DNA of 64,000 bases from Eledone cirrhosa (Eukaryota). The stretch covers positions 367,412,001-367,476,000 of the forward strand of contig OZ024741.1 in the NCBI GenBank assembly GCA_964016885.1. The letters run 5' to 3'. Of this stretch, positions 1 to 64,000 are shown piece after piece. Made by a program: the position numbers and the translations under genes. Numbering within the stretch: position 1 is the stretch's first letter; each line of letters starts with the position of its first letter. Below the pieces are notes generated by a model. The model did no database searches, was not told the DNA's origin, and worked only from the letters and a program-made list of their open reading frames with translations.

Positions 1-1279
1 CTAGGTCTGACTGTCAGTCTCAAGAAACCGTCGTCATGTACCAACCTGCCCCTGGTAAGCAGTACACTGAACCAAACATCTATGTGTATGGCAAACGACT
101 TGGGGTGGTTGATCAGTTTGTCTACCTGGGAAGCACTGTCAATCGATACAGCAACCTTGACAGTGAAATCTCACTTAGGATTAGGAAAGCAAGTGATGCT
201 TTCGGAAAGCTAGAAAGGCGACTCTGGGGTCGGCGAGATATATGCAGGAGGACAAAGGTAAAGGTGTACAGGGCATGTGTGCTCTCTTGTCTTCTTTATG
301 CCTGCGAGACCTGGGTCACGTATCGACACCACCTTAAGCAATTGGAGCGTTTCCATCAGATGTGTCTCAGACGGATCCATGGCGTTCACTGGAGGGACCA
401 CATCAGTGATGTCGAGATTTTGGAAAGCTCTATGTGTGACAGTATAGAAGCTCTTGTGCTTAAGCAACGACTCCGTTGGAGTGGTCACCTTGCCAGGATG
501 AAGGATTCTAGAATACCAAAACAACTCTTCTATGGAGAGTTGGTTAAAGGAAAACGACCGCCACATAAACCAAAAAAGAGGTATAAGGATTCCTTGAAAG
601 CCTCTCTGAAAGACGCTAACATCTCTGCTGATACATAGGAAAATATTGCTGCTGATCGTAATAAATGGAGAAAGACTGTATATGAGGGAAAAGTTGCCTT
701 TGAGGCATCTCGAATCGCATACGAGAAAGTAAAGCGGGATGTGAGGAAGGGCATTGCTGTTGCACTTCCAGACAGCGAGGGTCCTCCTATGGTGCTGACA
801 TGCAGCGTATGTGCGAGACTCTGCCTAAGCAAAGCTGGACTCGAAAGTCATCTTCGCAGTCATTAAAGTAAGACCAGTGGTTGACTACCAGGCTGCTGTT
901 GGAGATGCTACTCATCATGCTTGCCAAACATGTGGTAGAGAATGTAAATCAGCAGGAGGGCTCAAGCGAGATGCAAAAGTACACGAACTCCAACCACAGC
1001 CGACTATTCCCAGTGAATGTTTTGGTTGCCGACTCTGTGCAAGACATTTTAGATCATTGGCAGGGCTAAAAAGCCACATTCGATCGCAGCGCTGTTAGTT
1101 GCTATCGTGTGTCTGTGTGTGTGTAGATATGCTTATGTGTGTGCGTGTGTGTGTATATATGAATATGTATATGTATATTATTATTGTTGTTGTCGTTATT
1201 ATTATTGTTGTTATTATTATTATTATTATTATTGTTATTAATGTATGTGTTTGTGTAAGTGTGTGTATATATATGTATG

Positions 1280-1324
<45 letters not shown>

Positions 1325-1420
1325 CTTTTTTTTTTTTATTTATTATTATTATTTTTTTTTTTTTTCTTTCTCCTCGTGCAATGGCCATACTCGATAACGA
1401 GGGGGCAGCCATCATGTATG
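1..1420 (+). mobile_element. RTE-clade LINE, 3' part (RT C-terminus plus C2H2-like zinc fingers), decayed; microsatellite between body and tail
   Basis: ORF 36-638 has FVYLGS, RIRKASDAFGKL, LLYACETW, RLRWSGHLARM..RIPKQLFYGEL (RTE RT end). Downstream CxxC...H motifs (CSVCARLCLSKAGLESHLRSH, CQTCGRECKSAGGL, CRLCARHFRSLAGLKSH). Tail GGCCATACTCGATAACGAGGGGGCAGCCATCAT runs into (GTAT)n. Confidence 0.88.
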
Positions 1421-2002
1421 TATGTATGTATGTATGTATGTATGTATGTGTGTATGTATGTGTACATGTATGTATGCGTACATGTATGTATGTATGTGTA
1501 CATGTATATATGTATGTAAGTGTGTGTAAATATAGATAGATAGATCTAGATACACATACACATATACACGCACACACACCCACATATATATATATTTGTG
1601 TGTGTATATATATATATATATGTATGTATACATTTTATATATATATATGTATACATTTTATATATATATATGTATGTATATATACATTATATATATATAT
1701 ACATATATAAATGGAATAGAATGAAACGAAATTTCATTTCTCACTCTTATAGTACGGTAGTTACTTAAATGTAAGTATGTATGTATGTATACGTACATAC
1801 ATATATGTATACAGACGTACAGTAGTATGTATATATATACATACATGCACACATATATATATATATATATATGCACGTATCGGTTTACCGAACATTTATT
1901 ATAATGCTCGGTTTGTTTGTTTGTAAACAAACAAACAGCCCGAATTACGCCGTACAGTGTTTAGGTAACCATGTCACCCCTTTGTTCAACACTGACACAG
2001 GA

Positions 2003-2045
2003 ACGATGTACTAGTTTCAAGCTTATTAGCTATCGTCAGTATCGT
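2003..2045 (-). ncRNA. Type I hammerhead ribozyme motif (type A)
   Basis: Minus strand reads CGATA-CTGACGA-TAGCT AATA AGCTT-GAAA-CTAG-TA-CATCG; palindromic stem III. Confidence 0.75.
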
Positions 2046-2211
2046 ATACCTTCCTCCCAGATGGTTGAACGTCTGAAAGTATATACTTTCCTTATGCATA
2101 TTAACGGCTGAGCAGCCTAATTTGCACATCGAGTGAGTTTAGTCGGCTGGGCGCACCGAAAACGATAAATGGAATAGAATGTATACGTCTGTATACATAT
2201 ATGTATGTACG

Positions 2212-2287
<76 letters not shown>

Positions 2288-2337
2288 AAATAAAATAACA
2301 GGAGGCTGGACTGGTGTAAATCCTTGAAAGGTTTATT

Positions 2338-2395
2338 ATAATATGATCATTTCAATGACCGGGTTCCATATGAATCCAGTGATATCATCAGGTAT
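2338..2395 (-). ncRNA. Hammerhead ribozyme motif (type B)
   Basis: Minus: ATAC-CTGATGA-TATCACTGGATTCATATGGAACCCGGTCATT-GAAA-TGATCA-TA. Confidence 0.75.
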
Positions 2396-4426
2396 TGGAA
2401 TATAACAAAGGAATATGTAAAAAACTATGGGTCCGAAAAATCAGAGACAGAGACAAAATATGGAACCCGGTCATTGAAATGATCATAGTATAATAAACCT
2501 TTCAAGGATTTACACCAGTCTAGCCTCCTGTTATTTTATTTTATTTATAATTAACTCCGTTTTCGCACCACTAACTACACAAACGTAGATGGGTGAACTG
2601 TACTGCGTTGAGTACTCTTCACAATATTACACCAGGATTGACCATACGGAATGACCAGTTCTATCCAGTGGTGAACCAACAAACCTAAAGAAATAATGCT
2701 CCAATAATGTTGGACACTTCAAAATGTAATATTGAACAGCGGCACTGACTTCAGTGTACAGCTATTGCCAGCATGGGATTAACTGATCTACTTACCATTC
2801 GGATTTTAGCTGCTCTGTGCTTTATCTACCGCCACCTGATACTACTTCCTTGTCGGGTTGATTCCGATTCCGACAAAACTCTACGTATTATACTAAAACA
2901 TGTATTGTATTGACTGAATTCTCTACTCTATATCTCAGGACTTTTTGTGACTCACACTGACTTCGGAGACCCGAACTTTACACTAGGTACAACCTGTTAC
3001 CATTCCATCTCCTCCATCCTCTATATCTATATGTACAATCTGTATTATCTTACTACAACTTGATCTATATTGTATTTCCCCTACACTGTGATCCCTCCGA
3101 TACGTTCTTATATACTTCCGTCTTTCTACATCCCTAGTTATTTACCTTTATTAATTTTTTTATTATTTCATTAATGTATATATTTTTTTTTATTATTTCA
3201 TTAATGTATATATATTTTTTTTAAATATGTTATTAATGTATTTTTATCAATGTATTCTATCTTTATATTTGTATTTTATCTTTGTATCCTGCTTTTATTC
3301 TTTTTTTGTAACTTTTCTTACTCAGGTCATTATGCACCTTTATAGCCCCTACCCACCTAAGAACCACACTACTTATAATCCGGACTAACTGGGACTTTAA
3401 AATAATTTTGGTCTATTTGCACTTTTCATTGGGTTGCTACCTTCGACTTGTGTGGTGGCTTTTCCCGGCTGCGCGCTGGGCACTCGGAAAGTTCAGCCTT
3501 CCTTGAGTGCTTGGAAAAATAAATTTCTCCTCTTTCGGTAAACGAAATTACTCGGAGCGGAAGCTTGGCCCCGGTCCCACCGCGCCGCCTGTTTTGGCCG
3601 CCATATTATACTTATACCTATAAACTCCAGGTTTAGGCATAACTGTTAGCTGTATCATGCCTCTACTGGCACGTAAATAAACCCTCATGTGTGATTTAGT
3701 AATATTCGTTTGGTATAGACGATGGCCTGTCGAAATTGTGGAGTACCCGCTGGCGCTCCCGGGGCCTAAGGTAGCTACGTTCCTAGAGTACTCGGAAAAA
3801 TTAATTTCCATTTCTTTCGCTGGACGATACCACTCGAGACTGGCTGACTCATGGTGGGGGGTGCTGGCTGGGACTCGCAATCGAAATCTTTACTCTACAT
3901 CCCATCCTAATATCTCATCGAGATAATTTTTTTCATATAAGACTCTCTCCGTAAGTTCATTAAATAAATCTCGCTACCTTAACCTTTAATTTTCTAATAA
4001 CTTATTTTTCGATTTATCATTTTGTAATTTAATATTTTTAATTTAATTTAATTTCATCCTATAACTCGCAACATAAGTTTAACGTTCCAATCTTCGGTTC
4101 ACACATTAGACCATACAGACACCCATTATAGATTCTTTGGAGTACATTTTTCGCCGCATTTTCTAGCATGAATGTAGTGTGACCGTTACGCTGACTTCTT
4201 TCTCCCTTTCTTTCTTTCTTTCTTCTCCTTTTTCTTTGACGGAGAAGTTGTAGTGCATTATAAGCCTTCGCCCCCTCACCAGATGTTCATTAGTAGATTC
4301 AGTTGCCACCACTTTGAGGGCAACTGGCCGAGATAGAGGCAGCTAGTTGGTCTGTCGTCCTCTTTGTCTCTGTCTCTGATTTTTCGGACCCATGGTTTTT
4401 TTTACATATTCCTTTGTTATATTCCA

Positions 4427-4484
4427 ATACCTGATGATATCACCGGATTCATATGGAACCCGGTCATTGAAATAATCATAGTAT
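4427..4484 (+). ncRNA. Hammerhead ribozyme motif (type B)
   Basis: ATAC-CTGATGA-TATCACCGGATTCATATGGAACCCGGTCATT-GAAA-TAATCA-TA-GTAT. Confidence 0.75.
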
Positions 4485-4565
4485 AATAAACCTTTCAAGG
4501 ATTTACACCAGTCCAACCTCCTGTTATTTTATTTTATTTATAATTAACTCCGTATTCGCACCACC

Positions 4566-4765
4566 NNNNNNNNNNNNNNNNNNNNNNNNNNNNNNNNNNN
4601 NNNNNNNNNNNNNNNNNNNNNNNNNNNNNNNNNNNNNNNNNNNNNNNNNNNNNNNNNNNNNNNNNNNNNNNNNNNNNNNNNNNNNNNNNNNNNNNNNNNN
4701 NNNNNNNNNNNNNNNNNNNNNNNNNNNNNNNNNNNNNNNNNNNNNNNNNNNNNNNNNNNNNNNNN
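4566..4765. other. Assembly gap
   Basis: Run of 200 N. Confidence 0.99.
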
Positions 4766-5003
4766 TGTGTTGTTTCCTTGAGCAAGACAATTTATTTCAC
4801 GTTGCTCCAGTTTACACAGCTGTAGTACCGGCCTTCCCGCTCAGACAGTGGGATGGCGTTATCTTATGGTTAAAACAGCACGACGTGCATTACGCTTCTT
4901 ATTTATAGCAGACATTTGAGCTATCCAGGACCCCATCTTTACTTTATTTTGTATTTTCTTATTCCATCTTATCTTTATGAATATTTTCATTATCTTATTT
5001 GAA

Positions 5004-5125
5004 GTTCTGAAGAGCTGCTCCATAACATTACTTAAGTTACTTATCTTCCTCTGAACCAGATCAATAACGATCTAATAATCAATTGATCCAGAAACATTAT
5101 ATAGAGTAACGAAACAATTGTAAAC
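5004..5125 (+). ncRNA. Hammerhead ribozyme motif with extended stem II (type C)
   Basis: GTT-CTGAAGA-GCTGCTC...~85 nt...GAGTAAC-GAAA-CAATTG-TA-AAC. Confidence 0.6.
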
Positions 5126-5255
5126 GGACATTATTATTCCTTACTTTAAACTACAATTACACTCTTTATTCCTTACATTAAACTGCAACTATGTTGACAC
5201 TCTTTAACTAACGTCTTCCATGTGAATTTTGTGGTGTTGTTTTGCTTAACTAATG

Positions 5256-5286
<31 letters not shown>

Positions 5287-5408
5287 GAGGTGAGTTTTAT
5301 TGTAGTACAATAAAGCAATGCAGATATCGGATAAGAAGCACTCTACAGTTTGTAGGACTGGAGTATACATAATATAAGATCAAAAGATGGTTAAAGGAGT
5401 TCCATGTA

Positions 5409-5475
5409 TTTTATTATGCGCATTTCAAAAACAAACATCATCATGCAATAATATTTGTGTTTTCATCAGATAAAA
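5409..5475 (-). ncRNA. Hammerhead ribozyme motif (type D)
   Basis: Minus: TTTTAT-CTGATGA-AAACACAAAT...ATGTTTGTTTTT-GAAA-TGCGCA-TA-ATAAAA. Confidence 0.85.
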
Positions 5476-7076
5476 CAGGAGAACATGATATGAAGGCTAA
5501 AAAACACTTGTGGATAGTGCAGTTTTAAATCAACATATGAAAAGTGGTTTTAGATTGATGTGTGATATTGGGAAAAATATTTTATTTAGAGGGGGGGGGT
5601 GGAAAGGATGAAAAAGGGGAGGAGATGAGAGGGAGAGATGGGTGATAGAGAGAAAGAGATAGTTTTTATAACTGAGAGAAGATATATTGTTTTACATAGA
5701 GAGGTTGAAAACCGTTGGAAGATAATGTATAAATTAAAAGAATTTGAAAATTAACGAAGGGAAGATATGTATGAGGAAAAAATGTTTTATTTAGGGAGGG
5801 GGTGGTGGAAAGGATGAAAAAAAGGGGGAGGAGATGAGAGTGAAGGTGGAGAGGGAGAGATGGGTGATAGAGAGAAAGAGATAGTTTTTATAACTGAGAA
5901 AAGATATATTGTTTTACATAGAGAGGTTGAGAACCGTTGGAAGATAATGTATAAATTAAAAGAATTTGAAAATTAACGAAGGGAAAAAAAAATATTTGCG
6001 AGGAAAGAGAGGGAGTTTATGTATGAAGATAGAGAGAAAAAAATAATAATTGTGGATGAATATTCTAACGTCAAAAAGGTGTATGTTGATAAGTATTGTG
6101 GCAATTTCAAAATTAACGAAGAGAAAAAAATTATTAAGGTTTGTGTGTAGAAGGATTTGAGAAAATATAATGTGAAGTTAAAGTTTGTATATTGAAGGAA
6201 TTGATAATATGTGCGAAGAACGAGTTAATATGTATTAAGAATGAGTTTGTTGATGGGGAGAAAAAAATAATAAATTAAGGATGAAATTGAGATTAAAAAG
6301 TTTTATGATAGAGAGAAAAAATAATAATAATTGCGGATGAATATTCTAACGTCAAAAAAACAAATGTATATGTTATGAAGGATTTTACAAGGTGAAGATA
6401 GAAAGAGGGTAATGAGTAAACAAGTATTATAGAGTGTATAATGCCCTTTGAAGTAAGGTAGGAAGATGGGTATATTTTAAAGAGGTGTATGTATATGTGC
6501 CTTTGAGAAAAGATTCTAAATTAATAAAGAATTGAATATTAACTGTATACTTTGTGAAAAGTCCTCAAAATAGGTGAAGGAATTGGTGCTAGTTATAACT
6601 TTTTGGCTCCACTTCCACCTCTTTTAAAGCTCGTCTCTATAATCACCATTCATCTTTCAAATACAAACTTAAAAGAACCAACACGGCTCTCTCAGAACTC
6701 ATATGGTCCTTGAAAGACAAAAACATTAAATATACCATCTTTTGGAAGAAGGTTTCTTCTGCATCCTCATACTTGAACAGCTCTCTATCTAAAATCTGTA
6801 ATCTCTGCCTAAATGAAAAATTTACCATTATCTCTAATCTAGATTCTATAATAAATAGACGTACAGATTTGTTTTCTATCTGCCTGCATAAATTCCATAG
6901 GACTTTTCACAAAGTATACAGTTAATATTCAATTCTTTTTCATCCTTTCCACCCCCCCCCCTCTAAATAAAATATTTTTCCCAATATCACACATCAATCT
7001 AAAACCACTTTTCATATGTTGATTTAAAACTGCACTATCCACAAGTGTTTTTTAGCCTTCATATCATGTTCTCCTG

Positions 7077-7143
7077 TTTTATCTGATGAAAACACAAATA
7101 TTATTGCATGATGATGTTTGTTTTTGAAATGCGCATAATAAAA
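7077..7143 (+). ncRNA. Hammerhead ribozyme motif (type D)
   Basis: TTTTAT-CTGATGA-stem II-GAAA-TGCGCA-TA-ATAAAA; 6-bp stem I, palindromic stem III. Confidence 0.85.
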
Positions 7144-7179
7144 TACATGGAACTCCTTTAACCATCTTTCTTTTGATCT

Positions 7180-7290
<111 letters not shown>

Positions 7291-7309
7291 TATATATATA
7301 TATACACAC

Positions 7310-7342
<33 letters not shown>

Positions 7343-7399
7343 CCCGATGGTAGCTAAGATGCTTCCATAGGCGGTATGCCGGTTGAGCACTCTATACTC

Positions 7400-7455
<56 letters not shown>

Positions 7456-7622
7456 AAGCAATCTTAGGCCGAAGACCTGTTCTCACCAAAATATGAATAA
7501 TCTTCTATAGAAGTAATTCTTTTTTATTTATTGTTTTTTAATTATAAAAAATCTATTCGTTTCTGAATCCTGCTTTGGATATGAATCTGTACTTCGCCGT
7601 CACACACACACATACACGCATA

Positions 7623-7696
<74 letters not shown>

Positions 7697-7700
<4 letters not shown>

Positions 7701-8349
7701 CTAGTTGATATGAAATGCTCGGATCTATTCATTGGAATCTTTGAGCTTATTCTGCAGTGGGTATGGCGCATGTCTCTCAGTTATGACAACCCTTAATTTA
7801 ATTTTGGATATATATACGGCCCCTTAATTGTAGAGCTAACTCAGTTGAATGGACTCGGCTGCTATTTCTAGCTGTCGATAATCCTATTCACGCCACTGGG
7901 ATGACGCTGTGCGATGTGTGTATTTTTTAAAAATGCAACACGTGGTTCGAGTCATTCACAGATTTGCATTTGCTTTGTAAACGCAGAAAGTTGGATCTTC
8001 TCCTTTGGATTTGACTACTGTGATTTACTGATTAATTGGTGAAATATATTTTTTATTTAAAGAAATATTTTTTATTTAAAGAAATATACACAAAGGAGAT
8101 TAATCATTTTAAAAGGTATCTATATTTGAAGTTCTAGTTAAACTTTAATTGGTTACCTACCTAGCTATGTGTGCTTACACACTTTACAAATTATTCCCTG
8201 TGATTGTTCCATATGTTTATTTTATATATATATGTCAATCTATTTCTAGTTGATATGAAATGCTCGGATCTATTCATTGGAATCTTTGAGTTTATTCTGC
8301 AGTGGGTATGGCGCATGTCTCTCACACATGACAACTCTTAATTTAATTT

Positions 8350-8411
<62 letters not shown>

Positions 8412-8535
8412 TCCAAAATTAAATTAAGGGTGTCATGTCAGAAAGACATGCACCATATCCACTGTAGAATATGCTCGAATATTCCAATAAAGATCCGAGC
8501 ATTTTATATCATTTTATATCAATTTCTAGTTGATA
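7697..8535. mobile_element. Non-coding element with ~546-nt tandem period plus an inverted fragment (related to 59625-60436)
   Basis: ATTTCTAGTTGATATGAAATGCTCGGATCTATTCATTGGAATC at 7697 and 8243; diverged reverse-complement copy at 8408-8535; bounded by (TA)n. Confidence 0.7.
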
Positions 8536-8569
8536 TATACAATACATACATACATTTACCGCACTCACA

Positions 8570-9147
8570 TACATAAGCTTGATGTCTCCCACAAACGTTG
8601 TCTTCGCTCTGTCTGTAGATATTCACTTTCTGATAGAGTCTTCAATGTCGAACTGTTCACAAAGTACATTGGTGAGATTGAGTTATTTCTGATGCAACCC
8701 CAACTTAGAAGGGCTGGTCATGTCTTATGGATGTCTGAGGACCGCATACCTGGGTACTGTTGTACAGTCGGCTCCAGGATGGTGTGAATAGTGTGGGCAG
8801 GCCAATACTCCGATATAAGGACAAACTAATCTTAAGTCTTTCAACGTACCTCTTTCTTCGTTTGAAGCCATGACTACCAACTGTAAAAGATGGAGAATCG
8901 TCTGCCACCAAGGTATAAAGAACCTTGAGAAATCACGTTTAGCCCACCTCTGTGAGATAAGATTTGACACCAGAGTCCGGTCAAGCATTCCAGCTTGTTT
9001 TATTCAAGATCCTGTCACCTGCACCAAATGCAGATTGATGAGTAAATCAGCAGCTGGATTGAAGTGCCATTTAAGGCATAAACATAAAACAATGAACTGA
9101 AAAGACTGTTGAACCCTCATACGTCGAATCGACGGGAGAGTCCATCA
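8570..9147 (+). mobile_element. RTE-clade LINE 3' fragment, decayed
   Basis: QLRRAGHVLWMSEDRIP motif; CTKCRLMSKSAAGLKCHLRHKH finger; tail CGTCGAATCGACGGGAGAGTCCATCAT. Confidence 0.75.
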
Positions 9148-9157
9148 TATATATATC

Positions 9158-9950
9158 GGAAAATGCGTGGGATTCTTGGAACAGTTAGATTTATTTGAAA
9201 AAAGGAAAAGAATGACTTCACTTGTAGTTGGTATTCTATAACAATTTAATTTCATAATTTTATAATTTTGCTTTGTAGATCTAATCAGTATGGGTTTGTA
9301 CTTTCTAATGAAGTATCTTTCTTCGTATTTCCGGAAATGTTCGTTGACCGACCATATTTTAAAGAAGGGGAAAATTGTGAATTTTCCCTTCCCGCATGAT
9401 GGGAAGTGTTCACTGGACGTGGTGTTTCTGACAGATGGACCCTAACACTGTCATATAGACTCGTTCCGGTTTCACCAATGTAGTATTCTTTACACTGTGA
9501 GCAAGTCGCACAATAAATTAAGTTCTTTATTTGCAATTCATGCTTGTGTTTACTTTGAAAATATCACTAGTCTTAGTCTTTTCGTTATTACCACAGAAGA
9601 GAGTCTCTAAAGGTGATTTGTCCACCCTCTTCAATGTATTCGCAAGTTCCGCATCGAGGGTCCCCGCATTTCTTAACTTGCATTGTTTCATTGTCAGACG
9701 TAAACTTCGCCTTGGTAAGCAGTTTTTTTAAGGTTGGGTGCTTGGCGTATACTATATATTATTTGTGAGTCTTCTATGAGTGCATTCATTTTCGGGGACT
9801 GCTGGAGAATCGGGAGATATTGTTTAGCTGCTTTCACAATGTTGAAGTTTCTTGGATTGTGGGTGACGACAAAAGGGATAACTGGTTTTTCCCTTTTATT
9901 ATGTAGGTTTGTTTTTCTCAGTATTGTCACTGGGATGTTCTAGGCCTTGG
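9158..9950 (-). mobile_element. Penelope-like element GIY-YIG fragment, decayed
   Basis: Minus: IPFVVTHNPRN, RQAPNLKK, CGDPRCGTC, NLIYCATCSQCKEYYIGETG; similar to 56289-57089. Confidence 0.8.
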
Positions 9951-10611
9951 AGGTAGCCGTATTGATGAATCCTTTTCTTTGAAATTGCTTTGTCTTACTT
10001 TCTCACCTGATCTTTCTTCCCGTAAGGTAAATCTGCTTCCCGAATGGGTGGGTCATTATATACGTCAAAGGACTACCTCACATCGGAGGCCATTTTGTAG
10101 TTTTACAAGTTCACAATTCGTCTGTGAATGATATTTGGGTAGGAGCACCATTTTTCCACTTGGATCTCCACAACCAGTTTCAGAAGAGAGTATCTAATTT
10201 GATTAGTCCCTCTCTTGCAACCCTTGTCATATTGACGTGACGTCACTAGTCTTAGTCTTTTCTATTGTTATTACCACAGAAGCGAGTCTCTAATTTGATT
10301 GGTTCCTCTCTTGCTTCAACACTGTAACCCTTGCCACATTGACGTGACGTCACTAATCTTAGTCTTTTCTACCGTTATGACCACAGGAAGTGCTCGGATA
10401 AACTTTCTCTTTTGGTTCCAAATCAATTTGTGCCATCTCGCCTAACTCGAAACTGACAGCGGCTTCATACAAATGTTGTTGTGGGTCCACGAATAAGGAA
10501 GTCTTTCTACGGTCGTATTAAGTGTTTTTGCAGTCAATGCATGCATGTATGTATGTATGTATGTATGTATGTATGTATGTATGTATGTATGTATGTATGT
10601 ATGTATGTATT

Positions 10612-11068
10612 AAAGGGCAAAGGAGCTCTTAAGAGTCAATGGCCATCCAAAATCACCGGGAGAGATGACCCCTTAGCCTTTGTCAAGGCAGAATTCTAGG
10701 AGAAGGAAAACTCTGAAATAACACCTGCAGTCCTGATGGTATCCAATGATGTTGACTTGTTCTTCTTTTTGGTAAATATCATCTTGGTTAAGAGAGTGGG
10801 ACTGGCTTTGTGCAGTGCCTTTGCTCACTATAAAAGCTTCACGGCATATGCATTGCTTTATATCTGGAGATCTCTCTGCACTTGTCGTTACATGGTACCA
10901 TGGGCCCAGCACTATGTGTCAATAATTGTCACAAGTGTAGTGTTTGTACCAGAGTTTTCAAGTCGCTGGCTGGACTAAAAAGTCAAACTCGTTCAGCGCA
11001 TCGGTAGGAGTTCTCCTACATGGATATAAAGTAGTGGCCATACTCGAAAACGAGTTGGCAGCCACCAT
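10612..11068 (+). mobile_element. Short non-autonomous retroposon with an RTE-type 3' tail, in (GTAT)n
   Basis: Highly similar to the reverse complement of 32612-33066 and 33232-33690; ends GGCCATACTCGAAAACGAGTTGGCAGCCACCAT(GTAT)n; fragments at 11096-11300 and 14905-15128. Confidence 0.8.
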
Positions 11069-11331
11069 GTATGTATGTATGTATGTATGTATGTATCATT
11101 AGTTACCGATGATGTTGATCTTTTCTTCTTTTGGGGTTACTCAGAGAGTGGGATTGGCTCAGTGCACAGTCTTTCCTCACTTAAAAAAAATCTTCACGCA
11201 CAGGCATTGCACGGCAGCATTAATTGATAATTATTAATTATTAATAATGTTATATCATGCAATGGCCATACTCGATAACGAGGGAGCATCCATCATCATG
11301 TACGTATGTGTATGTATGTATATATATATAA

Positions 11332-11366
<35 letters not shown>

Positions 11367-11677
11367 TGTGTGTCTGTGTGTCTGTGTGTATTAACGGCAA
11401 CCTTTAATAATTTATCATTAGTCACCTCAGCGGTGATTATGTCAACTCAACGATAGGCTTCTTCAAAATAGAAATGTTAAAATGTTTGTTAGTAACAAGT
11501 GACCAGCTTGTCAAAACACCAATGTGTATATTACTTTGAACTTTCCTGTGCTACTTATGTTTATTTTGTTCAGGCGATTCTACAAGGAGGTTGTCATAGG
11601 GGAGATGAAGTTACTGATCCGCAGAAAGGCGTGAGGCCTGCAGTAACGTCCTATCGTGGGCGTGGAAAAACTCTGTG

Positions 11678-11865
11678 CCTCTGTCAATCTTTCACTAGTG
11701 TGGTCATGGGCGGGGAGCCTGCCGTAGTGTCATGCTGTGGGCGTGGAGCAGATCTGTGACTCTGTCAATCTTCCACTAGGGTGGTCATGGGCGGGGAGCC
11801 TGTCGTAGAGTCATGCTGTGGGCGTGGAGTATGTCTGTGACTTTATCAATCTATGGTCAGTGTGG
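11678..11865. repeat. GC-rich minisatellite, ~82-nt unit, ~2.3 copies
   Basis: CTCTGTCAATCTT..ACTAG.GTGGTCATGGGCGGGGAGCCTG.CGTAG.GTCATGCTGTGGGCGTGGAG repeated. Confidence 0.75.
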
Positions 11866-12552
11866 TCTTCCTCTGGCACAGAAGCCTGAGCATTTTGTAT
11901 AGTAGGCTCGAAGTGCTGTCGGGTCCGTTGGCATTCTTATCAAGTGACAAAGCCCTTTTACACACAGTTGAGCTAAGAGCCGGTTGAAATGTATTTTTTA
12001 AACGATCAACAAGATCCCAGAACTTTACGAGGTGGGTGAGGTGGAACTCGTCAAATCGGACCAAGGAAACAACGTTTCCATTGACCTTTGTTTTGCTGAT
12101 ACTAACTACCGCTCGCAAATCCAGGCAGAAGGAGCAACATGAAATAAAGTCTCTTGCTCAAGTACATAACGCATCATCACATCAACGCATCATCCAGTCA
12201 GGGAATGACCATCAATTGGCAAAATAGGGCAAATCGATTAAATTGACCCCAGTGTTTGGCTGGTACTTTCTTGTATCGACGCCGTGAGGATGAAAAGTTG
12301 ACCTCGATATAAGTATACAAATATAATAAATCCAAATGCCTCAAATAAACCCAAACAGAGCCCAATATTGCTGCTATTTTAATAGAACAGCCCCAGATGC
12401 ATTATATTTTAAGAAAAAAATCCCAAACCTCCAGAAAATTTAGGATGTTTGCACTGTTGGAAGTTTATATATATATATCGACAGTCGACCGACATTCAAC
12501 CGACATTCGTCAAATCCGACCGAAGGAACAATGTTTCCATTTGTCTTTCTAA

Positions 12553-12773
12553 TTGCTGATACTCTCTATCGGTCGCAATTCCAGGTAGAAGGAGCAACGT
12601 GAAATAAAGTGTCTTGCCCAAGGACATAATGCATCGCCCAGCCTGGATATCGAACTCACAACTTCACGATTGCGAACCCAATTCTCTAACCACTCAGCCA
12701 CACGCCTTCACTAATATATATATACACCCACACACACATACACAGACACACATATATATATATATACCCCCCC

Positions 12774-12833
<60 letters not shown>

Positions 12834-13030
12834 CTGTGTATGTGTGTGTGGGTGTATATATATATTAGTGAAGGCGTGTGGCTGAGTGGTTAGAGAATTG
12901 GGTTCGCAATCGTGAAGTTGTGAGTTCGATATCCAGGCTGGGCGATGCATTATGTCCTTGGGCAAGACACTTTATTTCACGTTGCTCCTTCTACCTGGAA
13001 TTGCGACCGATAGAGAGTATCAGCAATCAG
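12553..13030. mobile_element. tRNA-derived CORE-like SINE present as a head-to-head perfect inverted pair around (TA)n
   Basis: A box TGGCTGAGTGG, B box GTTCGATATCC, central GTCCTTGGGCAAGACACTTTA at 12871-13028 (+), mirrored at 12553-12710 (-). Related pieces at 4766-4830 and 30930-31230. Confidence 0.8.
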
Positions 13031-13150
13031 CAATATATATAATAGGTGGGTTCCAGATGTATATCGTGAGGTGACAACAGTTAAAAAAGTTACTCGTTAC
13101 GTTAGTACAGTAAAAGGCATCTATATTTTATCATATAAATGACTTCTATA

Positions 13151-13198
13151 GGGCTAGACCTATTTCATCTGTAAGAAATCATCATCAGTTCTAGTCCT
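13151..13198 (-). ncRNA. Possible degenerate hammerhead motif (type E)
   Basis: Minus: GGACTAGAA-CTGATGA-TGATTTCTTACAGAT-GAAA-TAGG-TC-TAGCCC; stem I needs a bulge. Confidence 0.4.
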
Positions 13199-13513
13199 AT
13201 ATTTACATTGTGTTGAATCGTATGTACGCAACAACAGGAATATTCTCTATATTTATCTCAGAACATTTTTCCTCCCGGGTGCTATTTATATATGTAGTAT
13301 GTTTTGCTGGTTTTATTTGTTAAATATCTTCCCAATGGAGAAAGATCCGGTTTTTAAACTTTTACACATTGCATGTACTTATTGTTACCTTCATTTTTAT
13401 GGTTGCTTATCTTTACGCATTGTTATGTATTGTATTTTCCTGTATTGTAATATGCTTCTTTACGGCGCCGTATGGCATTGAAAAGAAATCATAGATATTT
13501 GTTATATGATTGA

Positions 13514-13546
<33 letters not shown>

Positions 13547-14816
13547 TGGAGTTGTCGACATCGTTCGAATTGAGGTAGTATGTGTGTGTTTTTATTCGTT
13601 TCATGTTTTAAGGCTGAGTCAGAATAAAGGCAGCGCCCATGATTATGGCTATTCAATTAAGATTGACCTAAAGCTAGAAAATGACGACATCATCAGATTT
13701 CTTCCCCACACAACACATTGCCTATGATTTTCAAATCATTTTGAATGTAATCACGGTTCTTATATGAAATTGTTATGGAAGTGTTTTAGACAAATATAAA
13801 TACTCTAAAACAGTGATTCCCAATGATGAACGCACGCCCCACAAGAGATAGATTTGAATATTTAAAGGGGCAATTTGAAAATGATATTAATGAGAACAAA
13901 CTTCAGGTTTTTCCTTATTACTTTTACAACAAGGCTACTTTGGTACACATTACTGTCGGTAACTATTATCAAATCTCCACTCATGTTGTACATCTGGCAC
14001 CACCTATACGCCAATTTCTTTACACTTTGCATTTGATCATCGCTGTTTTCATATCAAAGCGGAGCATAACAATTTTTTAGTTTTTGAGGTGGGGTATGGT
14101 GCACAAAAAATGGGAAATCACTACTCTAAAACAAGCAATTTTGTATTTTAAAAACAGAAACGGTTTCAAGGCATTTGGTATCGAAAGTGCTAAACACCCA
14201 AAGTACTTTTTTTTCCAACGATTCAACGCACAGATCTGTTTTTCCGTTGTGCAAAGTCCAGTTATGATGGTATTGATCAACTGCTGTTTGAAGTTGTTTC
14301 AAATGTTGACTTACGCAAGGAATGGAATGGACCTCCACTGATTTCCTCGATGAGCATTATTTGATCTATGGAACGGCCTACTTGTGAAATTAACGTGTAC
14401 GTATCTGAGTATTCCATAGACACGCGTACATAGAATTTCAATCAACTGAGATGACCGTCAAAATTTTATGACTGAAACTCTTTTTAGTGGTGTTCAGATA
14501 AAGAGAAACAAGTAATTGAGATAACCCCTATAAACTGAGCAAATTCAAGTCTTTTAGAACAATACAAGACAATGCTCCCCCCCCAGGCATTTTCAACCAC
14601 ATTCTTTGTTCACATACAAAGACACATATACGCACACACATACATATATGTGTAACTGTTTTTCTGGTCAAGTGGTATATCAGAGATGGTTGAGGTCCTG
14701 GTCATGGGTTCAATATTTATCAGTCCCTATATTTCGGATGTACCATCCATTGTCAAAGGGTCCGAAAGGAACCCCAAGGAATGTCGAAGAGGACCATTTT
14801 AAGCCTCTGTGTAGCT

Positions 14817-14899
<83 letters not shown>

Positions 14900-15133
14900 G
14901 GGGCAAATACATTCGATGTTAAGAGAGTGGGATTGGCTCCATGCAATCATGCAATACCTTTCCGCACTTAAAAAAGCTACAAACACAGGCATTGCTTGAT
15001 ATGTGACATTTTTTGCGATGCATGGTATTGCTGGCCATAGGCAAGTCCCTAACAGGACTAAAAAGCCACGTCCGTGATGCTCATGCTTAAGTATCAAGTG
15101 ATGGCATTACTCGAGTTGCAGCCATCATATATG

Positions 15134-15165
<32 letters not shown>

Positions 15166-15509
15166 TATATTTATATTTTTATATCTATATAGATATATAA
15201 ATATATATTGTATCCTCCCTTGTGGTCGAGTAAAACTAGGCTGGAAGATGACCTACTTCTAGCGCTCATTTACGTACCAAATATTCATCTATTACTGTTC
15301 TTTGTCTCGGCTGCTTACCCTGTAACATTTTCCCTATTTGGCAAAAAATCCTAATGTGGGCAAGTCCCCTAAAGAACCAATATTTGATGTCCTGACGTAT
15401 TACAATATCTAATATAGATTTTACCCGGCGAAACCACGCAAGCGTCATCTGAAGTAAGTAAGTTAATTTCTTACGATTTTACCTAGCTTTTCCCACTTGT
15501 AAATATATA

Positions 15510-15543
<34 letters not shown>

Positions 15544-15749
15544 GAGTCTGAACGGACGTCTTTTTGCTCGCTCCCGTAAGTTCACTTATTTACCTATCAA
15601 AACTGATTTATTGAATTTGTGTTGTTGTGTAAGGCATACAAGCCCTTGGACTTTGCCCTGTGAAGGGGAAAGAATAATATTTGGGCCTTTTGGCCCAAAT
15701 ATTTGAACTTTTTTTTACATTTTTAAAAGATTATCGAGAAGAAAAAAAC

Positions 15750-17697
15750 ATGGCTGAGCCACGCCTCCCAGTGATATGTCTGCTGTCGTGCGACAACGAC
15801 GTACAAGTTGAGAGGAGCGCTACAGCGAAATTAACACAAATTGATAACACAAACACCACCAAGGCACCAATGATAACAACACTGAGAACTCTAATTTTGA
15901 AAAAAATGACAGTAACAGCGACAACGAAAATACAGATAACGAAAAAAAAAAAAATGACAAATGCAACAACAATATCAACACCACCAACATGAAAACAAAC
16001 AGCGACAACACCAACAGCAACAATACCAACTGCACCGAGAACAACGGTGGCAACAAAGACAAAAATGATAACAGCGACAGTGATAACAACAACACCAACA
16101 AGAACAACGACAACGACAACAACACCCCCAACGAAAACAAGTAGAACACTTTCGCTGCGGCAGCAGCAAAAAAGAGGCCATGCTTCAACATGGACCTCTC
16201 AAACAAAGATGAAAAGTTGGCCCAGGCATGGAAGCTCATCAAGCAAGAGCAAACCTGGGCCAACTTAACTGTCCCGGTAGAAGCTATTGAGGCAGTGGAG
16301 CGCAGAACGGTGCATTATAGATGCATCTCAGCACAAACCAAAAGGGCAGCTTTAATCCCACAAGCAGATGTCGAAGTCGCACTGAGGTGCATCAGAGAAG
16401 ACACCGAATACATAGCGAGGGCAGACAGTACGGCACCATTTCGGTGCTGTTCAAGTCAGAAGCCCTCGCTATGAAACACGCTATGACTCCTTTCGAAACC
16501 AGCAAGGTCATAATGTACCCCTCCCACATGGAAAAAAGAACGGCCCGTCTCCGCATTCCCAGAATCCCACCAGGACTTGACATGTGGTGGCTTCTGGGAT
16601 GTGTGATTGTGGAGGGGACGGATACCGTCCCGATAGAAGTGACCAGAACGGCCAGAGAGGACTGGTCCGGGGTTGACCTGGAGGTCCTTCTCCAGATCAG
16701 GCCAGAGAATGTGAAGACAATCCCGGACCACATCCGCCTTCAGAATGGGACGGTCATTCATATTATGACCGAATGTAAAAAGCCGCATTGTTTTGTTTGC
16801 GGGGAAAAAACCCATTTGCGAGCCTTCTGCCCTCAACTGCTGAAAGATGCAAGGGGTCGAAAGGCTCCACTGCTGCCGACGCCGGGGCGAGGACGACAAC
16901 CAACACCAGCACCGGCAAAACCACCAACAACAATACCAATAGAAAGACCACCACCAACATTGACCACCCAGGGGGGGAAACGAGGAAAGCTGTCAAATCC
17001 CCCCCCCCCAATATACACACCAATAAAACCATAAGCACACACACAGACACACTTACAGACACAGACCCCTCATCTACCAGTAGTGAAGATGAGGAAAAAC
17101 CAAAATCCCCCAAAATACAAAAAAGGAAACACAAAAAGAAAAAAAAAATCAAGAAAGCACAAAATCACACACAATAAAAAACGCAGACACCACCCACGCA
17201 AACATCTCTCCAATAACACCAACATCAACATCACCATCACCAGAATCCCCCAAACGCAAACAACCTAAACAGGCGCAAGAACAAATATACACACAAACAT
17301 CGCACTCACAACAAACTCAGACACAACCGAAACAACACTACCAAAACCATCACCACCACAGCCACGCAAACAAATAAAATCACACCAACAATACATACAA
17401 AACTTCGTGCTCGTCAGGAGGGCCAACAAGGAACTGATGGCCCTCGTAGTACGAAGTGAAAATATACAAAAAGATGGGGAAATTTTTAAATCGAGCACAT
17501 TTCGCGTGCCGGAAGATTTGTTTCTGGTGCGAATGTCGCTCGATTTATACAAAGAAATACGAGACAGCTTTCCTCGGGACGTGGGAACCCCGAACGTAAA
17601 ATCCACTTCAAGACTTTTAAAGGGGTTCCCAAAAGAAACCCCACCAACTATAGAGGTCGAACCACCCGACCTTCACAAGAGCCCGGAAGGTAAGTAA
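15750..17697 (+). pseudogene. LINE ORF1 (nucleic-acid-binding protein with CCHC knuckle), frameshifted
   Basis: CFVCGEKTHLRAFC in ORF 16321-17034; N/D-rich N-terminus and P/T/K-rich C-terminus split across frames. Confidence 0.75.
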
Positions 17698-17729
17698 ACC
17701 TTTCCTCTCTCTCTTTTTAACCTGCCAAC

Positions 17730-20700
17730 ATGGCCGTATTAAGAGTAGGAAGTTTAAATGTTCGAGGCCTGGGATCGTCCTGGAAGCAGGGTCACCTGCT
17801 CAACAACCTCAGGTCTCTAGAAATGGATGTAATTGCCGTCAGCGAGACCAGGTTTTCCGACACGCGCGTACTAGCCCCCATTTTCGACGACTATCAGATC
17901 TTTGCATCTGTTAGCCGGCCGGAAATGGGAGGCGGGGTGGCAGTGCTATTTAGGAAAGGCCTGGATCTCGAGGTAAGGTCGATCTTCCGGGACCCGGACG
18001 GGAAGTTGGTGGTCCTGGACGTGAACAATAACGAAGGTGGTGCCTTTAGACTGGTGGCCGTCTATGCTCCTACTGGGGCAGCACGGCCGGACTTCTTTAG
18101 ACGCATGGAAGCCTTTCTGGGTACGTCTCTCCCTTTACTGTTGGCGGGGGACTGGAACGGCATCTTAGACGCACGCCTATTCAGATCACAAGTTTGTGAC
18201 CTGTGTGGTCGACCTAGATAAGACGCGTAGGTTAGGACCTGGTTACTGGAAGCTAAACATGTCATTTCCGGCACGTAAGGCTTACAAGGACCAGGTCAAC
18301 AATTTAGTTAAGAAAAAGTTGACAGGGGGAGTCGTCAACAATAGATGGTGGGGGGCTGTCAAAAGAGAGATTAGAGTAATGTCGATAGAGTTTAGCAAAG
18401 AAGTAGCGTTAGAGAAAAATAGAAAGGAGGGGGAGTTGGTAGATAAGTTAGACGAGGCTATTGGTAGTGGCATTGCAACTGACGTGCTAGCGGCGAGAAT
18501 GGCATTAGACCATTTCTTCAATGCGAAACACGAAGGTTGCATTGTCAGAGCTAAGGCGCGTGTTCTGAGAAACGAAGGAACCAAAGCTGTTCGATGGGCC
18601 CTCGTGGCAGAGGCGCAGCGTGGTAATAAAACCACGATTCGGTCTTTAACGGACCGAGACGGACACGAGCTGAGCGATTCCAAGCGGATGTGTGAGGCCT
18701 TTCGCCAACATTTTGCTCGGTTGTTCGGGGGGAAGTGGAGGGTCAGAGATGGTGGTGGACTTCAGTCCCTACCTCGATGGCTTGCCGCAACTCTCGACGG
18801 CTGACGCTGGGCGCTGCGAAAGGCCAATTACTTCAGCCGAGATTCAGGATGCCCTTGTCGGCTGCATGAAGCGCAAGTCACCCGGTTTGGATGGTCTGCT
18901 CTACGAGCTTTACGTAACTATGCCAGACTTGTTCTCCAATCTCCTCGAAGCCCTCTACTGCAACTGGCAGCAAAACGGGAGTATTCCCAGTTCAGTGAGC
19001 CGGGGAGTAGTGGCGCTGATAAGGAAAGACGAGAACAAGAGGGACACATTAGACAATTTCAGGCCCATAACTCTGCTCAACACAGAGTATAAGATTTTGG
19101 CCAGGGTGTTAGCGAAGAGGTTGGCGCTTGTCGTCGGGGATTTGGTTGGGGAGGCGCAAACTTGCGCAATCCCAACCAGGTCCATACACGACAACCTCCA
19201 CCTAATACATCATAGAGAGGGTAGGATGTAAACCTGACTTCGGTAGGGCTCTGATCAATTTAGATCAATCGAAAGCATTCGATTGGGTCGACCATCGGTA
19301 CCTGGAGGCTGTCCTCAAGGCGGCTGGCTTCGGCCCCGTCTCCAGAAGCTGGATCGCTGCAATGCACAGCGGCACCTGCTCGGTGGTCAAAATTAATGGC
19401 CACCCCTCGGAACCGTTTCAGGTGTCCCGATCGGTCCGTCAAGGGTGCCCTCTCTCCTCCCTTCTGTACGTATTGACTCTCGAGCCTTTAGTGCAGAAGC
19501 TGGAGCTGTTGCAGGGCATCCCGCTCGAACCGGGACGCGGAAAGGCTGTGTCGGCTTATGCCGATGACATCACCGTGATAGTGTCGGACACCTCAGAAAT
19601 CGAGGTGGTCGGCAACTTATTGGAGGAATATGAAAGGTTGACGGGAGCAAAACTTAACCCGGAAAAGTCGGTGGGCTTGCAACTCGGCACCTAGAGAGGC
19701 AAGTCCATGCCGTCCAACAGCGTCGTTAGGCGCTGGACGGACGGACCGGTAAAGTTGCTCGGGGTTTGGTTCGGGCCAGACCTCCAGGTGGATAAGAATT
19801 GGGACGAGGTGATGGGCAGGGTAGCCAGTCTCACCCAGAAATGGGCTGGTATGAAGCTATCACTGAAAGGTCGGGCGGAGGTGGCGAACGCGTACATCAC
19901 GTCCGTCATCTACTACCGTCTGACCGTCGTCCCTTGCTCCCGTTCGCGCCATCTTGGAGCGGCTACTCTTTAAATTCTTGTGGAGGGGTCAGGTTCCTCT
20001 GGTGAGGCGGTCTATCTGCTGCCAGCACCCTCTATGTGGAGCACTGGGCATGCCGTGGCTAATGATGCGCAGACACGCGCTGAGGCTGCGGCATCTCCAG
20101 ATATTCTGCCTAAACGGTGAACAGTTGTGGTCGCCGTTTGTCAGACGGGCCTTTCAGCAGCTCGTTTCTTTGACTGAGCTGCAGTCCTGGGTCAAGAAGA
20201 GACTGGGTGACTGGCATCTGGAATGTTGCCAGGCACTCACTGTCCTCTACCAGGCGGGCAATGCGGTCAGTGGAACTTCCACTCTCGAGTTCTATAGAGG
20301 ATTAGTGGTGGGCAAGTGCGACGACGCACTCGGAGAGGCTCTGGGAGTCGACGAAGTCGAACTAACCAGTCTGTACCGGAGGACTTTCGAGCCGGGGACG
20401 ATGGATAATTTCCAAAAATCCCTCGCTTGGCAGTGCTACCGGGGGGCACTGCCGGTTCGAGATAAACTCTACAGGCACGGAAGTGCTGTCAGACGGACCT
20501 GCCCGAGATGCGCGCAGAGCGACGAAACCGTTCTGCACGCACTCGTCCAGTGTCCGTGCATTACTGACTTGTGGAGTTATGTTGAACAGCTGTTGTCGCG
20601 TCTAGAACGGATCCGGCTATCGGCCGAGTCCATAGTGAAGATCACCTTCTTTTGGCCAGGAAGAGCAGGAAAGTTTCCTGTCTGGTGGCAGTAGCAAAAG

Positions 20701-20906
20701 AGGTTGTATGGTGGACGGGGTTGAAAGGACTGAAAACAGACACTTTTCTCTTCGACCAATCCCTCATCAACTTTTTCAAGTTTCACTTGGAAAGGAAGGT
20801 GAGGGTGGAGAGAGAAGTGCTGCCCCCCAGTACATTTGCTGAAAGGTGGGTGAATGTGGCGAGAATGGCCCGTGTGAGTGGGCCTACTCTGGTCATGCGG
20901 CTGTAG
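17730..20906 (+). pseudogene. LINE ORF2 (APE endonuclease + reverse transcriptase), multiple frameshifts
   Basis: SLNVRGL, SET, VYAP, GDWN, GPGYWKLN, KSPGLDGL, NFRPITLLNTEYKI, VRQGCPLS, AYADDI, CPRCAQSDETVLHALVQC. Confidence 0.92.
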
Positions 20907-21202
20907 GTAGGTAAATTTGAAGAGGAGAGGGGTGCCCTTCCAAGGTGCTCTCGAAGCGTCGGGTCGTTCAGGACTGGTGGGGTACCTGAGCGAACCCTAG
21001 GTGGTCATCCCCCCTATTGGGGAATTTTTTCTTGTTGTAATTTTATTGTTACTTTATTGTTACTTTGTTATTGTTACTTTGTTTATTCATATTGTTTACT
21101 CGATTTTTCTGTAAAATCCCACTGTCCCAGTCTTTTGTATTGTCCCCTATATGTCGGCCCTTGTGGCCAATAAATGAAATCATCATTATTATTATTATTA
21201 TT

Positions 21203-22052
21203 TGAGTCTCAGTCATTGAGACTGGAAAGTTTGTTGAAATGAATATCAAGCCGCTACCTGCAGCCTCAGATATTCAGGACGTATCGGAGGGTTCTTGCTG
21301 TTCCCAGCAAGCTTGCCTTTTGAAGTGTTCCAAAAAACGGGGCTGGACTAATCTTCTTTAACTATCCTTGGAAACTCTTTGAGATAGTACCTAGTGCGCC
21401 TATGACAATTGGGACGACCTTGATTTCATGGCAGTTCCAAATCCTTTTTAACTCCCACTTTAAATTCTGGTATCGGTTAATTTTCTCCCTTTCCTTTTCT
21501 TGCACTCTCGTGTCAAATGGGCAGGCTACATCTACAATCAGGCACGATATTTTTTCTTTGTCTAAAACCACCAGGTCAGGTCTATTGTGTTCTAATTTCT
21601 TGTCCGTCTGTATCCTAAAATCCCATAGCACCTTCACCTGATTGTTCTCTATCACCGACTCTGGCTAATGCTCATACCACTTCTCCGAATGTGGTAAATT
21701 GTTTAGTTTGCATAGGTGCCAGTGGATCACCTTTCCTATCATATCATGTCTCCAGCCTTTATAGTGAGTCTGGGCTAGGTGTTTACACTCGGATACAATA
21801 TGAGCCAAATCCCCCCCCTCTCTCTCTCTCTCTCCCTCTCTCTCTCTCCACAGATCCTACACAGTGAGCTAGCCTCCTCCTTGTCAATATAGTGTTTCAC
21901 CCATTTCGTTCTGAGGGCTTGCTCTTGCGCAGCTTTTAGCATTCTTTCTGTAGGTTTTTTTAAGGTCTCCTCTTTTTAACCAGTTCCATGTCTGTGGATC
22001 TCTGAATTCCGTTTTCTTAAAGAAGGTGCTATGAAGGCATTTTTCATGAAGG
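21203..22052 (-). mobile_element. R4/Dong-like non-LTR retrotransposon 3' fragment (restriction-like endonuclease)
   Basis: VLWDFRIQTDKKLEHNRPDLVVLDK..IVDVACPFD..EKINRYQNL..VPIVIGALG; (TAA)n at both ends on the minus strand. Confidence 0.85.
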
Positions 22053-22062
22053 TTATTATTAT

Positions 22063-22460
22063 TAAAGGGCGGTGGATTGGCAGTATCGGTAGAGGGTCGG
22101 ACGTCATGCTTTGACGCATAGAGTTACGGCCCTTTCCATTCTGAGTTCAAATCCCGCCGAGGTCAACTTTGCCTTTCATCCTTACAGGATCGATAAAATA
22201 AAGTACCAGTAATGTACTGGGTAATTGTTGGCCTTGTGCCAAAAGTAGAAACAATTATTATTATTATTATTTGGATTGGCAGTATTGGGAGAGGGTCGGA
22301 CGCCATGCTTTGACGTATAGAGTTACGGCCCTTGCCATTCTGAGTTCAAATACCGCTGAGGTTAACTTTGCCTTTCATCCTTACGGGGTCGATAAAATAA
22401 AGTACCAGTAATGCACTGGTTAATTGCTGGCCTTGTGCCTAACGTAGAAACAATTATTAT
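22063..22460 (+). mobile_element. Two tandem copies of a tRNA-derived SINE
   Basis: A-box-like TGGCAGTATCGG, B box GAGTTCAAATCC, body GGTCAACTTTGCCTTTCATCC..GATAAAATAAAGTACCAGT, tail GTAGAAACAATTATTATT. Confidence 0.88.
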
Positions 22461-22792
22461 TAATAGTAATAAATGGAAAATATCACTATAGCATCATATT
22501 TATTTTATTATACGTATTTCAAGGATACCAAATTATGGTATGTTTTCATCAGATAAAATACAATGTTTGATGTATAAGATAGTGATATACCCAAAGTATA
22601 AACTTTCTACTCCAGCTTACAGTGGGCATGTAAGCTGAAGTTGAAAGTTTATACTTTGAGTATGTCACTATCTTATACATCAAACATTGTATTTATCTGA
22701 TAAAAGCATGCCATAATGTGGTATCCTTGAAATACGTATAATAAAATAAATATGATGCTATAGTGATATTTTCCATTTATTACTATTAATAA
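22458..22792. mobile_element. Palindromic hammerhead cassette (type F)
   Basis: Arms of ~160 nt around a 9-nt spacer near 22625. Minus 22503-22558: TTTTAT-CTGATGA-..-GAAA-TACGTA-TA-ATAAAA. Plus 22692-22745 has the mutated core CTGATAA. Confidence 0.8.
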
Positions 22793-22889
22793 TATGATAA
22801 TACTCCAGATGAAATTTCCAGTAGAGTGCTTCATGTCTGTTATGAGCATAACTCTGTTGAATATTCATCAACTAAGCATATAAGTCATT

Positions 22890-22941
<52 letters not shown>

Positions 22942-23375
22942 TTACATATATTAAGCATTACCGCCAACCCCAGCCAGTTCGCTACATCTGCTATAATTTG
23001 CCGACCGACTAGCTGTTAATGCCACACGTGGAATGCTGGCACCAACTTTAAAATTTAGTAGTAAGGTTGATTTTCAGAAATCCCTATTAATATTGCTGGC
23101 CGATGAAATTTGTACGGAATTTGCTGGTTTTGGATTTATTATTAGTCGAAGATAAGCGGTTCCTCCACAGAATTTAAAACAGTACTGTACAAGCTTAGAT
23201 GTTGATTTTTGTGCGCTAAACTGAGAGGATACTGGTTGAAACAATAATTACACTAATTTTATAGCATAGACTTCTGGCTGGGAATGTTGTATTACAATTA
23301 ATCCTACGTGTGCTCCAAATGAGTTTGTTAAGCAAATTGTAAACGAGATCGAAATCACTGGATATCGATCTAAAC

Positions 23376-23476
<101 letters not shown>

Positions 23477-23478
23477 TA

Positions 23479-23540
<62 letters not shown>

Positions 23541-23544
23541 TGTT

Positions 23545-23613
<69 letters not shown>

Positions 23614-23696
23614 ATTCCGGTATTTGCAATCGTTTTTGCAACGAAGACACTGGCTCTAAATTACTCTGAAATATGTAAAATAAGTCAAGTAATATT

Positions 23697-23743
<47 letters not shown>

Positions 23744-23823
23744 CAATATTGACTTATTTTACATATTTGAGAGTAATCTAGAGCCAGTGTCTTCGTTGCA
23801 AAAATGATCGCAAACACCGGAAA
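23614..23823. repeat. Imperfect inverted repeat centred on (TA)n
   Basis: TTTTTGCAACGAAGACACTGGCTCTA..ATATGTAAAATAAGTCAA and its reverse complement on the other side of the TA tract. Confidence 0.75.
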
Positions 23824-24033
23824 AGTTAGCAAATGGATTACATTAAATTCATTTTCAAAGTGTTTGTGTTACTGTAGTTATTTATTTTTTTTTAACTCGC
23901 GTATTAGTCGCATTCTTGCCGAGTTTAAAAGATCGTGATTTCTGTGAAGTACATGGATCTTAATCCGACACAGGTGTAAGCACGTAGACACAGAAACATA
24001 AATACACTCACACACACCCATATATACACACAA

Positions 24034-24102
<69 letters not shown>

Positions 24103-25284
24103 CATAGAGAGAAAGAGGGAGAGAAAGAGAGAGAGATGTAAATATGTTAATATTGGATTGTAGATTTATAGTCATATAAATAACAGCAATCATTTACTGA
24201 TAGGATGACACAATACATGTAGCAAAGTTATATATATTATGTTATATGTATCTTGGTTGACTGGTACTCGCGTTTCGCAGAGATAACTGTATATATGTGT
24301 ATGTGTGTATGTATATATATTAGAAAATGAGGTTTTTTTTACAAAATGAAAAAAAAAACGAAACGTCCTACACGAGTGTAAGTATAAGGAAAAAAGATGA
24401 AATCAAAAATGCTACTGGAGTCTTTTTAAGAATATTTATTTCGTTCCTTTACCGGGTTCGCAGTTCTTGTGCTTTTCAAAAGTAGAATTGAGATGGAGGG
24501 TTTGTGGTTTTTCGTATAGGTTGGGCCAGAATTCATGACTCACTTGATTAATTATAGATCTATTAACACAAACTGTTTGAAACAAGTTAAGGACTATAAT
24601 ACCATATACAGGTATAACATCATGAACGGTTAGCACACAAATACTATAACAATACAAATAACAATAAAATAAGCATGTTAAGAAATATAACTAACGATCA
24701 AGTCATGAGTTCTGGCCCACCCTCTATATCAGGAGCCTCGTTTGCCTTAAAAATGTGAAGGGGACAAACCAACATTTGTTTATTCTTAAAGGAGCATGTT
24801 ATTATTGCTTATGGTGCCTTTCCTGGACCCTATCACATAAGTAAGATTTTACGTTAATTAAATTTTATATATTCAAATGAAGTTCAGATATAAAAAAAAT
24901 AAGCTTAAAAAGAATTTATTATATCAAATAAACAAAAAATAGAAGATAGACGTTTGAAAAAGTGGGGGGGGGGCTTGTCCCCTGGTACCCCCTGAAACAA
25001 GGCCCTTGCTGTATATATATAGTGTACCCCTAGCATTCGCTGACACGACATTCACGGTCACGGTTATTCGTGGAATGTTCCTTAGAACCTAACTAATAAT
25101 TGTTCGTGGAAACCACCGCATATTCGCGCAAATATACTTGCACAAAAATTCCATGATTTTTTTTTGTTGATAAATTAATGAATTAAATTAGATAATGTCC
25201 CGTTACACTCAAGCCTACCCTTGTAGCACGGCTCTTTAAATGCTGGACTATTAATAACCCTTCTTGAATAACATCACCATAAAT

Positions 25285-25760
25285 ATAATTGTTTCTACTT
25301 TTGGCACAAGGCCAGCAATTACTTCAGTGAATAACTGGTACGTTATTTCATCGATTCTGTAAGGATGAAAGGCAAAGTTAACCTCAGGGGGGATTTGAAC
25401 TCAGAACGCAAAGGGTCATAACTCTATGCTGCAAAACATACTGTCTGACACTCTACTGATACTGCCAATTTTCCATAAATATAATTGTTTCTACTTTTGG
25501 CACAAGGACAGCAATTTCACCAGTGCATTACTGGTACTTTATTTTATCGACCCCGTAAGGATGAAAGGCAAAGTTAACCTCGGCGGGATTATTTTCCATA
25601 AATATAATGGCAGCGAAGTGGCAGAGTCGGATAGAATGTTTTATGGTATTCGTCCCACCTCAATGGACGCTCTGAGTTCAAATCCCACCGGAGTCAACTT
25701 TTCTTTTCACCCTTTCGAGCTCGATAAAAAAGGTACCAGTCCAGTATTGGGGTCGATTCT
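25285..25760. mobile_element. Cluster of three tRNA-SINE copies (two minus, one plus)
   Basis: Same family motifs as 22063-22460. Confidence 0.82.
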
Positions 25761-26030
25761 TCCTCTATAGAAAAGATCGGCTGTGTTCAAACCTGGAGAG
25801 AGTTGGGTTCCATTAGGTTTTAAAATGCCCTAGACAAGCCGTATGACGGTGCCTCCACGACTCCACAAAGAGTTATGGGATCTTTATCCTATATATATAT
25901 ATAGAGAGGGGGTGGGGTAGAACACTGGAAGATAATATCTTTAGTGGTAGAGCACTCAATCCATGGGACGAGTTTGGTAGAAGTAGTAACACAACAGTTA
26001 GTTCACCATACCGAGAACAATATATATATA

Positions 26031-26073
<43 letters not shown>

Positions 26074-26149
26074 TGGTGTTGGATGCTTAAAGCGTCCGTA
26101 TGCGGTAGGCCGTTTGAGCACTCGATGCTCTCACAGAACATAGTATTTT

Positions 26150-26429
26150 ATCACAAAAAAAAAGAGAATCAGTGTTGCGACGAATGGAATTTATTGGACA
26201 TATTACAATCGTTTCTCTGGCGACCAGCTCGAGGCACGATCGATGTGATGATCGAACCTGACTCTGAAATCGCAAGGTCCTCATATGTCAAGACGTATCT
26301 GAGGACCTTGCGATTTCAGAGTCAGGTTCGATCATCACATCGATCGTGCCTGGAGCTGGTCGCCAGAGAAACGATTGTAATATGTCCAATAAATTCCATC
26401 CGTCGCAACACTGATTCTCTTTTTTTTTT

Positions 26430-26434
<5 letters not shown>
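26150..26434. mobile_element. Palindromic hammerhead cassette with extended stem II (type G)
   Basis: ~140-nt arms. Plus 26292-26386: GACGTAT-CTGAGGA-(~62 nt)-GAAA-CGATTG-TA-ATATGTC. The left-arm core is damaged at the inversion point. Right end joins (TA)n. Confidence 0.75.
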
Positions 26435-26483
<49 letters not shown>

Positions 26484-26914
26484 TGGGTATTTAAAGCACC
26501 ATTGTACTTAAAATGTTCAAACATTAAATGTATAAGCACTCAATACATTTAAGTAGGGTGTCAATTTTGTTCAAACCTGGAGAGGGTTGGGCTTCACCTG
26601 GTTTTAAAATGCCCTAGGCACGCTGTATGACACTGCCTCTACGACTCCACAAGGGGTTATGGGATCTTTATCCTTTTAAATATAGTGTATAGCAGTAACG
26701 TGTCTTTTGATCCATTTAAATAAAGAATGTGGTACACGCTTTAACTCGTCACACCACAGTAACACAAAAATGTGACATGTCATCAGCACCTCTTCAATCT
26801 GTGTCAATAGAACATAGTAGGCTATCAATATTTTTCATATATCTTTTACCTGTCACACATTCCAGCAAACCTTTCGCTGGTTGGATTTCATAGGACAAAT
26901 ATCATAGGACAGAT

Positions 26915-27830
26915 CCTGAACACTATAGATCTTGCTTGCAGTCTGACCTGGACACAATGCAACAATGGATCTCAGACTGGCAACTCAAGCTAGCTGTGGA
27001 CAAGTGCACCACCATGCATTTTGGGAGTAAAAACCCAGCGTCCACATACTCCCCCCACAGCACTAATATCAAGAAGTCTTCTTGTGAACGTCACCTGGGC
27101 ATTACGGTCAGCAGCAATTTGCGTTGGACGAAGCACGTCTCTAAAATTGTGAAGAGGGCCGAGGGTGTCTTAGCATCACTCAGCAAGACCTTTGTCAGCC
27201 GCTCTCCAGATATCTATTTAAGGCTGTACATGGCTATGGTGAGACCACACTTAGAATTTGCATCACCAGTCTGGAACCCCTATCTTGCTCAGAACATTGA
27301 CCGCCTGGAAACTGTTCAGAGACGTGCAACCAAGCGAATACCCTCCATCAGGCATCTACCATACTCTGAGCGCCTTGCTTCCCTGGGCATGGATACATTG
27401 AAGCTCCGACGCCTGGCAGCTGACTTGGTAAACACCCACAAAATTGTTAACCATGTTGCCAACAACAACCCTGAGTACCTTTTTGATTTCCATGTGTCTA
27501 ACACACGTGGACATGCCCACAAAGTCAGAAAACAGCACAGTTCCCATGACTTTCGGAAACATTTTTTCACGCTCAGAGTTGCTGAAGCATGGAACAAACT
27601 ACCTTCATCAGTTGTTAGCTGTCGAGACACTGCATCCTTTAAGGCCTCCATGCTTCCCGAGATCCGCCAACACTACAGCTAATGTTCCCCCTCCATACAC
27701 ATACACACATGTATACTATGACACTGTTCACTTCCCTGACATTTGTGTATTATTCTATGTACTATACATACACCTTTGACGAGTTGTAGTGCACCTGAGC
27801 ACTTTACACAATAATTTCATTATTATTATA
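26915..27830 (+). mobile_element. CR1-group LINE 3' fragment
   Basis: ORF 26936-27682: WQLKLAVDKC, VRPHLEFASPVWNP, LETVQRRATK, TRGH, FFTLRVAEAWNKLP; 3' stem GAGTTGTAGTGCACCTGAGCAC then (TTA)n. Minus-strand 3'-tail fragments at 41965-42150. Confidence 0.9.
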
Positions 27831-27908
27831 AAGTTCCTTGTAGTAGTAAGTACGTCACCCACTTATCAATGTGATAATAGACTAGCAAATATCAAATAAA
27901 GCAGTAAA

Positions 27909-27956
<48 letters not shown>

Positions 27957-27961
27957 ATACA

Positions 27962-28015
<54 letters not shown>

Positions 28016-28131
28016 AGAAAGAAAGAGAGAGGAGGGTGGAAGAGAGAGAGAGAAAGAGAGATAGATGGATGGATATATAAATAGTAGATAAATAGATAGG
28101 TGGATGGATAGATTGATTGATTGATATAGAT

Positions 28132-28201
<70 letters not shown>

Positions 28202-29151
28202 TTCACTCATAAGGCATTGGTCAACCAAAGGCTAAAGTAGTAAACAGTTGCCCAAGATGCCACTCAGTTGAACCGAACCCAGATCAAACCAGGTGTTTAC
28301 GAAACGAGCGTCACACATGCATATGTCTGTATACAGGCGTCGGCTTTGTATATCAGTCAATGGGGTAAACATCGACGTAAACGCTAATAAAGCAGAACTT
28401 TCGAATGAAGTCCTTTATCATATTTGTTCCACCGGAGTTGTACAGACACTCCCATGTCCTTCTCGCCATCGTAAATACCAGCGATTGGTCCGTAAGCAAT
28501 GACATTTTTCACAAAATGTTATATACAAAATTATAATATAGGAATAAAACAATATTCCAGTAGTATGATAGAAATATCCTCGTTATTCAAACAACGAAGC
28601 CGGCAAACGGTGGATCATATAATACTGCTAGAATTAGCAGCCAAATCTTTCTTAAATCAAACCCTACCGTTTTAGAAAAAGAAAGGTACACATTGAGTAC
28701 CCAACGCCCAAGAAGGAATTAAAACAATTAGGGACCCCGAGCTAGTAACTTAATGAAACTTTAAAGTAGATGAATATATAGGCCTACACATAGAACACTG
28801 CTGAGATTCCAGCATTGATCCATACCAATCTCTAGAACAGAGTTGACACCCAAAGACATATGAATGTATTGGTTAATAATTATAATATTCTAAATTTGAC
28901 AAAATCAATAGCTATATATTAAAATATATTTAATAAATACCTAAAATGGAATGGACCCTCTCCTGGATTATAAGGTTCTTGGCTTCAGCTGACATAGCGT
29001 ATAGGTAAATCCAACACTGACAATACGAGTACCGAGGCTGCTCATGATTGGAATGCTGTTAATCATAGATCCGTCAGATCGAGGCTGGCCCTGTACTAAA
29101 TAACAACTAAGCCATCAAGAGTATCACACTGACTCATTGCTTTAGTATATA

Positions 29152-29185
29152 CTAGCAGAATTGCCCGACCTTGCTCGGGATTTGC
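29152..29185 (-). mobile_element. Helitron-like 3' terminus
   Basis: Minus: hairpin CCCGAGCAAGGTCGGG, 8 nt, then CTAG|T. Confidence 0.55.
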
Positions 29186-29290
29186 TCTAGGGTTCTTATA
29201 TATTTGATATATATTTATCTTTATCGAGCCTCGTGAAATAAATACATTTGTTTATATTATGTTATTGTGTATGCAAAAATATCTGTACGC

Positions 29291-29362
<72 letters not shown>

Positions 29363-29479
29363 TAAAATAACAGATTAAAGTTCAAGCAAAGAATCGCTGC
29401 TTTCACCCTTAACGGGATCTCCTGAAACTAAAAAAATCAATCTGTGAACGCAGAAGTAAATATTTCGAAAAACGTTACA

Positions 29480-29523
<44 letters not shown>

Positions 29524-30514
29524 GTAAATAACACTCTAAGATCCACTTCATAGATTTAAACACCAAAAGTACTTTTTTTATTCAATGGTTCAACGCGCGG
29601 CTCTGTTTTTCTATTATGTATATTGAGATTGTATGTGTAAAGTCTATTTTGAGTCTAGTTTTGATCAACTGTTGCTTCAATTTGGCTCAAAAGTTAACTT
29701 GTGTAAGAAATATGATAAGGACTTTCACAGTGTGATGTCGAACCAACCAGAAAGCTGTTGCGTTAAACAAAAAAATGCCATATCCAGTGGCGGATTAAAG
29801 GTGGAGGCTGATTGGGCAATAGCTAAATACCCCTAATGTTTAATTAATATTTTTGCTATCTTAAATAATATGCAAGGGTCCGATGAAACTTCAACCACAG
29901 GCTCCATACAATCTTAGTTCAACCCTAACCATATCTAGATGTGTATTAAATACATCACATCTCTAATACTGTTTACAATTTACTGTTTACTTTCAAAATA
30001 ACACCCTCCTAAAACCGCATCCCTATAAATACCACTTTCATTATACCAATGATTCTCAACCGAGAGCCACGTAGCTTCCAGGGACAGAATTCTAACCAAG
30101 GGAGGAATAATTATAAATATATCAAATGAAAATACTAATATACTCGACTATGAAGGCGATGACGAACGAATTAACAGCTCACAAAAAAACTGCTCCTTCA
30201 TATTGAATCCTCTTTCAGACTTCTACAATTATTGAGTAAAAGTTTACTCATATTAATATGGTGCTTGGGTGAAAAATTATTGAACAACAAATTCAAAATG
30301 GGAAGAAATTAAAGAAAGCAGGGATTGTAAGGGGATGAATATGATAAGGGTCTCCGAGAACACTGCTCTATATATTGCCAGACAAAAACTATAAACAATC
30401 ATCACTGAACGAAAAGCAAAGTTAGCTTCGACAGGTTTTGAAATCAGAACGTAAAGAACCAGAACGAATACCACATACCAATATATTTTGTCCAACAACC
30501 TACCGATTCTATTA

Positions 30515-30765
30515 ATCCTCTACCCATAGCTACTTGATTTATAAATCACAATCATCGAGCACATAAAGGTCGACTAACGGTCCACCGATTCTGTCAATTT
30601 CCTACCCCTAGCTACTTGATTTATAAATCACAATCATCGGGCACATAAAGGTCAACTGACGCTCTGCCAATCCTGTCAATCCCTTACTCTTAACTACTTG
30701 ATCCATAAATCACAAACATCCAGCACATAAAGGTCGACTGACGCTATACCGATCCTGTCAATCTT
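30515..30765. repeat. Minisatellite, ~81-nt unit, ~3 copies
   Basis: TAGCTACTTGATTTATAAATCACAATCATCG.GCACATAAAGGTC.ACT.ACG...ACCGAT.CTGTCAAT repeated. Confidence 0.8.
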
Positions 30766-31282
30766 TGCCGTTCGACATATAAAGTATATTGTCAGATATA
30801 TAACAGTCGCCAGACGGGATCAGAGACAATGATTTCTAGGACATGAGATCGCATCTCACACTATGCTGTCCCTGCAGCTAAATAGATTAAGTACCAGGCA
30901 TATATATGGCTTTTTACTTCAGAATATAAAGGCGCGTGGCTTATTGGTGAGAGTGTTCGGCTCCCGACTGTACGGTTATATGTTCTAATCCCAGCGCCAC
31001 CCTGTATCTTTGAACAAGATACACTCAATTAGTAACAATGAGGTCTACCTATAATTTAAAAGACCAGCTTGTCAAAATATATTTCATGCTGAATCTTTCT
31101 AAGAATTACGTTAAGAGTACACTTATCTATGGATCGCTCAGTCACTTGTTCCGTCGATCGAATCCACTGGAATACTTTTGGTCGGAACCGATGGAAATGG
31201 AAGTCGAACAACATCAACATAAACAACAATTTGTGCGGTAGATATAATTTGTCGGCCAGTTTAACGCCATCTACTGGTCAGT

Positions 31283-31440
31283 GGGGCGGCGAATTGTCGG
31301 GTCGTTAGAGCATCGGATAAAATGCTTTGTAGTATTCATTTCGGCTCTGTTCTCTGAGTTCAAATCCCGTCGAGGTCAACTTTGCCTTTCATCCATTCAA
31401 GGTCGATAAAAAAGTACCAGTCAAATACTGGGTCGGTTCT
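31283..31440 (+). mobile_element. tRNA-derived SINE
   Basis: GAGTTCAAATCCCGTCGAGGTCAACTTTGCCTTTCATCC body. Confidence 0.82.
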
Positions 31441-31952
31441 TCCTCTATATCTCTTTCTCACTTCCTTTCTCTCACTCTCTCTATCCTTCTCTGGAAGAAA
31501 TCTGAAGTATTCATACCTGGAGAGGAGATGGCTCCGCCATGTTTAAATATGGCGCCTCTACCACTCCTCAGGAGTTACGAGTTCATACCATACTATTACT
31601 GGTCAGTGGATTCTTTTAGCGGAGTCCACTCATCGTCGGAATCAACGGAGGTCCAACAGACATCTCTCTGCTAGTATAAACATGATTAGTAACATCACAC
31701 AGGTCTGTTAATAGCTGTAAATCCCGGGCTCTCGGGGGATTTACTTACAAATACTGTCAGATTAAACATGTAAATACTCAGAGTTGTAAACAATGTTCTT
31801 CTCCATGTATCTAAATAATTAAATAACAAAACATACATATATACGTAGGTACGTACATATATACATACATATTCATACATACATATGCATGTATACATAC
31901 ATATACATACATACATAAATACAGATACGTGCATATACATACATATACATTC

Positions 31953-31986
<34 letters not shown>

Positions 31987-32066
31987 GCATACATACATGC
32001 ATACATACATATATACATATATGCATAGATAAATGCATACATATACAAACATACATACATGCCTAC

Positions 32067-32106
<40 letters not shown>

Positions 32107-32177
32107 GTAGGTCCCGGGTTGAGTCGGGGATAACCACAGTAAGTAAGGTACTCAATACATGGCAGAGTAAAATTTTT

Positions 32178-32310
32178 TTATTTTATAGAAGGAGCTTCTA
32201 CAGGACTAGTACTGTTTCATTCAGATGAAATCTTCAGGAAGCTGAGCTTCCTGAAGATTTCATCTGAATGAAACAGTACTAGTCCTGTAGAAGCTCCTTC
32301 TATAAAATAA
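32178..32310. mobile_element. Short perfect palindrome carrying hammerhead motifs on both strands (type H)
   Basis: Plus 32244-32296: GAGCTTC-CTGAAGA-TTTCATCTGAAT-GAAA-CAGTACTAG-TC-CTGTAGAAGCTC; mirror image at 32192-32243; between TA tracts. Confidence 0.65.
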
Positions 32311-32317
32311 TTTAAAA

Positions 32318-32349
<32 letters not shown>

Positions 32350-32394
32350 ATGAAAGGTATAGAAAACATTGTAGCAAAAAGCCAACAGTATTCC

Positions 32395-32482
<88 letters not shown>

Positions 32483-32611
32483 CATACATGCATGTATACA
32501 TACATACATAAACAAAGATACACACATACATAAATATACATATACACATATGCATACATATACATTACATATACATACACACTGTACATACATACATACT
32601 TACATACATAC

Positions 32612-33839
<1,228 letters not shown>

Positions 33840-35247
33840 ATACATACATACATACATACATACATACATACATACATACATACATACATACATACACACA
33901 TTCATACAATCATTGATATATTTATATATATTTAGAAGATTTTAAACAATAACTTTCCAAGTTCTACCGTCGTTTCAAACACTTTCACCGTGTAATCTGG
34001 AGGAAAAGTTTGTTGTCGTTGTTGTTGCTCTTATTATTGTAGTTGTTGTTCTTGTTGCTGTTCTTGTGGTTGTTGTTGTTGTTGTCGTTGTTGTTATTGT
34101 GGTTGTTGTCGTTATTGTTTGGCGTGAGGTTAGCCTTGGTATTTTTATGGCTTGTTCAAGCAAGGGAGGGCTGTGCATATGACTTTTTTCAGACTCTCCG
34201 AAACTGATAGGAGGAAAGTGGGGAAGTTATCCTCAAACCAGAGACAGTCTTGGCCGGAATGCTTTAAAAAAAGTGGACTCTCCTAAAGATATCCATTGAC
34301 CAGTAGATGGCGTTACACTAGTCAACGAATTATTTCTACCACACATGTACTTCCATCGGTCCCAACAAAACGTGTACCAGTTGTTCGTACAATGGAACCG
34401 CCTGTTCTTGAAATTAACGTGCAAATGGCTGACACATGTACCCTTAACGTAGTTCTCAGGAAGACTCAGTGTGACCAGGTCCTATGAGCGGGGTTCCAGC
34501 GGTACTTTGTTCCATGGTCCAAGAGTTAAGAAGATCCCACAGCAACCATGCAACATTCATTTTGAGAAAAATCTTTGCCTGCTTCGGGCCCCAAAGAGGT
34601 CTTATACCGCCTTGTAAATTTTTTTCTTGGAGGCCCTGAGTGTGACACAATGTGTGGAAATGTTGGTTCTTAGAATTACGGGTACAACGCATTTCGTTGC
34701 ACATCTGCAGCATCGTCAGTGGTGCTATTGTTTCCTCCCGTTGCATTGTATTTTCTACGCCATCTTTATTTAGTCTGTTTATATATTTATTTATTTATTT
34801 TTTTGTCTTCTTTGCGCATGCGTTTGCGTGTGTGTATAGTGTTTTGTTTGATGTGTGTTCGTGGTTGGGTGACTGTGTATTGGTTAATGTATTCTATCTT
34901 TACTAGTGTGTGTTTATATGTGTTTGTTGTTATTGTGCTTGTGTATGTATTTATTTATTTATCTATTTATTTATTTATTTATATTTCTCTTAGGTCAGTG
35001 TTGTTTGTTTGGGTGTTGTTGTTATTCCATTCATTTTTTTTCTGTTTAGCCATGGCCTTCTAAGTTCTATTTCACTGGCCTCTCTGATTTGCCTATCTGC
35101 TGGGTCATTTCTATGTTTAGATATTATTCTAATTTCTATGTTGTCTATGTTACCGTCGTGTTGTTGTCTGGCATGTTCGTATACGAATATATATATATAT
35201 ATAAATATATATATAAGATCAAAAGATGGTTAAAAGAGTTCCATGTA

Positions 35248-35314
35248 TTTTATTATGCGCATTTCAAAAACAAATATCATCATGAGATGACATTTGCGTT
35301 TTCGTCAGATAAAA
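35248..35314 (-). ncRNA. Hammerhead ribozyme motif (type D variant) in a solo pLTR 35214-35420
   Basis: Minus: TTTTAT-CTGACGA-AAACGCAAATGTCAT..ATGATATTTGTTTTT-GAAA-TGCGCA-TA-ATAAAA. Confidence 0.82.
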
Positions 35315-35523
35315 TAGGGAGACATGATATGAAGGTTAAAAAACACTTGTGAATAGTGCAGTTTTAAATCAACATATGAAAAGTAATTTAAGATTGATGT
35401 GTGATATTGGGAAAAAAAATGAGGGGTCCTACTCGTTCCTATTACCCACTCTACTACCCTAAGTATTGAGTACTTTGGTGCGTTATGGTCCACCTGGTTC
35501 CTTACCACATTTCCTTCGTTATA

Positions 35524-35568
<45 letters not shown>

Positions 35569-35621
35569 CAGGAAAGAAGAGTGACACGGTTTGCTATACA
35601 AAAAAGGTTTTTAATCTCATT

Positions 35622-35727
35622 GCTGACAATTGTTTCTCTGAACTGGTAGGTCTAGAGATCGCTATCCGCTTGTTTTCGCGTTACTCGATCGCCAATACAA
35701 AATTATAACCAGTCAGTTCATCGGAGC
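35622..35727 (-). ncRNA. Hammerhead-like motif with CCGANGA core and long stem II (family I)
   Basis: Minus: GCT-CCGATGA-ACTGACTGG...CCAGTTCAGA-GAAA-CAATTG-TC-AGC; second copy at 46145-46250. Confidence 0.6.
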
Positions 35728-37029
35728 TTGCGAGAATGAAGAGAATATACAGGCATGAAAGGAATATACAGGCTACTATATGTAGTAGTAATGGCATTCA
35801 GTTAGAATAATAACAACAATATCAACAATGCTAGCAATAAAATATTTGAAATAATCACAATATCAATCTAGGTGGGGAGTATAGTATATCTATGATTTTA
35901 GCGTGTAAAACTAGCTGACATGAAGCAGATGTATAAAATTGACATGTAAGGACTGTCGTAGGCTGTATTATATCAAGTGTAAAGAAAAGCTGGTGTTTTT
36001 AAACAATGTAGTTCAGGTGGCCGTAATAGTCGGTTTTTATCTGACCGATGAAGTATTTATCACTGTAGTAGAATTTGTGTGGTCTATATTAGATGAGAGT
36101 TCAGTCTATCTTTTCCATCCTCAATAACATACATGTATAGGACAACACTGACAAAGCTAAATAAGATGGGTATATTTTAAAGAGGTGTATGTATATGTGC
36201 CTTTGAGAAAAGATTCTAAATTGATAAAGAATTGAATATTAACTGTATACTCTGTGAAAAGTCCTATGGAATTTATGCAGGCAGATAGAAAACAAATCTG
36301 TACGTCTATTTATTATAGAATCTAGGTTAGAGATAATGGTAAATTTTTCATTTAGGCAGAGATTACAGATTTTAGATAGAGAGCTGTTCAAGTATGAGGA
36401 TGCAGAAGAAACCTTCTTCCAAAAGATGGTATATTTAATGTTTTTGTCTTTCAAGGACCATATGAGTTCTGAGAGAGCCGTGTTGGTTCTTTTAAGTTTG
36501 TATTTGAAAGATGAATGATGATTGTAGAGACGAGCTTTAAAAGAGGTGGAAGTGGAGCCAAAATAGGTGAAGGAATTGGTGCTAGTTATAACTTTACATT
36601 CATAAATTAAGTTTTTATCGAGACAATGGTTGTTGAGAGGACATTTATTTTTAATGCGGCAGTTGCAATTAGAGAGATTATTAATGAGTGACCTAGTGTT
36701 ATCTATAGAAGGAATTGGATTGGAGAAGTTGTTTGCGATAGGAATAATAGGAATAATAGTTTCTTGATTTAGAGTTGGATTATGAACATTTAGCGAAGTT
36801 GTGTTTGACGTTGTATTTGGGTTTACAGAAGTTAGCCTAGAGTTTACAATGACGTCGGGAGTACTATTACTGTTATTATGAAATTCAATGTTGGAAGGAA
36901 GAGAATTAGTATTTAGTATTTTATTGTTGTGTTTAGAGATGATGTTGGAAATATTGGAGGATGTAGAATAAGAAAATTTGATGGTGTGTTTGTTAAATAT
37001 TTTACTATAGATATCAAATTGAATAAATT

Positions 37030-38796
37030 TTGGTTTGTTTTTATTATCCAATTTGTTATATCCCACAGGTTAGTTCTAATTGCTCTTCTTTGAACCTAAA
37101 TTTATGGTTTGGTACTTCTGAAGTGATTGGCTGGTTCAACAAATTGGATAATAAAAACAAACTAAAATTTATTCAATTTGATATTGCCAGCTACTATTCC
37201 TCCATTTCGCCTTCACTTCTCAATAATGCTCTATCTTTCGCACTTAAATATTCTGACATCACCACAGATGAACTTCACATCATCCTCACCGCACGTAAAA
37301 CCATCCTAGAGTTCAACAACGAATATTGGACCAGAGCCGATACCTCTAACAACTTCGACATCACAATGGGAGCATCCGATTCATCCCAATTGACTGATTT
37401 AATTGGTATCTTCATTTTGAACTCTTTGAGTCGGAAAATTCCTCAACTTCGCGGTGGAATTTATCGTGACGATGGACTCTTTACTATCCTAAATTGCAAT
37501 ATAGTTAACCTTAATATTATTAAGAACAATATACGTAATCTCTTTAACCAACATAACCTAAAAATTGAATTTGATAATAGTATCAAACTAGCTAATTTCT
37601 TGGATGTATCTCTTAATCTTGACACTGGCCTATATTACCCTTACCATAAAAACAATGAGAACCTAAATTATGTTAACTTTAAATCTAACCATCCTACCAA
37701 TATCAAGAATGCTATAGTTAGTAATATTGGAAAAAGAATATCTAACATATCTTCTAATAAAAACATCTTTGATGCTAACGCCAATTACTATAATAACGCA
37801 CTTTCTAAAGCCGGCTATCCAGATAAAATCAAATATAGTAAAGAAACAAATTCTAGAAAAACTTACAGTAGAATAATTAATCATGATCATTCCAATAATT
37901 TTAATAAAAGACCTAGATACAAAAACATAATCTGGTATAATGCTCCTTTCTCCATCTCTATTAATAACAATATTCCTAAATTATTTTTTAGTGCCTTAAA
38001 TAAATGCTTCCCTTCCTCACATATCTATAGTAAAATATTTAACAAACACACCATCAAATTTTCTTATTCTACATCCTCCAATATTTCCAACATCATCTCT
38101 AAACACAACAATAAAATACTAAATACTAATTCTCTTCCTTCCAACATTGAATTTCATAATAACAGTAATAGTACTCCCGACGTCATTGTAAACTCTAGGC
38201 TAACTTCTGTAAACCCAAATACAACGTCAAACACAACTTCGCTAAATGTTCATAATCCAACTCTAAATCAAGAAACTATTATTCCTATTATTCCTATCGC
38301 AAACAACTTCTCCAATCCAATTCCTTCTATAGATAACACTAGGTCACTCATTAATAATCTCTCTAATTGCAACTGCCGCATTAAAAATAAATGTCCTCTC
38401 AACAACCATTGTCTCGATAAAAACTTAATTTATGAATGTAAAGTTATAACTAGCACCAATTCCTTCACCTATTTTGGCTCCACTTCCACCTCTTTTAAAG
38501 CTCGTCTCTACAATCATCATTCATCTTTCAAATACAAACTTAAAAGAACCAACACGGCTCTCTCAGAACTCATATGGCCCTTGAAAGACAAAAACATTAA
38601 ATATACCATCTTTTGGAAGAAGGTTTCTTCTGCATCCTCATACTTGAACAGCTCTCTATCTAAAATCTGTAATCTCTGCCTAAATGAAAAATTTACCATT
38701 ATCTCTAACCTAGATTCTATAATAAATAGACGTACAGATTTGTTTTCTATCTGCCTGCATAAATTCCATAGGACTTTTCACAAAGTATACAGTTAA
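37030..38796 (+). CDS. Penelope-type reverse transcriptase-GIY-YIG endonuclease (N-terminally truncated, otherwise open)
   Basis: FIQFDIASYYSSI, ITMGASDSSQLTDL, IYRDDGL, NFLDV, SNHP, CNCRIKNKCPLNNHC, LIYECKV..YFGST..FKARLYNH. Confidence 0.9.
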   Translation: MVCFYYPICYIPQVSSNCSSLNLNLWFGTSEVIGWFNKLDNKNKLKFIQFDIASYYSSISPSLLNNALSFALKYSDITTDELHIILTARKTILEFNNEYWTRADTSNNFDITMGASDSSQLTDLIGIFILNSLSRKIPQLRGGIYRDDGLFTILNCNIVNLNIIKNNIRNLFNQHNLKIEFDNSIKLANFLDVSLNLDTGLYYPYHKNNENLNYVNFKSNHPTNIKNAIVSNIGKRISNISSNKNIFDANANYYNNALSKAGYPDKIKYSKETNSRKTYSRIINHDHSNNFNKRPRYKNIIWYNAPFSISINNNIPKLFFSALNKCFPSSHIYSKIFNKHTIKFSYSTSSNISNIISKHNNKILNTNSLPSNIEFHNNSNSTPDVIVNSRLTSVNPNTTSNTTSLNVHNPTLNQETIIPIIPIANNFSNPIPSIDNTRSLINNLSNCNCRIKNKCPLNNHCLDKNLIYECKVITSTNSFTYFGSTSTSFKARLYNHHSSFKYKLKRTNTALSELIWPLKDKNIKYTIFWKKVSSASSYLNSSLSKICNLCLNEKFTIISNLDSIINRRTDLFSICLHKFHRTFHKVYS

Positions 38797-39835
38797 TATT
38801 CAATTCTTTATCAATTTAGAATCTTTTCTCAAAGGCACATATACATACACCTCTTTAAAATATACCCATCTTCCTACCTTACTTCAAAGGGCATTATACA
38901 TTCTATAATACTTGTTTACTCATTACCCTCTTTCTATCTTCACCTTGTAAAATCCTTCATAACATATACATTTGTTTTTTTGACGTTAGAATATTCATCC
39001 GCAATTATTATTATTTTTTCTCTCTATCATAAAACTTTTTAATCTCAATTTCATCCTTAATTTATTATTATTTTTTTTTTTTTTTCTCCCCATCAACGAA
39101 CTCATTCTTAATACATATTAACTCTTTATTCGCACATATCAATTCCTTCAATATACAAACTTTAACTTCACATTATTTTTCTCAAATCCTTCTACACACA
39201 AACCTTAATAATTTTTTCTCTTCGTTAATTTTGAAATTACCACAATACTTATCAACATACCCTTTTTTTTACGTTAGAATATTCATCCACAATTATTATT
39301 TTTTCTCTCTATCTTCATACATAAATTCCCTTCGTTAATTTTCAAATTCTTTTAATTTATACATTATCTTCCAACGGTTCTCAACCTCTCTATGTAAAAC
39401 AATATATCTTTTCTCAGTTATAAAAACTATCTCTTTCTCTCTATCACCCATCTCTCCCTCTCCACCTTCACTCTCATCTCCTCCCCCTTTTTTTCATCCT
39501 TTCCACCCACCCCCCTCCCTAAATAAAACATTTTTTCCTCATACATATCTTCCCTTCGTTAATTTTCAAATTCTTTTAATTTATACATTATCTTCCAACG
39601 GTTTTCAACCTCTCTATGTAAAACAATATATCTTCTCTCAGTTATAAAAACTATCTCTTTCTCTCTATCACCCATCTCTCCCTCTCATCTCCTCCCCTTT
39701 TTCATCCTCCCCCCCCCCTCTCTAAATAAAATATTTTTCCCAATATCACACATCAATCTAAAACCACTTTTCATATGTTGATTTAAAACTGCACTATCCA
39801 CAAGTGTTTTTTAGCCTTCATATCATGTTCTCCTG

Positions 39836-39902
39836 TTTTATCTGATGAAAACACAAATATTATTGCATGATGATGTTTGTTTTTGAAATGCGCATAATAA
39901 AA
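39836..39902 (+). ncRNA. Hammerhead ribozyme motif (type D) at the Penelope 3' end
   Basis: Same sequence as 7077-7143. Confidence 0.87.
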
Positions 39903-39959
39903 TACATGGAACTCCTTTAACCATCTTTTGATCTTATATATTATATATATATATATTCA

Positions 39960-42610
<2,651 letters not shown>

Positions 42611-42656
42611 CATATATATATATATATTTATATATATATATACATATATATATATA

Positions 42657-44234
42657 TAAACGTTTGAATATGTATAATAAAGCCAAAACAATGCAGGTAT
42701 GGATATAGAAAAAGAATGCAATTGCAAAAGATATTGTTGACAATTCGTCTTTTACCTTAGATTTATTTTAAACGTCCTTAAATTTCGAGATAATATCTCT
42801 TCTTCAGAGGGAAATAAAGGTCTCAAACCAGCGTTCTAAATATCTTGCCAAGCCATGCTGCCAGGAAATAGTATAGAGTATCTGTTCTATCTCTAATGTC
42901 AAAGAGTTAAAATTAGGTGGATAAAGAGTAGTCTCCCTTTAAAAGGGGTTTGTTTAGGTTTTTTTTAATTGTTTTATATACATGCCTGTTTAAGTGTGTG
43001 GGAGAATGCATGAAGGTGTAAGTATGTGAGTGTGTGTGTGTGAGTGTGAGAAGATAAGTCTATTCGTAAACGTGGGGATAGGTGTTATCTGGTGTTAGAA
43101 CTGGTTTTGTGTGTGTATGTGTGAGAGAGAATAAGTGGAGGTGTAAGCGTGTGTGTGTGTGCGTGCGTGTGTGTGTGTATGGGGTGTGTAAATATGGGGC
43201 TAGAAGCCCTATCAGGTTATAAATTGGGTGTTGAGTTCTAGTCTATTATTGATTGTTGGTTGTGTTTTATCTATAATTAGTGCTTCCTTAATTCTAAGGT
43301 TGCCGAGGTTTCTTTCCTTAGTTTCTATCCTAACTGTTATGGTTTTGTCGGTGTTTTTGCATTTAACTAGGTGTTTCTTAAATGAGGAAGCGTTAGTATT
43401 GAGGTGTTCTTTTATTCTTATGTGGAGTGGTCTGGTGGTGCTACCTACGTAGAAGTTGTTGCATTTGTCACACTCTAGTCTGTATACGACGTAAGCCTGG
43501 TGGCATAGGTCTGTGTCGTTGATGGGGCAGTTGGCTAGTCTGCAGCAGTTGTCATGTCTGGTGGAGTGTCTTTTGGCTAGCTGTCCGCGCAGAGAAGGAC
43601 CTGAGTGGGCCAGTTGGATATCCTGTTGGATAACCTGATAGGGCTTCTAGCCCCATATTTACACACCCCATACACACACACACGTACGCACACACACACA
43701 CGCTTACACCTCCACTTATTCTCTCTCACACATACACACACAAAACCAGTTCTAACACCAGATAACACCTATCCCCCACATTTACGAATAGACTTATCTT
43801 CTCACACGCACACACACACACTCACATACTTACACCTTCATGCATTCTCCCACACACTTAAACAGGCATGTATATATAAAAAAATAAAAAACCCTAAACA
43901 AACCCCTTTTAAAGGGAGACTACTCTTTATCCACCTAATTTTAACTCTTTGACATTAGAGATAGAACAGATACTCTATACTATTTCCTGGCAGCATGGCT
44001 TGGCAAGATATTTAGAACGCTGGTTTGAGACCTTTATTTTCCTCTGAAGAAGAGATATTATCTCGAAAATTAAGGACATTTAAATAAATCTAAGGTAAAA
44101 GACGAATTGTCAACAATATCTTTTGCAATTGCATTCTTTTTCTATGTCCATACCTGCATTGTTTTGGCTTTATTATACATATTCAAACGTTTATACCTCA
44201 TTACACAATGCTTCAAGTGAACTATAACCTCCTC

Positions 44235-44238
<4 letters not shown>
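42657..44238. mobile_element. Penelope-like element with inverted 3' ends and minimal hammerheads (type J)
   Basis: 42657-43220 is the reverse complement of 43630-44195; CCT-CTGAAGA-AGAGATATTATCTC-GAAA-AT-TA-AGG at 44041-44075 (+) and mirror copy at 42776-42810 (-); (TA)n on both sides. Confidence 0.85.
43213..43575 (-). pseudogene. GIY-YIG endonuclease fragment (not in the ORF track)
   Basis: Hand translation of the minus strand: CRLANCPINDTDLCHQAYVVYRLECDKCNNFYVGSTTRPLHIRIKEHL...LRIKEALIIDKTQPTINNRLE. Confidence 0.85.
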
Positions 44239-44283
<45 letters not shown>

Positions 44284-44304
44284 ATGCATATATATATATA
44301 TATT

Positions 44305-44337
<33 letters not shown>

Positions 44338-44371
44338 TTATATATATATGTATATATACATATATATATAA

Positions 44372-44450
<79 letters not shown>

Positions 44451-44466
44451 AATATATATATATATG

Positions 44467-44510
<44 letters not shown>

Positions 44511-44524
44511 CATATATATATATT

Positions 44525-44559
<35 letters not shown>

Positions 44560-44560
44560 T

Positions 44561-44593
<33 letters not shown>

Positions 44594-44594
44594 T

Positions 44595-44625
<31 letters not shown>

Positions 44626-44654
44626 TTATATATATACATATACATATACATATA

Positions 44655-44686
<32 letters not shown>

Positions 44687-44699
44687 CATATATATATAC

Positions 44700-44758
<59 letters not shown>

Positions 44759-44765
44759 CATATAC

Positions 44766-44796
<31 letters not shown>

Positions 44797-44812
44797 AATA
44801 CATATATATATG
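44237..44812. repeat. Long interrupted (TA)n microsatellite
   Basis: TA tract with scattered CA/TT/TG interruptions; comparable tract at 53640-54070. Confidence 0.95.
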
Positions 44813-44856
44813 ATAAAGAACACAAGAGCGTCTACAACATCAACAGATTTTTATTG

Positions 44857-44901
44857 GCTTACAATGTTTCTTCCTTACGTAACCGTAGGATTCGTCAGAG
44901 C
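44857..44901 (-). ncRNA. Hammerhead ribozyme motif (type K)
   Basis: Minus: GCT-CTGACGA-ATCCTACG GTTA CGTAAGGAA-GAAA-CATTG-TA-AGC; ~45 nt from the TA tract. Confidence 0.72.
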
Positions 44902-45232
44902 TATAAAAGGGGTTTGATTGGTGTTATGGACTCTACCAACCAAACATTCAAGAACAAAGAGTAAAGAGAGTAAAGAGCAAAAGTAGGGGACGATAAGTCT
45001 AATTTTGGTGCGGGAGGGTGGAGTGTGGGTCCTTGTTTACTAGCTGCGGCCATATTCATTCCCGGGAGTCGAGTGGTTAGCTGAACCATAGATGGGGTGG
45101 CGTCGATAGTATGGTGCAGAGGGTGTGCAGAGGCTACACAAACACAAAGGGCATACAATATATATATATATAACGGAGGAGAAAGTACATGAGGTAATTA
45201 GAAATGGAAAAAGATAATAATCTATAATTAAT

Positions 45233-45419
45233 TGTTTCTACTTTAGGCACCAAGCCAGCAATTATCCAGTGTATTACTGGTACTTTATTTTATCGACCCC
45301 GTAAGGATGAAAGGCAAAGTCAACCTCGGCGGGATTTGAACTCAGATCGTAAAGGGACGTAATTATACTGGAAAGCATGGCGTCCGACCCTCTACCGATA
45401 CTGCCAATCCACCGCCCTT
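45233..45419 (-). mobile_element. tRNA-derived SINE with 16-bp target-site duplication
   Basis: Full-length copy flanked by ATAATCTATAATTAAT at 45217-45232 and 45420-45435. Confidence 0.9.
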
Positions 45420-46087
45420 ATAATCTATAATTAATAATGTATAATAAGGCATGGGGAAGATTACACTATAATAAGGTATAAAAGTAAGAATAAGGTAAAA
45501 TATAAAGGAGGATAAAAGTGGAAATAATAAAGATAAAAAATATATATGTAAAAAAATATATAGAGAATATTTAAAGAAATATAAGCGAATATTTGGAGGG
45601 GAAAACACAATGTAAAAAAAACACAATGTAAAAAAACCGATTTTTTCAAATAAAAATAAAAATATTATAATTATGGGGGGAGAAAACGGGATAGAGAAAT
45701 ATGATCAAATGTGATTAGTTGAGAGAATATAAGATGATAATAGTTATGTCAAGTTTATACATCTTAATAATAAATAATATGTGTATCAGAGTTACAGAAC
45801 CTTCAATTCACTTACAGGTTCAAGCCACGTGGCATAGTCCATTGTTTATCTGTGCGGTCATGCGCGTTTGTTTTTAATACCACAGCAGATGCACAAGTTC
45901 GTAAATTCCAATGCAGATAGAAATCTATTTTTGCTCACCCGGACATTGACGGAGGATCCAATATTCCTAGTTCAATATGTGTGTGGTGTTATTTTGGTTA
46001 TTTTACATATATATATATATGTAGAAGTTCTATTTAAATTGTTGGGATACAACAAGCAAACACTTTTATATATATATATATATATAT

Positions 46088-46398
46088 AAATCAGGAAATA
46101 AGGTTGACATGGTTTGCTATACAAAAAAGGTTTTTAATCTCATAGCTGACAATTGTTTCTCTGAACTGGTAGGTCTAGATATCGCTATTCGCTTGTTTTC
46201 ACGTTACTCGATCGCCAATACAAAATTATAACCAGTCAGTTCTTCGGAGCATGCGAGAATGAAGAGAATACACAGGCAAGAAAAGAATATACAGGCTACT
46301 ATATGAAGTAGTAATGGCATTCAGTTAGAATGCCATTACTACTTCATATAGTAGCCTGTATATTCTTTTCTTGCCTGTGTATTCTCTTCATTCTCGCA
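46088..46398 (-). mobile_element. Second copy of the CCGANGA hammerhead cassette, with a terminal fold-back
   Basis: Similar to 35565-35805; core reads CCGAAGA; 46252-46321 is inverted at 46328-46398; (TA)n on both sides. Confidence 0.7.
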
Positions 46399-46424
46399 TA
46401 TATATATACATATATATATATATT

Positions 46425-46568
<144 letters not shown>

Positions 46569-47020
46569 GAGAGAGAGAATAAGAAAGCGAAGTAATTTCA
46601 GATGTTAAAGTCCTTTAATTATAATGCTGTAATACATATTTCCATGACGACAGTGGCCACACGGTTCGGTGCGCCCAGTGCCATGACATCATCAGACAGC
46701 TTGTTACATAATAAGGTTATGTTTCCGAGGCAATCCAAATTGAATCGACATGGGAACGGACAAAGTGTGTGCTCTTGAGTTCTTCGCCCATTCCCTTGTG
46801 AGTCCCAATTCACCCCCACCTGTCTGCGCAGCCGCAAGTCCGGAGGAAGTTGACCATCAACTACCGCAGAGTTCTACGAAACTCGCCTAGGCAGGACCCC
46901 CTCTCAACCAAACAACGACCCCATCCAGGCCTGTAATATGACACGGTTACAGCTTACTGCTAGCCACCCTGTTAGTGGCAGTCCATGTATAAATATATAT
47001 ACATATATATATATATATAT

Positions 47021-47770
47021 AGTTTTGGTGACAAATACAGTGAAGGAGGCAGAGGATTTGATGCAGGAGGTTGAAACTGTGTCGATGAGTGTGGGGCTGA
47101 GAATGAATGAGACTAAAACAAAATATCTGGTAGAGAATGTTGAGAAGCCAGAGGGGATCACTAATGTAGGCGGGAAGCCGCTAGAATTGGTTGAGGATTT
47201 CCTGTATTTGGGAGCAAAGATTGGGAATACGGAAGATGGTGTGGTTGAGAAGAAGAGCAAAGCCTGGGCGGCGTGCCACAGCTTGAGATCGGTGTGGAGG
47301 TCGGACCTTCGTAAAGACCTGAAAATCCGCCTCTTCATTGCTGTAGTGGAGTCTGTGCTGCTGTACGGGTCTGAGACCTGGTCACTGACCAAGAAACTCA
47401 CACAGATGGTGGATGGGTGCTACACGAGAATGCTGAGGATGGCGCTGAACACTAATCAGTATACACTGAGGATGAAAAACTCAGAGCTGTATGGGAGCCT
47501 TCCAAAAGTCAGCTCAAAAGTGACACAGAGGAGACTGGGTTAGCTGGACATGCTCACCGACATCCAGAGTTGACATTGCACTCAGGGCTCCTGTGGGAGC
47601 CCCTACATGGACACACTGGAAGAGGAAGACCAAGGTTAACGTATGTTGATGCCCTAAGGACAGACACTGGTTTGTTGTTGACGCAGGACATGGCAGCGAT
47701 AATGAGGGACAGAGACCGCTGGAGAGAACTCGTCCATGGATCTCGGGAATTTTACCCGCCCTAGAAAAAA
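47021..47770 (+). mobile_element. RTE-clade LINE 3' fragment
   Basis: GLRMNETKTK, VEDFLYLG, VESVLLYGSETWSLT, GRGRPRLTYVD. Confidence 0.87.
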
Positions 47771-47786
47771 GATATATATATATATA

Positions 47787-47992
47787 TTTGAAAAAAGGAA
47801 AAGAATGACTTCACTTGTAGTTCTAAACAATTTGATTTAATTTTATAATATTATAATATTCCAACTCATAATATTATATTATAAAATTAAATCAAATTGT
47901 TTAGAACTACAAGTGAAGTCATTCTTTTCCTTTTTTCAAATATACCTAACTGTACCAAGGATTTCACACATTTTCCAATATATATATATGTA
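47787..47992. repeat. Inverted repeat of a Penelope 3'-end sequence also seen at 9190-9265
   Basis: TTTGAAAAAAGGAAAAGAATGACTTCACTTGTAGTT and its reverse complement around 47860. Confidence 0.75.
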
Positions 47993-48651
47993 TATATATA
48001 TATATACATAGCGCGCGCACACCACATCTCCCCTTTTCCGACCAACCCAACTACGGATTACACACATTGGACATCGCTCCCACGAATCAACTCCATCACA
48101 AGGAAAATATCCGGCAACCCACCACACCCTCTACGGAACTACCTTAGGAACTTACCCACGGACGTACACTCACAAAAATCTTTTTTCCCACACGCAACCT
48201 ACATCCACAATACGTATAAACACCACACACATGTGCATACCACCACATATTTACACACTCAGCCTCCGGAATCCCCCCCCCCTCTGACCCCTCCCCATCC
48301 ACACACGCACACACACACACCGACCTACACCCCACCCCACACACCTTTTCCTGAACATGGAACCCTGTTCTTCCCCCAACTCTCACACTCACATACACAC
48401 ACACACACACCACCTTCAGCCCTCCCCGCTCGGACACCACGCCTCCCTCTCCCCACTCCACCCACCACCACCCCTACACGCCCCACACCCTTCCACCACT
48501 TGTTTATCTTCATGTTTATTTTTATTTTTATTATGTTTTTATATTTATTATATTTATTTTCATTTGTACCGTTTCCTCTCGCCCACTTTTTTCTAAATGA
48601 CTCTCCCCCACTACCCTACACCCCTTTGGAACTCTCTTCCCACTAACTTTT

Positions 48652-48684
48652 CGCCTGAAGAAGGGCTTATGCCCGAAACGTCGT
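48652..48684 (+). ncRNA. Minimal Penelope-type hammerhead motif (type L)
   Basis: CTGAAGA-AGGGC TTAT GCCC-GAAA-CG-TC-G, followed by AATAAA and a TA tract. Confidence 0.78.
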
Positions 48685-48769
48685 TCCCCACCACCACCCC
48701 ACTCTCAAGAGCGTGAAACTAATAAACCTTTGTTCGTACTGCCTCTCTGTTTTGTTCCCGCTCCATTTT

Positions 48770-48804
<35 letters not shown>

Positions 48805-49053
48805 TTGCATAACGTTGAGTGCTTTAATTAATTTATTGAATCATCGTTTACCAACCCGAACCACCAGTTCTACCCATTGGTAAACAGCCTAACATATACA
48901 TATATATAGGTGTGTGTGTGTGTGTGTGTGTGTGTATAAACATGGAAACAGATCGAAATAAAATGAAATTATATCGATCCAGTTGTACTATAAAAGGTCA
49001 ATTGAAATTAAGTATGAAAATATTATAAGCCCATATGCACCATTATAGACAAC

Positions 49054-49164
<111 letters not shown>

Positions 49165-49311
49165 CCTACTGTACTACCCTAAGTATTGAGTACTCTGGTG
49201 CGTTATGGTCCACCTGTAATCTTACCACACCCTCTTTGTTATATATATATATATATATATGCGTAGGTGTGTATGTGTGTGCTTGTATGTATATGTATGT
49301 TTCTCTCTCTC

Positions 49312-49355
<44 letters not shown>

Positions 49356-49425
49356 GCTCTCTTTTTTCTCTTTCTTTCTCTCTCTCTCACTCTCTCTCTC
49401 TCTCTCACTCTCGCTCTCTTTTTTT

Positions 49426-49512
<87 letters not shown>

Positions 49513-50136
49513 TTAATTAGTATTAATTATACTATTTATGGTTATGTAAATACAAAAACCTTTTGCAGTTATATATATTTTTTTATACAAACCCTAAATA
49601 GTGGTAGGCAGTAATATATTACTACCTTATTACCAGTAAGTTAAGTAGCTCAATGTAAAAACATCAGATGATTTACAGAGCAGTTATATGAAAATGACTA
49701 TGAAAATGTCGAAGTACATGAAGTCCATAACATCCCTTCGCTGTGCATTTCCAATACTTTTAATATTTTTAATGCTTATATCATTTCTCCACACACAGAC
49801 TATAACAATCATATAAAGAATTTGCCACCAGATCAACCAACCTAACACTCTTGTTTACCTACCTAAGTGCTTCTACTACACGTAACTCTCTGCCACACTA
49901 TATAAACAAGACGCACGTGCTTGCCACACATATAACATTTGCACTATATAACCGCTTATTTTCATGTTGTATTTTAACCTGTATTTTTGATTGTACCTCT
50001 TAATATGAATGTAATCTCTAAGTGTGTACTGCCACTCTAAATGCTGTAATGAATGTTGACCCACAATATTTGCATATGTATCTGTATGTCTCTTGGGTGA
50101 AAAGGAGGTCATATAACTGTTCATTCATTAATAAAT

Positions 50137-50183
50137 TGCTCCGAAGAATCCAAACCTCGGTTTGGAGGAAACAGTTGTAAGCA
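50137..50183 (+). ncRNA. Hammerhead-like motif with CCGAAGA core (type M)
   Basis: TGCT-CCGAAGA-ATCCAAACC TC GGTTTGGAG-GAAA-CAGTTG-TA-AGCA; ~40 nt before (TA)n. Confidence 0.7.
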
Positions 50184-50214
50184 CAAAAATGTTTTGAACA
50201 GTTCTTTGATTCTT

Positions 50215-50313
<99 letters not shown>

Positions 50314-50639
50314 CAAGTAAAAATAACGGAGCAAAGGACTCGCGTATAATCCTGTAATTAAATGAGCTCAAAGGAAATAGTTTTCCTGGGCACTTTAAAA
50401 TACAATATATAGAGGGGAAAGACACAGGAGAGTGTGTTTTTCAATTCCTGTAATGAAAAACACACTCTCCTGTGTCTTTCCCCTCTATATATTGTATTAT
50501 ATATATATACGCGTGTGTGTGTATATGCGTGTGCGTGTGTGTATAACTATATATACACACATACATACATACATACATACATACATACATACATACATAC
50601 ATACATACATACATACATACATACATACATACATACATA

Positions 50640-51700
50640 ATCAAAAACTCACACCCAGGGAAGTCGCTCAGAAGTATCGCAGTGAATCCATGGATGAAAA
50701 ACTGCATGCTAATCAGCAAAAAATCATGCATGGATATGTTGCCAGGAAGCTCCAGAGTGAGAGTAATATAGATAAGGAAAGTAGTCTATCTTGGACCAAC
50801 AACCGCTATATTGGCTCCCACTTTGAAGGATACGCTTTTGCAATCCAGGAACAGGAGATTAGCACGAAATACCTGATTCACAAAAGAGATAGGGATGCAG
50901 GCAAAACACCTAGATGTGATAACAAGTGCAGACTCTGCAGAACTAACATCGAAGATATCACCCATGTCATCAGCAGCTGTCCAAAGATGTCATCGCAGTA
51001 CTATCTACCTATGAGGCATGATGTAGTGGCCAAAACACTGTACAATGCAGTTCGTAAAAAAGATAGCCCCGATAATAAACACATTAAAAGCTACAGCAAT
51101 GTGGAAGACATCCATGTACATAATATGAAAGAGTACTGGTGGAATGTTCCAGTAAAAACCCCAATAAAATACAGGCATAACAGACCAGATATTATGATAT
51201 GGGACAGGGAGAAGAAAGCATGCACTGTAGTGGAAATTAACTGCCCAGTAGATGCCAATATAATATCAAAGAATAGCGATTACACCTTCAGATTTATGCC
51301 TGTGATTATTGGGGCACTGGGGTATGTTAGTAACTGCCTCAATACAAATCTCGAGAAGCTAGGCTTCACAGGAACAGAAAGAACACAACTAGTTAGGAAA
51401 TTACAAGTACAATACTTAATGGAACAGTAAAAATATGTAAAACATTCCAAAAAGTTTGCATCTAATAACTGCATATACACATGTACAGATACAAAGCATA
51501 TACACATGCACACATACAACTCAAAACAGACACATCCACACATACAATAACATCCATATCTACACATGCATGCATACATAATCTACCTAGTTGATGTTGT
51601 GTAAATTCCAATGAGAGAGTCTTGTGTCCTTGTTAGAAACCGACTCTCTCTCCATTGGGAAAAAATTTGTGAAATTATAAAACCAGAAGAACATACATAC
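50640..51700 (+). mobile_element. RLE-type (R4-like) non-LTR retrotransposon 3' fragment in (CATA)n
   Basis: AIQEQEI, CRLCRTNIEDITHVISSC, RHDVVAK, HNRPDIMIWD, PVIIGALG; starts directly after a (CATA)n tract, with a short (CATA)n near 51692. Confidence 0.85.
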
Positions 51701-51926
51701 ATACGCCATAGATCGCGCAAAGAAAATATTTCTGCGATGAATGAACACTTGTTGAGGTTAGTTTTCATCAGGTCAAAGCTAAACAATTATGTTGTTCTAA
51801 TTTTCTGCCTTCGTCTTGATTCTTGACACGATAACAAGTTAAGAAGGAATTCAATCAATTCTCATTTTACTGACATTTTACATGAAGGAACAAGTCGGAA
51901 GACGGATCATGTCACGCACACACACG

Positions 51927-51989
<63 letters not shown>

Positions 51990-51998
51990 ATATGTATG

Positions 51999-52063
<65 letters not shown>

Positions 52064-52069
<6 letters not shown>

Positions 52070-52557
52070 CAAAATATTAATAAATGAGAAATACTTTCAC
52101 ATAACGAAAGTATATATTTATTATATATATTTCAAGGGTACAGTAGTTTTTGAGTACGCTTTCATCAGATAAAAAATAAGAAATTGGTTGTTCGACACAT
52201 CGCTATTGTCTTGATCCTTCAATCCTTATAGTGGCAGTCTTGTGTTTTATCTGATGAAAGCGTACTCAAAAACTACTGTACCATTGAGATATATATAATT
52301 ATTTCTACTTTAGGCAAAAGGTAGCAAATACCCAGTACATTACTGGTACTTTATTTTATCGACCCCGTAAGGATGAAAGGCAAAGTTAACCTCGGCGGGA
52401 TTTGAACTCAGACTGTAGAGGGACGTAACTATGCTAGAAAGCATGGCGTCCGACTCTCTACCGATACTGCCAATTCCACGCCCTTGAAATATATATAATA
52501 AATTATATACTTAGGTTATGTGAAAGTATTTCTCATTTATTAATATTTTGAATATTA
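52064..52557. mobile_element. Palindromic hammerhead cassette (type N), right arm interrupted by a SINE (52300-52484, minus)
   Basis: Minus 52117-52173: TTTAT-CTGATGA-AAGCGTAC..GTACCCTT-GAAA-TATATA-TA-ATAAA; plus copy starts at 52245. Confidence 0.8.
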
Positions 52558-52646
52558 AGGATGCTCCAGATACAAATTGTCGAGTGCTTCTAATCTGTTG
52601 TAAAAATGAATTCGTTGAATAATCAACGAACCATATAAACTTTTGG

Positions 52647-52696
<50 letters not shown>

Positions 52697-52750
52697 GCAT
52701 ATATATACTATATATATATATATATACATACACACACACACATATATATA

Positions 52751-52812
<62 letters not shown>

Positions 52813-52867
52813 TTTCTGAATTTGTTTAGCAAGATTCTTTATCTGAAAACGTGTGTTAAAACCGATA

Positions 52868-53634
52868 TTGTTATACTTTGCGAGGGTCATGTTGCCAATA
52901 AGAAACACACGCACCAGTTGCTTTCACTTCAATTTATTATAAATTAAGTTTATAAATTTAGGAATTTATAAATTTGCGCATGTGTTACATCCGGGTGTCT
53001 GTGTGTGTGTTTATATTTGTTTATTTATTTGTTTATTTACATGTTACTGGTTGGTTGTTTGTTCTATGTGTGTGTGTGTTTTCATTTTGTCCTTAATTGT
53101 AAGTTGTGATGTTGCTGTTCCATTCATGAACAGCAACAGAAAAGACACAATGTTTAGACAAATTACAGAGGCAATAAACATAAAAGAATTACAACCAAAA
53201 TTAAATAGAAAATATGAGTGGAACAGCAACATCACAACTTACAATTAAGGACAAAATGAAAACACACACACACATAGAACAACCAACCAGTAACATGTAA
53301 ATAAACAAATAAATAAACAAATATAAACACACACAGACAGCCGGATGTAACACATGCGCCAACTAAGCACACAACACACACAAAAACAAGATGGCGTAGG
53401 ACAGAACAAAGAAGAGGCACACAAACAAAGAAAATAATCCCCAGTCACTGAAGAGGTCACAGAATGTGTGACGAAAGAACTTTGACAATATATGAACAAT
53501 CGTCTGGTTGTGGAACCAACCAACCAACCGGAAATTTATAAATTCCTAAATTTATAAATTTAATTTATAATAAATTGAAGTGAAAGCAACTGGTGCGTGT
53601 GTTTCTTATTGGCAACATGACCCTCCCAAAGTAT

Positions 53635-53641
<7 letters not shown>
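52868..53641. mobile_element. Penelope-like 3' ends in inverted orientation, with hammerhead (type O)
   Basis: GIY-YIG C-terminus RQITEAINIKELQPKLNRKYEW; GTCA-CTGAAGA-GGTCACAGAATGTGTGAC-GAAA-GAAC-TT-TGAC at 53444-53486; 52868-52975 is inverted at 53530-53641. Confidence 0.78.
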
Positions 53642-53684
<43 letters not shown>

Positions 53685-53712
53685 TATATATATGTGTGTG
53701 TGTGTATATGTG

Positions 53713-53890
<178 letters not shown>

Positions 53891-53954
53891 CATATATATG
53901 TATGTATATATATGTGTGTGTGTGTATGTATATATATATATATATATGTGTGTA

Positions 53955-54650
<696 letters not shown>

Positions 54651-54719
54651 ATATATAATTATATATATATATATATTATACATATGTATATATATATTAT
54701 ATATATACATCTATATATA

Positions 54720-54750
<31 letters not shown>

Positions 54751-54906
54751 ATAAATATAACGAAGGAAATGTGGTAAGGAACCAGATGGACCATAACGCA
54801 CCAGAGTACTCAATACTTCCAGAAATAGCCGTCGAAACGGCTTGAGCTCTGCCGTCGGGGTCATACTTTTTCCTATATATAAATATATATATATAATATA
54901 TTATAT

Positions 54907-55079
54907 AGTATCGGTAGAGGGTTGGATGCCATGCTTTCTAGCATAGTTACGTCCCTTTACGGTCTGAGTTCAAATCCCGCTCAGGTTAACTTTGCCTTTC
55001 ATCCTTACGGGGGTCGATAAAATAAAGTACCAGTAATGTACTGGGTAATTGCTAGCCTTGTGCCAAAAGTAGAAACAAT

Positions 55080-55080
<1 letters not shown>
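54907..55080 (+). mobile_element. tRNA-derived SINE
   Basis: Same family as 22063. Confidence 0.85.
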
Positions 55081-55106
<26 letters not shown>

Positions 55107-55110
<4 letters not shown>

Positions 55111-55650
55111 AGTGTAATTTTCTACACAAAACGAAGGTTATAGAGAAAATTGAGGTTGGTAATGGCACATGGAATATATAAGAGACAGAATACTTTTTTG
55201 TGAAAAAACATAATTTTATAAGGTAAGGAAATAATAAAGGGTATAAAAAATGACCGGTTTCGATGGGTCTGCAAAAGCCATCTTTTCAAATGTTGATTAA
55301 TATTAAGAAAAATTAATAATACGAAGAGTTAAAATTTGAGACTTGAAAATTCAAGTATAAAATTCATTGTGGGATTTCATAGCAGTTTTCATCTAGGTAG
55401 CAACAACAGGTTGACTGCTGTGTCCCTTCCTGGTAGTGAAAGAGAAGTTATTTGGGGTGTGGGTTATTTTATAAAGGTCAGATTTAGCAATCACCAACTG
55501 GCCAGCTGCTAGTCAGTGAGGGGGTGGAAGCAATATACATACACATATCTTCCTGTGATGGGTAGGAGAGTGGAGCGTGATAGAAAGGGATTTAGTGCAC
55601 TTACACCTATATATACACACATACCTTCATCCACACATACATACATATAC

Positions 55651-55697
<47 letters not shown>

Positions 55698-55762
55698 CAC
55701 ACATACATACACACACACATACATATACATACACACATACACACACACACATATATACACAT

Positions 55763-55813
<51 letters not shown>

Positions 55814-58800
55814 TATATATACATACACATACATCCAGATACACACATACATACACACACACACACACACACGCACACACGCACACAATACATACATCCA
55901 CATGCACACACATACACACACACACACATATACACATACATACACCCACACACAGAGAAATGGCCTTCAAATATATATATATATATATACATACAGACAC
56001 ATATATTTTTTCCATAATATAAGAAGTTGGGGCAGTGAAATTAAAATACAAGTCATTCTGATCACATTGAGTTCTTCATGTAGATTGGGCCCCGCAACCG
56101 ACAGTGGTGAATTCTGTGTGCGCATATATATATAGATATATGTGTGTGCACGTGCAGGGTTTAACATGGATGTGTTGGTCACACAAAGGCATGGTCTGTC
56201 AATGAATAAACCTGATTCTACAGAATTGGTCTCTGGTCTTTAATAGTAGTGATTCCGTGCGTATGTGTGTTTATATTTTATGACAATTCTATTGGGGTGA
56301 TAACCCTTTTAGTTTTGGTTTAAATTTGTTAAGGAATAGATTTTCTTTGTTTATTCTTTGTTGCTGTGTGAACGAATCTGAGCACCTGTAGAAGGGGAAG
56401 ATTTTAAAGTTGGGTAGTGTCATTCCTGCGCAGTTCGCAATATGGCTGCTCAAGGGGATTTTTCTTGTGTTAGCGTCCCGGATTTGTTGGCGGTGGATGG
56501 TCATTCTTTTGCGTAATGAGGTGCCCGTCTGTCCTATGTAGTTGTGTTTGCACCCACCGCAAGTTATTGCGTAAATCAAGTTCTCCGAGTTGCAGGTGAA
56601 ATTGTTTTTTACTGTAAATGTTTGGCCATCTTTGAATGTAAATGTTTGTCCTTCAGTGAGGTAGAGGCACGTTCCACAGTTTGTTCTACCACATTTGGTA
56701 ACTGTAGGGTTGAGGATTGGTTTGGGTATATTTGGTCCAGTGAGAATGCGTTTAAGTGATTTGGGTTGTCTTTTACTTTTAAGGATCTTGTGTGTTTCAA
56801 GAATAGACTTCATTTTTACATCTTTAAGTAGGATGGGGAGGTTTTTGTGTAGGTGATCAAACATTTCGGTATTTCTGGGGTTGAAAGTGGATACATATGG
56901 CAGGGTGTTGAGTGTGGTTTTCTGATTTGGATTGTTAAGTTGATGGGGATTTAGGTGTTTCGCCCTGTCTATTCCATTGTTGATTATTTCAAGTGGAAAG
57001 GCTCTTAAGATAAGGGTGTCTTTTAGTTCCTTTAGTCTTTGCTCCCGTTTAGGTGGATCTGATACTATGGTACATATACGTTTGGCCAAATTGTAAGGAA
57101 TGTTAAGTTTTGGTGACTTGATGTGAAAAAGAGGTATTGCTTGGAATCTGTGGGTTTATAGAATATATCTGTATCTAATTTCCCGTCTATTACAGAGATG
57201 AGAATATCCAAGAAGGCTAATTCCTTAGGATTGGATTCCATTGTGAATTGTATGTTATTATCTATGTTGTTTATCATGTTTTTAAACGTAGTAAGTGAGT
57301 TCATGTCTTCTTGCCATAGGATAAAGCAGTCGTCTAGATATCTTTTCCAATTGGCTTTGAGGTGTGTGTGGAAAGAGTCTCCAAATAAGAGAAGGGACTG
57401 ACTGTATATTTGTTGTTCATGGAATCCCATGACTAGGTTGGCATATGTGGGTGCTACTTTCGTGCCCATTGCCGTACCTGATACTTGTCTGTATGTTGAA
57501 CCATTGAATGTGAAGTAGTTATTTTGTAGGATAAAGCGGAGTCCGTCAGTGATAAAATCTGTGTTGATGCGTGTCGGTATTTCTGATGGGTGTGTGTTAA
57601 GCCAGTATTGGACTGCTGTTATTCCATAGTTGTGAGGTATGTTTGTGTAGAGGTTTATTACGTCAAAGGAGACAAGAATTGTATTTGCACTTACTGTTTT
57701 AGGGAGGTGTTTCAGCATGTCAAGGTCATCTCGTATGTAGCTCTGTATATGTTGTAGAAAGGGTTTCAGTAGGATGTCCAGAAAGTTGCTAAGTCTGTGG
57801 GTTTCACATGTAGGGCCTGCTATAATTGGCCTGAGTTTTAGGTCTTCTGGTGGTGTTAGTTCAATGTAATTGTTGGTTGAGGTGTCACATGCATCGTTTA
57901 TGGGTTTACATTTGTGAAGTTTCGGTAACCCGTAAAAAGAGCTTGTATTGCATTTGAAGTGGCTTATATAGTTAAACTCTTTTGTGGTTAAGCTGTTGCG
58001 GTATTTATTCAGTAAGGTCAAAAGGTTCCCCATTGTTTTGGTGTGTTTGTAGTTTTCTGTTTTTTCATAGTATGTGTTGTTTTCTAAAATGTTAAGTGCG
58101 AGGGTCCTATAGTAGTCCGTATTCATAATGACAACAGTACTGCCTTTATCGGCTTCTTTGATAGTTATCTCAGGGTTGTTTCTAAGTGTGAATAATTCTT
58201 CCCATTCGTGTGTAGATAGGTTTGATTTCGTGTGTTTATTTGTAATTTTTTCATAGGGAAAGTTGGTGATGTGTTCGCAGTACGTGTCCAGTGCTTTATT
58301 TCTTCCCTTTTGTGGGCAGAAATTGCTTTTATTTCTAACCAGTGATTCGTCTTCAGTGTTGGTGTCGTTGTGGAAGAATTCCGTTAGTCGCAGCTTTCGG
58401 CAGTATTCCATGATGTCATCCTTCATTTCGGGGAAGTTTGGTTTACGTGGTGTAGGTGTAAATTTCAGGCCCTTACTTAAAATGTTGATTTGTGTGTTGG
58501 TTAGAGGTGTCTTTGAGAGGTTGATTATTTTTGGTTTCTCCTGAGGGGGGGGGGGGGGGGGCATCCAGTATCCTGGTATTTCAGGCTTTTCCCTAAAAAA
58601 GGAATGTAGTTTTGTGTGTGATTATATTTTGTTGGTCTGTTGCGTGTGGGTCTGTAGCTTGTTGTTTCATGAGGGTGAATGTGATGGTGGGGGTGGTATG
58701 TGTTGTGGTTGTTGATGAGCAAGGGTTCTGTTGTTGGTTCATGTGGTCTGGGTGCGTTATTTCTGTGGTACAGAGTGTTGAGGCTGGGGGGTTTTCTTTT

Positions 58801-59610
58801 GTTGGATTGAGGGTGATGTCTGGTGTGGTTGTGGGTAAGTTCTGTTGTGATTTCAAGTGGTCTGGGTGGATTTCTTCTGAGGAATGTGGTGTGTGTGTTG
58901 TGAGTTGGATCTATGTTATTTCGTCGTTGGTTTATGTAGGGGGCATTTCTACGGAAACCTGTGTTGTGGTGGTTGGGTGTGTTTCTTTTGGTGTAGTTGG
59001 CCGTATTTGGTTTGTGTTGGTGGGGGATGTGCCTGTGGTTAGTGTGTGTTGGGTTTGGTGGTGTAAATGTATCTGTTGTAGTTCTTGTTATGTTCAAATG
59101 CTTTATAAAGGGGTTACCTGTTTGGTGCGTCCTTTTAAAGTCTTCTTCATATTTGAGGAACCAGTTTTCGGATTTTTCCCACCGTTTAAGGGAAATAGTT
59201 TCTGCATTCTCGCAGTCCTGTTTCCACGATTTGATTAAATTTTGTAGGGTTGTTCCCTCGGCCTTTTTAGTGCATTCTTCCTCCATATTTTTATCAGTAT
59301 CCTTATACTCTTGCTCGTTTGAGGTGGCCCTTAATTTTAGGAGTTCTATTTCCATGTTTATCCTGTTGAGTGACATTTGTTCACGGAGTTTTCTTTCTGG
59401 TTCAGGTTCGTTTGTAATATGCTTTATTTGGAATTTACGTGGTAAAACTATCGGTGTTGAGTTAATCCATTTTTGGTAAATTCCAGCTTTGTTGAGGTTT
59501 TTATACCCTTCATTATTTCCTTACCTTATAAAATTATGTTTTTTCACAAAAAAGTATTCTGTCTCTTATATATTCCATGTGCCATTACCAACCTCAATTT
59601 TCTCTCTCTC
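55107..59610 (-). mobile_element. Near full-length Penelope-like element (Neptune/Naiad-like linker), with inverted terminal repeat
   Basis: 55140-55248 is the reverse complement of 59500-59610; degenerate hammerhead at 55249-55292 (TTGAAAA-GATGG..CCATC-GAAA-CCGG-TC); (TA)n at both ends. Confidence 0.92.
56289..59376 (-). pseudogene. Penelope RT-GIY-YIG polyprotein in three frames (58525-59376, 57065-58564, 56289-57089)
   Basis: INLS..LSKGLKFTPTP, KEADKGS, FYGLPKLHK, RPIIAG, SFDVINLYTNI, GTAMG, RYLDDCF, CGRTNCGTC, NLIYAITCGGCKHNYIGQT; breaks at the poly-G run near 58550 and at a deletion near 57100. Confidence 0.93.
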
Positions 59611-59624
59611 TCTATATATATATA

Positions 59625-60434
59625 TATCCAAAATTAAGATAGATTAAAAGAATTCAATCAGAATCGAAATTGTGGGTGTCATTCCTTAACGGAATGCGCC
59701 ATATCGCCCGGAAAATAAGCTCTAGGACTTTGTAAGTACGAGCATTTTAATAACTAGGAATTGGTTACACGCTTGTTTAATAACTAAGAATTGGTTACAC
59801 GCTTGTAAAAATTATCTCCTGTGATTTTTCATGTTTATATTTATTTATATACATGTTGATCAATTCCTAGTTATTAAAATGCTCGTACTTACAAAGTCCT
59901 AGAGCTTATTTTCCGGGCGATATGGCGCATTCCGTTAAGGAATGACACCCACAATTTCGATTCTGATTGAATTCTTTTAATCTATCTTAATTTTGGATAT
60001 AGATATATAATACTGCTCCTTAATTGTAGAGCTAACTCTGTTGAAGGGAATTGACTGCTATTTCTAGTTGTCGAATACCTATTCACGCCACTGAAACGAA
60101 GCCGCTGTGATGTGTAATACCAACACGTGGTAGCAGCCAGTTTAAGATTTTGACTCGAAGTGTAAACATGGATCGCTTGATATTGTTCTTCCTTGTTGAT
60201 AATCCAATAATATCCACTTTCCGTGACTTACCATCTGATTAATTGGTGAAATATATTTCTTTAATGAAATATATACAGGGAAGATTAATCATTAAAAGGT
60301 ATATATTTTTGAAGTTCTAGTTAACTTTATTTATGTATTACCTACTAGCCATGCGTGGTTACACGCTTGTAAAAATTATCTCCTGTGATTTTTCATGTTT
60401 ATATTTATTTATATACATGTTGATCAATTCCTAG

Positions 60435-60436
<2 letters not shown>
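59625..60436. mobile_element. Non-coding element with ~565-nt tandem period and inverted duplication (related to 7697-8535)
   Basis: 59625-59760 is the reverse complement of 59865-60000; 59791-59871 is repeated at 60356-60436; flanked by (TA)n. Confidence 0.72.
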
Positions 60437-60489
<53 letters not shown>

Positions 60490-60493
<4 letters not shown>

Positions 60494-62195
60494 CATGGGC
60501 GAGATACTGCAGAAACAATAGTGCTCTGTTTTCAGCAATCCTGATATGCCCAATCTGGGCCGTATCAGTGATGTTAATCCCCAACACACTATATCGGACA
60601 TAACGTTTGGTGCCCCTGATGTCTTAGCGGCAATAAACGAAATTAAACACAATTCAGCAGTAGGCCCCAACAGGTTCCCTGCTTGTGTCCTGAAGGTGTG
60701 TCGACACCAACTTGCATTTGCTCTTGCTAATCTGTGGAGGAACTCACTGGATACTGGCTATATTCCTGAAAACTTTCTGTCCCAGTCCGTTGTCCCAGTC
60801 TTCAAAAACGAAAATAAGTCCCTTGCAGTGAACTACCGTCCGATCTCACTCACCTCTCATATTATCAAGGTATTTGAGAGGGTGGTGAGATCACGAATAA
60901 CCCACTTTCTTGAAAGTAACAGCCTGCTGAACTCCAACCAACATGGGTTCCGTAATGGAAAGAACTGCCTAACGCAGCTCCTGCATCACTTTGACGATGT
61001 TTTGAGAGCCTTGGGAGAGGGCTCCAACACTGATGTCATCTACCTTGATTTCAGCAAGGCCTTTGACAGGGTTGATCATAAGAGTCTACTGAAAAAACTA
61101 TCCAATATTGGTGTCTCTGGAAAGTTACTACAGTGGATCACATGTTTCCTGACAGACAGAGCCCAGCATGTTGTAGTGGAAGGAGTAAAATCAAGCTCTG
61201 CCCAAGTCAGCAGTGGCGTCCCACAAGGCATTGTGTTGGGCCCACTTCTTTTCATCATCTACATTAATGACATTACTGACATCATCAAGCACAGCAGCAT
61301 AAGAATCTTCGCAGATGAGGTAGGTGACCGGACTTGCCTTCAGTCAAACCTACTGGCTGTTATCCAATGGGCAGAAAGAATAATATGCTGTTGAATGAGG
61401 ATAAGTTTGAATTAATCCACTTTGGAAAAAAGTATGCCCTGAAATTACCATACTCTCTTCCTTCAGGTGAAACTCTAGTGGCATCCAACAACATCAGAGA
61501 CCTGCGAGTAATTGTGGACAACAACATAAGCTGGGCAAAGTTGACATGGCCCGCAGAATGTGTTCCTGGATTCTCAGAACCTTCCAGTCGAGAGATATCC
61601 ACACTGTTATCCTTCTCTTTTCCACTTTTGCCCGACCCCACCTTGAATACTGTTGTCCACTGTGGTCTCCCCACACGAAACAAAGTATCATGAAAGGGGA
61701 AGCACCCCAAAGATCGATTACAAAAAAGAGAGATGGCATGATAGGCCTTGACTATTGGAGTCGATTATAAAAGCTCAACCTTTATTCTCTCCAACGTCGA
61801 CTTGAGCGCTACATTATCTGCATGATGTTGGCATCGCCTTTAATGTACACCCAAGGCTTGGGCCCCGTGCTATCTGCCCACGACAAAAATCTCACTCGCA
61901 TCTCATAACAACAATACGGCACAATTATTTCACCTCAATTGGCCCTGCTCTCTTTAACATCACACCAAAACACATCAAAACAGAAACAGACTCCATCAAG
62001 TTCAAGAAGTCTTTGGACAAATTCCTTCAAGAAATCCTGGATAACCCTCCTACATCCGGTTATGCCTCCGTAAACAATAACTCTCCGCTCGAGTGGGTCA
62101 TGATGCCCAAACCCTGATTTGTAAGACTTTGTCAGGTGGTGGTATTAAGTTAGACATGGCCTGGGCCAATACTGGCCGAAACCTATCAAAGTTAT
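60490..62195 (+). mobile_element. CR1-group LINE, 5'-truncated and decayed
   Basis: NYRPISLTSHIIKVFE, QHGFR, YLDFSKAFDRVDH, SGVPQGIVLGPLLFIIYIND, IFAD, RPHLEYCCPLWSP. Confidence 0.92.
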
Positions 62196-62196
62196 G

Positions 62197-62240
<44 letters not shown>

Positions 62241-62564
62241 AAATATACAATATATTAACAAATAGAAACTATATTTATAAAACCATATTTATTTCATTAT
62301 ACATATTTCAAGGGCCACCAAAGCAAACTATGGTGCGCTTTCATCAGATAAAATATAATATAGGTTAGTTTTATAAATATTGACTATCCAGGAGATTCCA
62401 ACCAGAATGGTTGCATTTTTTAAGGGTATGTCAATATTTATAAAACTAACCTATATTATATTTTATGTGATGAAAGCGCACCATAGTTTGCTTTGGTGGC
62501 CCTTGAAATAAGTATAATGAAATAAATATGGTTTTATAAAAGTACAGTTTCCATTTGTTAATAT

Positions 62565-62570
<6 letters not shown>
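62241..62570. mobile_element. Palindromic hammerhead cassette (type R)
   Basis: Minus 62292-62352: TTTAT-CTGATGA-AAGCGCACCA..TGGTGGCCCTT-GAAA-TATGTA-TA-ATGAAA; plus copy 62461-62522 has the mutated core GTGATGA. Confidence 0.8.
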
Positions 62571-62658
<88 letters not shown>

Positions 62659-62662
<4 letters not shown>

Positions 62663-63170
62663 TACTTTGGGAGGGTCATGTTGCCAATAAGAAACACACG
62701 CACCAGTTGCTTTCACTTCAATTTATTATAATAAATTTATAATAAATTTATAAATTTATAAATTTCTGGTTGGTTGGTTCCACAACCAGATAGTTGTTTA
62801 TATATTGTCATAGTTCTTTCGTCACACATTCTGTGACCTCTTCAGTGACTGGGGATTCCTTTCTTTGTTTCTGTGCCTCTCCTTTGTTCTGTCCTACGCG
62901 ATTTTGTTTCTGTGTGTGTGTTGTGTGCTCAGTCTGCGCATGCGCCACATCCGGGTGTCTGTGTGTGTTTATGTTCATTTATTTATTTGTTTATTTACAT
63001 GTTACTGGTTGGTTGTTTGTTCTATGTGTGTGTGTGTTTTCATTTTGTCCTTAATTGTAAGTTGTGATGTTGCTGTTCCACTCATATTTTCTATTTAATT
63101 TTGGTTGTAATTCTTTTATGTTTATTGCCTCTGTAATTTGTCTAAACATTGTGTCTTTTCTGTGTGTAGA
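62659..63170 (-). mobile_element. Penelope-like 3' end, second type-O copy
   Basis: Reverse complement of 53140-53641; hammerhead at 62807-62849 reading GAAA-GAAC-TA-TGAC. Confidence 0.8.
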
Positions 63171-63470
63171 TTCTATGTCTATGTATGAGTATGTATGTGT
63201 GTGTATGTATGTGTGTGTGTGTGTGTGTATGTATGTATATCTGTATGTATATGTGTGTATATATATGTATGTATGTGTATGTCTGAATGTATATAAGTAT
63301 GTATGTGTATGTATATGTGCGTGTATGTATATATATGCTTGTGTATATATATGTGTGTGTGTATATATGTGTATATATGTGTGTATATATATATATGTAT
63401 GTGTGTATATATGTGTATATATATATATGTATATGTTTATATATGTGTGTGTGTGTGTGTTGTATGTGTA

Positions 63471-63506
<36 letters not shown>

Positions 63507-64000
63507 CTTGATATATTTCTTTTTTCTTTTTTCTTTTTCTTTTCTTTTCTTTTTATTTCTAAGTTTATAGATACATCTATAAATAAGCAGTCTGCCGAAA
63601 CCGTTGAATACTGACCTCTCCCCCCCTCCCACCTAATTTCTGTATCTTGATCTAAATGTGTGTGGCAGTGTTTATGTGCGTGCATTAATGTCCATGTGCT
63701 TATGATAATACTATATCCACATATATATGTGTGTGGGGGTGTATGTGTGTATGTATGTTCGTAATTATGTGTATGTTTATGCATATACGCGCATGTGTGT
63801 GTGAGTGTACGGATATGTGTGACTATGTGAATATGTGTATACATTTATTTCATATTTATGTGTCTATACGCATTTTATCTGTGGATTATAAACTTACAGA
63901 GACATTAGCCTTGAATTTTTGTATTTGCATACATCTTTTTGGCATGCGTATGCATGTGAGCATATATCTTTGTATAAATATGTGTACGAAGTTAATTACA

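Follow-up and report, generated by a model that had tools for sequence, protein, structure and literature searches.

We describe a repeat of 2-2.6 kb that encodes no protein, carries Penelope-like ends and, judging from sequence comparison, is most probably mobilised by the proteins of Hydra-clade elements through a signal common to both. The helper would be a Hydra-clade reverse transcriptase-endonuclease that copies the family into (TA)n microsatellites, and the borrowed protein would recognise a small RNA stem just behind both fixed ends. The family would fall into a class already known, the non-autonomous Penelope-like elements (PLEs). A sequence-only reading of the window, that is, of the whole 64-kb stretch of DNA analysed here, had proposed a long non-autonomous, retrozyme-like family in which RNA elements and not a protein are conserved; our results support this, in that a ribozyme motif, two end signals and two rod modules are kept. 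The term retrozyme-like stands as a resemblance, but the unit is longer than those of the retrozymes in the literature consulted and tandem arrays are rare. For the selection of RNA and of the two internal starts by Penelope enzymes, no signal is defined in the part of PMC11167929 that maps the starts, and the proposed mobilisation of hammerhead repeats by Penelope elements has so far rested on co-occurrence and pseudo-LTR similarity. Here, the family shares nothing alignable with its probable helpers; the one thing they have in common is a short stem that follows either end at a constant spacing, and this stem provides a concrete element to mutate. With the family, the size of hammerhead parasites rises to 2-2.6 kb, which exceeds the lengths covered by the published screen, and a conserved, predicted structured module of no catalogued kind comes to light.

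The window holds two copies, element 1 of subfamily A (2280-4565) and element 2 of subfamily B (39954-42436). The length of 2.3-2.5 kb given to them by the sequence-only reading is correct for the insertions and not for the units (1,993 nt in element 1, ~2.6 kb in B), and the two belong to different subfamilies, each with many copies of 89-96% identity over the interior. Element 1 begins with an inverted left arm (2280-2457, minus strand) made of the final 178 nt of the unit, with a hammerhead core at 2391 (minus), which reaches end 1 and then passes into (TA)n/(CA)n. Next to it lie a 5'-truncated upstream repeat (2458-2487, plus), consisting of the hammerhead 3' half up to a predicted cut at 2487/2488; a complete, non-coding subfamily-A unit of 1,993 nt from predicted cut to predicted cut (2488-4480, plus); and a downstream repeat (4481-4565, plus), which passes end 1 (4542) and enters the tail before the right end of the element runs into an assembly gap (N, 4566-4765). 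The tail from end 1 to end 2, ~145 nt, is found at 2550-2695 (plus). Element 2 consists of an inverted arm (39954-40304, minus; hammerhead at 40206, minus; full tail), which stops at end 2 inside the (TA)n behind a Hydra element, and a 5'-truncated body (40302-42436, plus) with heads at 40755 and 41037, an intact hammerhead motif at 42323 and end 1 joined to (TA)n at ~42428. A hairpin 5' of the ribozyme is strong in element 2 (42210-42270, z -5.1) and degenerate in element 1 (4316-4362, plus; z -0.6). Element 2 also contains a SINE-like insert (41323-41503) and a second insert (41966-42150) that other B copies lack in their main alignment; the SINE-like insert has 85-96% copies at six further sites of the window.

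Several features read from these two elements were borne out. The hammerhead/end repeat is common to both (82-89% identical), as are the inverted 5' arms, with identities of 95.6% in element 1 (2280-2457 vs 4363-4542) and 93.9% in element 2 (40097-40304 vs 42225-42436). The conserved blocks that had been named, AACGTTCCAA (4081, 40676, and 41299), AAGACTCT..CTCGC.ACCTTAA (3939 and 41187) and CCGCCATAT (3598 and 40854), are confined within the window to the two elements. Such scattered blocks are thus real, but the interior is not otherwise as diverged as had been stated, since 3496-3836 and 40746-41087 align at 70%.

The host genome, of 3.0 Gb, is rich in (TA)n and PLEs, and the family is abundant in it. 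Interior queries from element 1 (801 nt) and element 2 (991 nt) each matched 40 of 40 scored candidates, at 91-100% identity for the former and 90-100% for the latter; the interiors are family sequence, and the test for unrelated flanking DNA in other copies came out against flank. Subfamily A has a unit of 1.9-2.0 kb (consensus 1,932 nt) and subfamily B one of ~2.6 kb (consensus 2,603 nt); the two consensuses are ~70% alike where alignable, with identities of 84% at the ribozyme, 72% over the first 590 nt and 68% over 640 nt in the middle. Variant ribozymes together with interior motifs led to subfamilies C (1,928-2,064 nt), D and E. The non-coding family comprises at least four subfamilies; three loci (L188, L180, and L167) represent further ones. 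A hammerhead pattern gave 4,570 exact genomic matches against 0 for the control, and the first 30 of these loci all extend upstream into family sequence. Most copies are short truncated arms, 5'-truncated and dispersed, among loci drawn from similarity and pattern searches and not as a random sample. Median divergence from the consensus is 3.4% in A (n=30), 3.0% in B (n=30), 3.1% in C1 (n=9) and 6.1% in C2 (n=16), ages that lean young because the copies dated are the best matches of their searches. Traces of a third interior module are retained in B-like copies, and locus L180 has two near-identical modules ~360 nt apart.

Copies stop at two exact sites, ~61 and ~207 nt past the predicted cut (~145 nt apart). 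Of 256 unique uncut end regions, 112 stop at end 1 and 96 at end 2; the remainder continue through (39), break off within the tail (5) or are shorter (4). After end 1, (TA)3 comes next in 109/112, and after end 2 in 93/96. Unique divergent two-armed insertions combine end 1 with end 2 in 45 of 48 cases (end 1 with end 1 in two, a partial tail in one), and the tail lies on one arm in 45/48. Element 2 fits the end 1/end 2 pairing, and element 1 has end 1 on the left while its right side enters the tail. Public contigs (four runs of one study, of undefined kind) cover the unit and break into (TA)n at 2689-2695. The family shows a partial tandem (pseudo-LTR), an inverted 5'-truncated arm and a tail at one end. 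In the PLE layout outlined in section 6 of PMC8557442 there is likewise an inverted arm and a tail often at one end; one of each end with the tail on one arm is the layout of the relevant parts of PMC8557442 and PMC11167929, but with a longer tail here. In the experiments of PMC11167929, AT-rich DNA is cut on both strands by a Penelope protein, which begins at two internal positions, one at either limit of the tail, and depends on RNA 3' of these positions.

Behind each end, mostly at a distance of 2-14 nt, comes a stem signal, RCTCC..TNGAGYRCTY. Over A, B, C2 and two Hydra families of the same genome (H1 and H2), the distance is commonly 6-8 nt within this range, where A and C2 share one anchor and site 1 of A is smeared by a variable T/A run. 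In all five the signal occurs twice: the version behind end 1 is ACTCC..GAGTRCTY and that behind end 2 GCTCC..GAGCRCTT, and the helices of the two sites, ACTC/GAGT and GCTC/GAGC respectively, differ by a compensatory A-U/G-C pair. In element 1, signal 1 (2554-2617, plus) reads ACTCC, a 49-nt insert and TTGAGTACTC, directly preceded by end 1 of other copies (~2549); signal 2 (2698-2719, plus), with the family form GCTCC-N7-TTGAGCACTT, is directly preceded by end 2 (~2689-2695) and has two bases swapped (2713-2714) relative to that form. Both H1 and A/B have TGCTCC-N7-TYGAGCRCTT directly behind end 2. A pattern derived from family signal 2 and written to exclude H1 gave 431 matches (control 0), and its first 30 loci comprised 23 of the family, 6 with a Hydra-type ORF of family H2 ~20 nt downstream and 1 short fragment. 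Because insertions end before the signal, the signal is left uncopied at the site it serves, which fits the required 3' RNA described in that part of PMC11167929.

From their sequence, coding Hydra-clade elements with the same signal are the likely helpers. H1, an 821-aa family with the CxCX5C linker reported in section 11 of PMC8557442, is present at 37027-39935 (plus) with a hammerhead at 39842 and the same kind of end signals, and qualifies as a candidate helper class, separate from element 2. Its copies in the window (35193-39935 and 5280-7185) show a fold-back structure and a 1-kb 3' region, and element 2 sits in the terminal (TA)n of an H1 copy. H1 is very young (150 scored matches 99-100% identical in protein over the 821-aa frame). 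H2, a second Hydra family 50-60% identical to H1, has a 4.03-kb unit (L279:1354-5388; G000:C1, ~52.41 Mb) with an AT-rich 1.6-kb 3' region, and its ATG follows signal 2 by ~20 nt. Divergence from the H2 consensus is 2.4-4.3% in 7/13 copies and 5.4-18.3% in 6/13; the former match the age of A, B and C1, and H1 is younger, which makes the age-matched H2 the best helper candidate. Hammerheads of the window that are similar to the H2 ribozyme lie at 22552, 52168 and 62347 (minus). The link between family and helper consists of a motif plus geometry, and alignable terminal homology to an autonomous family, a usual though not universal trait, is absent for the families compared: blast gave no similarity of the family to H1 (30 loci), to a Neptune-like family (30 loci) or to H2. 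We found no autonomous element with the family's own ribozyme among 30 + 20 hammerhead loci, in which direct joins of the ribozyme to an upstream ORF were likewise rejected. Nearby Hydra/Neptune ORFs in L122, L129, L136, L137 and L271 are separate neighbours by position or intervening (TA)n. The Neptune-like family of the window was also dismissed as helper, given its lack of similarity and of a matching ribozyme in the 12 of 30 loci scanned.

Under the proposed mechanism, the RNA would be transcribed as one unit plus the start of the next. The borrowed protein would nick both (TA)n strands and prime reverse transcription 2-14 nt upstream of a signal, which would be signal 1 for one side and signal 2 for the other; such dual priming would yield divergent arms, one of them with the tail. 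Copying would then run through the ribozyme site into the preceding unit, on a circular unit or on uncut read-through RNA.

Each unit has one type I hammerhead motif, its core and stems I-III recognised by inspection. In element 1 it spans 4427-4484 (plus), with CTGATGA at 4431-4437, GAAA at 4469-4472 and a predicted cut at 4480/4481. By eye, its parts are ATAC, CTGATGA, a long stem II opening with U.U, GAAA and a palindromic TGATCA, with the predicted cut site after ATA, in front of GTAT; element 1 has a private change at 4474 in the palindromic stem III. Rfam gave no hammerhead (0 at gathering score) and the minimum-energy fold did not recover one; for both reasons ribozyme activity is a prediction. 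Stem III, a 6-nt palindrome, would need a dimer, and dimer-dependent cleavage is described for such short stem III motifs in the relevant part of PMC6155905. Adjoining element 1 on the left is a separate ~290-nt repeat (1881-2175, minus) with its own hammerhead-like core at 2039, where U.U is also found at the stem II base, and with 80-94% copies in at least 15 other loci.

Where the 5' boundary is visible (193 arms), ends do not pile up at the ribozyme cut: 2 lie within 15 nt of the upstream cut site and 16 beyond it, 21/193 stop 16-210 nt short of it, and a further 5 are longer than one unit and reach the edge of their locus. Since the boundaries do not stop at the upstream cut, the template is not usually a linear unit released by cleavage. 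They are compatible with a circle as well as with uncut read-through RNA, and we consider the two about equally probable. Four arrays contain two full units. In two of them, L296 and L297, the tandem units are 0/1,903 and 5/2,077 bases apart, though 2.5-3% from the consensus, which would fit a recent local duplication or an assembly duplication; in the other two the units differ by 103 and 159 mismatches, less than their summed distance to the consensus. By their sequence, the latter pair look like primary multimers and the near-identical pair like later duplications.

These data bear on a serious competitor, to which we give a little under an even chance, namely that the family is a very large true non-LTR retrozyme, whose ribozyme excises 2-2.6-kb units and whose circle is copied round and round. 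The absence of a pile-up at the upstream cut, the 16/193 arms that pass it and the two multimers that look primary by unit divergence all agree with this, as do the retrozyme circles shown in coral, mussel and axolotl in the pertinent part of PMC7229834. Yet these boundaries are explained equally by uncut read-through RNA, and the assays reported in the pertinent part of PMC11167929 had unprocessed RNA as their main substrate. Moreover, most copies are short truncated arms, the two other arrays (0 and 5 mismatches) are later duplication or assembly, and the ribozyme, of predicted activity, has a palindromic stem III that would need a dimer and a stem II that opens with U.U. A rod fold of the whole unit is a criterion for viroid-like or HDV-like circular RNA. 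Such a rod was rejected, the circular fold of A being 54% paired with 30 hairpin loops; a 200-nt z-profile of the unit, from 12 shuffles, is noisy.

Besides the ribozyme and the signals, a 50-nt head motif occurs twice per unit, 280-300 nt apart, each time within a predicted rod. In element 1, module M1 (3450-3606, plus), a predicted long imperfect RNA rod, carries its head, a conserved branched tip, at 3505-3553 (plus), with the start-signal 10-mer at 3503-3512; module M2 (3714-3899, plus), a second predicted rod with weaker support than M1, carries its head at 3786-3835 (plus), with the 10-mer at 3784-3793. Head patterns gave 1,403 matches against 0 in the control and 1,701 against 1. For each of ten module consensuses (z -1.4 to -4.2) the predicted fold is a long, imperfect rod that ends in one and the same three-way head, the sense strand folds better by z in 9/10, and both rods persist in the predicted fold of the whole circular unit. 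Over these ten the heads are 86% identical vs 62% for the arms. The alignment fold of M1 (6 sequences) has 52 pairs, 91% of cells paired and z -5.4, with 7 pairs in which both partners have changed, vs 0-3 after sliding; that of M2 (8 sequences) has 47 pairs, 90% and z -1.8, with 6 double changes vs 1-4. Covariation of the rods is moderate; the heads show none beyond shuffles (32, 26, and 240 of 500), and the head alone is not unusually stable (z -0.75 and +0.64). In an arm-swap test the own arm was best in 1/10, with a mean residual of -5.5 kcal and a permutation p of 0.0007 that is computed over related, hence non-independent, modules. Scars of RNA editing were sought in the rods, where A-to-G changes are not in excess (27/3089 vs 34/4883 for T>C, p 0.43). 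The two near-identical modules of locus L180 hint at an origin of the interior modules by tandem duplication.

The feature that may be novel is the start-signal 10-mer at the base of both heads. TNGAGYRCTY has exactly four sense-strand sites and no antisense site in the A, B and C2 consensuses, namely the two end signals and the bases of the two heads (interior expectation 0.03), although the match between signal and head was noticed after the fact. In the head, the partner strand YACTC lies downstream of the 10-mer and is predicted to form the same five-pair helix with its 3' flank; the AU-rich priming stretch of the signal is replaced by two hairpins, and the fifth signal base (RCTCC) is G. 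Priming at the heads was rejected, as 0/30 head loci end at one. The head model matched none of the Hydra and Neptune loci searched, and Rfam gave 0 hits on the modules at gathering score; the inverted repeat matched nothing but hairpin-type miRNA models, and hits elsewhere had E>4. A tRNA origin was likewise discarded, with no tRNA call in either element; elsewhere in the window, at 30929-31002, ARAGORN calls a tRNA-Gly(CCC) gene.

On this structural model, the heads could be binding-only docks for the borrowed protein, a possibility to which we would assign rather less than half the weight. The interior rods would display the signal helix and its 3' flank at their tips, with hairpins in place of the priming stretch, and the tips would bind the protein without priming, thus helping the non-coding RNA to compete for it. 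It is also possible, at a probability clearly below even, that the modules are not docks but act as DNA (an internal GC-rich promoter or an endonuclease recognition site) or as host-facing RNA (export, stability), the shared 10-mer being left over from a duplicated end signal that gave rise to them. The head sequence is kept with almost no compensatory change, like a DNA binding site; the modules are the sole GC/CpG-rich islands (53% GC; 15 and 11 CpG); no promoter was identified, although the element requires one; and the Drosophila Penelope endonuclease needed tail DNA, as recounted in a section of PMC11167929. However, the rod arms diverge to 62% while pairing is kept (M1 z -5.4), G-U pairs are commoner on the sense strand (79 vs 43 in ten folds), and the 10-mer is sense-only, with its complement placed to form the same helix. 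The combined proposal, that the family is a multi-kb circular RNA parasite and that the helper start signal was duplicated and permuted into binding-only decoys on rod tips, seems unlikely. If this decoy reading were true, the enzyme would be captured from its own mRNA, and no recognition element of a Penelope reverse transcriptase would have been defined before the stem RCTCC..TNGAGYRCTY.

Coding capacity is lacking by every measure applied. The longest stop-free frames are 104 aa in the A consensus, 110 aa in B and 161 and 127 aa in others, and their strands and places differ between consensuses; of 26 indels between the 5' parts of the A, B and C2 consensuses, six are multiples of three. 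Searches by tblastn with eight retroelement proteins of the same genome (Hydra, Neptune-like, GIY-YIG, and two LINE RTs) gave nothing below E 0.1, and none of 43 frames of at least 45 aa (element 1 and an intact B unit) matched Pfam at E 0.05. As Pfam overlooks the genuine Hydra protein too, tblastn is the weightier evidence. The earlier statement that no RT or endonuclease remnant exists thus agrees with tblastn, Pfam and frame lengths alike, and the consensus, by the same results and the indels, is non-coding and does not resolve into a decayed Penelope ORF. The autonomous-Hydra ORF (RT, CxCX5C linker, and C-terminal GIY-YIG) is present in H1 and H2 and absent from the family. Two possible frames were set aside: one of 40-46 codons after the tail, common to A and C, is shifted in B, and a peptide reading of the head (VLGKINF.., with third-position variation) meets in-frame stops five codons upstream, has no ATG and is further contradicted by a 1-nt deletion in A-M1. 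It is accordingly very improbable, and largely refuted already, that the family is a decayed or internally deleted autonomous Penelope with an interior of eroded coding or UTR sequence: its ends are fully Penelope-like, H2 has a 1.6-kb non-coding 3' region and A and C have that short frame 3' of the tail in common, but the frame shift in B, the 6/26 frame-keeping indels, the lack of any protein match or DNA similarity to Hydra UTRs and the separate amplification of at least four subfamilies while ORF-less stand against it.

Among known systems, animal non-LTR retrozymes, in the sections available of PMC7229834 and of a preprint (10.64898/2026.07.22.740005), resemble the family in their non-coding unit, single type I hammerhead motif, head-to-tail joins and proposed mobilisation by PLEs. 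Their units are ~300 bp (PMC7229834) or 51-972 bp (the preprint, whose tandem search, as its available text states, was limited to period 1,000) vs 1.9-2.6 kb here; unlike retrozyme arrays, the family consists mostly of dispersed 5'-truncated two-armed insertions with conserved interior modules. The Hydra clade, as characterised in part of PMC8557442, shares the hammerhead, (TA)n targets, partial tandems, inverted arm and tail at one end, and the two Hydra families of the same genome have the same signal behind both ends. In contrast to Hydra elements, the family is without an ORF and has a different ribozyme sequence, and its interior modules are absent from the Hydra loci searched. The tail is ~145 nt in the family, ~90 nt in H1/H2 and 30-40 bp in the general PLE description of PMC8557442. 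Non-autonomous Chlamys elements such as MRC1 have, in the passages devoted to them in PMC8557442 and PMC9940879, pseudo-LTRs and head-to-tail insertions as the family does; yet they belong to green algae and to a clade without canonical hammerheads, and their 3' end is generally similar to that of autonomous families, whereas the family is linked to its helper by a short signal only. TOC1 was set aside as a Penelope relative, being a DIRS element according to the corresponding passage of PMC9940879. Poseidon PAc of the green anole, in the sections of PMC11167929 that treat it, shares with the family two internal starts bounding the tail, AT-rich targets, the cutting of both strands and the required RNA 3' of the starts; it is autonomous and of a different clade, and those sections define no shared start-signal sequence. 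A literature search, repeat databases and supplements aside, retrieved no multi-kb hammerhead parasite of Hydra elements and no such signal or modules.

The window also contains a Neptune-like Penelope element (56289-59520, minus), with RT and GIY-YIG domains by Pfam. Its family shows no canonical hammerhead in the 12 loci scanned and is young and abundant, with 135 scored matches at 96-100%. The stretch at 16100-20900 we take, from its translations, to be a broken LINE with a zinc-knuckle-like ORF1 and endonuclease and RT frames.
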